NCBI RefSeq assembly: GCF_004010195.1
Contig: NC_057713.1
Coordinates: 113,313,757 to 113,377,756 of the forward strand
DNA length: 64,000 nt
Direction: 5' to 3'
Origin: Chiloscyllium plagiosum
Lineage: Eukaryota
A program made the translations under genes and the position numbers. This document shows, in pieces, positions 1-64,000 of this stretch (within the stretch, counting starts at the first letter, position 1; the number at the start of each line of letters is the position of its first letter). The notes below the pieces were generated by a model that saw nothing but the letters and a program-made list of their open reading frames with translations, ran no database searches and was not told where the DNA came from.

Positions 1-208
1 CTATTGCATTCCCAATGCCCCTCCCCCAAGTCCCTCCTCCCTACCTTTTATCTTAGCCCGCTTGGCACACCCTCCTTATTCCTGAAGAAGGTCTTATGCC
101 CGAAACGTCGATTCTCCTGCTCCTTGGATGCTGCCTGACCTGCTGCGCTTTTCCAGCAACACATTTTTCAGCTCTGATCTCCAGCATCTGCAGACCTCAC
201 TTTCTCCC
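1..208 (+). mobile_element. 3' end (pseudo-LTR, family A) of a Penelope-like element with a hammerhead core at 82-109
   Basis: CTGAAGA-AGGTCTTATGCCC-GAAAC-GTC followed by the same tail as the RT/GIY-YIG element at 44436-45963. Confidence 0.8.
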
Positions 209-538
209 GACAATTGGAGAAGGCCAAGATGGATCATCTGCTTTGACACTTTTGGCTGAAGATTCCTATAAATGTTTCGGCCTTATCTTTTACACTGATG
301 TGTTGGGGTCTTATGTCATTGAGGATGGGGATATCTGTGCAGCCTCCTCCTTCAGGGAGTTGTTCAATCACTTTCTCCCGACAATTGGAGAAGGCCAAGA
401 TGGATCATCTGCTTTGACACTTTTGGCTGAAGATTCCTATAAATGTTTCGGCCTTATCTTTTACACTGATGTGTTGGGGTCTTATGTCATTGAGGATGGG
501 GATATCTGTGCAGCCTCCTCCTTCAGGGAGTTGTTCAA
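197..538. repeat. 171-bp tandem duplication (197-367, 368-538)
   Basis: Two apparently identical units; also visible as a 57-aa repeat in the spurious ORF 96-680. Confidence 0.9.
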
Positions 539-1629
539 TTGTCCACCATCATTTACCACTGGATGTGGCAAGACTGCAGAGCACAGATCTGATCTGTTGG
601 TTGTTGGATCACTTACCTCCATCTATCATTTGCTGCTTATCCTGTTTAGCATGCAAGTAGTTCTGTTTGTTGCTTCATGAGATTGATACCCCAATTTTAG
701 GTATGCCTGGTGCTGCTCCTGGCATGCCTTTCTGCACTGTCCATTGAGAGGTTGCACTGGTTAGTGCAGATCTGAGTCATACAGTGACAGATAATCACAG
801 GATCAGTAAAAAGGAAAATGTAACCATGCTCTAAAGCAATGCAGCATCAGAGTTAGATCTGTGAAAGCACAGTTCAGAAGGTAAAACAAGAAGTGGACTC
901 TTATTTTCGACTGGAAGTCCCGAATCTTCTCTTCCCCTTATGTCATACCACCCCTTCCATATACCAATAGAGTTCTGGGAAAGAAATTGAATAACAGGAG
1001 ACAAATACATCACAAAAAATGTTTGCATAAGCCAATCAGAAAATGAGAAAATGAAACATCCTCAATATTTGTCTGAAATTTTACAACAATAAGTTTAGGT
1101 GAGGAAAAGGACTGAGTTTGAGATACTGAATCAATATAGAATGGGGTTAAGCAGCTAACATTAGATATTTAAATAAAAACGCAGTAAATACTCAGCAGGT
1201 TTTGGATGATTTCTGATGGGATTTGGCTGTGGCACACATCCCAGAGATTGCAGCTTGGACTGTCAACAAATTAATTAAAGCAGTGCATATCCGTGTGGAT
1301 CCAGCCATGTCGGAGGGTCAGCTGCCCTGTAGCCTTGGCAAGCTTTTAGAGCTGTTGCTACTAAGAATGCTGGGAGTAGGGCAGGTTCATGTTAAGGGGC
1401 AATGAGAAATGATTTTAATTTGCTGGGACAAGGCAAGGGTAGACTGACCGGTAACATAAGGGGGACTGCCATCACTGCAGGAATGACCCTATGGGATTTG
1501 AGTCCTCAGGGAAGAAAGATTATCCGCTCACCCAGAAAATACTGGGAAGCAAAACTCACCGAGTAAACCCCCTAAAGGAAGGTCAGTCTGATGCCAATAA
1601 AATACCAGCATGATTAAAAACTGCCATTT

Positions 1630-1975
1630 AGGCAGCTCGGATGTTCAGTGGTTAGCACTGTGGCCTCACAGCACCCAGGGCCTGGTTTTGAATGCAACTC
1701 TGCATGATTGTCTGTGCAGAGTTTGCACGTTCTCCCTGTGTCTCTGTGGGTTTCCTGGGTGCTCTGGTTCCCTCTCACAGTCCAAAGGTGTGCAAGTTAG
1801 ATGGATTGGCCATGCTGAATTGCTCCATAGTGTACAGGGATGTTCAGACTTGGTGGGTTAATCATTCAATGTATGGTTTTGGGGATAGGGTGTCTGGGTG
1901 GGATGCTCTTTGGAAGGTTGGTGCCGACTCGATTGCCTTAATGGCCTTTTTCTGCACTGTAGGGAGTTTATGATT
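1630..1975 (+). mobile_element. HE1-type tRNA-derived SINE (degenerate)
   Basis: ggcagctcggatgttcagtggttagcactg head, V-domain-like core gagtttgcacgttctccc, CR1-derived tail. Confidence 0.8.
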
Positions 1976-2796
1976 CTAACTGGTGAGTGAAATCAGGTTA
2001 GTTGGCCACTAGTTGGTGGATTGCAGTCACTCCCACATTTCAAAATATCCTGTGATGATGAGGACAAGGATTTTCTCCTGATGCTTTCTGCTGTCACATT
2101 ACCGGTCCTCCTGCCTGCCAACCCATTTTCAGAAGCCTGGTAAATACCCTGCCAATGCTCCAGGTCGATGAGCTCTCTCCAGAATTAGTTCCAGTTCAAC
2201 CTGAAATGTTGATCTGGGTGTTCCAGTAGGTGTCAGGATTCCAAAGTTGGGCCCATAAAACTGCCTCAAGCTTGTCTATGTCATCAATGAGCAATTTCTG
2301 TAAAGCATTCCTTTATGGGATGTCAGTGTTGCTGACATGGCCAGAATGTAATACCCATCTGATGTATAAACAGCTATAATACTTTTAGATCAAGCAATAG
2401 TGTCGAAGTGGTGATATAATACAAAGTCAGCATGGTGTTAGAAATACTAACAGAAAATTCTTGGCCCTGTGAAGATGGATTTGCAATTTGTAGGTTTGGA
2501 AAAATCGTGGAATTTACATCCAGACAGCAAGCAGATAATTATGACAATTAAGGATCCAATTTGGGGTATTTTTCTGCTGTGTAATGGCTGCAAACTCAAT
2601 CAAGGTAGCTACCTAGCAGCAAGCCTGGATACCATCCCAGTGACAAGGTCCCAGGAAAGATCAGATCCAAAACAATATTTTGGAGAGATTTCCCCTAAAG
2701 AGGACCATGATAAACTTCAAGAGGATATATACGACTAGTGCAATGTGTAAACTTGTGACTAATGGAATTTAATGCTGAGACATGTGCGAAGTGGGG

Positions 2797-2967
2797 GAAA
2801 GTGAGGACTGCAGATGCTGGAGATCAGAGTCAAAAAGTGCGGCGCTGGAAAAGCACAGCCGGTCAGGCTGTTGAATGAAGATGAAGAGCTTATGCACGAA
2901 ATGTCGACTCTCTTGCTCCTCGGGTGCTGCCCGACCGGCTGTGCTTTTCCAGCGCCACACTTTTTGA
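2797..2967. mobile_element. Palindromic mini-PLE, family A
   Basis: Inverted pseudo-LTR arms (aaagtgaggactgcagatgctgg... / ...ccagcgccacactttttga); hammerhead core truncated. Confidence 0.75.
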
Positions 2968-3769
2968 TATGTGAAAACTGGTCCTTTTTGAAATGATAAA
3001 TGAGAAGAGGCAATATAGAATAAAAAATTTCATTCTGTGAGTTCATTACCCATCAAAAGAAATCAAGTAGTAATGTTTTATAAGTAGTGAATTGTTGAAT
3101 ATAGAAATGATTGGGATCATGGAGAAGATTTGACATCTAAGAAAGCCAGGATAAATGCAGAAAGAGTGAAAAAGTAAAGTTAAAAGAATGTTAAGAGAAA
3201 ATCAGAGACAGGACATGATTGTCTTTATGTCTGTGAAATTTAAGATCTAAATGATATTCGTTTTCTATTTGGCAACATTTTTGAGTCACATTGCTGTATT
3301 ATAAATATCAGACATTGTCAATCTTTTAGTGTCAGGCACTTGAGTGATTTTAAGTGAACATTTCAAATGACCTATTTTGGGGCTTCCAAAAAGAGCAACA
3401 ATGTGCATTCCTTGTTTTTTAAACAAGAGACCATATGTTTTGAAATCATATCAATTGTAGTGACATGTGATTACTACAAAATGTTTTACATACAATTTGA
3501 TGAATTACAGAATTATAGAGAAGTCTTTGTTGAATGTTGTTGGCGCAAGGTGATTAGGAAGGGGATCAATGGTTACGGAAGAAAGCAGAAGAATGGGGTT
3601 GAGAGACATATTGAAGCCATGATCGAATGATAGAGCAGACTTGATGGGCCAAACAAGTCTGCTGCTACATCTTATGGTGTTTTGATGTAAAGAGGAGATC
3701 CAGAAATTAATTGAAAGTACTATGTATAAACAGAAGTATCATCAGATGGTGACAGAATGGTGACAAGAC

Positions 3770-4400
3770 TTCAGCTTAGCCTCCCAAAGATCTGTTTAAA
3801 AACATTGTCAGCTCTTGGGACAGAATTCTCAGTGGAGGATTTGATTTGATCAGTTTGTGCTGCGATATCGCCTCAGTAGATGACCACACCATACACAATA
3901 TCTTCGTGAAGTGCACCCACACTATAAATTCACCTAAGTGGAGCAGTTTGATAACATGATTAATGATGCTACAAAGATCATAATCAAGCTGTCGGATCAT
4001 GTGCTCTCTGAAAACGAGATGTTTGTTCTTGGACATGATGTTAGTTTTGCCATGCCTTCATCCCACATTAAACAGAAAGAGATATTTCTGAGTTTGAACT
4101 TCTCCATTCCCATCTAACTCACCACAATCCATCATTCAACGCATTGTGTCCGTGAAGGTGTACCTAACTAGTCTACCGCATGTATATTGCAGGATACCCA
4201 ATGACTTGGCAAAGCATAACTGCACTGCCCTGCTTGAAAGCAAGTTATCAAAACAGTTGTTGAACTTGTGAAACAGTAACCAACTGCGTGGTGGTGTCAA
4301 TGATGGGATACATCCTACGTATGTTGCTTGAAATTTAAAGAAGTGCAGAGCAAAGGAATTTACATCAAAAGCATACATGTTGATGATAATATCAGTGTGG
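3770..4400 (+). pseudogene. Degenerate N-terminal part of a Penelope-like ORF
   Basis: Frame reading IIIKLSDHVLSENEMFVLGHDVSFAMPSSHIKQKEIF resembles the PLE N-terminal motif VxNLSxxxLSxxExxVLxxGLxFxxxP; stops and frameshifts present. Confidence 0.4.
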
Positions 4401-4774
4401 TATGATTAAGTAATCAAATGTAGAAGAGCAGAAACTCTTCTGAAGATAATGAGCATCCAGATCAAATTACAAGTAAAACGTTCTTACAGAAAGTACCATG
4501 GACTCAAACTATATACTTTGTGGAACTTTGACTACCAATGCAAACAATTTGCACCCTGTCTCCATTTTCCCATTGTCTCCTTTAATGTAATGACACTTGA
4601 TGATGATGAATGTATTGAACATAAATAATTGAAGCAAAGAAGCAAAGGGTGGGTGGGGGTGGAACATGCTAAATCCATAATGTTGAGTTCGAGTGTGTTA
4701 ATTTGTAAAGACTGGCATGATGTTTGTCTACAGTAATCAAAGTTGAAATGCTGTGAGCCTATAAATTGACTAAT

Positions 4775-7169
4775 GTGGTGTAACTGTGTTAATGTTAAAG
4801 GAGCTGAATGTTTGAAAACCTGTAACATGTTGCTCTAGATTAGAATAAATTTCTATTAGATAAGGTTAAAATTTTAGTTAAATTTGCATTGAACACATAT
4901 GAGTTGATTGCTTGAAAACAGAGAAATCAGCAGGGATGAGATTATCTTGTTTGATGATGTGCTTTCTGGGCTGAAAAGCAGGGAATTCGCTATGAAAGAT
5001 AATAAAAAATCATAATAAGGCAAGTTCAGCCGGTACAACAACTGATCAATTGCTGAGCCTTGGCAAGGCAAGTTTGGTCTATCTGGAGTCAATGCTTGTG
5101 GATAGTAAGCACTGATTGATCTATAAGGAACTGTGCCCCAACAGGATAGCTAGCTCAGTTCAGGATGAAGTAGGCTGGTCAACTAAATGGAGACCAGAAG
5201 GAGAGAACTGATCATTCCCTCTGTTATGATTATTGGACAAGCTCAAGCAGTTTTCCACACATGGACACCAGGTCCGGACAAAGTAGGTCTGGAGGCAAGA
5301 AGGTTAAACCTGATGACACTCTCTGCTTTGACTCTCAGACACATGAGTAAAGGTTTTATTGAGTACAAGTTTCTTTTTGAGTGCCAAATAAGCGTGTTTT
5401 GTGCAGACAATAATTTTGGAGTCTTGAGTTGCTGATACGTAGAGTAAACTTCTGAACTAAAAGGGGATAGGAATTTATTAAATTTATTATTTAATAGACT
5501 ACACCAAGCATGCAACAAAACATAATGTGTTAAGCCTCACTGGTGTAAGAGATTGGAAATTCTATTCCCAGAGTTAACACAAAAGTTATAGATTTTATAA
5601 AAATGTACCTGTCTTTTCAATCATGTTGACAGAAAGCAAGGACCAGATTTCTGTGTTTAACATGGATTTCTAGTTCTATTACAAATAAATAGATTCTACC
5701 TACAGGCAAACAATTATGAACCACTGACTAGAATTCTACTAGTTAAAACTCTTATGAAACCCTTATAAAACTTCCCTGACACACACATGATACACAAAAA
5801 AGAAAAGGTGTTCTGGATGAAGGGAAATTCCGAGAAGGCAGTTCGAGGTTCCCTGTCCACAGGGTTCAGTGAGATGATCCTTTTTATTTCTTAGGACATG
5901 CTTCTCCTCGTACTTCCCCTGGTACCTTCACTTACTTTCAGGAGCCATATTGATTCATTTATAAAGTCTCTGTCCTATTAGTTAACAGCCACAGTTTGCA
6001 GCAGCTCATGAAAGTAAAAAATATGGCTTTTTTCAGGCTTGAGCTTTTTTTTTAATTGTAAGAGACAGCAACTTTGTCTCCAAAGTCTGATTCATACGCA
6101 CAAACTGTTCAGCTACCTGGTTCATGGGGGAGAATCATCGTCAACTGGTCACTATTCCATTAACCAATCAGCTACTTGTTGCCAGCAGAATCTCCTTTTG
6201 TACACACCCCGGCTTCATCCCAAATACAGTCCTCACTCAATTACCTGAACAAATAGAAGTGTAATCAGAACTTACAATGAGTGTCAGGTAAGTTGATGTT
6301 AAAAGTGCAGTAATGCTTGGTTTTGAAACAGTCCTTTTCCCATAATCAAAACTGTAGAAAAATAAAAATATATAATCTTGTTAGAATCCTCACTTTTTCA
6401 TGATTTTGGTTTGGAGTGGAAGATGAATGTGGATTTTGGGACACCTTATGGAAAAGGAAACCAAAAATACCAAACAAGCTTTTGCTTGTTTGTGTGGCCA
6501 GGCCTGGAGCTGAGATAAAATTATTACTACTTATACCTCAGTGAACTGAAAAGATAACCCTAATTAATGTTTCAGGAAAGCAACCAAGGAGTCCACATCT
6601 GTGCCTGTGAAACAATGCAGTGTGAAAATTATTTAAGTAATCTGGCCAGTTTCATTCTTTTCTTTTATTTATCTCTTAACTATGTTTGTTTGTCTGTCCA
6701 AATAAAACCAAAGAACTGTGGATGCTGGAAATCAGAAACAAAACAGCAATTGCTGGGAAAACTCAGCAGACCTGACAGCACCTGTGGACAGAAGGCAGAG
6801 TTAACATTTTGGGTCCAGTCACTGTTCTTTAGTGAACTTTCCCAGCAATTTGTAATTGTCTGAATGTCTTTTGTATGAATGGGGACTCAAAATGAAGGTT
6901 TAAGCATGGACATTAATTAGATAACCTTGTTTAATTTTTGTCTGCTAAAGTTATAGTGTATTTAATAAGTTGCCAGAACTTTTGTTTACGATACAAAGCC
7001 AGTGTCTGGATTTGCTTATTCATAAAGTGTGGGATTGGTTATTTAAAAGTCTGGTGAGGAACCATTGGGGTAATTGTTGAGGATCTTCAATGGTTTTAAA
7101 GTTACTATGTTGTGAATACAGAGGTAGAAAGGCTGATTTGTTTCGATTCTCTGCCTCCATATCGTAACA
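4775..7169. mobile_element. Probable nested solo-LTR-like sequences
   Basis: Non-coding block starting TGT and ending ...atcgtaACA, with an internal segment of apparently opposite polarity from ~5528. No TSD verified. Confidence 0.3.
6700..6860. mobile_element. PLE pseudo-LTR fragment, family D (related copies near 17880-17980, 32190-32270, 36870-36960, 37827-37916, 46585-46720, 55637-55735)
   Basis: Shared motif tgctggagaaactcagcagg...ctgtggagagaaagcagagttaac; the copy at 55639 keeps CTGACGA...GAAAC. Confidence 0.55.
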
Positions 7170-8507
7170 AACTTTACAGATGGCAGTGGAAAATACAAAA
7201 TGAAGGAACAACTGAAGTGAACTCACGGTAAGGAAGACAGAACTTTCAAAGACTCATCACACCATTAGGGACATTGGTGGATCAGCAGAAAGCGGGGGAG
7301 CTGACCTAGAGATTGATGGCAGTGAGCAACAATAGCAGTAGCACATGCAGGAACATCTCCACATCTTGGCAGAAACCTGGAAATCATCTACCGTTTTTGG
7401 AAGCATTTCTGACAATTGAGGGATTACTTTAGAGCCAGGCGTGGGAAAGAGGAAGGAAAGTTTCACAAAATAGACAGCCCAGAGAAGGTTCACTGAGCTG
7501 ACATCACATACAGGACCACTGTCCTATGAGAAGTAATTTGCAAAAGAAGCAAATGTGAGGTGAGAAAGAATCCCATCACTAAGTGAATAGTTAGGATCTG
7601 GAATGCACAGTCAGGAAGATTAGTGGAGGCAGGCTTAATCGAGGTATTGAAGAAAACATTGCACAGACTTACAGTGAAAATGTAGGAAAAGGCACCATCG
7701 TAACACTTATTTGGAGAACTAGTGCAGACACAGTGGGCCAAATAGGCTTCTTCTGCACTGTAACAATTCTGTGGTTCTGCATCATATTTGCATTTTTTGA
7801 TGTTTAGAGTTATTTGACAGTGCTCATAGGAAGACAAAACGTGTTCTTTTGCTGTTCTTTCTTATGTTCTTTGATTCGTTACAATCACACTGTTCTGCTA
7901 TGTTATGCAGAATGGCATGAAATCAATGGAATTACTGAGGATATGATCAATCTATTTGCTTGTGCAGAACAAGAATAATTTTATGCATTCATAAACCATT
8001 GTGTACTCTACCACTAGATGGTGCTCAGTAATCAATAGATTTTGAAAATTCAATTAAAATGGCGTTTTTTGTGATAGGGTGTATTTTGATATTAGTCTGG
8101 AGGTCAGTTGTCCCGACAGGAGTTTTAGTCTGCCTTTTTAAAAACATTTGGCTACCTTCCAGCACTCCAGAACTATTTCAGTTTTATTTTATAAGTGCCC
8201 ATTGCACTCCCAAATGATGCAAACCAAGCTTAGTTTCCCTATCGCACAGTCCAGCAAAATACTTGAGGCAGCAAATTAAATAATGTGAAACAATCAAACA
8301 ACCACTGCAAACTGAAGTACCTACTCCTATCTACCCATGTAGGTTTACTTTATTTACCCTTTCCTAATGAAAATGGCACAACTTAGATGCTACTCAATCA
8401 GCAGCATATTACATTGAGATTGTGAACACAAACAAAAAATAATTCTGCATGCACCAATCCATGTACTGTCAGTGGGTTCAAAGTGCCATGAGCACCCTCA
8501 TTAAGTT

Positions 8508-8797
8508 TGTGATTTTTGAGACAATTTGTAGCTCAAGGTGAGGTTTAGGTTGTAAATTTGCTTCCTGAGCCAGAAGGTTTGTTTTCAGACATTTCGTCAC
8601 CATACTAGGTAACATCATCAGTGAGCCTCCGGTGAAGTGCTAGTGTTATGTCCCACTTTCTATTTTATCACATAAATAGAAAGCGGGACATAACACCAGT
8701 GCTTTGTTGGAGGCTCATTGGTGATGTTACCTAGTGTGGTGACGAAACATCTGAAAATGAACCTTCCAGCTCAGCGAGCAAACTTACAACCTGAACT
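8508..8797. mobile_element. Palindromic mini-PLE, family C, with 10-bp TSD
   Basis: ~120-bp inverted arms; TCATTAAGTT at 8498-8507 and 8798-8807; hammerhead-like core CTGATGA-T-GTTACC/GGTGAC-GAAATGTC on the minus strand at 8588-8621. Confidence 0.75.
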
Positions 8798-11754
8798 TCA
8801 TTAAGTTGGTCAAGTCCTTTCCCAGCATCATGGAAGTACTGTACTGTATTATAAACATGTGTGAGTAACCTAAGAAATCAATTGTCCATGACCAGATTCA
8901 AAATGTGCAGGCACATGGGGCACCAGTGACTCTTGGTGTTTCCCTAGATTGTGAATGCTTTTCACACTCCAGTGCAGTGAAAACTATCATTATTAGCAAG
9001 AAGAACAAACCTGAGTGTAAATGGAAGGTAAGTTCATGTTGGAAGTATTTTTGTTCAAATTACGTTGGTGCGGGTTTTCTATGCAAAATCTCATCTCAAA
9101 GGCTGAAATTAATGCAGAGATTGGGGTTTTTGGTATGTGAGGATTGAAAACTAATGAACTGCAATGACCGGGGTAGATCCCCTTACGCAGGACTTAATTA
9201 TTTTTGTATTCAAGGAGGTGCAAATAAAGTACTTATGAGAACTGTTTCAACAAAATCACTTTATCAGATCTGTTAGAAATAGCTCAGTGAAAAGCATTAT
9301 ACTGTATTCACTTCATGTCTTGCTGCATGCATATTCTTTCTGCTGCTAGAGATAGCATTTATATGATTCACAGTCTTTAGTTAAAAGCAAAAGGTGTAAT
9401 CTTACAGGGGTCTGAGTGACATGGGATATGGCAAGAAGAGAATTGAATGGGAAACCCACTGAGGTCCATCTCACCAATGAGCACATCTTGTTCCATCTTT
9501 TATGCTATTAATAAGTGACATGGCAAGTTTCTCATTAGATAGTAGTGAGTTGTGATTGAAGGGGGATTATTGCTTGTCAAATATCTTGGTAAAGGCTAAA
9601 CTCAGTTTATTAGTATTCAGCGTCCTATCTTACTATCCAAGCTAGATGTCAAGTAAACTGAGTCAGCGTCACTGATGAGCTTTTGATCCATGTTTGATGT
9701 TTGATAGGACAATAAAGGAACCAGTACACGCCGCAGTCACTCACAGACCCCTTCTATGTGTAATCTGCCATTATTTTATTGTCCGTTTACATTCTATGCA
9801 GACTGAGCTTTCTGGACACTCTAAACGAGTGATGGCATTCGAATCTTATCTCCAGGTTCCCACCTCATTGGGAAGGGCAGGCAGGATGATACATCAGTTC
9901 TGGCAAAGGAAGGAATTGTAATGAAAAGGAATCCTATGCAGGTAAGAAACGTTCACCAGCACTTTTGTTTTCTGGAAGCAATCACAGTGATGGTGAGGGA
10001 ATCTGGAAAGACTGCTCACCAAGTGTCTCCCTCTTAACCAGTTGCTGCATCTGAGAGACTGCAGTGAAGTGAGTTTTCCAAAAGACATGAGGGCAGATCA
10101 GGGTAAAAATGTCTGAAGCAGTCAGCAGCAGAGCAATAGTCCCCTCAACATGGACTGAATGTGTCAAAGAATCCAGGACATCAGAAATGTGGGAAAGACT
10201 ATTGGTGTAACACTTTCAAGTGTAAATTCTCATTCTGACTTTTCCAACATGCTCTGACACAGAACTCTTCAGGACAACATGCCTTGCAGATCCAGCCATT
10301 CCTCTCATTCTAAAAGCACCTCACATCCTCCATTCTATCAGTCAACACTCAGCCTGTTGGCCCTTGCCCTTTACCTCATGATCATCAACCAAGTGTTGTC
10401 CCTCTCTATTATTCACACATCCACATAATCGCAACACTCATGACTCTCTGCCATTTCACTTTTCAGGAGAACAAAATACATAACCTCTGGGCCAGGCAGA
10501 GATCCCTCAACGTTGACGGGGAGGTGGGGATGGGGTTGGGGGTGTTGGTGGAACTGCCCTCCTGACATCCGCATGCTCCACTGAGATGGGATCTTGTTCA
10601 GGAGGCTGCAGATATCAGCAGTGACCTGTCATGAAAGCCTGAGTGTCCTGAGGTGTCAGACATATTGAGAGAACTCAACCATTGCCAATAGATTGCATGG
10701 TCGAATGTTGCCTCCTTTCCACTGGATCTCAGTCTCCATCACCTCTATCCTCAGCAAGGACAAGGGCTTGAGGAAAAGGCAGTGGGATTTATCGAGGGTG
10801 TTTCTCCAGCTGCAGCTGTGATGTTGATGTTCAGTTTTGCTCATTCCTCACTAGTGATGGAAAGTGGAACTGAATAAGCAGGGCTGTCAGTGGGGAAGTG
10901 CAACTGAAGGTGAGTGAAGTGAAAGACAGGTTGGGACCTACTAAAAAATTGGCAATCATCTGTCAAGTAGCATTCTTTCAGAGAAGCTGTACTGTGGGCA
11001 GCTGCTCTTTACCTGCAGCAGTTTTTCAGTTTCACTCTTCAAAGTATTCCCACCTTGTTAATTTAACTGAAGGAGCATATCCCACTCTCCGTGTATCTTG
11101 GTGCCCTGGCAAATTATTGACAGACAGTAAGCAGGTCTCCCTGGTTGTTAAAGCCAGAATACACAAGGGCTCTTGTGATGCTGTGGTAACCTTTGAACCA
11201 AGAGGCCTAGGTTCAAGTCTCACTTTTTACAGAGGCGTACTTGTATTTTTGATCAGGTTGATAAGAAAATATATTTTAAAAGTCTATAAAGGTAAAACAA
11301 CAGTCAAGTTATAAAATCTAAATTCCAGACCCAACATTAACTCACCAACTCACCTACAAACATGCCCCATGAAACCTGGAAGGGCACAAGATGATATTGG
11401 GACAGTGATTCAACATCATTTTTATGCGATTTAACTCACCACCACATATATTGAGAAGATCATGTATCTTAGTTTTAACATGAGTGATGTAAGTGGTAAA
11501 ACTGCATCTGGAATCTTGGCCTGGATTTTCTGATGGCCAGGCAGTCATTGGAGCAGTGTAGACTAGAGTTGTGCATTGGCACCATTTGCAATCCCTTGGA
11601 ATTACCCAGGAAATTGAATTATGAATTGCTCAGGAAATTGAGTTATCTGGCAGGCTATATCAGGTTCCCCTATATCTGGAACCCTCTGAAAGAGTCTGTT
11701 AAAGTCAGGGAATTTGAAGGGTTTGCCTCACTGTAACTAATAGTTACCCAGAAT

Positions 11755-12575
11755 TATCAGATCGAATGGATCGGTTGGAGAAATAGTTAGAAGCAATGAG
11801 GAATTTGCAACAACAACAGTATGTGATAGATGGCAGTTATAGGAAGGGGGGAAAGTCTCAGATACAGTCACATAGATGGGTTAACTTCAGGAAAGGTAAG
11901 AGAAGTAGGCAGCTAGTGCAGGAGTCTTTTGTGGCTATACCCATTTCAAACAAGTATGATGTTTTGGAAAGTATAGGGGGCGGATGGATTCTCGGGGGAG
12001 CGTAGCACAAACAGCCAAGTTTCTGGTATTGAGACTGGCTCTAATGGAATGAGGGGTATGTCGGGTTCCAAGAGATCAATTATGTTAGGGGATTCTCTAG
12101 TCCGAGGTACAGACAGACGTTTCTGGGGCCAGCAGTGAAAAATCAGAATGGTGTGTTGCTTCCGTGGTGCCAGGATCAAGGACGTCTCAGAGAGAGTGCA
12201 GAATGTTCTCACGGGGGTGAGGGGCCATCAAGAGGTCATTGTCTATATTGGAACCAACGACATAGGAATGGAAAAGGTTGAGAATCTGAAGGGAGATTAC
12301 AGAGAGTTAGAGGTCCTCGAGAGTAGTAATATCTGGATTACTTCAGTACTTCAAGCTAGTGAGGGCAGGTATAGGAGGATAGAGCAGATGAATATATGGC
12401 TGAGGTGCTGGTGTATGGGAGAAGGATTTACATTTTTGGATCATTGGAATCTCTTTTGGGGTAGAAGTGACCTGTGCAAGAAGGACGGATTGCACCTAAA
12501 TTGGAAGGGGATTAATATACTGGCACGGAGATTTGTTGGAGCTGCTCGGGAGGATTTAAACTAGTAAGGTGGGGG
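11755..12575 (+). mobile_element. CR1/HER1 LINE ORF1 (SGNH esterase) remnant
   Basis: Motifs LGDSLVR, IGTNDIG, DGLHLN; contains a stop and frameshifts. Confidence 0.85.
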
Positions 12576-12576
12576 G

Positions 12577-13810
12577 CCATGCCTCTCATCATATTGTACA
12601 CCTCTATCAAGTCACGTCCCATTTTTCATTGTTCCAAGGAGAAAAGCCCTAGCTCTCTCAACTTTACTTTGTAAGACATCCCCTCCAGTTTAAGCAGCAT
12701 CTTGGTAAATCTCCTCGGCACCCTCTTCGAAGCCTCAACGTCTTTCCAGTAATGAGGCGACTAGAACACAACACAATATTCTAAGTGTAGTCCCACCAGA
12801 GCTTTTTGGTGCTGCAGCATAACCTTGCGGCTCTTAAACTCAGTCTCAGGCTAATGAAAACATCATACATCTTAATAACCTTATCAACTTGGGTGACAAC
12901 CTTGAGCGTCCTATGACATGGACCACACGACCTCTATGGTCCTCCACACTGCCACTAATCCTTATTTTAACCGTGCATTCTGCATTCAAATTCGACCTTC
13001 CGAAATGAGTCACTTCACACGTATCCCGGTTGAACTCCATCTGTCATGTACCAGCCCAGTTCTGCATCCTGTCAATGTCCAATTGCAACTTACAACAGCC
13101 CTCCACACCACACATAACTCCATTGTAAAACTTACTAAAGCACCCTTTCACTTTATCATCCAAGTCATTTTAAAAAATTACAAAGAACAGCAATCCCAGA
13201 ACCGATTCCTGCAGAATGCCACTGGTCACCGAGCTCCAGGTTGAATACTTTCCATGTTCTACCACCATCGGTTTTCTACAGGCCAGACAATTCTGTATCC
13301 ACACAGACAGATTTCCCCGTTTCCCTACATCCCACGCCTCCTTATTTTCTGAATGAGCCGATCTTAGAGTAATTCATCAATCACCTTGCTAAAATCCATA
13401 TACATCACATCCACTGCTCTACCTTCATCAATGTGTTTGATCCCATCCTGAAAGAATTCAATAAGATGTGTGTGGCATGCCTTACCCCTCAAAAAGCCAT
13501 GCTGACTATTTCTAATCAAACTATGATTTTCCAAGTAATCATAAATTCTGTCTCTCAGAATCCTTTCCAATACTTTACCCAAGACAGAAGTAAGACGGTT
13601 TGACCTGTATTTCGCAGGATTATCCCTATTGCCTTTCCTGAACAAGGGAATAACGTTTTCAACCCTGCAATCATCAAGCAATACTTCACTGGACAGTGGG
13701 GATGCAAAGATCATCGTCAAAGGCGCAGCAAACTCTTCCCTCACTTCCTCTGGTAACCTCGGGTGCTTCCAGTATGGTCCAGGGGACTTATCTATCCTTA
13801 TTTTTGTACT
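12577..13810 (-). mobile_element. CR1/HER1 ORF2 (RT) remnant
   Basis: NVIPLFRKG, QHGFLRGK..LIEFF, VDVMYMDFSK, MEFNRDTCEVTHFG. Confidence 0.85.
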
Positions 13811-13899
13811 TCAATCAGTCTGTACTTCACTTAACTTTGTCTACTCAGTCCCAGAGTTGCAGTTCTCGTTCATGGAAATTCAGCTTGATAACAAACAGT

Positions 13900-15440
13900 A
13901 AATGACAGAACAACTCCGGGGTACAGAGTATTCCAGTGCTATATTACAGACTGGATGTCCTTTACCGTAATGCAGGGAATATTATCGGACCGACTGATGT
14001 GAAAATGATGGCATAGAGAATTGGACATTTTTGCCAGCACATAGATGTGTTTGAGGGAGGTCAATATTCTGTAGTACAAGAACAATAGGCAGCACAGGAG
14101 TCAATGAGTGCAGTGAGGACGGAAGATATCTTGGAAGGGTATTCAAATGACGCCTTCTGGGTTGAGGTTAGGATCAAAACAGTGGCAGACACACTACTGG
14201 AGAGATATTATAGACACCCAGATAAAAGAAAATACAGGAGCAGATATATAATCAATACACTGATGTGTAAATACAATAATAGGATCATTGTATTCAGGTA
14301 TTTCTATTCCAAACATTCATTCGGGCAGTGATAATTTTTAAAGAGGGGGCAGATGTCTTGATATTTATTCCAGAGAGCCTCTAATATCAACATGTAGCAG
14401 ATACATCAGTAGGCGGTGCTGTGCCAGTTTTCACAGTGGGGAACAAAGCCAGTCAGGTGTTGCAAGCAGAATTGGGAGAACTTTGTCGGATTAGTGACCG
14501 TGACTCATGTACTTTAGCTTGTTAAAGAAAAGACCAAAAGAAAAATGTTTGAAAAATAAGAATAATTTGAATGCAGATTGTATTTAAAAAAAGACAGGAT
14601 CTGGTCACAGGACAGTTACTTCTGGGTGAAACTGTAGCAGAACAACGTGGGGTTGGGGTGGTGGTGGTGGGGGGGGAGGGGGGTTGTCACATGCTCAATA
14701 TGGAATTGATGAGAGTATCACCGCAACATGTTACAACGAGGAAGAAATTAAGGGAAACCAGCCCAGTGAAGCTTGGATGTCTACAAATATTCAAAATGGA
14801 ATTAACAATGAAAGAGAAGCATAAAGGAGAAATAAAGTGAGCAGGTCAATAGAGGTCCCAGAAGAGTCGTTGACCATGTAGGGCAAAACTCAAGAAAGTA
14901 AGTAGAAGGTCAAAAAGCGGGGAGGGGGCTTGATAAAAGCATTAGTGGGCGATATTTTCAAGAATTCATGCATTTTATCGGTTTATTAAGGGTAAGAAGG
15001 TAACATAAGAAAGAATAGAGAGTATTAGGGATCAAGGATGCAATCTGTGCATAGAGCCAGATAATATGTCACACGTGTACTATATATTGGTCTTCAATTT
15101 GGAGAAATAGTTCCTGGATTCGCTGTCTGTTCCTGCCAGAGTGTCCTGAAGCAAATTGACACAGAAGCTGAGGAAGGATTGAAGGTTGAAGCAGGATAAA
15201 AAGTGGGAAAATCCCTCGACCTGGATGAATTGTGTGTTGAAGATGAGGGAGGAGGTTACAGGCACTTAAGCTTAGTATTGTTTATTGTTTTGTCTCTGGC
15301 CAAAAAGGTGGTGTGATCGAACAGGAATCGAACATCTAATATATGTTCAACTTCCACACAGAATGCTAGAAAAAATGCCATGGGATTAAAGACCACTAAA
15401 TCTCACATCAGTGGGTGGGAACAATTGTAGAAAATTGTGA
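13900..15440 (+). mobile_element. Highly degraded CR1 ORF2 (endonuclease/tether region)
   Basis: AVRTEDILEG..FWVEVR..TLLERYYRHP resembles the CR1 APE domain. Confidence 0.55.
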
Positions 15441-17223
15441 AGGTTTTTGAGGTTGAATCACTAAATATCTTTAAGGCTGAGATGGACAGATTTTTAAACA
15501 ATAGTTATGTGGAAAATGCAGGAAAATGGAATGGAAGGTTATCAGAATATATATACGCGAACTGAAAGGAAAAGCAGACTCAGCGAGCGTATGGGTATGC
15601 TGTCGCCAATCTGTCTAATGGCAAACTTTTTGTAATAGCTTGTGTTCACTGGACAATCAACCTCTCTCCCTCCGGAGTGAGACACAGTTTGGAATGCAAT
15701 CGATAGATTCAAGGAATTCATAAATGCAGTACTAATAGACAGAAAAGACCATGAAACTTGAAAGGGTTCAGAAAAAATTTACAAGGATGCTGCCAGAGTT
15801 GGAGGATGAGAGGCTGAACAGGCTGGGGCTGTTTTCCCTGGAGCGTTGTAGGCTGAGGGGTAACCTTATAGAGGTTTACAAAATTATGAGGGACGTGATG
15901 TTCAGAGCAGTGAACTTATAAAATGCTTTTAATGCAATGAAACATTCCACATACTTCACAGGAGCACTACAAGACAAAATATGACACTGAGCATGTATGT
16001 AGGTAATATGTGAGATGATCAAAGGCTGGGTCAAAGATAGCTTTTATGGAGTATCTTAAAGGAGGTCAGCAAGGTAGAAAGGCAGAGACATGTAAGGAGG
16101 GAATTCCAGAACTTAGGGCTACTCAGTTAACAATGGATGGATGATTAAAATTGGAGATCCTCCTGGCCAAATCAGATGAGAACAGATCCAACAAGTGATC
16201 AAGTTCAGATGATTTAACATAGAATTTTAAGATCTGTGTTCCAGTTGTGGATTCACAGGAAGGAAGATCATCAATGAATTTCCAATGCTCTGGATTAGGC
16301 CAGAATTTTCAACGTGATAGAGAATTCACTGATATAAATATATGTTTTATCTGCATCATGCAGGAGCAGGAACAGAAAAAAAACAGAATTTCAAAGTTAA
16401 AACTACTGAGCCAGGAATGGGATTTTGGAGATCAGAATATTTCTGGTTGGGTGAGATTATGCTAGGCATCTCTTTATACTTGTGCTGAGATGTCTTCAGG
16501 GAAAGTTTTAGATGGGTGAAGTACAAGTGTGAGCAACCTCCATGTATGTTTGTATCCATTTCACCCAAACCAGTGCAGTTATCTACCAGGGATACAATGC
16601 ATCAGTATGTCAGCTGGCAAACCTTTGGAAAGCAGACATCTATCTTTCACTTCCAAATGTCCCTTGCATATGGTAAAGATGCACAAAATGTTAGCTTCGA
16701 ATTGATTGGTTAGGGATTGAGGGGCTAGTTCTCAAGTGGCACCTGGAACCCACTAAGTTGAACTCTGTGTTACTTTCAGCATCAACGTGAAGGAATGTAG
16801 AAGCTGGGAATAAGTATCCCATTATTTCAGGGGCAAAATTTGTGCCATGACATTTTGAGGAGAACGTTCCTGCATGAATTACAGATTTGGCAGCTATTAC
16901 CACCGATTAGTTGAACCGAAGGATCTGTTTCTGTGCGGTCTGGCACTATGACTCGATATGAGACATCTGCACAAAAAGAGATATTTTGTTCATTTAGCAA
17001 TGTGAAAATGATTACAAAGTGAAAACATAAGAGATAATAAAGGTTTTTGGTGATAAAAGGGTAGTCAAAAGTTGAGCTCGGACAGCTATAAAAATGTCAG
17101 AAGTAAACTTGTAGTGGAGTGTCAAGGGAAAGCAAAGATGCAGAACCAGTTCTATACCTTAGTTTTCACATCAGAAGTTGATATTACAATTTTACAGAAT
17201 ATTGAATGGACTCACAACTCTTA

Positions 17224-17378
17224 ACATTCGCCTGTACCTGTTTTTGTTTTTTCCACTGTTTACCTATTATTTACTTATCTATGCTATTTAACTCTCCGAT
17301 CTGCCTGTATTGCTCGCAAGACAAAGCTTTTCACTGTGCCTCAGTACACATGACAATAAATTCAATTCAATTCAATTG
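17224..17378 (+). mobile_element. Rex1/Babar-like LINE 3' end
   Basis: caaagcttttcactgtgcctcagtacacatgacaataaa followed by an (ATTCA)n tail. Confidence 0.6.
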
Positions 17379-17463
17379 AGAGGTAAGAATAAAACAGTTA
17401 GAAAATATTAATATTCAAAGTGAAATTATGTTCAGGAAGTCCCTCAAACTTGATGCAGCTGAA

Positions 17464-17621
17464 GGAGAAAGTGAGGACTGCAGATACTGGAGATCAGAGT
17501 CAAAACGTGTGGTGCTGGAAAAGCACACCCAGTCAGGCAGCACAGCTCTTAAGCTCTTCATCAGGAATGACTCTCCTGCTCCTCAGATGCTGCCTGACTG
17601 GCTGTGCTTTCCCAGCACCAC
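17464..17621. mobile_element. Palindromic mini-PLE, family A, 16-bp TSD
   Basis: ACTT(G/A)ATGCAGCTGAA at 17448-17463 and 17622-17637; inverted arms. Confidence 0.8.
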
Positions 17622-18060
17622 ACTTAATGCAGCTGAACCCTAATCTCTTAAAATCTAAAATCTTAAGCCGGGAAAGAAATTTCAGAGGTTCTGACTGCAT
17701 TTCTTCTGTAAACTCCCAGGATCAAATTTGAGCAGACACCATCACCAGAGTTACAAGGGCAGGTAAGTGGCTCACTTCCGGATTTGTCAAAATTTGTGCA
17801 TCATTGTGTGGTACAATATTCACACTAACCAAATTCAATGCTAATTGGTACTCATGAGCTGTATCACAGATTTCCAACAACAACAGAAAATGCTAGAGAA
17901 ACGCAGCAGGCCTGGCAATGTCTGTGGAGAGAGAAACAAAATGAATGCTTTAAATCGAGTGTGACTCTTTAGTTCTGAAGTTCTGAATGGTGAGGGCTGT
18001 TTGCGTGTGGGGAAGGGGAGTGGTGAATGTTGGGGAAAGATGCCTTAAGGTGTTCTTCTC

Positions 18061-18896
18061 CATGGAGAACTAGCCATTTGGATACAGAACTGGCTCAAAG
18101 ATAGAAGACAGATGGTGGTGGTGGAGGGTTGTTTTTCAGACTGGAGGCCTGTGACCAGTGGAGTGCCACAAGGATCGGTGCTGGGCCCTCTACTTTTTGT
18201 CATTTACATAAATGATTTGGACGCGAGCATAAGAGGTACAGTTAGTAAGTTTGCAGATGACACCAAAATTGGAGGTGTAGTGGACAACCAAGAGGGTTAC
18301 CTCAGATTACAACAGGATCTNNNNNNNNNNNNNNNNNNNNNNNNNNNNNNNNNNNNNNNNNNNNNNNNNNNNNNNNNNNNNNNNNNNNNNNNNNNNNNNN
18401 NNNNNNNNNNNNNNNNNNNNNNNNNNNNNNNNNNNNNNNNNNNNNNNNNNNNNNNNNNNNNNNNNNNNNNNNNNNNNNNNNNNNNNNNNNNNNNNNNNNN
18501 NNNNNNNNNNNNNNNNNNNNNNNNNNNNNNNNNNNNNNNNNNNNNNNNNNNNNNNNNNNNNNNNNNNNNNNNNNNNNNNNNNNNNNNNNNNNNNNNNNNN
18601 NNNNNNNNNGGGATTGGGGAGTCCAGAACTAGAGGGCATAGGTTTAGGGTGAGAGGGGAAAGATATAAAAGAGACCTTAGGGGCAACTTTTTCACGCAGA
18701 GGGTGGTACGTGTATGGAATGAGCTGCCAGAGGATGTGGTGGAGGCTGGTACAATTGCAACATTTATGAGGGGTTTGGAGGGATATGGGCCGAGTGCTGG
18801 CAGGTGGGACTAGATTGGGTTGGGATATCTGGTCGGCATGGACAGGTTGGACCGAAGGGTCTGTTTCCATGCTGTACATCTCTATGACTCTATGAC
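18061..18896 (+). mobile_element. HER1/CR1 LINE 3' part (RT domain to tail), spans a gap
   Basis: [10 protein letters not shown]...SKFADDTK; tail ctctatgactctatgac. Confidence 0.9.
18321..18609. other. Assembly gap (others at 44652-44818 and 51705-52439)
   Basis: Runs of N, each inside a young retroelement. Confidence 1.
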
Positions 18897-19525
18897 TTGA
18901 AAACTGAACTCTCATCTTCAGGAAGCAATGCAGAGCCTCCCTTTGTCAACAGGAAGCTCTTTTATAGTACCTCTGTGGGTGTATTGCTGTCCCTGACGGC
19001 AGGTTTCACCAAGGTAAAATATCCCTCATTGCAAAGCCATGTGTTTCCCATGCAAACCGCTGACACTTCAAATTATGGTCAGAATCACATGGAAACCTGG
19101 AAAAGTGGCAATGGTGCCCACTTCCACTTATATTGAGTTAGGAACAGTGTATAAAATCTGCCCTTCTCCACACTGAAAATTGAAAGAGAGCTGATTTGAA
19201 TTTGTCTTCACTTCAACGTTCTGTTGTCAGGACACTCTCTAATAGAGGGGATGCTATTTGATTTGTAGCTGCTGTTTTGAGATCAGCCCTAATGTTGCTC
19301 CAAGCATTTACATTTTCCTCTTAAAGTTTTGAAACTTGAGAAAGTTTCCCATCTTTCTCCAAATATTCAGCTGCAAGGTCTTCTTTTGACTCTGTTGGAC
19401 AGATTCACAATTGCGCGCATTTTATAAATTATATGCATTTATAAATTCTATAAATACTATGAATTTTAATTTAAAATACTTTATAACAGTTTGTGTTACT
19501 GCACCAAACCCTGTATAAATAGTTA

Positions 19526-19707
19526 TGATTTGGAGATGCCGGTGTTGGACTGGGGTACAAAGTTAAAGCTCACACACCAGGTTACAGAATTCTGTGTGTT
19601 AGGATTGAGCCCTCCACTACCACCTGATGAAGGAGCGACGCTCCGAAAGCTAGTGTGCTTCCAATTAAACCTGTTGGACTGTAACCTGGTGTTGTGTGAT
19701 TTTTGAC
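19526..19707. mobile_element. Mini-PLE, family B, 12-bp TSD
   Basis: Inverted arms; TATAAATA(G/T)TTA at 19514-19525 and 19708-19719. Confidence 0.75.
19624..19652 (+). ncRNA. Minimal type I hammerhead ribozyme core (family B)
   Basis: CUGAUGA-A-GGAGC(GAC)GCUCC-GAAA-GCUA; palindromic AGCU in place of helix III; short stem I CAC/GUG. Activity untested. Confidence 0.7.
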
Positions 19708-20389
19708 TATAAATATTTAGATGGCAAGTGATTGATTCCCCCAATTTCTTAACAACTCTCATTTTTGCCGACTGCCTTTGAAACATGGCATTTTGTAAAC
19801 ATTAAAACTGTCCCTGAGTTCTTTATGTTGGTTGGACTCCAACTAGTTTACAGTTAATCCTTTCCAAGAGACTGTCAGGAAGAAGAAAAAAAATGAGAAA
19901 GCTCCACTTTAAACCTCTCTCAGGAGCCTGTGAGGGGATTCATTTTACTGGAAGACAAATTTTTCAGTGGCTTGGTGAATCACCTAGGTTACCAGGCAAA
20001 CAGCACTCTGAAATTTATTGTGAAATTTTATGCTTGATCTCCCCCACGCAAAACTAATTGTCTTATGTGAAGGAGGACAGTGCATAGCATCCAAAAAAAT
20101 GGAATCCCAGCAACCAATGATGCCACATTGTAGCCAGAAAATTATGTAAATAGAAATCTCAAGAGATAGACACTACATTTAAAATTGATCTGAATTCAAA
20201 GAACAAGTTGGCTTAAATTCTGACATTTTAAAATGGCAGTAATTGCCTTACTGGTCTCTGAAGTCTAATAAATGATTGTTACAGTTTTCCTTGTTAGTCG
20301 ATACCTGTATATGAGTGAAAGTATTTGCGCAAAGAGATAAAAAGACAGATAAAACTGCTAATGCTAGAAATCTAATACAATCTAATGGG

Positions 20390-20746
20390 GGGGCGGGGGC
20401 ATGGTGGCTCAGTGGTTAGCACTGCTGCCTGCTGCCTCACATGCCAGGGACCCAGGTTCGATTCCAGCCTCAGGCGACCGTGTGTGTCGAATTTGCATAT
20501 TCTCCTGGTGTCTGCATGGGTTTCCTCCGGGTGCTCTGGTTTCCTCCCACCATCCAAAGATATGCAGGTTACATTAATTGGCCATGCTAAGTTACCCATA
20601 GTGTTCAGGGAGGTGAAGGTTAGGTGCTCTGTCAGGGGTAAATATAGGATAATAGGGTAGCGGAATAGGTTTGGCTGTGTTACTCTTCAGAGGGTTGGTG
20701 TGGACTTGTTGGACTGAAGGGCCTATTTCCACACTGTAGGGATTCT
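20390..20746 (+). mobile_element. HE1 SINE
   Basis: gcatggtggctcagtggttagcactgctgcc head; tail cacactgtagggattct. Confidence 0.85.
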
Positions 20747-21879
20747 GAAACAAAAAATGCTTAAAACACACAACAACATTTGGAAACAGGTAGGTTAACA
20801 ATCTGGATGTAAGCTTTTTGTCAAAACTGGAATGAAATCAACAAAGCAAAATGTATTCTATTGCAAGTAGTGTATAGTATCCTCTAACCCTCTGCAGTTC
20901 TCATAATATCATGTCCAGTGGTACTCCAGCTTGAACTGAATTCAGTCATTGCATTGTCCTGTCTCAATAAAACCCAGGGCACTTCTTACATGCAAAAATA
21001 ATCAAGATGAAAACTTTCAACTATTGTCAGCAACTCTACTTGATCTACATAGGCACCTAGTTACAGACCCAAAGATAACAATAAAAGACTTTTCATTCAT
21101 ATATTAATACTTACTTGAATTAATTTACTATGCCTTCATGACCTTCAATTTTCTTTTCTAAAATCTGTAGCTAATGCAGATACTGGGGTGAAACTATTGG
21201 CTAAATTAGCAAATGGCCTAGAGCAAGGCATTTCACTTTCCTGTTACTGGCCAGCATGCTCTGATATAGCTTCCTCTGGGGCATATTCTTTCAAGAAAGA
21301 GTGGGTAGCTTGTGACAACTTCCATCCACAAGGGGCCAATGGCCAACTAAATATTGATTAGAAATAGCTGAGTCCTGAGTACTGATCTTTGTGGTACCAT
21401 GCTGGTAATAGCATGCCAATTAAAACATGTCCTATTTATTTCTACTTTGATTTCTGTCCTTAAACAAATCTTTAATCTATGCTTATTGTCTGCAATCCTG
21501 TGAGTAATCACATTTTGTAATTATGTATTTCCAGTTGGCATGCAAGTCCCCACTGAAGTCAAACCATGGTCAAGGGATGGAAATGGTCTCCTAGCAACAG
21601 ACTGGGGATGGGGTGTGTTGAGGGGTTTTGAGGGGAGAGTAATGAGGATGGGTGCATTTTATCCCCTTAGCAAGCCCCTGACACTGCCATATCCATAAGA
21701 TCTCAACAGTGACAATTAGTCTTTCATCCATGGGTTGCCTCTGCAAATTACGACCTGGCAGCTTGATCTTTGTGAATTTTAAAGAATTACAAAATATCAA
21801 GAGGGCATCTACATCTTGAAGTATCCTCTCTCCATCATCAACAACAATCAGCCTCAGTGCTGGTGAGCTTCCTCATGAT

Positions 21880-22680
21880 CCTTCAGGCTCAGGAACCTAT
21901 CAATTGTTCTTAATTTTAAAATCAAGGTCAGTTATGAGAATTGTTATTAGTTAGAACACAGACAATAGAGTTTTGGATGACCTCAAGTTTATGGAATAGA
22001 TTGGAATAATCAAAGCTAGAGAGAAGAAAGGCAGTGATAAGGATTTCAGAGGCAGATGAGCGAAGTCAAATAATGTTATAGAAATGGAAAGGTGCTTATA
22101 GAAATAATATGGGCATGTGGTTGGAAGCTCACTTGAGTCAAATATGACACAAAGTTTGCAGGGAGAATGTTTCACCCTCAGACAGTTGCTAAGGAGAGGA
22201 ATGAAGTTTGTAGACAGATCAAAGACAATGGCTCTGGTTTTCCCAATACTAAGTTGAAGGACATTGTTGCTCATTAGAAAGCTGTGTAATAAACTAGAGA
22301 CTGTGGACAATTAAAGAGAGTTAGCGATGAGGTAGAATGAGTGCCACTAAAGTACATGTGGAAACCAATGCTTTGTTTATACATGTTAGTAAAATGAGGA
22401 TTGTAAATGTAGGAACAGGAGAAGGCACCAGAGTCAAAGAAGCCGTTGCAGCTGATTTTTTTGGCTACAATTGAATAGATGAATGGAGCCAGACAAATAC
22501 TGTTCCACACAGCTGGACAACAGCCTTAGAGATTGATACGCTCAATTATGTCAAAACAGGCCAAGAGCAATAAAAAGGACGATTAACCATTCTCACAAAT
22601 ACACAATATACCAATTGTGACATTGTAAAGAAAAATTGGTACACTGGGGTAGGGGTAGAACCTGATTGGTGAAATTTAAA
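21880..22680 (-). mobile_element. Degraded L2 LINE fragment
   Basis: Minus-strand translation FLMSNNVLQLSIGKTRAIVF resembles the L2 ORF2 C-terminal motif WMxxNFLQLNxxKTEAIVF. Confidence 0.55.
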
Positions 22681-24039
22681 AGTAAGGAAGTCACCCTGAT
22701 GTGTTTCACAAGCCTGCTTCATGGCTCAGTGGTACATTAAATGAAATAATGAGTAGGTTTTTCTTTAAACTACATTTCTTGATTACTCCTAATCACCTGC
22801 TCACTGTTAATGGAGGGCATTAGAACAAGTGATAGCCGTTAAAATGCTATCCAGCCTACCTAATAAGTGCTTACAGTCATTTTAAGTAGAAATGAACCCA
22901 ATGCAATCCTCCAGTTTGCTATTCCTAGTAATGGCTTTGACACCTTTCCAATGATTCTGTCCAACCTGAAATGCAGGCTAAGCTCACAAGCCTTTTTTTT
23001 TAAAGTATCTAATCATCCTATCAGAGATATTACTACATAGCCCCAGAGCTGGTCGAATTTGAACACAAACCTCCTGGCTCAAAGATAAGGAAACTACAAC
23101 TGTGCTGCAAGAGCCCTCCCATGAGTCTCGCTTTTTAAAAGATTTTACCTATTTATCAAATCAACCTGTTCAGGAATGTTACTACACATCTCTGGAGCAG
23201 CTGTGTCTTGAACTTGGATCGCTCAGTCTGGGGTAAGGATACTACCACTGCACCACAATAGCCCCACGAGCCTATCTTAGTCAAATCTAAGGCCATCTTT
23301 CCATGTGTTGTGTTACAGATGATGGAAATCCAATCCCATCAGCAGGACCATACTGCATGTGATGTGACATGCTGGATTATCCCTTTCCTGAGAAGATAGT
23401 GGAGAGGATTTCCACTTAGATAATTGCTACTGCCTACCTACAGGCCCATCTTTTCTAGGTTAATTAAATATTTGCAGTCAGCTTCCAGTATGATTCCTAC
23501 CAACAAAGGAAGCCGACAGCAGATACTGAAAGAAATTGGATCGTGTTACAACCAGAGCATTGCTAGCCTCACCAATGTCACCTATATCCTCTGAATGAAT
23601 AAGCAAATTTTAAAAAGGCATTTTAAAGGCAGAGAAGCCATTGATATGAGAATGACTTCAATTTTTATTGATTTTGGCTGAGACTAATGCTTATAAAGTG
23701 AGATGGAGACAATGTTTTGGAAAGAATGAGTATCTTTACCAGAACCTTTCTCTCAATTGACAGAATTCAGGACCAGAATTCAGGTGGCCAAAGAAAGCTG
23801 GAGCAGGATTCTGCTGTCACCAATAGGTGGACAATCAAGGCACGGTTGTGAGCAAGTGGGAGTTGAGCAAGAAAAATGGAGCTGTGGCAGAAAAATGGAA
23901 ATCTGCTTAGCACCCGATTTCAGGTTAGCTTACGCAAGGGATTCCACACCAGTATTAATTCTACAGTACCTGTAACAAAATATTTTGTGTGAATAAAAAA
24001 GGCTAACCATCTGTCTGACTAATAGACGAAGGTCAAAAT

Positions 24040-24264
24040 TAGAGTGGGGCTGCAAAAGCACAGCAGGTCAGGCAGCATCAGAGAAGCAGGAAAACTGACG
24101 TTTCAGGCAAAAGCCCTTCATCAGGAATGAGGCCTCGTTCCTATGAAGGGCTTTTGCCCAAAGCGTCGATTTTCCTGCTCCTCGGATGCAGTTTGACTGC
24201 TGTGCTTTTCCAGCACCACTCTAATCTAGACTCTGATCTGCATCTGCAGTCCTCATTTTCACCT
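24040..24264. mobile_element. Palindromic mini-PLE, family A
   Basis: Inverted arms meeting at ggaatgaggcctcgttcc; minus-strand core CTGATGAAGGGCTTTTGCCTGAAACGTC. Confidence 0.75.
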
Positions 24265-25869
24265 AATAGTCAGAGGTGCCAATGGTACTTTGGTGACTCT
24301 AGCCGATTACTTACTTATTATCATTTTAGTGAAAGAGCACTGAGGGAATTTGTGTTCTCAGTTAACGCAAAATGAATCTCATTTACAACTTCTGATTTTC
24401 TATTAAGCAGACTGATAGTGCGAAGAGAACTTTGCATACTCTTTCTGTCTATATTCATATTTGATCATTCTTCTGCCAATTGGCTTCTTTTATTTGTTTG
24501 GAGCTTCTCATGATAAATATGTAAACTATTTAAATTGAATTTTAAATAATGAAGTGTATTCTGACTGGGTTACACTTTAATGAAGTTCAATGTCGATGAC
24601 GATCTGGTTTGGAAAGTCTTTTAAAGCTATCTTTATGTGAACAGGAAAGCTTTTCCTTTACCTTTATAGAATTACTACAGATGTAACATTTCCAACTGTA
24701 AATGAAATCTTCAGCAGGAACCCCAAGGACAGAAACAGTTCTGCTTTTTTTTAATGTGGCTTATGTTGAAGATACAGCAGGAAGATCCTTTAAGACCTTT
24801 ACTGCAGTGTTTATTGGCAATCCATCATGCTTTTGTGTGTTTGATGTTTATTGGCAGAGAAACTGTCTCTAGAAGTAAGTTTCATCTACAACTTCATGAC
24901 CTGAGTGGAGGGTTAAAAAGAATTTGGACTGCACAGAAAGGTTGATCACATCAGTTGTTTGGACAGGATGTTTGGCAGGATTGTTAAAATGTAGTTTGTA
25001 TAAGCATATCCTCATTGGAGTTGAAAGTAAAATATCAAACAAAAATATCCAACCATTTTACAGAGGACTGAGATGAATGATAACATTAAAATAACCTTTG
25101 AGAGTATTTGTTGACTGAAGCTCAGTACAATGTCAATGAGAAGATGGAAATTGTAAATTTACAGATGATTACATACTCAGTTAATGCACTGTATAAACAA
25201 CTTCCTATAACTTTGATTATTTACCTTTGACCTGTGACAATTTCTTTAATCAGTGACAGAAAAGGCCATGAATCCTATATGAGCATGTTTACTTCAATGA
25301 TTTATTTCCTCTGAATTGATGTGGATTTAAATTACTTACATTTGTTACTTGTCAGTATATCTGCGGATCTTCATCAGAAACTATCCTGAAAACTGAATAC
25401 AAATGTACTACTTTAAATAGCTTTAAAATGAGAAAACAAATTGTGTGGCAATAATGAATAGAGTATGTATTAGTCAGAGCAAGGTGATTGTGCTCACTTC
25501 ACAAAACGTCCAATCCAATTTTGGTAAAGTGTAACGTATTATTCGACAAGTGTGCAAATATACCAAATAATTAACAGAATTTATATGATGTGGTTTTATC
25601 TCCAAAATGTAAGATGGCCCTTTAGAGTGCCAACCGGTTCCAAGGAACAACTTATGTGCCTGAATTCAGAGGCCCCCAATGATCATTAGAAATTGGCTCT
25701 TGGGTTTTATCTACATATCATCGGAGAGCTTTAACACTTGTCACTTTTGCCAACGGTAACTCACTCAATGAGTTCAATGCTGGCCACGTGGTTTTGCTTG
25801 GGGTGAGGGGGGCAATGGCAAACATGGCCAGAAGGAACACCCAAGCAGCTGAGAAAACCAGGAATCTCC

Positions 25870-27340
25870 TTAGAGTCAAGCATCAGAGAGTCATGCAGCT
25901 TGGAAACAGACTGTTTGGCCCAACTTGTCCAAGACTAGATTTCCTTAATTACACTTGTCCCATTTGCGTGTGTTTGGTCCATATCTCTCTGAACAGTTCC
26001 TATCCTGTATTTGTTCAAATGCCTTTTAAATGTTGTAATTGTACTCACATCTACCACTTCCTCTGGAAGCTCATTCCATATATGCTCATTCCATAACTGT
26101 GTGGAAAAGTAGCCCCTCAGGTTCCTTTTAAATCTTTCCTCTCTCACCTTAAACCTATGCTTTCTTGTTTTGGACTTCCCTGGGGAAAAAGACCTTAGCT
26201 ATTCACCTTACCCATTCCCCTCATGACTTTATAAACTTCTCACTGTATCCCATGTCAATGCATAGTTTGCTATAGAGCAGGAGGTGGCAAAACCAAGCAA
26301 GCAATCAAGACATGGGAACTCTCTAGGGGGCAGCCGCAAGCAAGACTCTAGGATGGTGTGTTGCCTCCCTAGTGTCAGGGTCATCTTGGAACGGGTCATC
26401 TTGGAACGGGAACGAGGACAAGGTCACTCCTCAGCCTCTGATACTCCAGAGAAAATAGCACCAGCTTATTCAGTCTCTCCCTTTAACTCAAATCCTCCAG
26501 TCTTGGTAACATCCTTGTAAATCTTTTTTGCACCTTTTTCCATTTAATACCATTCTTCATGCAACCAGATTGTATATAGTACTCCAAATGTGGCCTTACC
26601 AGGGTAAGTAACCCTAACCCTAACCCTAACAGCCATAACATGATATCCCAAATCCTGAACTCAATGCTCTGACCAATGAAAGCAAGTGTACCAAATGCCT
26701 CCTTCACCACCCTACTTACGTATGACACAACTTTCAAGGAACTATGTGCCTGCACCCCTGGATCTCTCTGTTCGACTACACTCCCCAGGGCCTACCATTA
26801 GCTGTATAAATCCTGCTCTGGCTTTTCTTACCAAATTGCAACACCTTGCATTTATCTGAATTAAACTGCGTCTGCTCTTCCTCAGCCCACTGACTGAGAT
26901 TCTCCCAAGTAGCTCTAGCAAATATCCCCAGCAGAATATTGGTTCCCCTCCAGTTCAGGTACATCCTGTCCCTCTTGTACAGGTCACCGCTGCCCCAGAA
27001 AAGATCGCAATGATCCAAAAATCTGAATTCCTGCCCCCAGCAATAGCTCCTCAGTCCCACATTCATTTACACGATCATCCTATTCCTACTCTCACGAGCA
27101 TGAGGCACCAGGAATAATCCGAAGATTACTACCCTTGAGGTCCTGTTTTTTAAGCTCCTGCCTAACTGCCTGTATTCCGTCTACAGGACTTCATCTCTTT
27201 TTCTCACTATCCCATTGATACCAATGTCCAGCTGCTCGCTTTCCTTTTTGAGAAATTGCTGTACCCGTTCCAAGATGACCCTGACACTAGGGAGGCAACA
27301 CACCATCCTAGAGTCTTGCTTGCGGCTGCCCCCTAGAGAG
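25870..27340 (-). mobile_element. Internally deleted CR1/HER1 (ORF1 end joined to the ORF2 3' part) with two secondary insertions
   Basis: ORF1 motifs FLDH..LFWG..DLYKRD..LNWRGTN run directly into ORF2 QWAEE..FNSDKCKVLQFG near 26895. Confidence 0.8.
26609..26630. repeat. Short interstitial telomeric repeat TAACCCTAACCCTAACCCTAAC
   Basis: 3.7 perfect CCCTAA units inside CR1 ORF2. Confidence 0.8.
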
Positions 27341-28209
27341 TTCCCATGTCTTGATTGCTTGCTTGGTTTTGCCACCTCCTGCTCTATAGCAAACTATGCA
27401 TTGACATGGGATACAGTTATCTTAGCTTAATATCTAGAACAATAGTGCCAGTGTTCCATTTTCTAACTTAAATCAATCTTCAAGGTCCTTGTTCACTGTA
27501 TTAAATGTTCAAAAGAAATAGCTTCATTTCCAAAATGGCTGAAGGAAGTTAAAGAAATTTTTAAAATAAGGCTTGGTGGATTTCTTTGCAGTTCAGAGTT
27601 GCAACAAAGGTTTGTTTTATGATTCACATATGAATGGTGTATGGAATGATCTTCTATTTATATTAAATGATCTAAAGACTTGAGTTACTTCTGAGAATAC
27701 TCTCTGACACAAGACTTGGAATGACCACCTCCAGCCATCCACCCAGCCACAGCATTCCTGAATCTTTAATATGACTTCAAACAATTCTTTCTTAGTTAAA
27801 AATACCTTATCATATACTTCAATAATAAATTGCACATTTAGTGGAGCCTGCATGTTCAGATGTTTACATATGTTATCATCTTTGCCCCTAACACAGGCTC
27901 TGGTTCATGACAGCAAGTGTGTAGACAACCTCTTGTGCATGTGTTGAAATTAGACCTGGCAGTTGCTCTCTAATTACTCCAATTGTCATATGCACATCCA
28001 GGGACAATGTGTAAAGAAGTTATTATTTGGCGTTTGACTGCAACTTCTTTAACAAATGCTGACAGTAAGCTTGTTTGAAAGCTTTGCCTAACATTAACTG
28101 AGCCCAAAGACCTGAAAATATTGTTGTTGACCATTATGCTCTGTTAACCATGATGATGAGGCTAGTTCTAGTCTTAAGAACCTACTCCAGTTGTCCAAAG
28201 TGTGTCCAA

Positions 28210-28550
28210 TGGGAGCCAGGGTGGCTCAGTGGTTAGCACTGCTGCCTCATGTGACCTGGGTTCGATTCCACCCTTGGGCAACTGTTTATGTGGAATTGAC
28301 ATGTTCTCCCTGTGTCTGTGTGGATTTCTTCTGGATACTCTGGTTTTCTCCCACAGTCCAAAGATGCACAGGTGAGGATAGCTTGGCCATGCTGAATTGT
28401 CCATAGTGTCCACGGATGTGCAAGCTAGGTGGATTAGCCATGGGAAATGCAGGAATAGAGTAGGGGGTTGGGGATGGGATGCTCTTTGGAGGATTGATGT
28501 TGACCTAATGGGCTGAATGACCTGCTTCCACAATGTAGGGATTCTATGAT
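28210..28550 (+). mobile_element. HE1 SINE
   Basis: gtggctcagtggttagcactgctgcctca head; tail gtagggattctatgat. Confidence 0.85.
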
Positions 28551-31239
28551 TTTATTCTAAAGTGCCTGCCTGTTTCAAATGGTTGATGTCTTCTAATATG
28601 CAAATTGGGATCCTATAACATAAATAAACCCTAATTGCCATGGTGGATTTGAACTGGTTAGATCATGTGACATACAGATACTGATATCCATTGGTGATAG
28701 AGTCGGAGAGGTTTATGAGTATAATTTTGGGACATCAGGGAGAAATGAATTCAGAAGTGAAAATCAACCCCTCAATTTCTAGGTTTGCATGCATTGAATG
28801 TCCACTTTTTGAGGCAGTGAAGAGTAACCATCTTCCTTAGAATAATATGAAGGACAATATCCCTTTCCTTGAGGTTTCAGGTGACTTGAGTCATCTGCAT
28901 TTTCACACAACCCAAAGATTTCCAGGTATCTTCTACTTCTGTAGCTGTCCCACTGTAAGTACAAGCCCATCAGAGGCAACATTCCTTGCCTCATTTTCCA
29001 ATCTGCACATATATCAGATACAGCACAGGACTGTCTAGAAATCATGGTGATAGAGTCTGACACAAAAAGCATACAACAGCTTGACTGCAGCATTCCCTGC
29101 GACATGCTGAAGTGTTTCAAGTAGAACTACTTCCAAGATTTTGCTTTAGTATTGATATGTCAAAGCAGGACAAAACTTTGACTTAAAGCATTGAAGGGAA
29201 AAGTGGCAAAAAAAGATAATTGTTGTGGGGACACAAGTATGTCTCAGCATGGAGTGCCTGACAAACTGGAGCTCTGGTTTTCAAATGTTGGCCTGTCGTA
29301 TCCTCATGAGAGTCCATCCAAGCATGTACTGACCCACTTTGGAGTGAACCCAGAAACAAAGGATTCTGAAAGCCAAAGAATTAGCCTATTATGTATTTTT
29401 CAAGTTACCGATTTTATATTTGAAGTAATTTAACAAAATGTGCCTGTATATTCAGAAGTAAGGGGTGTTTTGTCAGCAACTTCAATTACTTCTCAAATAC
29501 CTCTTTATAAATGGAAATACGTTCTTTTGGCCAATTCTAGATCAAACAACTAATGGACTTTCATGCTGGTAACCAGGAGCTCAAAGTAGAATGTCGCAAT
29601 TTAATGACACACACAGAACACGACTTGTCAACGGACATCTTCCTTTCAAAGTCCTATGATGTCTTCCCCAATTCCTTCTCATCCATTGTACACTTCTGTC
29701 ACACATCAGTAAACAGACCATCCTTAAGTAAAAATGTTATATTTCAAACATATTGAAAAGGGAACATGGACATACCCTTAAATAACACCACAATAGCTGG
29801 TATCCCATCACCAAGTCACCCTTTATTTATACATGGAATGTCCTTGACCCTGATCTAGCCTCCCCAGAGCCAGTTCAGTTAATACATTTTTTTTTTGCAA
29901 CTTGCATTAACTTGATTATCCTGCTTTCTATAATCAGAATTTTCTAATCCAGAAGATAACTCTAGGAGAAAGACAATTAAAATGTAAATGTATCAAAAAT
30001 ATGTTTTTTTAATATCCACAGTCAGTACATTTAAATAGCTTTTGTGTAAAGCTATAAAAGTGTCCAGGAGGACCATTAGTGAGTGCTTTGATAATACGAT
30101 TGGATATCTCACTCCAGTTATTTTCCACTCTGTATCAAACCCAAACATTATCTCTGTGGCTAGTCCTGAGCCAATTCTTAGATCTTTGATAGAAAGTAGA
30201 AGCCACTTTTCAGAAAAGCTTAAGTCAAACATAAAAGTTGCCATGGACAAAAGGAAAATATTTACATCTCAAAACATGTTGTCGAGTATAACTGGATCCA
30301 GACAGCTAGCATCCAATAAGAGTGGAACATGCGTAAGCTCGGGGAATTGCATGTGGAGGATCATTTAAGATATATCTGTTTATCTCTTCAACTTTTAAAA
30401 AGTAATTTTCTCAAGAAAGCGGGCTTTGTCCTGTGGGCCAAAAGTACATATTCTGGAACTAGAAGGATAGATATTTGTTTGTAATTGAATTAGTAGGCAT
30501 CCAATATTGGACCAGTTACATTACACAGGAAAACCACAGACACTGACTAGGCATCCCCAGGTAGTTCATTGGTGAGGAGGCTTCTAATAGGTCACATCAG
30601 GGTAACCAAAGCTGTTGGGCTGCTTACTTGTACATGTACAGGGCCTTCATCCAGTTTCAGACATCGCTGCCATATGCCCATTGTTTGTCTACACAAATGC
30701 AGCAGGTTAAATATTTTCAGTTTGTAATTGCTCTCCTCTTATGGAAACTTTAACTCGTCTAAAACTCTGCTAATTGGGTTCTCTCCTGCATTAAACCCTG
30801 TTCATCCTTTGCACTTGTTCTTGCTGATCTGCAATCCCTATCTGTTTCACAATGGAATTTAAATTTGTATCCTCACTTAAAAATTCCCTGTAGACTCACG
30901 CCACCTCATTTCTGCAAATTTGCCAAACTACAAACTTCCTTTATGTATCCACCTCAACTATTCTTCACTTGTTGCCATTATCTTGCCTTCACTTGCTGCA
31001 ATGCCCTCACTGAATCTTTGTCAGTGTACTGTAGCTACGTCTTTATTAACTTTGCAGATATTTTTCATTCAAACTGTCTGTCTCATCCCATGAGATATTC
31101 TCTCATGCACTTTCATAGTACTTTTAGGAATGTAATAAAAATTCATGTTAATACAGCATATTGCAATACATTTGTTTCATACTGGATCCCTGAAATTGAT
31201 TTTTACAGAGATTTTGTAAAACTTGAGTAATTACCTATC

Positions 31240-31640
31240 TGTGTCATACTCCTGCCTCTGAATCTAAAAAAAAAATGTGGGTTGAAAGATCATTCTAACA
31301 GCTGACATGTCTTCTAGGCTGACACCTCATCTGTAGGAACTGGTGATGTAAGTTTAAATTAGGACATTTTCTGCTTATTATGTGAACATAAAAAAGACCC
31401 ATGAACATTATTTGAAGAAGTGCAAAAAGTTCCCTTTACCTTTAATTGTCCTTCAATTAATAACCACCAAAATAGGTTAACTTTTCATTCACTCACTTGC
31501 ATTTCTTGATGCTTGTTGTGTATAAATTGGTTGCCATATTGGCCAATGTAACTTTCACTTGCTGCAATGCTGAGATGTTATATTACAAACTGAATTTATT
31601 TAATTGAAGTACTTTTGAATGTCTTTACAGATGTGAAAAC
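31240..31640 (+). mobile_element. Degraded Deu-domain SINE (SacSINE1-like)
   Basis: aaagacccatgaacattatttgaagaag...aaattggttgcc resembles the DeuSINE central domain. Confidence 0.5.
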
Positions 31641-34209
31641 AGTTTTTTTCCTTCTTTTTGAAACAGCCAAAACAAAAGGAAGATGAAGGTATTACTCTGT
31701 AGATTCTTGGGGCTGGTGCTAAGTATCTGGAGATGTGGGGTTGATGCTGGAAGTGCAGGTATGAGGAGGGAGGGAGAGATCAGCAACTTGTCGATATCAG
31801 CAGGTTTTAGCAGATGATTAGCTTAAGTTACTGAGGGACGAATCTTTGTTCTTCCTAGCTCACTTGTGCTACTCTAAACAACATTTACTTAATGCAGCTG
31901 GCAGCTTTCTCTTCCTATAGCTGCTAGATCTTCAGAGCCTTGGGAAACCTGACTGCACAGTGACAAACTAAAATTGCTGCTAAAATTTGAATAATAAGTC
32001 TCAGTAACATATTATAATCACAGATATCCTTATACAGAGAAGGGAGCTTCACAAATCCATCGCTGTTAAATCAGAAAAAAGTTCCTTTGCAATGATTTGT
32101 CTCAAGTTTCACATCTTTTATTGAATTAATTCCTCTCTCTTACCCAGCATATACCCTTTATGTCTGTACCTATTTGTAACGGTTCAGAAAATGCTGGAAA
32201 CACACAGCAGACCAGTTAGCATTTGTGAAAAGAGCAGACAGGTAAGCATTTTGAGTCAGACTTCTTGAAAGTGAAAAGTGAAAGATGATTAAGATTTCAA
32301 AACCATTCAGCGTCAGAAAATAAAAACCAGAGGTGAAAGGGACAGAGATAGTTGATATGCCAAGGACAAGAAATATTAGTTGAATGGTTTGGAGTTAACA
32401 TAACAGAATGTGATGTAAAAGTTTCACTCTAATTATAGAAATAAGCCTTAACAAACTTAAAAATATGTGAAAGAAATAAAAAGCAAGAGTTGCTAAAGCA
32501 GTGAAAGGTACCAATAAAGTTGAGATAGTGTGAGAGATTGAATTTGGAAAAGCCTGCAGTGAAACAGAAAATGCTGAAAATAACACAGTGAGTTAGTCCC
32601 AAAGTGAAAGAAGCAAAATTAATCCAACACTGCAAGCACAAAGCCACCTCTTCTTCCTCCAGCTCTGCACAGCTTTTACCAAAATGTCACCATCCAAGTA
32701 ACTTGCCTTCTCTCAGTAATGACCTGAGCATGAAGTTAATTCAGCTTTCTTCTGTCTACCAAATTTTGAAATACACCCATGGAGCATGTGCTGTAAGGGT
32801 TTCATGTCCACAAATAAAGTTGCTTGTCAATGTATATGAATAGGATGATTCTTAGAGGAATTATATTCAATTCAATCTAGTGTGACATTGCTTGGGGTGT
32901 GAAGAAGCCCAATTTTCCTAGGGACTAACCTAGTTGTTCTTTTTATGGGTATTAGTGCAAAAGATTAATCTGTCACTTCTCTGAGAAATTGTATTCACAT
33001 TTGGGTTAACATCTTTGAATCAAATGAATAGTGAAGTTAGAGAACTTCACAGGAGGGAGCCAAGAAGTGGGAAACTAAACAATAATTTTAAAATGAAGTA
33101 GCACTTACTGTAGTTGCTCTCCCATGACGTCTTTGACTACAATAGCTGAGCGGTGCAGGATGGAAATATTGCAAGGCTGTTCAGAAGTAGCTGGTGTAAT
33201 CCAAAACTGTCAGAGTGCATATCACTATAGACCTCCCAAGTTTAGTTTAATTAGAGAGGGAAATATCAACTCCTGACTGCCACTTTGTCACTGTGAAGTG
33301 GACAGGGTGGAATGTGCAGCAAGTCAGCGTCACTGTAAAGCAGACTGGAACAAAACTGAATAAAACTTAGCTTAAAAATATACTGTTAGAAGTAGCATAA
33401 TGAACTGAACTATGATTAGCAACCTGCACTCTGGAATAAGCAACCATAACATTTATCAGTTGATATGCTCAGAACATTTTCTTCAAATGTTCCTGTATCG
33501 GGGTGGAAGAGAAAACTGCAAAAGCATTGTAATGAGGTGTTGGATATTTCACAGCATTATGTTTTTAAGTGGTATACAATTTAAACCAAGTCCCTTTCTT
33601 AATGTTATTTACTCAGGCAAATGACACAGGGCATTTGCTGTAATACAATTTAAAAAATGCATTTTTAGTCCAGGTTCCACAATAATCTTATTGGACTTCA
33701 GAATTCCTGAATCTGATAGCAGTGTTAAAGATGGATATTGCTGTTTAGATTCCAGTTATTGAGAATTATAGTTAATACTGATTAGCTACTGAATAAAATA
33801 CAATTTCTAAGCTTTTCCTTTAATGGATTTGTGATGATAAATTGTAATGTGTTGAACAGCTCAGTTTTGCAAACTGCATTATTATGCATTAAACGACAAA
33901 GATTGCTTAATTACTGCAGGAGGTTTATAAATGGATGAGGAGATTCCAAAGCTTACAGAACATACAAAATGTTCTACTTTCTTCTTATTTCAACCTGTAG
34001 AACTGAAATTTCCTGTGAAATGTTGAATTGATACTGAGAAAGAGGTCAATGATAATCCCTTTTCAAGTAAGATTTTAGGCTTTTGCACTGGATTTGGATC
34101 CTTTATCAGTCCAAAGCCTGTGCAAAACTGAAGCACCATACTGTTACTAGACCACTATGCCACCAGATTATGTGCTTGAATCTGAGGACAATTTAATGGA
34201 CCAAATTGC

Positions 34210-34760
34210 ACATGGCCTGTTATGGGAAGGATATTATTAAGCTAGACAGGGTTCAGAAGAGATTTACCAGGATGCTGCTGGGAATGGAGAGTTTGAGTTG
34301 TAAGGAGACGCTGGAAAGGCCAGGACTTTTTTCTCTGGAGCATAGAAGGTTGAGGGGTAAAATTATAGAGGTTTATAAAATCATGAGGGACATAGATAAA
34401 TTGTAGTGTGTTGAACAGCTCAATTTTGCAAGCTGCATCATTCTGCATTAAATAGGTGACTTTTCCCTAGATGGGGGATTTCAAGACTAGGGGTATATTT
34501 TTAAGGTCAGAGGAGAAAGATTTAAAAAAGAATGAAGGGCAACTTTTTAACACAGGGAGTGGTTCATGTGTTGAATAAACTTCCAGAGCAGTATGGGTTG
34601 CAACATTTAAAAACATTTAGATAAGTACATGAATAAGAAATGTTTGGAACAATATGGGCCAAATGCAGGCAGGTGGGACTAGTTTAGTTTAAGAAAATGG
34701 TTGGCATGGATTGATGGACCAAAGGGTCTGTTTCTGTGCTGTTTAACTCTGTTACTCTAA
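34210..34760 (+). mobile_element. CR1/HER1 3' fragment
   Basis: KLDRVQKRFTRMLLG...LFSLEHRRLRG; CR1 tail. Confidence 0.8.
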
Positions 34761-35809
34761 TCTTAATCTTGAACTGAATGCTATGCTGATTCAATTAAAA
34801 TATTCTTACTCCTTTGCTTGAGATAGTTCAAGTTTTTTTTTTAAGTACTTTCTTTGTACTGCTTCCCTCAGTCAACATATTATAAATGCACACAAAGTGT
34901 TGGAAATAAATGTCACTAAACACTTTCTGGTAACAAAGCCTTTGTTCAGTCAATCACTGTTGGGGGATGGGGAAGTGGAGAAATAAGCATTTTAGGTTTC
35001 CTGCAAGAAGTGCATGTGAATAGTTTTAGATATGGACATATAATGGTATAATTGGACAGTATAATCGTGTGTTATTTTGAATAGGATTGAATAATATACT
35101 TGTATGTACAAACTTGGCATGCCAATTATAGACTCAGGATTGAGAAGTCATAGGAATGAGTGTGTGACCCTTTGGTTGGAAATTATTATCTGTATTAAGG
35201 ATCGATTGGAAGCTTATTTTCTGTAGCAATGGTGTAAACCTTTGTTTGTGTAATAAAATCTGAGTTGTATGCCATTTTCTTGATGTGTACATCTCCCTTG
35301 CATGAAGAAACCTGAGTCTTGTCTGGTTTAAGAGGAAATAAAGGGTTAATATTCACTCTTTCAGTGTCATTATGCTTTTGTTATTATTATGGTGGACCGT
35401 TATAAAGTAGTTTTATGAAGGAACAGAAAACTCACTCATCATTCTCCCATATAAATATTTTTCTGATAATGTGCATGTTTAGGTGCATATGGAAAATCCA
35501 GAGTTATTGTACTAACTTAATAAATCACCATTATCATTTCTTCCACTTTTTTAGAATTGTTTACACACTCTCAGTTGTCATAATTCATTATGTCCAATAG
35601 AAAATATAGCTGTGAATTACTTTCTCCAGAGGACAATGTAGGTGGCATTATTGAATGTGTTCAAGGCTGAGCTAGATAGAGTTTTGAATAGAAAGATTAT
35701 GGGAAAAAGCCAATAAAAGGGACTTGAGCCATTATCTTATCAAATGATGGAGAAGCTCAAGGTCTAAATGAATTACCACAGCTCCTGATTCTTGTGTCGT
35801 GGGAAATGG

Positions 35810-36155
35810 AACCATACTGGTAAGATCACTGAACTAGAAATCCAGAATCCCATGCTAATGTTCTGGAGATATGGTTTGAATTTCGTCATGAGAGACAGCG
35901 AAATAATAATTCAATAAAAAGACTAGCTTAATGGCAACCGTATGACCACTGTCAATTTTCAGGAAAAACAGACCATTTAAGTCATGAATGTCCTTTAAGG
36001 AAGGAAATCTGCCATCCTTCCCCAGTATCACCACATGTGACTCCAGACTTCAATGTGGTTGAATTTTAATTGCTGTCTAGGCAGTTGGGAAAAGGCAATA
36101 AACACTGGCCTAGCCAGCAACACATACATCCCATGAGCACATTATAAGAAAAAAA
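35810..36155 (+). mobile_element. tRNA-derived SINE sharing its 3' tail with the LINE at 37257 (second copy ~59880-60062)
   Basis: Body gaaggaaatctgccatcctt; tail gcaataaa(c/t)actggcctagccagc...acatcccatga...A-rich. Confidence 0.6.
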
Positions 36156-37256
36156 GTCAGTGTAGGTTTTTAACTGGTATTAGTTTCAGTAAGTAACTAA
36201 GACAACAGCCACATATTTATTACACAAATGTATTCACTGCTAGACTAAAGTCTCACCATCTAAGGAATTGTCCTATGCCCTTGGAACAAAGATACTAATT
36301 CCCTCCAATACAATCTGCATATATACCGATTCAGAAATATTTTGAATTCAGAATTTTTAACCTACCCAGTTAATTTGTACTGTTATCAGCATTATATCAA
36401 ATTCCAGCAATGCATGACTTTTTAAAAAAATAAAATTGAATTAAAAGGATTAATCAGAATCTAAAAACAATATTTATTAAATGTTAAAGAAAATCAGGAG
36501 GTGAACTCCACTGATGTTCAGTTAGTATTCACTCAAACATACCAAGAAGATTTTGCATTTCATCTATGTTGACTTAACTGAAGTGTTTGCTCAGTATTAC
36601 AATAAAACTACAGTCAAAATAACATGCTCAAATCTGCATTAAAGCTTGAGTTCCCAAACTGCTGACTTACCAGTATGTGCGCAGTAACTGAACTAAACTA
36701 CAAATAATTTTCTATATTTTAGTTCATTCCGAAGTAGTATCAGGTAGTATTTTCGGAATTATTTCTTTTTAAAGCAAGCTGTATTCTGTCAGTCTCCAAC
36801 AGTACTGAAAAATGAACGACAGAAACTAGACTTTGCTGCCCGCTCCTGAAAGCAGACACGGTTCCGAAGTTCCTGAAGAAGTCGCATTGAACTCAAAGCT
36901 TGAACTCTGTTTCTCTCTGTACAGATGCTGCCAGACCTTCTGAGTTTCTCCAGTATTCAGACTAACATATCCCATTGTGTCTGGGAGGCTCCCTGGAGCC
37001 TTCCAACCTTAAATATCCATGAGCCACCAGCTTGTGCGACAAGGATAGTATGGGAGTGACAGAAAGAAAATCAGTGTTGGAATCGAACTCTGCAGTGTGT
37101 TTAACTGAGTTGTTGCATTCTCTTTCTTTCTGTAACTATGCAATATCGCAAAAATAATGCACTGACGTTCTTTAATTTGAACTTCCTTATGAGTTACAAT
37201 GTGGTTACAGTGTACTGGAGCATATATTCATAAAGCACAATATGGTCACATTATTA

Positions 37257-37826
37257 TCATCTATGGTAGGAATAGTGTGACGAGTAACTCACCTCCTGAC
37301 TCCTCAATGCCTGGCCATTATCTACAAGGCACAAGTTAGGGATATGACGGAATATTCCCCACTTGCGTAGATGGGTGCAACTCCAACAACACTCAAGAAG
37401 CTTGACACCAATCAGGACAAAGCAGTCCATTTGATCAGCACCACATCCACGAACATCCACTGATGCTCAGTAGCAGCAATGTGTACTACCTATAAGATGC
37501 ACTGCAGGAATTCACCAAAGATCCTCAGACAACACCTTCCACCCCCATGACCACTTCCATCTAGAAGAACAGATTTACGGGACCACCATCACCTTCAAGT
37601 TCTCCTCCAAGACAATCACTATCCTGACTTGGAAATATATTGCTGTTTCTTCACTGTCACTGGGTCAAAATCCTGGAATTCCCTCCCTAACAGCATTATG
37701 GGTGGACTGCAGCAGTTCAAGAATGCAGCTCACCCCCACCTTCTCAAGGGTAACAAGGGATGGGCAATAAATGCTGGCCCAGCCAGTGAGGCCAGCATCT
37801 CACAAATGGATAAAGTGAAAAAAAAA
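37257..37826 (+). mobile_element. CR1/L2-group LINE 3' fragment (second LINE family)
   Basis: Translation IYKAQVRDMTEYSPLA*MGATPTTLKKLDTNQDKA; tail gggcaataaatgctggcccagcc followed by an A-run. Confidence 0.7.
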
Positions 37827-38016
37827 CAAAAATCAGAAAGTGCTGGAGAAACTCAGCAGGTTCAGTGGGATCTGTAGAGAGAAAGCAGAGTTCACATTTC
37901 AGGTCCTTTCTTCAGAATGGTCACATTATTAAGTTTTCCTCATGTTGTTGTTTGACCCAGACAATACATCATGATATTTTAAGTGTGAAGCACTTTGCAA
38001 ATTCAGGCCATTAACC

Positions 38017-38241
38017 CTAGAATCGATCAGTTTGCTCTCTGCAGTTCCTGGAACTGAGCAACTCCGGCTCTCCTTCCTTGTCTGGTTGCCTGGAAGTTTG
38101 AATTTCAGGATCCCGAAGCTCTGAAGGAGACTCACTGCGCATATTTCTGCAGAATTCCTGTTCATTCCTGAGCTTCTGGATTTCCCTGTTTAACTCCAAC
38201 AAGGTTTTAGCGAGCTCCCGATCCTGGGATCGCATCTCCAA
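38017..38241 (-). CDS. AARD: Coding exon 2 of AARD/FAM167-family gene (74 codons + TAG)
   Basis: Polypyrimidine acceptor cttcttttgatttgccttgcAG|TTG at 38242/38241. LEMRSQDRELAKTLLELNREIQKLRNE matches the FAM167 coiled-coil motif (AARD: VEMHFQNHQLARTLLDLNMKVQQLKKE). In frame with exon 1; intron 38242-41793 is 3552 bp. Confidence 0.85.
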   Translation of the reverse strand: MEMRSQDRELAKTLLELNREIQKLRNEQEFCRNMRSESPSELRDPEIQTSRQPDKEGEPELLSSRNCREQTDRF

Positions 38242-38608
38242 CTGCAAGGCAAATCAAAAGAAGTGAGACCGCCTCTTCTGCCAATGTCCCCGTTCAGATC
38301 TGTTGTTATTGAAAAGCTTCGACTCCACCTTGGGGAAGAATCACACACTAAACCCACTCCGTGTTTCCCTTTCCTATGGATCTCGCTTGAAAAAAACCAC
38401 GACATTCCCCTCCCCCCCGCTCACATTCACTCGATCATTAACATCCGTCAACAGTGACGACATCTGCACAAAGTTAAAAATCAGACAACACCAGGTTATA
38501 GTCAACTAGGTAAAAACAATGACTGCAGATGCTGGAAACCAGATTCTGGACGAGAGTGGTGCTGGAAGAGCACAGCAGGTCAGGCAGCATCCAAGGAGCT
38601 CCGAAATC

Positions 38609-38636
38609 GACGTTTCGGGCAAAAGCCCTTCATCAG
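38609..38636 (-). ncRNA. Minimal hammerhead core (family A') on the AARD sense strand
   Basis: CUGAUGA-A-GGGC(UUUU)GCCC-GAAAC-GUC. Confidence 0.65.
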
Positions 38637-39250
38637 GTCTTGTTCATCTTCAGACAGTCCCCGAGGTTCTGCAGAGTGCTCGCAAGTAGAGGAGAAACTG
38701 CCCACTCCTGGGGTGTGCCATCAACATGTGCCCATTCATTCCAGGAACAATATCCTCATTTCATTTACACATCAAAGGAATCCACTGAATTGCACTCCGT
38801 TGAGCTCCTCTCGGCTGACTTTTATATATTTTATTAAACAGCTCACAGTTTACAAAACAATTAACATTTACATCTGTATACAGGGAAACAACAACTTTAC
38901 TAGGGAGAAGAATGGCAAAGTCAAGCCCCAAACCCTGACATTCAACCAGTTTTCAGGGAAATGAGGACAAACCTCAAATCCCAGTTCCAATCATTACAAA
39001 CAGTAACAATGACATTTGTAGAAACAAGACAGTCCAATTACGTAAGAAACAGTGCATACAATACAGACCCCCAGAAAACCCAGCAATCCCCTCCCACCTT
39101 CAGCTGGCATTTAATAAGGTCTTCTCTCAGCTGTTCCCATAGTGCTGTGATTTGTTGTGATTTGGAGAAGCCGGTGTTGGACTGGGGTGTACAAAGTTAA
39201 AAATCATACAACACCAGGTTATGGTCCAACAGGTTTAATTGGAAGCACAC

Positions 39251-39279
39251 TAGCTTTCAGAGCAGCGCTCCTTCATCAG
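39251..39279 (-). ncRNA. Minimal hammerhead core (family B) on the AARD sense strand
   Basis: CUGAUGA-A-GGAGC(GCU)GCUCU-GAAA-GCUA. Confidence 0.6.
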
Positions 39280-39882
39280 ATGATAGTGATATAACCTGGT
39301 GTTGTGTGATTTTTAATTGTTGTTTGTTAACTGTTACTACACTGTATAGAAGTTCTGTTGCTTTGGTCTTCCCCGGGGAATTATTTCACTGAAGTAACCC
39401 CAGAGCCCCTGGTCCAGATGTACCTCTGCCTGAGGCAGATCTGGCTTCCACGAGAGCGAGTGGTTTCATTGCCCGGACCCCTTCCTACCAGCTTCTCTCC
39501 GGCCATCCTGTTCTGAGGGATCACTAATCATAGAAGCAGCGCTGAGCTGGATCCCTTTCCACCTTCGTCCCGGGATTGAAATTCCTTTTGGCAGGCATGT
39601 AGGATAGGTGACCCTGCCAGTCCTAAACACAGTGCTTAATATTACACTGTAAATGTAATTAAACATCAGGCGTTTAGCACCCAGGCAGCACCAGATAAGA
39701 CCTCATCTGTTCTGCACAACCACCCAAGCCATGTTTTAAAATATTCTTTTCATGGGATGTGGGTGTAGATGCCCGAAACGTCGATTTCAAAGCTCCTAGG
39801 ATGCTGCCTGAACTGCTGTGCTCTTCCAGCACCACTAATCCTCAACACCAGGTTATAGTCCAACAGGTTTATTTGGAAGCAC

Positions 39883-39911
39883 TAGCTTTCAAAGCGCTGC
39901 TCCTTCATCAG
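39883..39911 (-). ncRNA. Minimal hammerhead core (family B) on the AARD sense strand
   Basis: CUGAUGA-A-GGAGC(AGC)GCUUU-GAAA-GCUA; stem II has two G-U pairs. Confidence 0.55.
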
Positions 39912-40049
39912 GTGGTTGCTAGTGCTTCCAATTAAACCTGTTGGACTATAACCTGGTGTTGTCTGATTTTTAACTTTGTACACCTCAGTCCAACACCGGC
40001 GTCTCCAAATCATGACTACGTTTGCAAATTCCCCCAAATCATTGGGTAC

Positions 40050-41300
40050 ACAAGTAACAACAATTTGAATTTATATTGCGCCAACATTGCACAACATTCC
40101 CGGACTCTTTAAAGGACACCACTAGAACCCGAATCACAAAAAGAGATTGGGAGAGGGGGAAATGGTCTAAAGCTGGATCAAAGAACTAACTTTTGGAAGC
40201 GATTAAAGGAGAAAATCAAAGTGGCCTAGAATTTGGGGGAGGGGGAATTCGAGAGCCTTGGAAGCTGAAGGTACAGTCCCATGCAGTGCTCGATTGGCTT
40301 GCTCAAGGGGCCAGAATTGGAGGAGGGTCGTTCTGCTATAACATGCATTTTGTTAACATGAATTCATTACAACACGATTGGGGACACTTTCTGAAGCGCG
40401 AAGGTTTAAAGCATGCATTGGTTATAACGTGATTCCGGCCCCATTAGTTTAAATAGTGCTGCTAATATGCAGCAGGAAAGCATGGAACTACCACATTAGA
40501 GCGGATGGGACTGCATCCCAGGGATATACATAGGAACATAGGCATTCCCATCAGGAGTAGGCAATTCAGCCCTTCCGAGCCTGCTCTGCCATTTAACATG
40601 ATCATGGCTGATCTTATCCTGATCTCAACCCCACTTTCCTGCCTGCTCCCCAAAGTCCTTTATCCTGCTTTTCATCAGAAACATCTATTTTCTTCTTAAA
40701 TCTGGTGGTTCTGCCTCCACTGCACTCTGGGGCAGTGAGTTCCACACATACACGGCCCTCTGAGAGAAGTTGTTTCTCTACGGGGCTGGACAGGGAGATT
40801 TTCAGAGTTAGAGAGGTCATGGACTGATGGGCATCTTGACAGGTTGCTTTAGCAAGCACAGGCTGGTGCTTGAGTGGCCAGAAGAAGTTTGGCATGAATT
40901 TAAATTCAGAGAGAATTTAACACAGTGGGAGGGTCCCCTGGGGATTTACTGGAATGGTCAAGCTCAGAGATGGAGAGAAGAGCTGGATACGGTTTCAGCA
41001 GCAGGTGAGCCCAGGTAGAAGATGCTAACACCTACAAGGGGTTGGTCATAATGGCATGGAGTCAGAGGCTTAGCTTAAACGATTAACTGTTGCACAAAGG
41101 GTCATCTCGGACAGCTTCTAGCGAGTGGGATGCAATCCTTTGCCAAGGAACTGAGGGTAATGTGGTCAGTATTTCCAACATTTGGTTGGAAAAAAGCTTC
41201 TGCTCTGCCAATACTGGGTACGGAGGGCGGTCCTCAGTGAGGGTGGGGCTGCCGACTGTCCTCAGGGTGGACAGGAAAACGGACACGATGACCCATGGGC
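40050..41300 (-). mobile_element. Degraded L2 fragment with a nested CR1 3' end (~40525-40790)
   Basis: L2-like tail (aacaacaatttgaatttatattgcgcc) and body; cataggaacatagg CR1 tail. Confidence 0.5.
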
Positions 41301-41330
41301 CGGAAACACATTCATCCTCTGTTACAGATA

Positions 41331-41552
41331 GGAGAAAGTGAGGTCTGCAGATGCTGGGGATCAGAGATGGAAATGTGTTGCTGGAAAAGCGCAGCAGGTC
41401 AGGCAGCATCTAGGGAACAGGAGAATCGACGTTTCGGGCATTAGCCCTTCTTCAGGAAATGAAGAAGGGCTAATGCCCGAAACGTCGATTCTCCTGTTCC
41501 CTAGATGCTGCCTGACCTGCTGCGCTTTTCTAGCAACACATTTCCATCTCTG
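41331..41552. mobile_element. Young palindromic mini-PLE, family A, 14-bp TSD
   Basis: 93-bp arms at 41362-41454 and 41460-41552 with one mismatch; CTCTGTTACAGATA at 41317-41330 and 41548-41561. Confidence 0.9.
41428..41455 (-). ncRNA. Minimal hammerhead core (family A) on the AARD sense strand
   Basis: CUGAAGA-A-GGGC(UAAU)GCCC-GAAAC-GUC. Confidence 0.65.
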
Positions 41553-41793
41553 TTACAGATATGCTTACAAACAAAACCAACCCAGTTCAAGGACGTTAGC
41601 GGTTCATGTTCTTTACAGGGAGTACAGGAGCTGGGGTAAGGGGTTGGGATTGAGGTTGGGTCTGCTCCCCAGACAGCTGGAGGAGCGGCTCAGCTCCACA
41701 GAGAGTGAGCTCCGGCCCTGCTCTGAGAAATGGGGTGGGATTGGGAGTTTGGGAAAGAGCTGAAGTTGAACAGATATGGAGTTTTGTCCTCAC

Positions 41794-41997
41794 CAGTTCA
41801 GTCCGGAGCCAAGTGATGGCCCCATCGATCTTGGCTCTGCGGAGTTCCTGATCAGCCCGAGGGTTGGTGCTGAGCGACCAGGAAGCAGGCGGCTCTCTCT
41901 GGGCGGAAGTTACCCTGAAGGCGCTCAGCAGCCTGTGTTTGATGTTCTCCAGCAGCAGGTCAGAGACACTGTCCTCATACTGGCTGTCAGTGCTCAT
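41794..41997 (-). CDS. AARD: Coding exon 1 of an AARD (alanine/arginine-rich domain, FAM167 family) orthologue, 68 codons
   Basis: ATG at 41997 (gcaATGa, purine at -3). Translation MSTDSQ...LLLENIKHRLLSAF...KIDGAITWLRTEL resembles human AARD as I recall it (LLEDLRRRLTRAF...GVEATLARLRAEL). Phase-0 donor CTG|GTGAGG at 41794/41793. Confidence 0.85.
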
Positions 41998-42320
41998 TGC
42001 TGTAACAGGCGCTCGCTCAGGCAACGCTCCAGCAGGGAGTTCTCCCTCTCCACTCCCTCTCCGGAGTGAAGCTGCCCCTTCCCGGGAGGAGCATTGCCGA
42101 GGCTCCCTCTCCCTCTGTCTCGCACTCCCGGTTTTCCAGGGCTGGGGAGTTTTGTTTGGGGTCGCTGCGCAGCCGTTGCACTGCAGCGAGCCGCTTTGTC
42201 AGCGTTACTATGGCAAGCTGCGAGGGAGACAAAGCCGCTGAGATTGTCCACTGCTTCACCATCCCATCATCCCCCCCCCACCCCCACCCCCCCAACAGGA
42301 GGGGGAGGGGGTGAGAGAGA
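41998..42320 (-). promoter_or_regulatory. GC/CpG-rich putative 5'UTR and promoter of AARD
   Basis: Local GC and CpG enrichment directly upstream of the ATG, with C/G runs at 42271-42311. Transcription start not determined. Confidence 0.45.
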
Positions 42321-42612
42321 GCTGCTCACCGCTACAACCCATACCCTGAAGAGACCTGGAGTCAGAATGTCAGCTTCCCACCCAGATCTATCCCTTGGTC
42401 AATCAGGGGCTTGTGCCACACTCATGTCAGAAATCCAGCCGCGCCATCTACACCAACCCCGCCACACATTAAACTCTCTCAGACCAGCACACAGCTCCCG
42501 GTTCCAACAGGAAGCACGGTTAGTGTTGAAGTGTTGTGTTTTATTTGTGTGTGTCGATGAACCGTTTCCAGTATCAATGAGAGAGGGGCTGGCGCAGTGC
42601 TCCCTTTCCGCT

Positions 42613-44046
42613 GGTCTTGTTCATCTCCAGACAGTCCCCGAGGTTCTGCAGAGTGCTTGCAAGTAGAGGAGAAACTGCCCACTCCTGGGGTGTGCCATCA
42701 ACATGTGCCCATTCATTCCAGGAACAATATCCTCATTTCATTTACACATCAAAGGAATCCACTGAATTGCACTCCGTTGAACTCCTCTCGGCTGACTTTT
42801 ATATATTTTATTAAACAGCTCAGTTTACAAAACAATTAACATTTACGTCTGTATACAGAGAAACAGCAACTTTACTAGGGAGAAGAATGGCAAAGCCAAG
42901 CCCCAAATCCTGACATTCAACCACTTTTCAGGGAAATGAGGACAAACCTCAAATCCCAGTTCCAATCATTACAAACAGTAACAATGACATTTAGATTAGA
43001 TTAGATTAGATTAGATTACTTACAGATTACTTACTTCGGCCCAACAAGTCCACACCGACCCGCCGAAGCGAAACCCATACCCCTACATTTACCCCTTACC
43101 TAACACTGCGGGCAATTTAACATGGCCAATTCACCTGACCTGCACATCTTTGGATGGTGGGAGGAAACCGGAGCACCCGGAGGAAACCCACGCAGACACG
43201 GGGAGAATGTGCAAACTCCACACAGGAATTGAACCCGGGTCTCTGGCGCTGTGAAGCAGCAGTGCTAACCACTGTGCCACCGTGTCGCCCACGGTAGAAA
43301 CAAGACAGTCCAATTACGTAAGAAACAGTGCATACAATACAGACCCCCAGAAAACCCAGCAATCCCCTCCCACCTTCAGCTGGCATTTAATAAGGTCTTC
43401 CCTCAGCTGTTTCCATAGTGCTGTGATTTGTTGTGATTTGGAGATGCCAGTGTTGGACTGGAGTGTACAAAGTTAAAATCACACAACACCAGGTTATGGT
43501 CCAACAGGTTTAATTGGAAGCACACTAGTTTTCGGAGCAGCGCTCCTTCATCAGATGATAGTGATATAACCTGGTATTGTGTGATTTTTAATTGTTGTTT
43601 GTTAACTGTTACTACACTGTATAGAAGTTCTGTTGCTTTGGTCTTCCCCGGGGAATTATTTCACTGAAGTAACCCCAGAGCCCCTGGTCCAGATGTATCT
43701 CTGCCTGAGGCAGATCTGGCTTCCACGAGAGCGAGTGGTTTCATTGCCCGGACCCCTTCCTACCAGCTTCTCTCCGGCCATCCTGTTCTGAGGGATCACT
43801 AATCATAGAAGCAGCGCTGAGCTGGTTCCCTTTCCACCTTCGTCCCGGGATTGAAATTCCTTTTGGCAGGCATGTAGGATAGGTGACCCTGCCAGTCCTA
43901 AACACAGTGCTTAATATTACACTGTAAATGTAATTAAACATCAGGCGTTTAGCACCCAGGCAGCACCAGATAAGACCTCATCTGTTCTGCACAACCACCC
44001 AAGCCATGTTTTAAAATATTCTTTTCATGGGATGTGGGTGTAGATG
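42613..44046. repeat. Source copy of the local duplication (direct repeat of 38636-39771, plus a 301-bp HE1)
   Basis: Colinear match with roughly 20 substitutions/indels counted by eye. Confidence 0.9.
42993..43293 (-). mobile_element. HE1 SINE present only in the upstream duplicate
   Basis: (AGATT)n tail; empty site gacattt|gtagaaac in the intronic copy. Confidence 0.9.
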
Positions 44047-44435
44047 GCCAGTCTAGCATTATTTCTTATCCCTAACTTCCTTTGTGAAAGTGGCAGTGAG
44101 CTGCCTGTTTGAACTGTTTGCAGTGCTGGATTGTAGGAACATCCACAAGGCTATTAGGATTGGAATTTCGAGGGTTTAACCCAGTGACAGTGAAGGAACT
44201 GCAATACAATCCCAAGCCAGGATGGTGTGACATTTGAAGGGGTACTTGCAGGTGGCACTGCTGTTGTCCTTCTGGGTAGAGACTGCAGGTTTGGAAGGTG
44301 ATAGTAAAGGGCTTTTAGTGAGTTGTTGCTCTTTCTGCACCAAACATCAATAATTATGCAATGTTTAGTAATCCTCTTGATTCCTCATGTAATGATGCAG
44401 TCTGTGATATTGTTCAGCAAGTCCTATATAACATT

Positions 44436-45963
44436 CAGAGTCGAGAGTTTGGTGCTGGAAAAGAACAGCAGGTCAGGCAGCATCTGAGGAGCAGGAGATC
44501 CGATATTTCGGACAAAAGCCCTTCATCAGGAATGATGCTTGTGGACCGGGGCTGACAGATAAATGGGAGGGGGTGGGGCTGGTGGGAGGGTAGCTGAGAG
44601 TGTGATAGGTAGATAAAGGTGGGGGAGAAGGTGGTAGGTCGGAGAGGAGGANNNNNNNNNNNNNNNNNNNNNNNNNNNNNNNNNNNNNNNNNNNNNNNNN
44701 NNNNNNNNNNNNNNNNNNNNNNNNNNNNNNNNNNNNNNNNNNNNNNNNNNNNNNNNNNNNNNNNNNNNNNNNNNNNNNNNNNNNNNNNNNNNNNNNNNNN
44801 NNNNNNNNNNNNNNNNNNGTGTTAAAGTATTCAGCCATGGGGCAGTGGGGTTGGTTGGTGTGGGTGTCCCAGAGATATTCTCTGAAACAATCCACAAGTT
44901 GGCATCCTGTATCCCCGATGTAGAAGAGACCACCTCAGGTGCAATGGATACAGTAGATGACATTAGTGGAGGTACAGGTAAATTTCTGTCAGATGTGGAA
45001 GGATCCTTTGGGGCTTTGAACCAAGGTGAGGGGGAGGTGTGTGTGCAGTGGCAAGGTAAGGGGGCTGGAGTGGGGTGTGGAAGGTTTGGAGCGAGGATCT
45101 GACAAAGGAATCATGGAGGGAATGGTCTCTCCAAATCGCTGATAGGGTGGGGGGAAACATATCGCTAGTGGTGGGGTCTGTTTGTAGGTGGCGGAAGTGG
45201 CAAAGGATGATGCAGAGGTTGGTGGGATGGAAGATGAGGACCAGGGCAGTTTTGTCCTTGCTGCATTAGGAGGGGTGGGGTTCAAGGGCATAGGTGCGGG
45301 AAGTGGAGGAGATGTGCTGGAGGCCGTCATCGAACGTTGGGAGGGGAAATTGCAGTCTTTGGAGAAGGAGACCATCTGAGGTGTTCTATGATGGAATTGG
45401 TCACCCTGGGAACAGATATGGCAGAGGTGGAGGAATTAGGAATAAGGGATGGCATTTTTACAGGAGACAGGGTGGGAGGAGGTGTAGTCCAGTTAGTGGG
45501 TTTGTAATAGATGTCCGTGGTTAGTTGGTTGCTGGAGATGGAGATGGAGAGGTCTAGGAAGGGGAGGGAAGTGTCCGAGGTGGTCCAGGTGAATTTAAGG
45601 TCGGGTTGAAAGGTGTTAGTGAAGTTGATGAATTGTTTAACCTCCTCATGGGAGCACGAGGTAGCGCTGATACAATCATCAATGTAGCGGAGGAAAAGTG
45701 GGGGTTGGTACCGGTGTAGCTGGAGGATTGGAAGGTGAAGTTGTTGAGTGTGAGGACCAGTTCAGCCAAGTGGATGAGGGTGTCGGTGAAAGGGTACTGG
45801 TTGGGTCAGCATGAGGTTAAGAAATAGAGGATTTGGAGGGCTTGAAGGGCATATGCCCGAAACATTGATTCTCCTGCTCCTCGGAAGCTGTCTGATCTGC
45901 TGTGCTTTTCCAGCACCACACTCCTGACTCTGATCTCCAGCTTCTGCAGTCCTCACTTTCTCC
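44436..45963 (-). mobile_element. 5'-truncated Penelope-like retroelement (RT + GIY-YIG endonuclease) with inverted 5' pseudo-LTR
   Basis: FLRYIDDC (YIDD at 45675-45686), AELVLTLNNFTF, NVIYCIHC..GLFYIGDTG (44914-44961); family-A arms at both ends; direct repeat TAT(A/T)TAACATTCAGA at 44425-44439 and 45964-45978. Confidence 0.9.
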
Positions 45964-47246
45964 TATTTAACATTCAGAAGAATATAGATTATTGTCAGTG
46001 GTCCACACTGCTGCCATTGTCCATTGGCAGTAGGAGGATTGAATATTTAAAATGGTGATGCCAATCAAGCGGGCTGCATTGTCCTTGATGGTACCAAGCT
46101 TCTTGCACTCATCCAGGCAAGTGGGGAGTATTCCATCACACTCCCGACTTGTGTCTTATATATAGGTGGAGAGGCTTTAGAAAGCTACTTGCTGCAGACT
46201 TCCCAGTCTCTCTTTTTTATCCTCTGTATGTATATGATTGGTCCAGATCAGTTTCTGGTCAATGGTAACCTCCAGGATGTTAATAATGGGTGGTGGTTCA
46301 GCAATGGTAATGACATTGAATGTCAAGGGGAGACAGTTTGATTATCTCTTGGTCATTGCCTGGCACTTGTATGGCGCAAAGGTTGTTTGCCATTTATCAG
46401 CCCAAGCCCTTGTTGTACTGTTTAGGGCTTGCTGAACATGTACACAGACTGCATCAGTATAAGAGGAATGAAAAGTGAAACTAAACATTGCGTGGTTATC
46501 ACTGATCATCCCAACTTCCTACCTTGTGATGGAAAGTAGGTGATTGATGAAGTAGCTGAAGATGATTCGCCAAGGACACCACTGTGTTCTAAGGAAGGAT
46601 CACTCAACTTGAAATGTTAACTCTGATTTCTCTCTGCAGATGCTGCCAGACCTGCTGAGCTTTTCCAGCAATTTCTGTTTTTGATGCTACTCTGTTTCAT
46701 CAGTTCTTTCAGTTTTTATTGAATAGAGTGATGTTGGTAGAGCCTCCTCCTCCTAGTAATTGTTGAATTATCCACTATCATTCACAAATGTCCATGGTAG
46801 GACTTCAATCTTATCTGTTTGTTGTGGACCACTTATCTCTTTATATTGCAAGCTGCTTCTGCTGTTAACCTGTGGTAGCCCTAAATTGTAGCTTCATTAG
46901 ATCAACTCCTCATTTTTAGGTCTGGATGGTGCCCCTCCACGCTGTCTTGCATTATTCTCTGAACCAGGATTGATCCCCCGATGTGGTGGTGATTAATAGA
47001 GTTGGAATTGTGGTTGAATACAATTCTGCTACTGCTAATGGCATGCAGTGCTTCATGGGCACCAAGTTTTGAGTTCCTAGATCTGTTCAAAATGTATCCC
47101 ATTTAACACAATGGTAGTGCCATACAATACGATAGAGGGTTAACTTCAATGTAGAGTCAGGACTTCACCTCCACAGGGAATGTGTGGTGGTCACTCGTGT
47201 CAAAACTGTAATACACAGATACATCTATGACAGATTGATTGGTGGG

Positions 47247-48300
47247 TGTCCTGTGCTGTATAGGATGTCCTGTGCTGTATAGGATGGGCTGAAGGGCTAA
47301 AATTGTTGACAGTATTCGACAGCTGCATGACCTTGAATGAGTCCTGTGCGCATTCCTGCATGTGCCGCAGATGGCACAAACAAAACTTGTTTTCTCTGCT
47401 TGCAAGCAGCTTGTTTTCTGCATCTGCTTTTCTGTGCTGGCTGCTTGTTACACTATATGAGAGAGAGAGTTTCGTTCTGGGTTTTTGGACTTCACCTCGG
47501 ACCGGGATTGTGGACTGTGCCAGGAATATACCAAAGCCTCCAGACCAGCCAGATCGAGGGGTTCCCTATGGGCAGGAGGGCGTGAGGTTCATTGCTTTCT
47601 TTTCCTTCCTTTTCATCTTTTCCGTTTTACTTAATAGATGGTCATATTACAGTCCTTTTTCCTTCCTTTTCCATCTTCTATTATTATTTAATGAATGTTA
47701 ATATTTAAGCAAATTGCTATTGTCAAGTCTTCTCTTAAGTCAATTTAACCAAATCCGAAAAGATTCGCTTGGATCCACTCTGTGATCTCTTGTCTGTTCT
47801 ATTATGATCTGCATTAGGCCCAGTCTTGCAACTACTCCTTCAGGATGACTAGCTGTGTTACTACCAAGATATTCTTGGTGATGGATGATTAGATGAGATT
47901 CCCTACAGTGTGGAAACAGGCCATTTGGCCTATCAAATCCACACTGACCCTGTGAAGAGTAACCCACCCCGACGCATTTCCCTCTGTCTAATGCACCTAA
48001 CACTATGGGCAATTTAGCATGCCAATTCACCTAACCTGCATATCTTTGGACTGTGGCAGGAAACTGGAGCAACCGGAATAAACCCACGCAGACACGGGGA
48101 AAATGTGCAAACAGACAGACGCCCGAGGCTGGAATCAAACCCAAGACCCTAGTGCTGTGAGGCAGTAATGCTATAACCACTGTGTCACTGTGCCGCCCAT
48201 GTTTACGTGTCTCACCCAGAATGCTTTGTATCCTTCCCAATTAGTGTTTAGCCTGGAGGATTACTGATTTAGTAGATGAGGAGCGTGGGAGATAGTTACA
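47247..48300. mobile_element. Putative solo LTR (TG...CA) containing an HE1
   Basis: Insert begins TGTCC and ends GTTACA, interrupting the LINE. No TSD found. Confidence 0.35.
47888..48198 (-). mobile_element. HE1 SINE
   Basis: attagatgagattccctacagtgtggaaacagg...accactgtgtcactgtgccgcc. Confidence 0.85.
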
Positions 48301-51300
48301 AGCAGGAGGTATCATTTAACCTGATGCAACAAGATGTCCCGAGGTCTGAAGTCATTGTTGAGAATCCCCAAGACAACTTCCTCCCAAATGGACATTAGTG
48401 TGCCATTACATCTTGTGGGTTTGTCCTTCTAATGAGACAGAGCATAACTAGGTATGATGATTGTAGCATCTGGTACTTTGTCTCTAAGGTATGATTCAGT
48501 GAGCATGATTATATCAGCCAGTTGCTTAATTAGTCTTGGGACACTTTCCTGATTTTGGCAGAAATTCCTAGGTGTTAGTGAGGAAGACTTTGCTGGGTTG
48601 ACAGGGCTGGGTGTACCACCGCCATTTACCGTGCTTTGGTCCACTGCCCTATCTGTTTTCAGCTTCCTTACAAATGTAGAAGTAGATGGGAGCCCTGAAA
48701 TGAATTGCCATCAGACACTAATAGGGAAATTGTCCAGTAAAGTTAGCATGAAATGAAAGCCAAAAGAAAAAAATAATATTCTAAGAACAATTTTCAGACT
48801 GCTGGGGTGAGGCTCGTGGTTTCAGTTGTGCCCTTGGTGTCCTCCTGACATAAATCACATCAATACCAAGTTACCAGTGTCATCAATTATTAGACCAAGT
48901 GGCTGAAGAAAAATAATGACATAATGGTAGAAAATGATTGATCTCCATTGACTGCAATGAAGGGCTGATGATGAGCTTGAGCTTTTTGTGGGTTAGGTAT
49001 GACTATCAATGAAGTGTCAAAAATTGCATTAGTAAATTATGGTTTGGTTCAAATAATGGCTAAATCACTTAACTCTGTTGTCTCCTAGATCTTGTTCAGC
49101 ATTAATAATAGTGGATGCTGTTAATCCATAACTAGTATGGTGAAACCATCCAGCAAATATAGGTCTGTAAGGGTCATCAGTCCTCATTGAAAAAACCCTC
49201 TTGCTGGGATTAGGGATATGCAACTGTACTCATTTTAAATAGAAGCTAACAACATTATCATCTAGAGCAGTAAGGTAACTATGGGAAGAGACCACATTGA
49301 TTGAATACCTATGCCAGCCGTATTCTCTCAAAAATTCTTCTTTTGTTGTTTACTATTACATCTCAGTGAGTCTCAACCTGCCCAGCTGATGTGGAGGCAG
49401 CCTGTGTCTACTACAGCCTGTGGCCTGTGAAAACTTTAGCCGGTGTCCTTTATGAGTTAAGGGCCTCCAGGGCCTTGGTTGCTGAGTGACTCCAGCAATT
49501 TTGGGAGCACCGCCTATAGTCTGACCTACTGGAGGCGACGGGATCACTGGCAGAGAGAAAGTGGAGGGGCAGGACTTTTATGAGATGGAGTCTCCGAGGT
49601 ATCTGGCTAGCCCTCTTACTTGCTTTGCATGTCTGACGGCATCTCCCTGGCTCCTTGAGCAGGAGGGACAACTGAAGGGAGGTCAAAGTGCCTTTGTGCC
49701 TCTGCACCAATGGTTACAGTGATGGAGGACAGACCTGAGAACTAATCCAGCAACTCAAAGGCCTTTCCCACAGAGGCAGTTGAAGGACTCACATGGCAGA
49801 GTAATGACTGTGTACAGAATTTTGATGGACTCCTCCAACCTACACTCTCATCTCCTCTTGCTTCTGATGTTCCCCTGCCTGTCTATGCATCTCCTGGCTA
49901 AGTACAGAGGCACAACATCTACATGGAGATCAGAAGGGGTCTGGTCTCTAGGTGTCCTCTGAGGGTCACCGCTCCCAGCTGTTGCTTCCTCCACTGGTTG
50001 TGAACCCCTGTCAGTGATGTGCTCACCAGGTTTTCCATCAACCTAGTCCAGATAGTGTAAGCAGTCTGACATGAATAATGAAGGATGCAGGCAGATGCTG
50101 CACCAGTACTTCCTGTGAGGACTGGGAGACATCATTGTTCGAGGTACTGGTGAAACTGGACCTTGAAGATCAGTTAAATATGGAACAGGGAGAAGGCTGC
50201 TTCCTTTTCTTCTTCTACATGTCTGGTCACTAGCACCTTAAACAGAGAAGAGGAAAAATGAGCAGCTTGTCAACACACTCCCTTATCCAAACAACCTGTC
50301 ACACTGCCTACACATCTAACCACAGCAGATTGGAGGCATCCTGTGAAAATCCTAACCTTCTTTCTATGCAGGCAGGGTAACTGCCTGTTTAGTAACTTGA
50401 GCCCTCCCTAGGAAGTGAGATTTACAGACACACTGTCCTACAAACAGAAGAACATTGACAGCAAGAGTTTGTTGCCCCCCATTCATTGCACATACTTTAT
50501 TAGGTGCCCAGGCTTAGATGTGACATTCTCTGAAATTCCTCCACATCCAATAATTAAACTGAGTGCCTGTGAGTGTCAGTTTGCAATGAACAGATGATAT
50601 GCCTTGCTCTTGAAGGCAGTTGTTTATCTTCTTCCCACCCTGGACTCTTGTGAGTACAAAAGCTCTAAGTTTCACTGTTACTTCCAACTGTTCTGCCTTG
50701 TTCAGACAAGAGGGACTTCTGCTACCATCCCTGGGAAAAGAACCTACTGCATTTTCGGGATTGCTTAGACAACTTTCATCAAGGGCCCAATGAATCACGG
50801 GGCCAATGTCTGTCGGGCTTGCCACATCTCCAGAGGAGCTAGAGGTGTCCTACAGACTATGGATGATCCTGCCTTGAGTGAGTGGAGAGTTGAACTGATA
50901 CCTGTTAAATGTGATATTTTCTATCATTCACCCCAGCAGATGAAGGTGAAAACACCTGCCCAACAGCTGTACAAGATGCAAGATTGCTGTTCTTGCAATG
51001 CATGAGTAGGTAATGAGCTAGGAACAATGTGATTGTGTTAGATTGTGACCCATCACAAGCAGAAACTCTTACCACTTTCAGTTCCATGCCCAACACTAAC
51101 CTAGACTTCATAATGGAAAATACTGTCTAAAGTAAGAGATGTCAGGAAGTCATAGACTGATTGGTGAAATGATAGGAACTGATACAACTGTTTAGGAGGA
51201 ATGAAGAGAAGCAAGATGACTAAGTGAACAAGTTCAAAGCAGTCTGGTGTCAGGACAAATTGAGAAAATTATTAGAAAAGTATGTGATAAGCATATTCTA

Positions 51301-51614
51301 TGTGAATATAAACAAAATTTACAAAAGCAAGCAAATTACATTAAGTCTTTACTAAATTTTAGTTAGATTTCAGTAGGAGGTTGTTTAATCCTGGGAAACA
51401 TGTTTGAGGATATCAAAGCCTTAAAGGTCATGTAAGAGTGGCATGTGCGTGGTACCAGAGAGAAAGGTATACGAGGAGACTGGAGAAGCTGGTAGCGTTC
51501 TCCTTAAAGTAAAGAATGTAATGAAGACTTTTGATAGATGTGTTCAAAATCATAAATGGCTTTTCGAGAAGAAACCTATAAAAGACAACTAGATAGGAAC
51601 ATAAATGCCCAGTT

Positions 51615-52735
51615 AGAGTCATAGAGTCATAAAGATGTACAGCATGGAAACAGACCTTTTGGTCCAACCCGTCCATGCCGACCAGATATCCCAACCCAAT
51701 CTAGNNNNNNNNNNNNNNNNNNNNNNNNNNNNNNNNNNNNNNNNNNNNNNNNNNNNNNNNNNNNNNNNNNNNNNNNNNNNNNNNNNNNNNNNNNNNNNNN
51801 NNNNNNNNNNNNNNNNNNNNNNNNNNNNNNNNNNNNNNNNNNNNNNNNNNNNNNNNNNNNNNNNNNNNNNNNNNNNNNNNNNNNNNNNNNNNNNNNNNNN
51901 NNNNNNNNNNNNNNNNNNNNNNNNNNNNNNNNNNNNNNNNNNNNNNNNNNNNNNNNNNNNNNNNNNNNNNNNNNNNNNNNNNNNNNNNNNNNNNNNNNNN
52001 NNNNNNNNNNNNNNNNNNNNNNNNNNNNNNNNNNNNNNNNNNNNNNNNNNNNNNNNNNNNNNNNNNNNNNNNNNNNNNNNNNNNNNNNNNNNNNNNNNNN
52101 NNNNNNNNNNNNNNNNNNNNNNNNNNNNNNNNNNNNNNNNNNNNNNNNNNNNNNNNNNNNNNNNNNNNNNNNNNNNNNNNNNNNNNNNNNNNNNNNNNNN
52201 NNNNNNNNNNNNNNNNNNNNNNNNNNNNNNNNNNNNNNNNNNNNNNNNNNNNNNNNNNNNNNNNNNNNNNNNNNNNNNNNNNNNNNNNNNNNNNNNNNNN
52301 NNNNNNNNNNNNNNNNNNNNNNNNNNNNNNNNNNNNNNNNNNNNNNNNNNNNNNNNNNNNNNNNNNNNNNNNNNNNNNNNNNNNNNNNNNNNNNNNNNNN
52401 NNNNNNNNNNNNNNNNNNNNNNNNNNNNNNNNNNNNNNNAAAGTAGTGGACCCAGCACCGATCCTTGTGGCACTCCACTGATCACAGGCCTCCAGTCTGA
52501 AAAACAACCCTCCACCACCACCCTCTGTCTTCTACTTTTGAGCCAGTTCTGTATCCAAATGGCTAGTTCTCCCTCTATTCCATGAGATCCAACTTTGCTA
52601 ATCAGTCTCCCATGGGGAACCTTGTCGAACGTCTTACTGAAGCCCATATAGATCACATTTACTGCTCTGCCCTCATCAATCGTCTTTGTTACTTCATCAA
52701 AAAACTCGATCAAGTTTGTGAGAGATGATTTCCCA
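51615..52735 (-). mobile_element. HER1/CR1 3' part, spans a gap
   Basis: [31 protein letters not shown]; tail agagtcatagagtcat. Confidence 0.9.
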
Positions 52736-53344
52736 CTTTGTTTTAAAGCCACAAAGCAATTATGCAATCTTGACTGCTATCTACACCAGCAGTACTTTGA
52801 TGAGACCTGGCATGATAACCATATGTTGAATGGAGTCCATGACGTTCTTTGCACCCTTTCATCATATGCCCTCTGTCTTGGCCAATTCAATGCAAGATCT
52901 CATTGGTGTTCTGCAGCCCCTCACACTGTGATCGATCTTTATACAGTTTTCTTAAAGAAAGCAAATGATATCAAACCTCCATTTATTTTGAAGTCATGGC
53001 TGGCTGTCTGTTGAGTAACTTGATCGAGTGCAGTCTGAGCGAAGTCATCCCCCTGTTGTCTCTGAATGACAAGTTGTACTGCTTGTAATTTTGCGTGGAT
53101 ATCAGGATGATGTTCTTTTAAGCTGCACATTCCAAGTTAACATACTAAAAGATACTTCATGTAGCTGACTCAATCATAAGCGATGGCCCAAGGCAACATG
53201 GAGTGAACAGTTGAAGGATGAAGATCTCAGCTGGCTATCATGTTCTGCTAAATATTTGCTGTTCTACTCCCATATTGATGTAAACCGTATGAGAACTAAG
53301 AACTTATGCTATGAAAGCTATTCTAAATAAGTACATTGTTGTAA

Positions 53345-54989
53345 TGACAAACAAGTATACTTGGGTATTCTCTGAATACTTGGAAGTGTATGGTAAAATA
53401 GGGCAAAATTGGAATGGTTTCACCAAGGGGAAGTCATGCCTGACAAATCTTCTAGAATTCCTTGATGAAGTAATGAGCAGGTTAGACCAAGGAGAGCCAA
53501 AGGATGTTATTAGATTCCTAAGATTAGATTCCCTACAGGGTGGAAACAGGCCCTTTGGCCCAACAAGTCCACACCGACCCTCCGAAAAGTAACCCACCCA
53601 GACCCATTTCCCTCTGACTAATGCACCTAACCGTATGGGCAATTTAGCATGGCCAATTCACCTGATCTGCACATCTTTGGATTGTGGGAGGAAACCAGAG
53701 CACTCAGAGGAAACCCACGCAGTCACGGAGAGAATGTGCAAACTCCACACAGATAATCATCTAAGGCTGGAATCGAACCTGGGACCCTGGTGCTGTGAGG
53801 CAGCAGTGCTAACCATCTGGACATCCAGAAGGCCTTTGACAAGATGTCGCACAGGAGGCTACTGAGTAAGATAAGGGCCCATGGTGTTAGAGGCAAGATG
53901 CTATCATGGATAGAAACTTGGGCTGTTTGGCAGAAAGCAGAGAGTGGGGGTGAAGGTGTCCTTATCAGGGTGGCACCGGTGACTAGTGGTGTCCGCAAGG
54001 CTCAGTGTTGGGACAACAACTTTTCACTTTATACATTAATGATCTAGATGAAGGAACTGAGGGCATTCTGGCTACGTTTGCAGATGATACAAAGATAGCT
54101 AAAGGGACAGGAAGCATTGAGGAGGTGAGGAGGATTTAGACAGGTCAGGAGAGTTGGCAAAGAAGTGGCAGATGGAAAACAATGTGGAAAAGAGTGAAAT
54201 CATGCACTTTGATAGGAAGAATAGAGGCATGGACTATTTTCTAAATGGGTGAAAATTCAGAAGTCAGAAGTGCAAAGAGACTTTTGTGTTCTAGTCTAGG
54301 ATTCTGTTAAGGTAAACTTGTAGGTTAAGTCAGTAGTTAGGAAAGCAAATGCAATGATGACATTTATTTTGAGAGGACCTGAATATAAAAACAGGGACAT
54401 ACTTCTGAGGCTCTATAAGGCTCTGGTCAGACCACATTTGGACTACTGTGTGCAGTTTTGGGCCCCTATCTCAGGAAGAAAAAGCCTTGGAGCTTTTTCA
54501 GAGAAGGTTCATGAGAATGGTCCCAGGAATGAAAAGCCTAACATATGAAGAACGTTTAAGGACTCTGGATCTATAGTCGGTGGAGTTTAGAAGGATGAGG
54601 AGGGATCTAATTGAAACTTACAGAATACTGAATGGCCTGGAGAGGGTAGATGTTTGGAAGATATTTCCATTGGTAGGAGAGATTAGGACCCGAGGGTACA
54701 GCCTTAGAGTAAAGGAAAGACCTTTTAGATTGGAGATATTGAGAAACTTCTTTAGCCAGAGAGTGATGAATCTATGGAATTCACTACCACAGAAGGCTGT
54801 GGAGGCCAGGTCATTGAGTATATTTAAGACTGAGATAAATAGGTTCGTGAGTATCAAGGGGATCAAGGGTTACTGGATGAAAGCAGGAGAATGGGTTGAG
54901 AAACTTATTGGCCATGATTGAATGGCAGAGCAGACTCGATGGGCTGAATGGCCTAACTTCTGCTCCTATATCTTGTGGTCTTATGGTCT
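53345..54989 (+). mobile_element. CR1 3' part (RT to tail) with nested HE1
   Basis: GFTKGKSCLTNLLEF, FADDTK, LYKALVRPHLDYC; tail tcttgtggtcttatggtct. Confidence 0.9.
53510..53815 (-). mobile_element. HE1 SINE nested in CR1
   Basis: tagattcc..ccctacagggtggaaacagg..gcagcagtgctaacca. Confidence 0.85.
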
Positions 54990-55258
54990 AAGTATCTAGT
55001 TGTTCATAATTTATGATATCATCAAAATCATTATGGGGGAAACATGAGATAGATAGGTTCGTGAGTATCAAGGGGATCAAGGGTTACTGGATGAATGCAG
55101 GAGAATGGGTTGAGAAACTTATTGGCCATGATTGAATGGCAGAGCAGACTCGATGTGCTGAATGGCCTAACTTCTGCTCCTATATCTTGTGGTCTTATGG
55201 TCTAAGTATCTAGTTGTTCATAATTTATGATATCATCAAAATCATTATGGGGGAAACA
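54831..55258. repeat. 214-bp tandem duplication of the CR1 3' end plus flank
   Basis: Units 54831-55044 and 55045-55258 differ at 3 positions. Confidence 0.9.
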
Positions 55259-57137
55259 TTCCGAAGTTCAATTACTAGATTTTAAAACAGGTCTTGTTCT
55301 CAATCAGGCCAAAGTGTCAATGTAAGCCTTCCTTTTGAATCCCTGTTGAGCTTCACACAGTCTTGTGAGTTCTAACACTACTGTTGTACAATGGCCTCTT
55401 ACCACATCATTGATAGTACTAGCTGTGACCAGTTTGGATTCAATGACAATATCCTGCAAATCCTGGCTGTGTGAAACTACCCATTTGGAACAATAAGTCT
55501 CAGCTTGAAGAGAGTGTTCCTCCAATGAATCTTCTGGACTTCTGTGTAAATTATCTAGTATATTACTTTGACAATCTCAACCAGTATGAGCTTGTCTGCA
55601 CAATCCACATTTCATGACAAGATTGTGTTCACTCCAGTCTGACGAAGGGTTAGCTGAAACATTAACCCTGCTTTCTCTCTTCACAGTTGCTGCCAGACCT
55701 GCTGAGTTTCCCAGCAATTTCTGTTTTTGGTTTTGATTGTGTTCATTGTATTGTGCTCAGTTGGGATGGTATCTATGACTGGGATGTAGCAAGTCATGCA
55801 ATTTCCCCATGTTTTATAAAACTCATTTGTGCAATATGATCATTTTTTTGAAGATGGAAGCATTAATTTGTATGATGCTTGGTCTCAGAGCAAATAATAG
55901 TACAAACGTAAACTACTGCCATGGAAATGCATTGCTTTAAGAATGGGCTCATGGTCTATTTGAATCTGCTCAGAACGTCTTGGAGTACTGGTCTTCCTTA
56001 ACAATAGATTTCCAGACTATAGGAATTACAGTAAATTGGAATATTTTGAAAGAAAGAATGCAGAAAATCTAAAACTTTCTTGCCTGTTTCCTAATTTGTT
56101 CCACGTCCTGCTGAGCCATGAACCTTGACCTACATTAGTTCCCAGTTCAGTGACACACCAATTGTAAACTCCTATCCTTGTTTTCAAATCTTAATGGTTT
56201 TAAATTTCCCTATCCAAGTTACCTCCTCCAGCTCCATAACAGTCCAAGATCTCTGCCCACCAGCAATTTTGGATTCTTGCACATCCATGTTTTTTTTTTC
56301 TTCATTCTTGATGACAGTGACTTTAGCTGTCAAGAACCTAAACTCTGGAATGTGCTTCCTAAACATCCTTGCCTTGCCATCTCTCTTTCATCCTTTAAGG
56401 CCCTCCTTTAAACCTTTACTTTTTGACCAAGCTTTTTTGTCCACCTGTTCTAATAGCATTCTGTGTCCAATTAAAATTAATATCTATTCTTGTGAAGTGC
56501 TTTAAGGTGTTTTAACATGTTATGGCTGTGATATTAATGCAAACTGTCGCTGTTAATTTTGGCAATGCGAACCAAAACCCCTTTTTGAATGGAGATACTG
56601 AGGATAATAGACAATTCCAATGTTGCAGGGCAATGCCATGTTTGCAAAAGAATATCCAAGTATCAGAAATGTTTGAAGTAATGCTGTGCTTGAATTTAAA
56701 CCTCTGATTTTCAGGAATAAGAGTTGGAAAATGCCATGGTTGAAAATTGCAGTTGAAGCACTCAAAACACTGAACTATCAGCAATATGATAGTTGTACTT
56801 TTGATAACTGAAAAGTTATCTGCAGGTAATTAATTAATTTGGATACTTTAAAAAGACCTTTTAATGAAGTAGGGGGTGGTTAAGCTCATGAAACTTTAAC
56901 TTTAATAGAAGTAATATTGAGAATACTTTTGCTAGCATCTTTTTGGTTTTATTGCTTTGACTAAACAATTTATTAATTCAGCATCTTATGCCAATAAATA
57001 ACTCTTTGAGTCCATTGCAGTTCTCATGTCAACACTGGGTACCGATGAAAATAATTTGTCAAAGCATTGTCTTTGAATAACCTACCTTTCAATTATTCAT
57101 GGGAATTCTTTTGTTCCACTGCTACTCCCATTATTCT

Positions 57138-57345
57138 ATCAGCTCAAGTGGTTGAACAGCCAGTTTGTGATACAGAGTACTATGAATAGCATGGGCTCAG
57201 TTCCTGCACCATCTGAAGTTACCATGAAGGACTCTTCTTCTCAACCTCTCCCCTTCCCTGAGGTGAAACCACCACCAGCTTTCCTCTCTAATCAGAGAGC
57301 AGCTGTATGACCTCGTAGGACTACAGTGACATTATCTTTACCCTC
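57138..57345 (+). mobile_element. tRNA-derived SINE (additional family)
   Basis: A-box-like agctcaagtggttgaac and B-box-like ggctcagttcc. Confidence 0.45.
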
Positions 57346-58244
57346 ATTATTACCTTTAAAACAAAAGAAGTGTTGTACTAAGCCTTGTATTACTTGTAGT
57401 AATGTTTTTAACTTGTGGATGAAGAGTCATCTTTTATTTAATAATACAAGTGGATTTCTAAACACTGTTTCATGCTCGCTAAAATTCAAAGGCCACTGAT
57501 TTGATCAACAGGATCCGAAGGAGAGCATTCAGTGCAAAGTTTCACAATTGCGGATCCATACTTTTTAAATTCCAACGCCACCTTGAACGGAGAGTGATAA
57601 TTCATAATTACATTTGAAGCCATTTACACAATGTGGCTCAAAGCATCGAGTTTCTACATCACATTGGTAAAACTCTCAGACCCATAAAACTGGGAGGATA
57701 GTGATAGAATTCAGTAATACATTAGCTGGTGGAATTTAATGCAGAAACGTGGTGCATTTTGGTATGAATGATAACAGGCAGTATAAGGAACATAATTGTA
57801 ATGGATGCTAGAATAGAGACGTCCATGCTAAAATTGTTGAATGGAGCAGGGAAGGTTGAGAAACAGTAAAAATGTCACATAGGATCATGGCCATGATTTT
57901 CCCCTCCCTTGAGAGGTGGTGAGAAGGGGAATTAAGTTAACTCTCGAGAGAAACACATGCTTTTCTCTCTGCCTCAGCTATTAAAGACGAGATGAGATGG
58001 TCAAGAGGTGCCTTTCTCAATTCGCCAGCAGTTTTGCATGGTCAATTATTAGCCACTTAAGAGCTTAAAGTCACCACCTTCCCAGTCACCCATGTCTACA
58101 GTGGTTGAAAAAGATGGCTTATTTCTGAAATGGGAAACAATGATCCATAAGGAGATTTGATAGAAGTGTTCAAAATTGAGACTCCAGACCTAAATGATGG
58201 AGAGTAACTGTTCCTATTAAGGAAAGAACCAGAAGTGACCAAGT

Positions 58245-58559
58245 AGATTAGATTAGATTACTTACAGTGTGGAAACAGGCCCTTCGGCCCAACAAGTCCA
58301 CACCGCCCCACCGAAGTGCAACCCACCCATACCCCTACATCTACCCCTTACCTAACACTACGGGCAATTTAGCATGGCCAATTCACCTGACCTGCACATC
58401 TTTGGACTGTGGGAGGAAACCGGAGCACCCGGAGGAAACCCACGCAGACACGAGGAGAATGTGCAAACTCCACACAGTCAGTCGCCTGAGGCGGGAATTG
58501 AACCTGGGTCTCTGGCGCTGTGAGGCAGCAGTGCTAACCACTGTGCCACCGTGCCGCCC
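58245..58559 (-). mobile_element. Young full-length HE1 SINE
   Basis: (AGATT)n tail and intact head gggcggcacggtggcacagtggttagcactgctgcctcacagc. Confidence 0.9.
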
Positions 58560-60384
58560 AATTTAGGGTTTTAGGCAAAAGAACCAATAATGAGTTAAAA
58601 CTTTTAAATACAGCAAGTGTTTGAATTTAGAACAGACTGAATGTGTGATGGAAGTAGATACATAAAGGCTCCCAGATAGGAATTCATTGGATAAGCATCT
58701 GGATAGAGAAAAATAAGTTATAACTGGCATGTGGGACGAGTTTAGCTTGGGATTATATTCAGCATGGACTGGTTGGACTGAAGGGTATTTTCTGTGCTGT
58801 AAGACACTATAATACACACCTTTAAATATGAGGGAATTGTTATAAGGTTGCCTAAAAAGCAAAGATGTGCAATCCAAAAGGACTTGTGAGTCTTTGATCA
58901 TAAGTAACTGAAAGTTAGCATGCAGGTGCAACAAGCAATGAAGGAGAAACATTCTATGTAAGCCTACATATTGCAAGAGGATGTGAGTGCAGGAGTAAAA
59001 CAGTCTTGTTGTACCTGGAGTATTTTAGCTCCTTTTTCAGGAAGGTTATACTTGCCATAGAGAGGTTGCAATGAAGGTTCACCAGACTGATCCATGGAAT
59101 GGCAGGATGGTCCTGTAAAAGGAGACTGAGAAATCTGGGCTGTGTCCTCCAGAATTTAATTGAATGAAGGATGATCTCACTGAAGCACACAAAATTCTTA
59201 TGGGGCTGAACAAGGTAAATAAATGCAGGATGTTTCATCTTTTTGGGTGGGATGGGGGAAGCAGAGAAACAGGGAATATAGTTTTTGATTAAAAGGTAGG
59301 CCTTTAGGACTGAGATGGTGAGGAATTTCTTCACCAGATTCATGATTCTTTGGAATTCTCTAATCCAGAGAGTGGTGGAAGCTCAGTTTCTGAGGATGTT
59401 CAATCTACATTTCTAATTATTAAATATATTGAGGATAGCAAGACTGGGAGAAAATGGAATTGTGGAACAGCATCCATGATCGAGTTGATTGGCTGAGCTA
59501 GCTCAAAAGGTGAAATATGCTAGAGTCGTAGGGTCATACAGTATGGAAATAAATCCTTCGTTCTAATCACTCCATGCCGATCATAAACAAGTCCCATGTG
59601 TCTGCGATTGGCCCATATCCCTCCAAATATTTCCTATTCACGTACTTATCCTAATGTCTCTTAAACATAGTAACCTACGAACCACCACTTCCTCTAGGAG
59701 TTCATTCCACACATGAACCACTCTCTATTGTGCCCCATGTCTTTTTTAAATCTTTCTCCTCTCACTTTAAAAATATGCCCCTTAGTCTTGATATCCCAGT
59801 TCTAGCTTTTTTTATTTTTTTTATTGAAGTACCAACTGGGTTACTGATCTTGTGTCCATGAAATATTGGGATGGGACTTCATAAGATAACTAATGGCCTT
59901 CAGGGAAGGAAACCGCCATCCTTACCTGGTCTGGCCTGTATGTGATCTGAGAACCACAGCATTGTGAATGACTCTTAACTTCCCTCTGAGCTTTTAGGGA
60001 CGGGCAATAAATATTGGTCTAACCAGTGACAGCCACATCCTGTGAATGAATAATAAAAAGAAAGGAAAGTGATTTTATGAAGCATTAAGCTGAGATATTC
60101 ACCCTATAGGGATTGGACTGAATGAAGTCGATATTAAAGCTGAAGATTAAACCATGAAAATATTTCTACAAAGTTAGTAGAAGCCTTTTGTACATGCAAC
60201 AGATTTCAGTCAATAATTCAATTCGCAACCTCTTTGACAATTATTTTAATTGACAATTTCAATCCCTCAAATATGAGAATATATATGACAAATATTAGTT
60301 AGAAATATTATTTGACAAAATATTTATTTTCATTACTAGTCATTCTCAAAATCCTCAGAATAAAAAGCTATTTCCATATTAACT

Positions 60385-60880
60385 TAAAGTCATGGAGTCA
60401 TAGAGATGTACAGCACAGAAAGAGAACCTTCAGTCCAACTTGTCCATGCCAACCAGATATCCTACAATAATTGAGACCTACTTGCCAGCACTTGGTCCTT
60501 ATCCCTCTAAACTCTTCCTATTCATATACCCAACCAGATGCCTGTAATTTTACCAGAATCCATAACTTCCTCTGGCAGCTCATTCCTTACATGCACCACG
60601 CTCTGCGTGAAGAAAGTCGGCCCTCAGGCCCCTTTTAAATCTTTTCCCTCTCACCCTAAACCTATGTTCTCTAGCTCTGGACTCCCATACGCCATGTCTC
60701 CTTACCCTATCCATGCCCCTCATGATTTTATAAACCTCCAGGGAAAACAGGCCCAGCTTATTCAGCATCTCCCTTTGGCTCACACCCTCCAACCCTGGCA
60801 ACATCCTTGTAAATCTTTTCTGAACCCTTTCATGTGTCACAACTTCCTTCCTATAGGAGAGAGACCAGAACTGCACACTT
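60385..60880 (-). mobile_element. HER1/CR1 3' fragment
   Basis: ERVQKRFTRMLPGLE; tail agtcatggagtcatagag. Confidence 0.8.
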
Positions 60881-63184
60881 GCAGTTTTTGTCCATGCTCA
60901 GATTATTCCATCATCAGTGCCTAAAGCAATATGAGTAGCATCAGTGTCTACACTTTTAGTGTCACACTCTGCATTTTCAGTTTGTCATGATAGTCTACAT
61001 TAGAAATTCTTTTTTACTCAGCAATTTCCAATGCCAGTGATCCTACTCAGCTCTTACATCTTCAGATGCTTTTTATATGCCGTTCAATTAGACACAAATT
61101 GTTTAATGGAAAACATAGTTGATTTGGTAGTAGCATTCAATAGATGAAAAGTACCATGGGTGATTTGCTGGTGGGAAAAATAATCATTCAGTTATGCATG
61201 GGAGTATTTCTAGATTTTAAGAAAAAAGATTTTATTTAGTTATTCCCATAAGAACATGCATTGGGTCAGGTAGCTTACTTAAAGTTGGCAAATAGGCATA
61301 ACCATTTGTGCAAGGAGGTTCTTTTTTGTAGCACAATATTTATACATTTCTGATAGGCTGCCAGTATTATAGTCTGAGTCTGCTTCATAATTATGATGAA
61401 CATCGTAGACGAAAGCTCCCGGTCACTTGCAGCAATGGTTCTTCCTGCATTCTGTTGCTCTGTGTGAATTTCTTGTTTTTTTATTGCCTCATCTTTCCCT
61501 TCTTAAATTGCTACATATGCGCTGTGACTGTGTTTTGCCTGTTTGCTTCAGCTTTTTCATTTTGCCTGGCTATGTGCTGCCCGTTACTTACCCGTTCCAA
61601 GAAATAATGTGTATTGTCTCAGAACATAGCCTGAAACGAACAAAATATGAAGAAAAATACACAGGAAAGCAAGTCTTGCGTTTATGACGTAAAGTTACCA
61701 CACCCTTCTTGGATGCAAAAATGCTCTGATGGAAATCCACCTAACAGTCGATGTGGTTAGATGTCGGCTCTCCTACAACTTGCTCTTTCTCCAAAGATAT
61801 CGTTAACAAAGTTTGGTTAAGATGAGCCTAAGGACCTCAGTGGATTTTGCCAAAGCGACAGACTGATATTTTGCTTTCATATGTGGATCATTGTATCTAA
61901 ATGATACATTTCAATTAAATGTCTGAGTAATACCCTCTAATAAACGTATTTTGATGCTTTATTTAATTGAAGTCTGGTTTTAATGTTTCTAATATTGCAC
62001 CTTTTTTGTCTCCTAAGGCACATCTTTTTACTTTCTTTTGTCAGATACACTCCAATTTAATCCCATTTGATGTAGGACATTGTAAATTTAAATGGCCAGC
62101 ATCTATTCCAGTGTGATAACTGTTAAACAGTGTGAATACATATTAAATATATATATATATAATCTAAGCTCTTATTTGTTCTCAATATATGAAACTCTAA
62201 ACTCCTGCACTGATTAACTAAATATGGCTATAACCTGAAGGGTTTAAGAGCAGGCACTGCTGATTACTAAAGATATTCAAAAATATTAACAAAATTTAAT
62301 TATTTTAAATTAGAATTAAAAATTGCAGCAGTTTTCTTTTCCCTATGACATTCAATTAGACCTCCAAAGGGAAACTTCTATTTTCTGGCAGGGCTGCATT
62401 CAAAATAAATTCAAAACTTGCATCCCCATTCTAAGTGATTAACAACTTAACAGTAATCTCGGTTTGTTCAATACATCACATCAGTTGTACGACACTTTGA
62501 TCTTTTACTAAAAATTCTGTGTTCTATGATCCTGCCCCACTAGCTACCTGATAAAGCTCTTGTACATTCAGATAAAACTGTTGGACTATAACCTGGTGTT
62601 GTGTGATTTTTAACTTCAAAATAAAAAGTAGTTCTACAATTAAGAAGAGGATCCACTGGCATTTCACTGCTACCTGCTGGTAACAATGATATATTGCAGT
62701 TACAACTCACCCTACTCAAAATATTAATTTGAGAGCTGGAATTTAATATTTAACAAAGATCATTATGTTCTCAAATTATGATGTATTTTCTATTTAAATA
62801 TCAGAAAATCTAGTTACGCTTTATTCTGAGGAAGTATGCTGGAATTAAAATGTCAGAATCTCTTAACCGTTACTATATCACCTGCTGAACATTTCCAGAT
62901 GTTTTTCTCCAGTATCTTAACTTTTAGGTACTGACTTCTTTCTATTCTGTACTCAGATTAAATATCACTGATATTTCCACTTTGTCAGGAAGCCATTTGC
63001 TGATGAGAGTGCTGCTATTTCTCCAAAAATGTTTGTGCTGAGGCAAAATTAAAACATTTATTTATTTATGGCAATCTGTTTGCTCAATATTTTTGACTTT
63101 TTGGACTTTGGTCTCTGAATGATAATATTGCTGATGAAATAGGCAAATTCTTGTAAGCTGGTTTGAGATTCTTGTTTCTAAGTA

Positions 63185-63555
63185 AAAGGAATTTGGGTTC
63201 AGATTCTATTCGATGAGAGTTGAATGTTGACACAAGTGCAGAACTGAGTGAGTGCTGTGTTGTCTCGTTGATCTAAAGCCCCACCTTCTTGTTTAGACAG
63301 GTGTAAAAGATTGCATGGTACTCTTTAAAGTAGAGCACAGAATTGCATTAGCTGATATTTATCTGTCAAGTAATATCCTTTGAAAGTCTCATTTAATTTC
63401 AATCTCATTGAGTGTCTCATTTACTTTGCATAAATTATCTGCAACATTATCTAAATTAAAAAAAATACTACACTTCAAAAGTACTTACTTTGCTGTAAAA
63501 TGTTTTGGGATGTCCTGAGCTTATAAAAGTCATTATAAATGCAAGTTAATTTTTT
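63185..63555 (+). mobile_element. Deu-domain SINE (SacSINE1-like)
   Basis: Tail actacacttcaaaagtacttactttgctgtaaaatgttttgggatgtcctgag...ataaatgcaag. Confidence 0.65.
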
Positions 63556-64000
63556 ATAGTTTCCATGGATCGGTAATGAAGTAAAATAGATTTCTTAAAA
63601 CATTTATAACTGAAGACAAAATTGCAGTAAATAAATGTGGAGATTTTATAGTTTATATAGGTAAAATCAAGGTTACTAAATATGTTAGACTTGTCTACAA
63701 GAAATATTGGTTTCCAAAATTATTAACATTATAATCTTTAGTAAGAGGTGGATTTTTTCTTGTAATCAAATATGCAAACTCAGAAAAAGAAAGATCAATC
63801 TTTTTATTATCAACGTTAATAGTGATAGTCCATGAGGAAGAAACATATAAACAAATTAAGGAAATGAAGAGCACCCATAGAAAGAACAACTATAGGGGTT
63901 ATCAATTACCATTAATATAATGGAACAAAAAAAGGTGACCAGGATAGGGAATAGAGTTCCTTTAATGCGTAAGGACTCCTTCAAACCCAATAAGTGAGAA

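What the first reader, a model, noticed from the sequence alone, without database searches (positions are those of the whole stretch)
38486..39860. Hammerhead-armed Penelope mini-element carrying a ~1.13 kb copy of host upstream DNA into the AARD intron
Seen: two inverted PLE pseudo-LTR arms (38507-38637, 39769-39842) enclose a copy (38636-39771) of 42613-44046, the region 0.6-2 kb upstream of the AARD ATG. Both junctions fall at the hammerhead motif, with 2-3 nt microhomology (GG left, ATG/TG right). The whole unit is bounded by an 18-bp duplication CAACACCAGGTTATAGTC of a family-B element it interrupts. The upstream copy is the likely donor, because a LINE tail continues across its right boundary but is cut in the intronic copy. 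Inference: host DNA was captured between PLE arms, either by template switching during integration or by templated repair of a break at the palindrome centre. That would make a cargo-carrying PLE able to duplicate regulatory DNA. I do not know of this being described in sharks.
Basis: partly seen in the sequence, partly recalled or inferred. Interest (0 to 1): 0.8.

Follow-up and report, generated by a model that had tools for sequence, protein, structure and literature searches.

The report
Local DNA copied into Penelope insertion
A Penelope-type jumping-gene fragment in a shark AARD intron holds, between its two inverted ends, a 1.1-kb copy of DNA from 4 kb away; it looks like a recurring by-product of how these elements insert, close to captures already described, and this copy has not spread further.

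Summary
The structure is in the assembly as described: target duplication, tailed arm, 1,136-bp copy of 42613-44046 (20 substitutions), inverted tail-less arm, all inside the AARD intron; the upstream copy is the donor. Reads could not be tested. The hammerhead-edge junction is this family's ordinary inner end (1,003 arms genome-wide stop at the same base), and neither arm keeps a whole ribozyme. The cargo's single-copy part occurs only twice, so this unit has not moved. Nothing shows that the cargo is regulatory; about 40% is repeats. Two things strengthen it: 2 of 65 other inverted-pair insertions also carry a microhomology-joined copy of nearby DNA, and a separate 41-copy family carries at least 0.7 kb of non-Penelope DNA on a Penelope 3' end. 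Best model: both target strands prime cDNA, one free end copies neighbouring DNA, and the ends then join (55%); later repair (20%) and a local RNA template (17%) remain open. Host DNA between Penelope repeats is published for a rotifer, local templated insertion for human L1. The scan noted the same thing before at other places in this genome.

The parts
38465..38485 (-). Outer part of the left arm of the interrupted family-B hairpin element (target of the insertion)
   Evidence: continues in 39843-39914; 63 of 65 bases match the partner arm 39918-40018
38486..38506 (.). Left copy of target-site duplication (18 bp exact; 21 vs 22 bp with one lost base)
38507..38637 (-). Tailed PLE arm (3' end module of a Neptune-like element): ~45-bp tail, then pLTR stretch, ending one base past the CUGAUGA core
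   Evidence: 39 relatives at 91-95%, most continuing into PLE body; body encodes RYIDD RT motif and GIY-YIG-type C-terminus
38609..38636 (-). Minimal hammerhead core motif (CUGAUGA, 4-bp helix II, GAAAC-GUC); helix I partner replaced by cargo, so probably inactive
   Evidence: read by eye against PMC4209133 passages; Rfam gave no hammerhead match; RNAfold does not form the fold, z -0.65
38636..39771 (+). Cargo: 1,136-bp direct copy of 42613-44046 without the SINE
   Evidence: 20 substitutions, 2 small indels; single-copy part in 2 places in the genome
38820..39101 (.). Dispersed repeat (family C) inside the cargo
   Evidence: 43 of 46 matches cover only this stretch, 77-90% identity
39154..39316 (.). 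Family-B hairpin mini-element inside the cargo (older than the duplication; also at 43430-43591)
39734..39771 (-). Cut end of a LINE-type tail repeat, continuous in the donor
   Evidence: (I18, I20); 'LINE-type' is a recalled label
39769..39841 (+). Inverted tail-less PLE arm; starts in the 3' strand of helix II, no CUGAUGA
   Evidence: outer end within 3 nt of the common second start (arm position ~49) seen
39843..39864 (.). Right copy of target-site duplication
39865..40018 (.). Remainder of the interrupted family-B element (rest of left arm, centre, right arm)
42613..44046 (+). Donor stretch, 0.6-2.0 kb upstream of the AARD start codon; no PLE family-A arm at either boundary
42993..43293 (-). 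SINE-like insert gained by the donor after the copy was made (or absent from the copied allele)
   Evidence: family-C relatives are continuous across the site
41794..41997 (-). AARD coding exon 1 (approximate 3' edge)
38020..38241 (-). AARD coding exon 2 (approximate)
41329..41552 (.). Comparison: cargo-free inverted-pair insertion with 14-bp duplication in the same intron
44435..45968 (.). Comparison: inverted-pair insertion with PLE body (RT and endonuclease remnants) between the arms

Best explanation
A single insertion event of a Neptune-like Penelope element. The endonuclease nicked both strands about 22 bp apart inside a family-B element; each 3' end primed a cDNA on PLE RNA, one from the tail start and one from the second, tail-less start, and both stopped at the front edge of the hammerhead as most copies do. 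Instead of joining each other directly, one free cDNA end annealed by 2-3 bases to DNA 4 kb away on the same chromatid or its sister, was extended for 1.13 kb (by the PLE RT or a host repair polymerase), released, and joined the other cDNA by 2-3 bases. The product is a one-off local templated duplication sealed inside an ordinary inverted-pair PLE insertion. Shown: anatomy, donor, copy number, recurrence. Inferred: order of steps, timing at integration, DNA template, enzyme.
For: Anatomy equals the family norm except for the centre: of 67 auto-detected duplication-bounded inverted pairs, 41 have centres under 25 bp and 16 are PLE-only. Both junction positions are those of cargo-free hairpins (centres printed; 1,003 arms end at the same base), so no extra resection is seen. 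Two independent loci have the same build: L120, 227-230 bp direct copy of DNA 625-854 bp away, 226 of 230 identical, 4- and 3-base microhomologies; L054, a 76-bp inverted copy from about 60-130 bp away plus a 28-bp piece from about 1 kb away plus a third arm piece. All three donors are within 4.8 kb; the fold-back and multi-piece patch of L054 is what DNA-templated patching gives (inference). In L120 the cargo is flanked by short inner arms identical over 26 of 26 bases inside older outer arms (88 of 95), so fresh PLE cDNA and cargo arrived together. No splicing, no poly(A), and no error excess in the copy: 5 changes on the intronic copy, 7 on the donor, 1 ambiguous, 7 not polarisable, of 20. 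A Poseidon PLE protein cuts and extends both strands from two RNA start sites, without needing hammerhead cleavage (PMC11167929). The same outcome is reported for L1.
Against: The two arms differ more from each other (4 of 67, plus a local change at the tail edge) than cargo from donor (20 of 1,136; Fisher p 0.04), which would fit a cargo younger than the arms; against the more diverged left 685 bp the excess is not significant (p 0.10). At 1.13 kb and 4 kb distance this is far larger and farther than the L1 templated insertions (under 250 bp, within 15 bp). Nothing here separates a DNA from a nascent-RNA template or names the polymerase. No reads, no orthologous site.
Confidence: 0.55

Rival explanations
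1. Later repair: an ordinary cargo-free hairpin insertion came first; its centre later broke (cruciform or hairpin cleavage) and was patched by strand invasion into DNA 4 kb away.
For: Arm-arm divergence exceeds cargo-donor divergence here (p 0.04). In L120 the cargo unit sits at the centre of an older, more decayed hairpin, so hairpin centres are hit secondarily.
Against: Junctions lie where cargo-free hairpins have them, with no extra loss. In L120 the secondary event brought new PLE arm sequence on both sides of the cargo, so it needed PLE template too. Cargo divergence is uneven (18 of 685 vs 2 of 452, p 0.005 on a split chosen after seeing the data), so conversion with the donor may have made the cargo look young.
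Confidence: 0.2
2. Capture at integration from a local RNA: the RT jumped from PLE RNA to a nascent transcript of the AARD upstream region (for example a divergent + strand transcript whose 5' end lies near 42613) and copied it.
For: The donor begins about 600 bp upstream of the AARD start codon, just beyond the G+C-rich stretch, where a divergent transcript could begin (inference). The RT does join two RNAs: in L163 and L173 PLE body is fused to cargo-family sequence at different points. PLEs copy unspliced templates (PMC3846280).
Against: No transcript evidence. L054 has a fold-back copy next to the target and a 28-bp second piece, simpler on DNA. No poly(A) or splice join.
Confidence: 0.17
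3. A transduced unit: arm plus cargo was transcribed at a source locus and inserted here as a mobile composite.
For: Such composites exist in this genome: a 41-copy family of host-like DNA on a PLE 3' end.
Against: Single-copy cargo has 2 matches of 2 candidates, the donor has no family-A arm at either boundary, and the nearest arms (44435, 45844) are a different subfamily, about 82-84% alike.
Confidence: 0.03
4. Assembly artefact: two haplotypes merged in a short-read scaffold.
For: The assembly is gappy (13,282 N in 464 kb) and some other local duplicates in that stretch are 100% identical and may be artefacts. No reads were seen.
Against: No gap in 38486-44651; copies differ in both directions and by a SINE; the duplicate is nested exactly between two arms and a target duplication that rebuilds a family-B arm (63 of 65); two more loci share the build.
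Confidence: 0.05

Closest known systems
Host DNA between Penelope pLTRs in Adineta vaga (Arkhipova, Yushenova, Rodriguez 2013, PMC3846280; main text read, parts 1-4 of 5)
   Same: Inverted pLTR, one-sided tail, target duplication; an NRPS gene and 'a few other cases' of unrelated non-coding sequence between pLTRs with duplications; Pen1 spacers of 0.9-1.5 kb formed by host DNA capture.
   Different: There the NRPS gene lies between two direct pLTRs and is read as mobilised in trans; no local donor or microhomology junctions are described in what I read. Here the cargo lies between the inner ends of two inverted arms, the donor is 4 kb away, and the unit has not moved.
Templated insertions at L1 twin-priming junctions (bioRxiv 10.1101/2024.08.27.596794, passages; PMC11702581, passages)
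   Same: Retroelement insertion primed from both strands, with nearby genomic DNA copied into the junction, proposed as cDNA release and SDSA-like copying.
   Different: Different element class (no poly(A), GIY-YIG nuclease, both arms are the same end module); somatic or cell-line events, typically under 250 bp and within 15 bp of the site, against 1.13 kb from 4 kb away in a germline assembly. The preprint's Supplementary Fig. 4d with the sizes was not seen.
Insertion architecture of endonuclease-bearing PLEs (PMC8557442 passages; PMC11167929 parts 1-2 of 4)
   Same: 5'-truncated copy plus adjacent inverted copy, 30-40-bp tail on one end, two RT start sites, both strands cut and extended.
   Different: Host DNA at the inversion junction is not mentioned in the passages seen.
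Minimal hammerheads of PLE pLTRs (PMC4209133, passages) and animal non-LTR retrozymes (10.64898/2026.07.22.740005, part 1 of 5)
   Same: Core motif without helix III, in Neptune-type repeats of fishes.
   Different: No tandem array, one arm lacks the core and the other lacks helix I: not a retrozyme and not a working ribozyme pair.

Membership tests
Endonuclease-bearing PLE insertion (Neptune-like) | Arm is the end module of an element encoding PLE RT and C-terminal GIY-YIG nuclease | tested here: met
   Subfamily relatives continue into a body that translates to a GIY-YIG-type C-terminus (motif read by eye); the window's neighbouring element gives an RYIDD RT stretch whose nearest Atlas clusters carry PF26215/PF00078 (score 0.95-0.96) and aligns with the subfamily body (E 9e-14). 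Pfam scan of both fragments: 0 families. The unit itself has no coding sequence.
Endonuclease-bearing PLE insertion (Neptune-like) | Placement in the Neptune clade by RT phylogeny or Cys-rich linker | not tested
   The label 'Neptune-like' is recalled from the look of the C-terminus; no tree was built.
Endonuclease-bearing PLE insertion (Neptune-like) | Inverted truncated second copy, tail on one end only, target-site duplication | tested here: met
Minimal hammerhead ribozyme (min-HHR) | Conserved core CUGANGA / helix II / GAAAC-GUC | tested here: met
   Left arm only, by eye; absent from right arm; no Rfam hammerhead match at E<=1.
Minimal hammerhead ribozyme (min-HHR) | Helix I closing the core, and a partner for the dimer fold | tested here: not met
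   Cargo replaces the 5' strand after one base; fold not predicted.
Non-LTR retrozyme | Tandem monomers each with a complete type I hammerhead | tested here: not met
   Head-to-head arms, single unit; definition.
Cargo-carrying non-autonomous PLE (mobile composite) | Arm plus cargo at two or more sites with different target duplications | tested here: not met
   2 places only for the cargo, one without arms. Met by the separate 41-copy family.
Templated insertion at a twin-primed junction | Non-element sequence at the inner junction, copied from near the site, short microhomology, target duplication kept | tested here: met
Templated insertion at a twin-primed junction | Formed in the same event as the insertion | tested here: inconclusive
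   Arm-arm 4 of 67 vs cargo 20 of 1,136; no orthologue or allele available.

The most novel reading that the evidence does not exclude
In this shark the free cDNA ends of Penelope insertions regularly copy neighbouring chromosomal DNA, up to kilobase length, making PLEs a genome-wide source of local duplications (order of thousands of events by rough extrapolation); and because any sequence lying 5' of a PLE end module can be reverse-transcribed, such chimeras can seed amplified cargo families like the 41-copy one. The AARD unit would be an unamplified precursor of that kind, holding a second copy of AARD upstream DNA in the gene's only coding intron.
Probability: 0.4. Interest if true: 0.65.

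Novelty: new variant of a known kind. Interest (0 to 1): 0.42.

Why it matters
How PLE insertions are finished is an open question (PMC11167929 and PMC8557442 both say the later steps are not validated). Junction-captured local DNA records that step: it shows two free, invasive cDNA ends that join by microhomology, and a genome with about 10^5 inverted-pair insertions lets donor distance, strand and age be measured. It also adds a route to local duplication in shark genomes. This single locus has no shown function.

Tried and rejected
Read support: not obtained, so misassembly is argued against from sequence only. Rfam: 7 matches, all hairpin-type miRNA/sRNA models below their gathering scores, no hammerhead. 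RNAfold: no hammerhead fold in 3 stretches. Pfam: nothing for 2 PLE fragments; one weak chance match for AARD exon 1. Hammerhead cleavage as cause of the junction: rejected, the junction is 28 nt from the cut site and at the family's usual end. SINE 'spliced out' of the copy: rejected, no GT-AG on either strand and family-C relatives lack it. Recombination between the family-B copies in target and cargo: rejected, breakpoints are in the family-A arms. Four solo arms without evident duplication (L121, L123, L138, L155) extended to 10 kb: no duplication, matching partner arm or local donor in 4 of 4; other such solos were not extended. L118 first looked like a second cargo case but belongs to the amplified family. 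A PLE-free donor for that family was not found: 0 matches of the cargo end with another continuation, 41 with the PLE continuation, 37 of 37 candidates for the inner cargo lie beside family copies. Of 7 'non-PLE, no local donor' rows: L104 is a false pair, L075, L124 and one 464-kb row are PLE-derived, L164 and L175 are the amplified family, L150 has about 70 bp of unsourced filler. The automated count missed L118. PMC9977147 (passages) held nothing on PLE-linked duplication. Literature searches: searches gave the papers cited; others (Neptune, Penelope-like, shark, transposable elements; Penelope-like, transduction, host DNA, pLTR) gave 0 papers. The library lacks most subscription papers, so absence from print is not established.

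Full report
Observation. A self-comparison gives 38636-39017 to 42613-42992 (97.1%) and 39018-39774 to 43294-44049 (98.3%); base by base there are 20 substitutions (17 transitions), a 2-bp and a 1-bp indel, and 301 bp (42993-43293, SINE-like) present only upstream. The arms are 38507-38637 and 39769-39841, inverted, 63 of 67 alike. The 18-bp duplication is exact and probably 21/22 bp with one base lost. Leaving the insertion out rebuilds a family-B arm that matches its partner at 63 of 65 bases. The gene is AARD (93% to a named shark protein), on the - strand, with coding exons near 41997-41794 and 38241-38020. No N lies between 38486 and 44651. Reads were not available.

Donor and age. A repeat crosses the right boundary of the upstream copy (3 of 13 hits span it) and is cut in the intronic copy, so upstream is the donor. 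Family-C relatives lack the SINE, so it came later or was absent from the copied allele. Of 20 differences, relatives polarise 13: 7 on the donor, 5 on the intronic copy, 1 ambiguous. The copies have aged independently and the copy shows no error excess. Divergence is uneven (18 of 685 vs 2 of 452; p 0.005 for a split chosen afterwards; 13 of 445 in repeats vs 7 of 691 elsewhere, p 0.02), which could be gene conversion or constraint. About 40% of the cargo is repeats (family C 38820-39101; family B 39154-39316; a cut LINE-type tail).

What the arms are. The left arm had 363 candidates, 40 scored; 39 loci were read. In most the arm continues into a body that translates to a GIY-YIG-type C-terminus (motif read by eye, Pfam silent). 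The neighbouring element at 44435-45968 has the same two-arm build with PLE body inside, including an RYIDD stretch whose nearest Atlas clusters carry PF26215 and PF00078. One arm usually carries a tail of about 45 bp and the inverted arm starts near position 49, as here. This is the published PLE architecture (PMC8557442 passages; PMC3846280), and matches the two RT start sites and two-strand extension shown for an anole PLE (PMC11167929). 'Neptune-like' is my recalled label, not tested by a tree.

The hammerhead is not the special part. An exact pattern for arms that stop at the same base as our left junction has 1,003 matches genome-wide, control 0. Cargo-free hairpins have centres of the same form as our two junctions. 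The left junction is 28 nt from the cleavage site; the left arm has lost helix I and the right arm the core; Rfam and RNAfold show no hammerhead. Hammerhead cleavage was not needed for insertion in vitro, and minimal hammerheads need a dimer (PMC4209133 passages).

The unit has not moved. The single-copy cargo 39320-39730 has 2 matches of 2 candidates, this copy and the donor; the first 160 bp likewise match only these two among 40 scored candidates. The donor has no family-A arm at either end.

It recurs. I scanned 131 held stretches (938,676 bases: 464 kb around the window, subfamily loci, and the first 70 of the 1,003 junction matches, plus follow-ups; not a random sample). 67 duplication-bounded inverted pairs were detected: 41 with centre under 25 bp, 16 PLE-only, 7 with other sequence and no local donor, 3 with a local donor. 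One of the 7 is a false pair, three are PLE-derived, two belong to the family below, one has about 70 bp unsourced. Leaving out ours and the false pair, 2 of 65 carry a local copy (about 3%; the interval for 2 of 66 is 0.4-10.5%); donors beyond about 1.5-2.5 kb would be missed in the short loci. L120: arm, 227-230 bp direct copy of DNA 625-854 bp away (226 of 230), inverted arm, 16-bp duplication, microhomologies of 4 and 3 bases; its short inner arms are identical (26 of 26) inside older outer arms (88 of 95). L054: 76-bp inverted copy from about 60-130 bp away, a 28-bp piece from about 1 kb away and a third arm piece. In the 464 kb around the window 15 convincing pairs were found, ours the only one with long host cargo (a 16th row with an 8-bp match was dropped). 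Scaling 15 per 0.45 Mb to 3.56 Gb gives about 10^5 pairs and a few thousand local captures; this is a rough extrapolation.

A truly mobile cargo family exists, elsewhere. The centre of L118 has at least 40 copies at 98-100%. It is a PLE 3' end (about 196 bp of body plus the arm) fused to non-PLE DNA with decayed host repeats, 41 copies with the same junction, 5'-truncated at different points, with separate target duplications, reaching at least 728 bp of cargo in L175 and joined to PLE RT body at different points in L163 and L173. No PLE-free donor was found, so the source may be one of the copies or be missing from the assembly.

Mechanism. Most likely (0.55) both nicked strands primed cDNA, one end copied neighbouring DNA through 2-3 bases of microhomology and then joined the other. 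Locality of all three donors, the fold-back patch in L054, unchanged junction positions and the fresh inner arms of L120 favour this. Against it, the arms differ more than cargo and donor do (p 0.04; p 0.10 against the more diverged part), which keeps later repair alive (0.20), and a nascent upstream transcript could be the template (0.17). Transduction from another site (0.03) and misassembly (0.05) fit badly.

Known or new. Host DNA between pLTRs with target duplications, including non-coding cases and 0.9-1.5-kb spacers, is described for Adineta vaga (PMC3846280, parts 1-4 of 5 read). Local templated insertions are described for L1: 22 cases, typically under 250 bp and within 15 bp (bioRxiv 2024.08.27.596794, passages; its supplement not seen), and 3 cases in cell models (PMC11702581, passages). 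I found no paper on local templated capture at PLE inversion junctions or on this in sharks (searches; open-access library only). Earlier notes of this scan report the same build at other places in this genome; I had fixed my reading before seeing them and did not check their loci. Verdict: real in the assembly, a new variant of a known kind; useful as a handle on the unexplained last step of PLE integration; no function shown at AARD. Interest 0.42.

Noticed in passing
L118:1527-1982, L163, L164, L173-L175 (e.g. G000:C1:71440768, C13:21655171): Very young family of 41 copies (98-100% alike) in which at least 0.7 kb of non-PLE DNA with decayed host repeats is fused 5' of a PLE 3' end; copies are 5'-truncated, have their own target duplications, and some are chimeric with PLE RT body. 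No PLE-free donor found.
   Followed up: partly
L120 (G000:C1:88027659-88030687): Same build as the finding: short arm, 227-230-bp copy of DNA 625-854 bp away, short inverted arm, apparently nested at the centre of an older hairpin with a 5-bp repeat either side.
   Followed up: yes
L054:2693-3020 (G000:C38, near 22145700): Inverted-pair insertion whose centre is a patchwork of a 76-bp inverted local copy, a 28-bp piece from about 1 kb away and a third arm fragment.
   Followed up: yes
window 33836-33893/34395-34452 and 26242-26396/27263-27417; G000:C4 about 17 kb before the window: Short local duplicates (58-174 bp, 0.5-1.3 kb apart) that seem to sit at edges of LINE-like sequence; two are 100% identical and could be assembly artefacts.
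   Followed up: no
L026:2571-5463 (G000:C4:113246327-113249219): 1.4-kb tandem duplicate (98.9%) that starts inside what looks like another PLE family's endonuclease-coding end (read by eye).
   Followed up: no
window 39320-39771 vs 43595-44046: Right part of the cargo is much closer to the donor (2 of 452) than the left (18 of 685): possible gene conversion or constraint.
   Followed up: partly
window 38820-39101 and L003-L010: Family C repeat of about 280 bp often occurs as two same-strand copies 370-570 bp apart, like the direct ends of a small element; unclassified.
   Followed up: no
window 41329-41552: Near-perfect 190-bp PLE hairpin in the same AARD intron, 250 bp from the exon 1 donor site; would form long double-stranded RNA in the pre-mRNA.
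   Followed up: no
L150:1794-1913: Inverted pair with about 70 bp of non-PLE filler that is internally repeated; no donor within 1.5 kb.
   Followed up: partly
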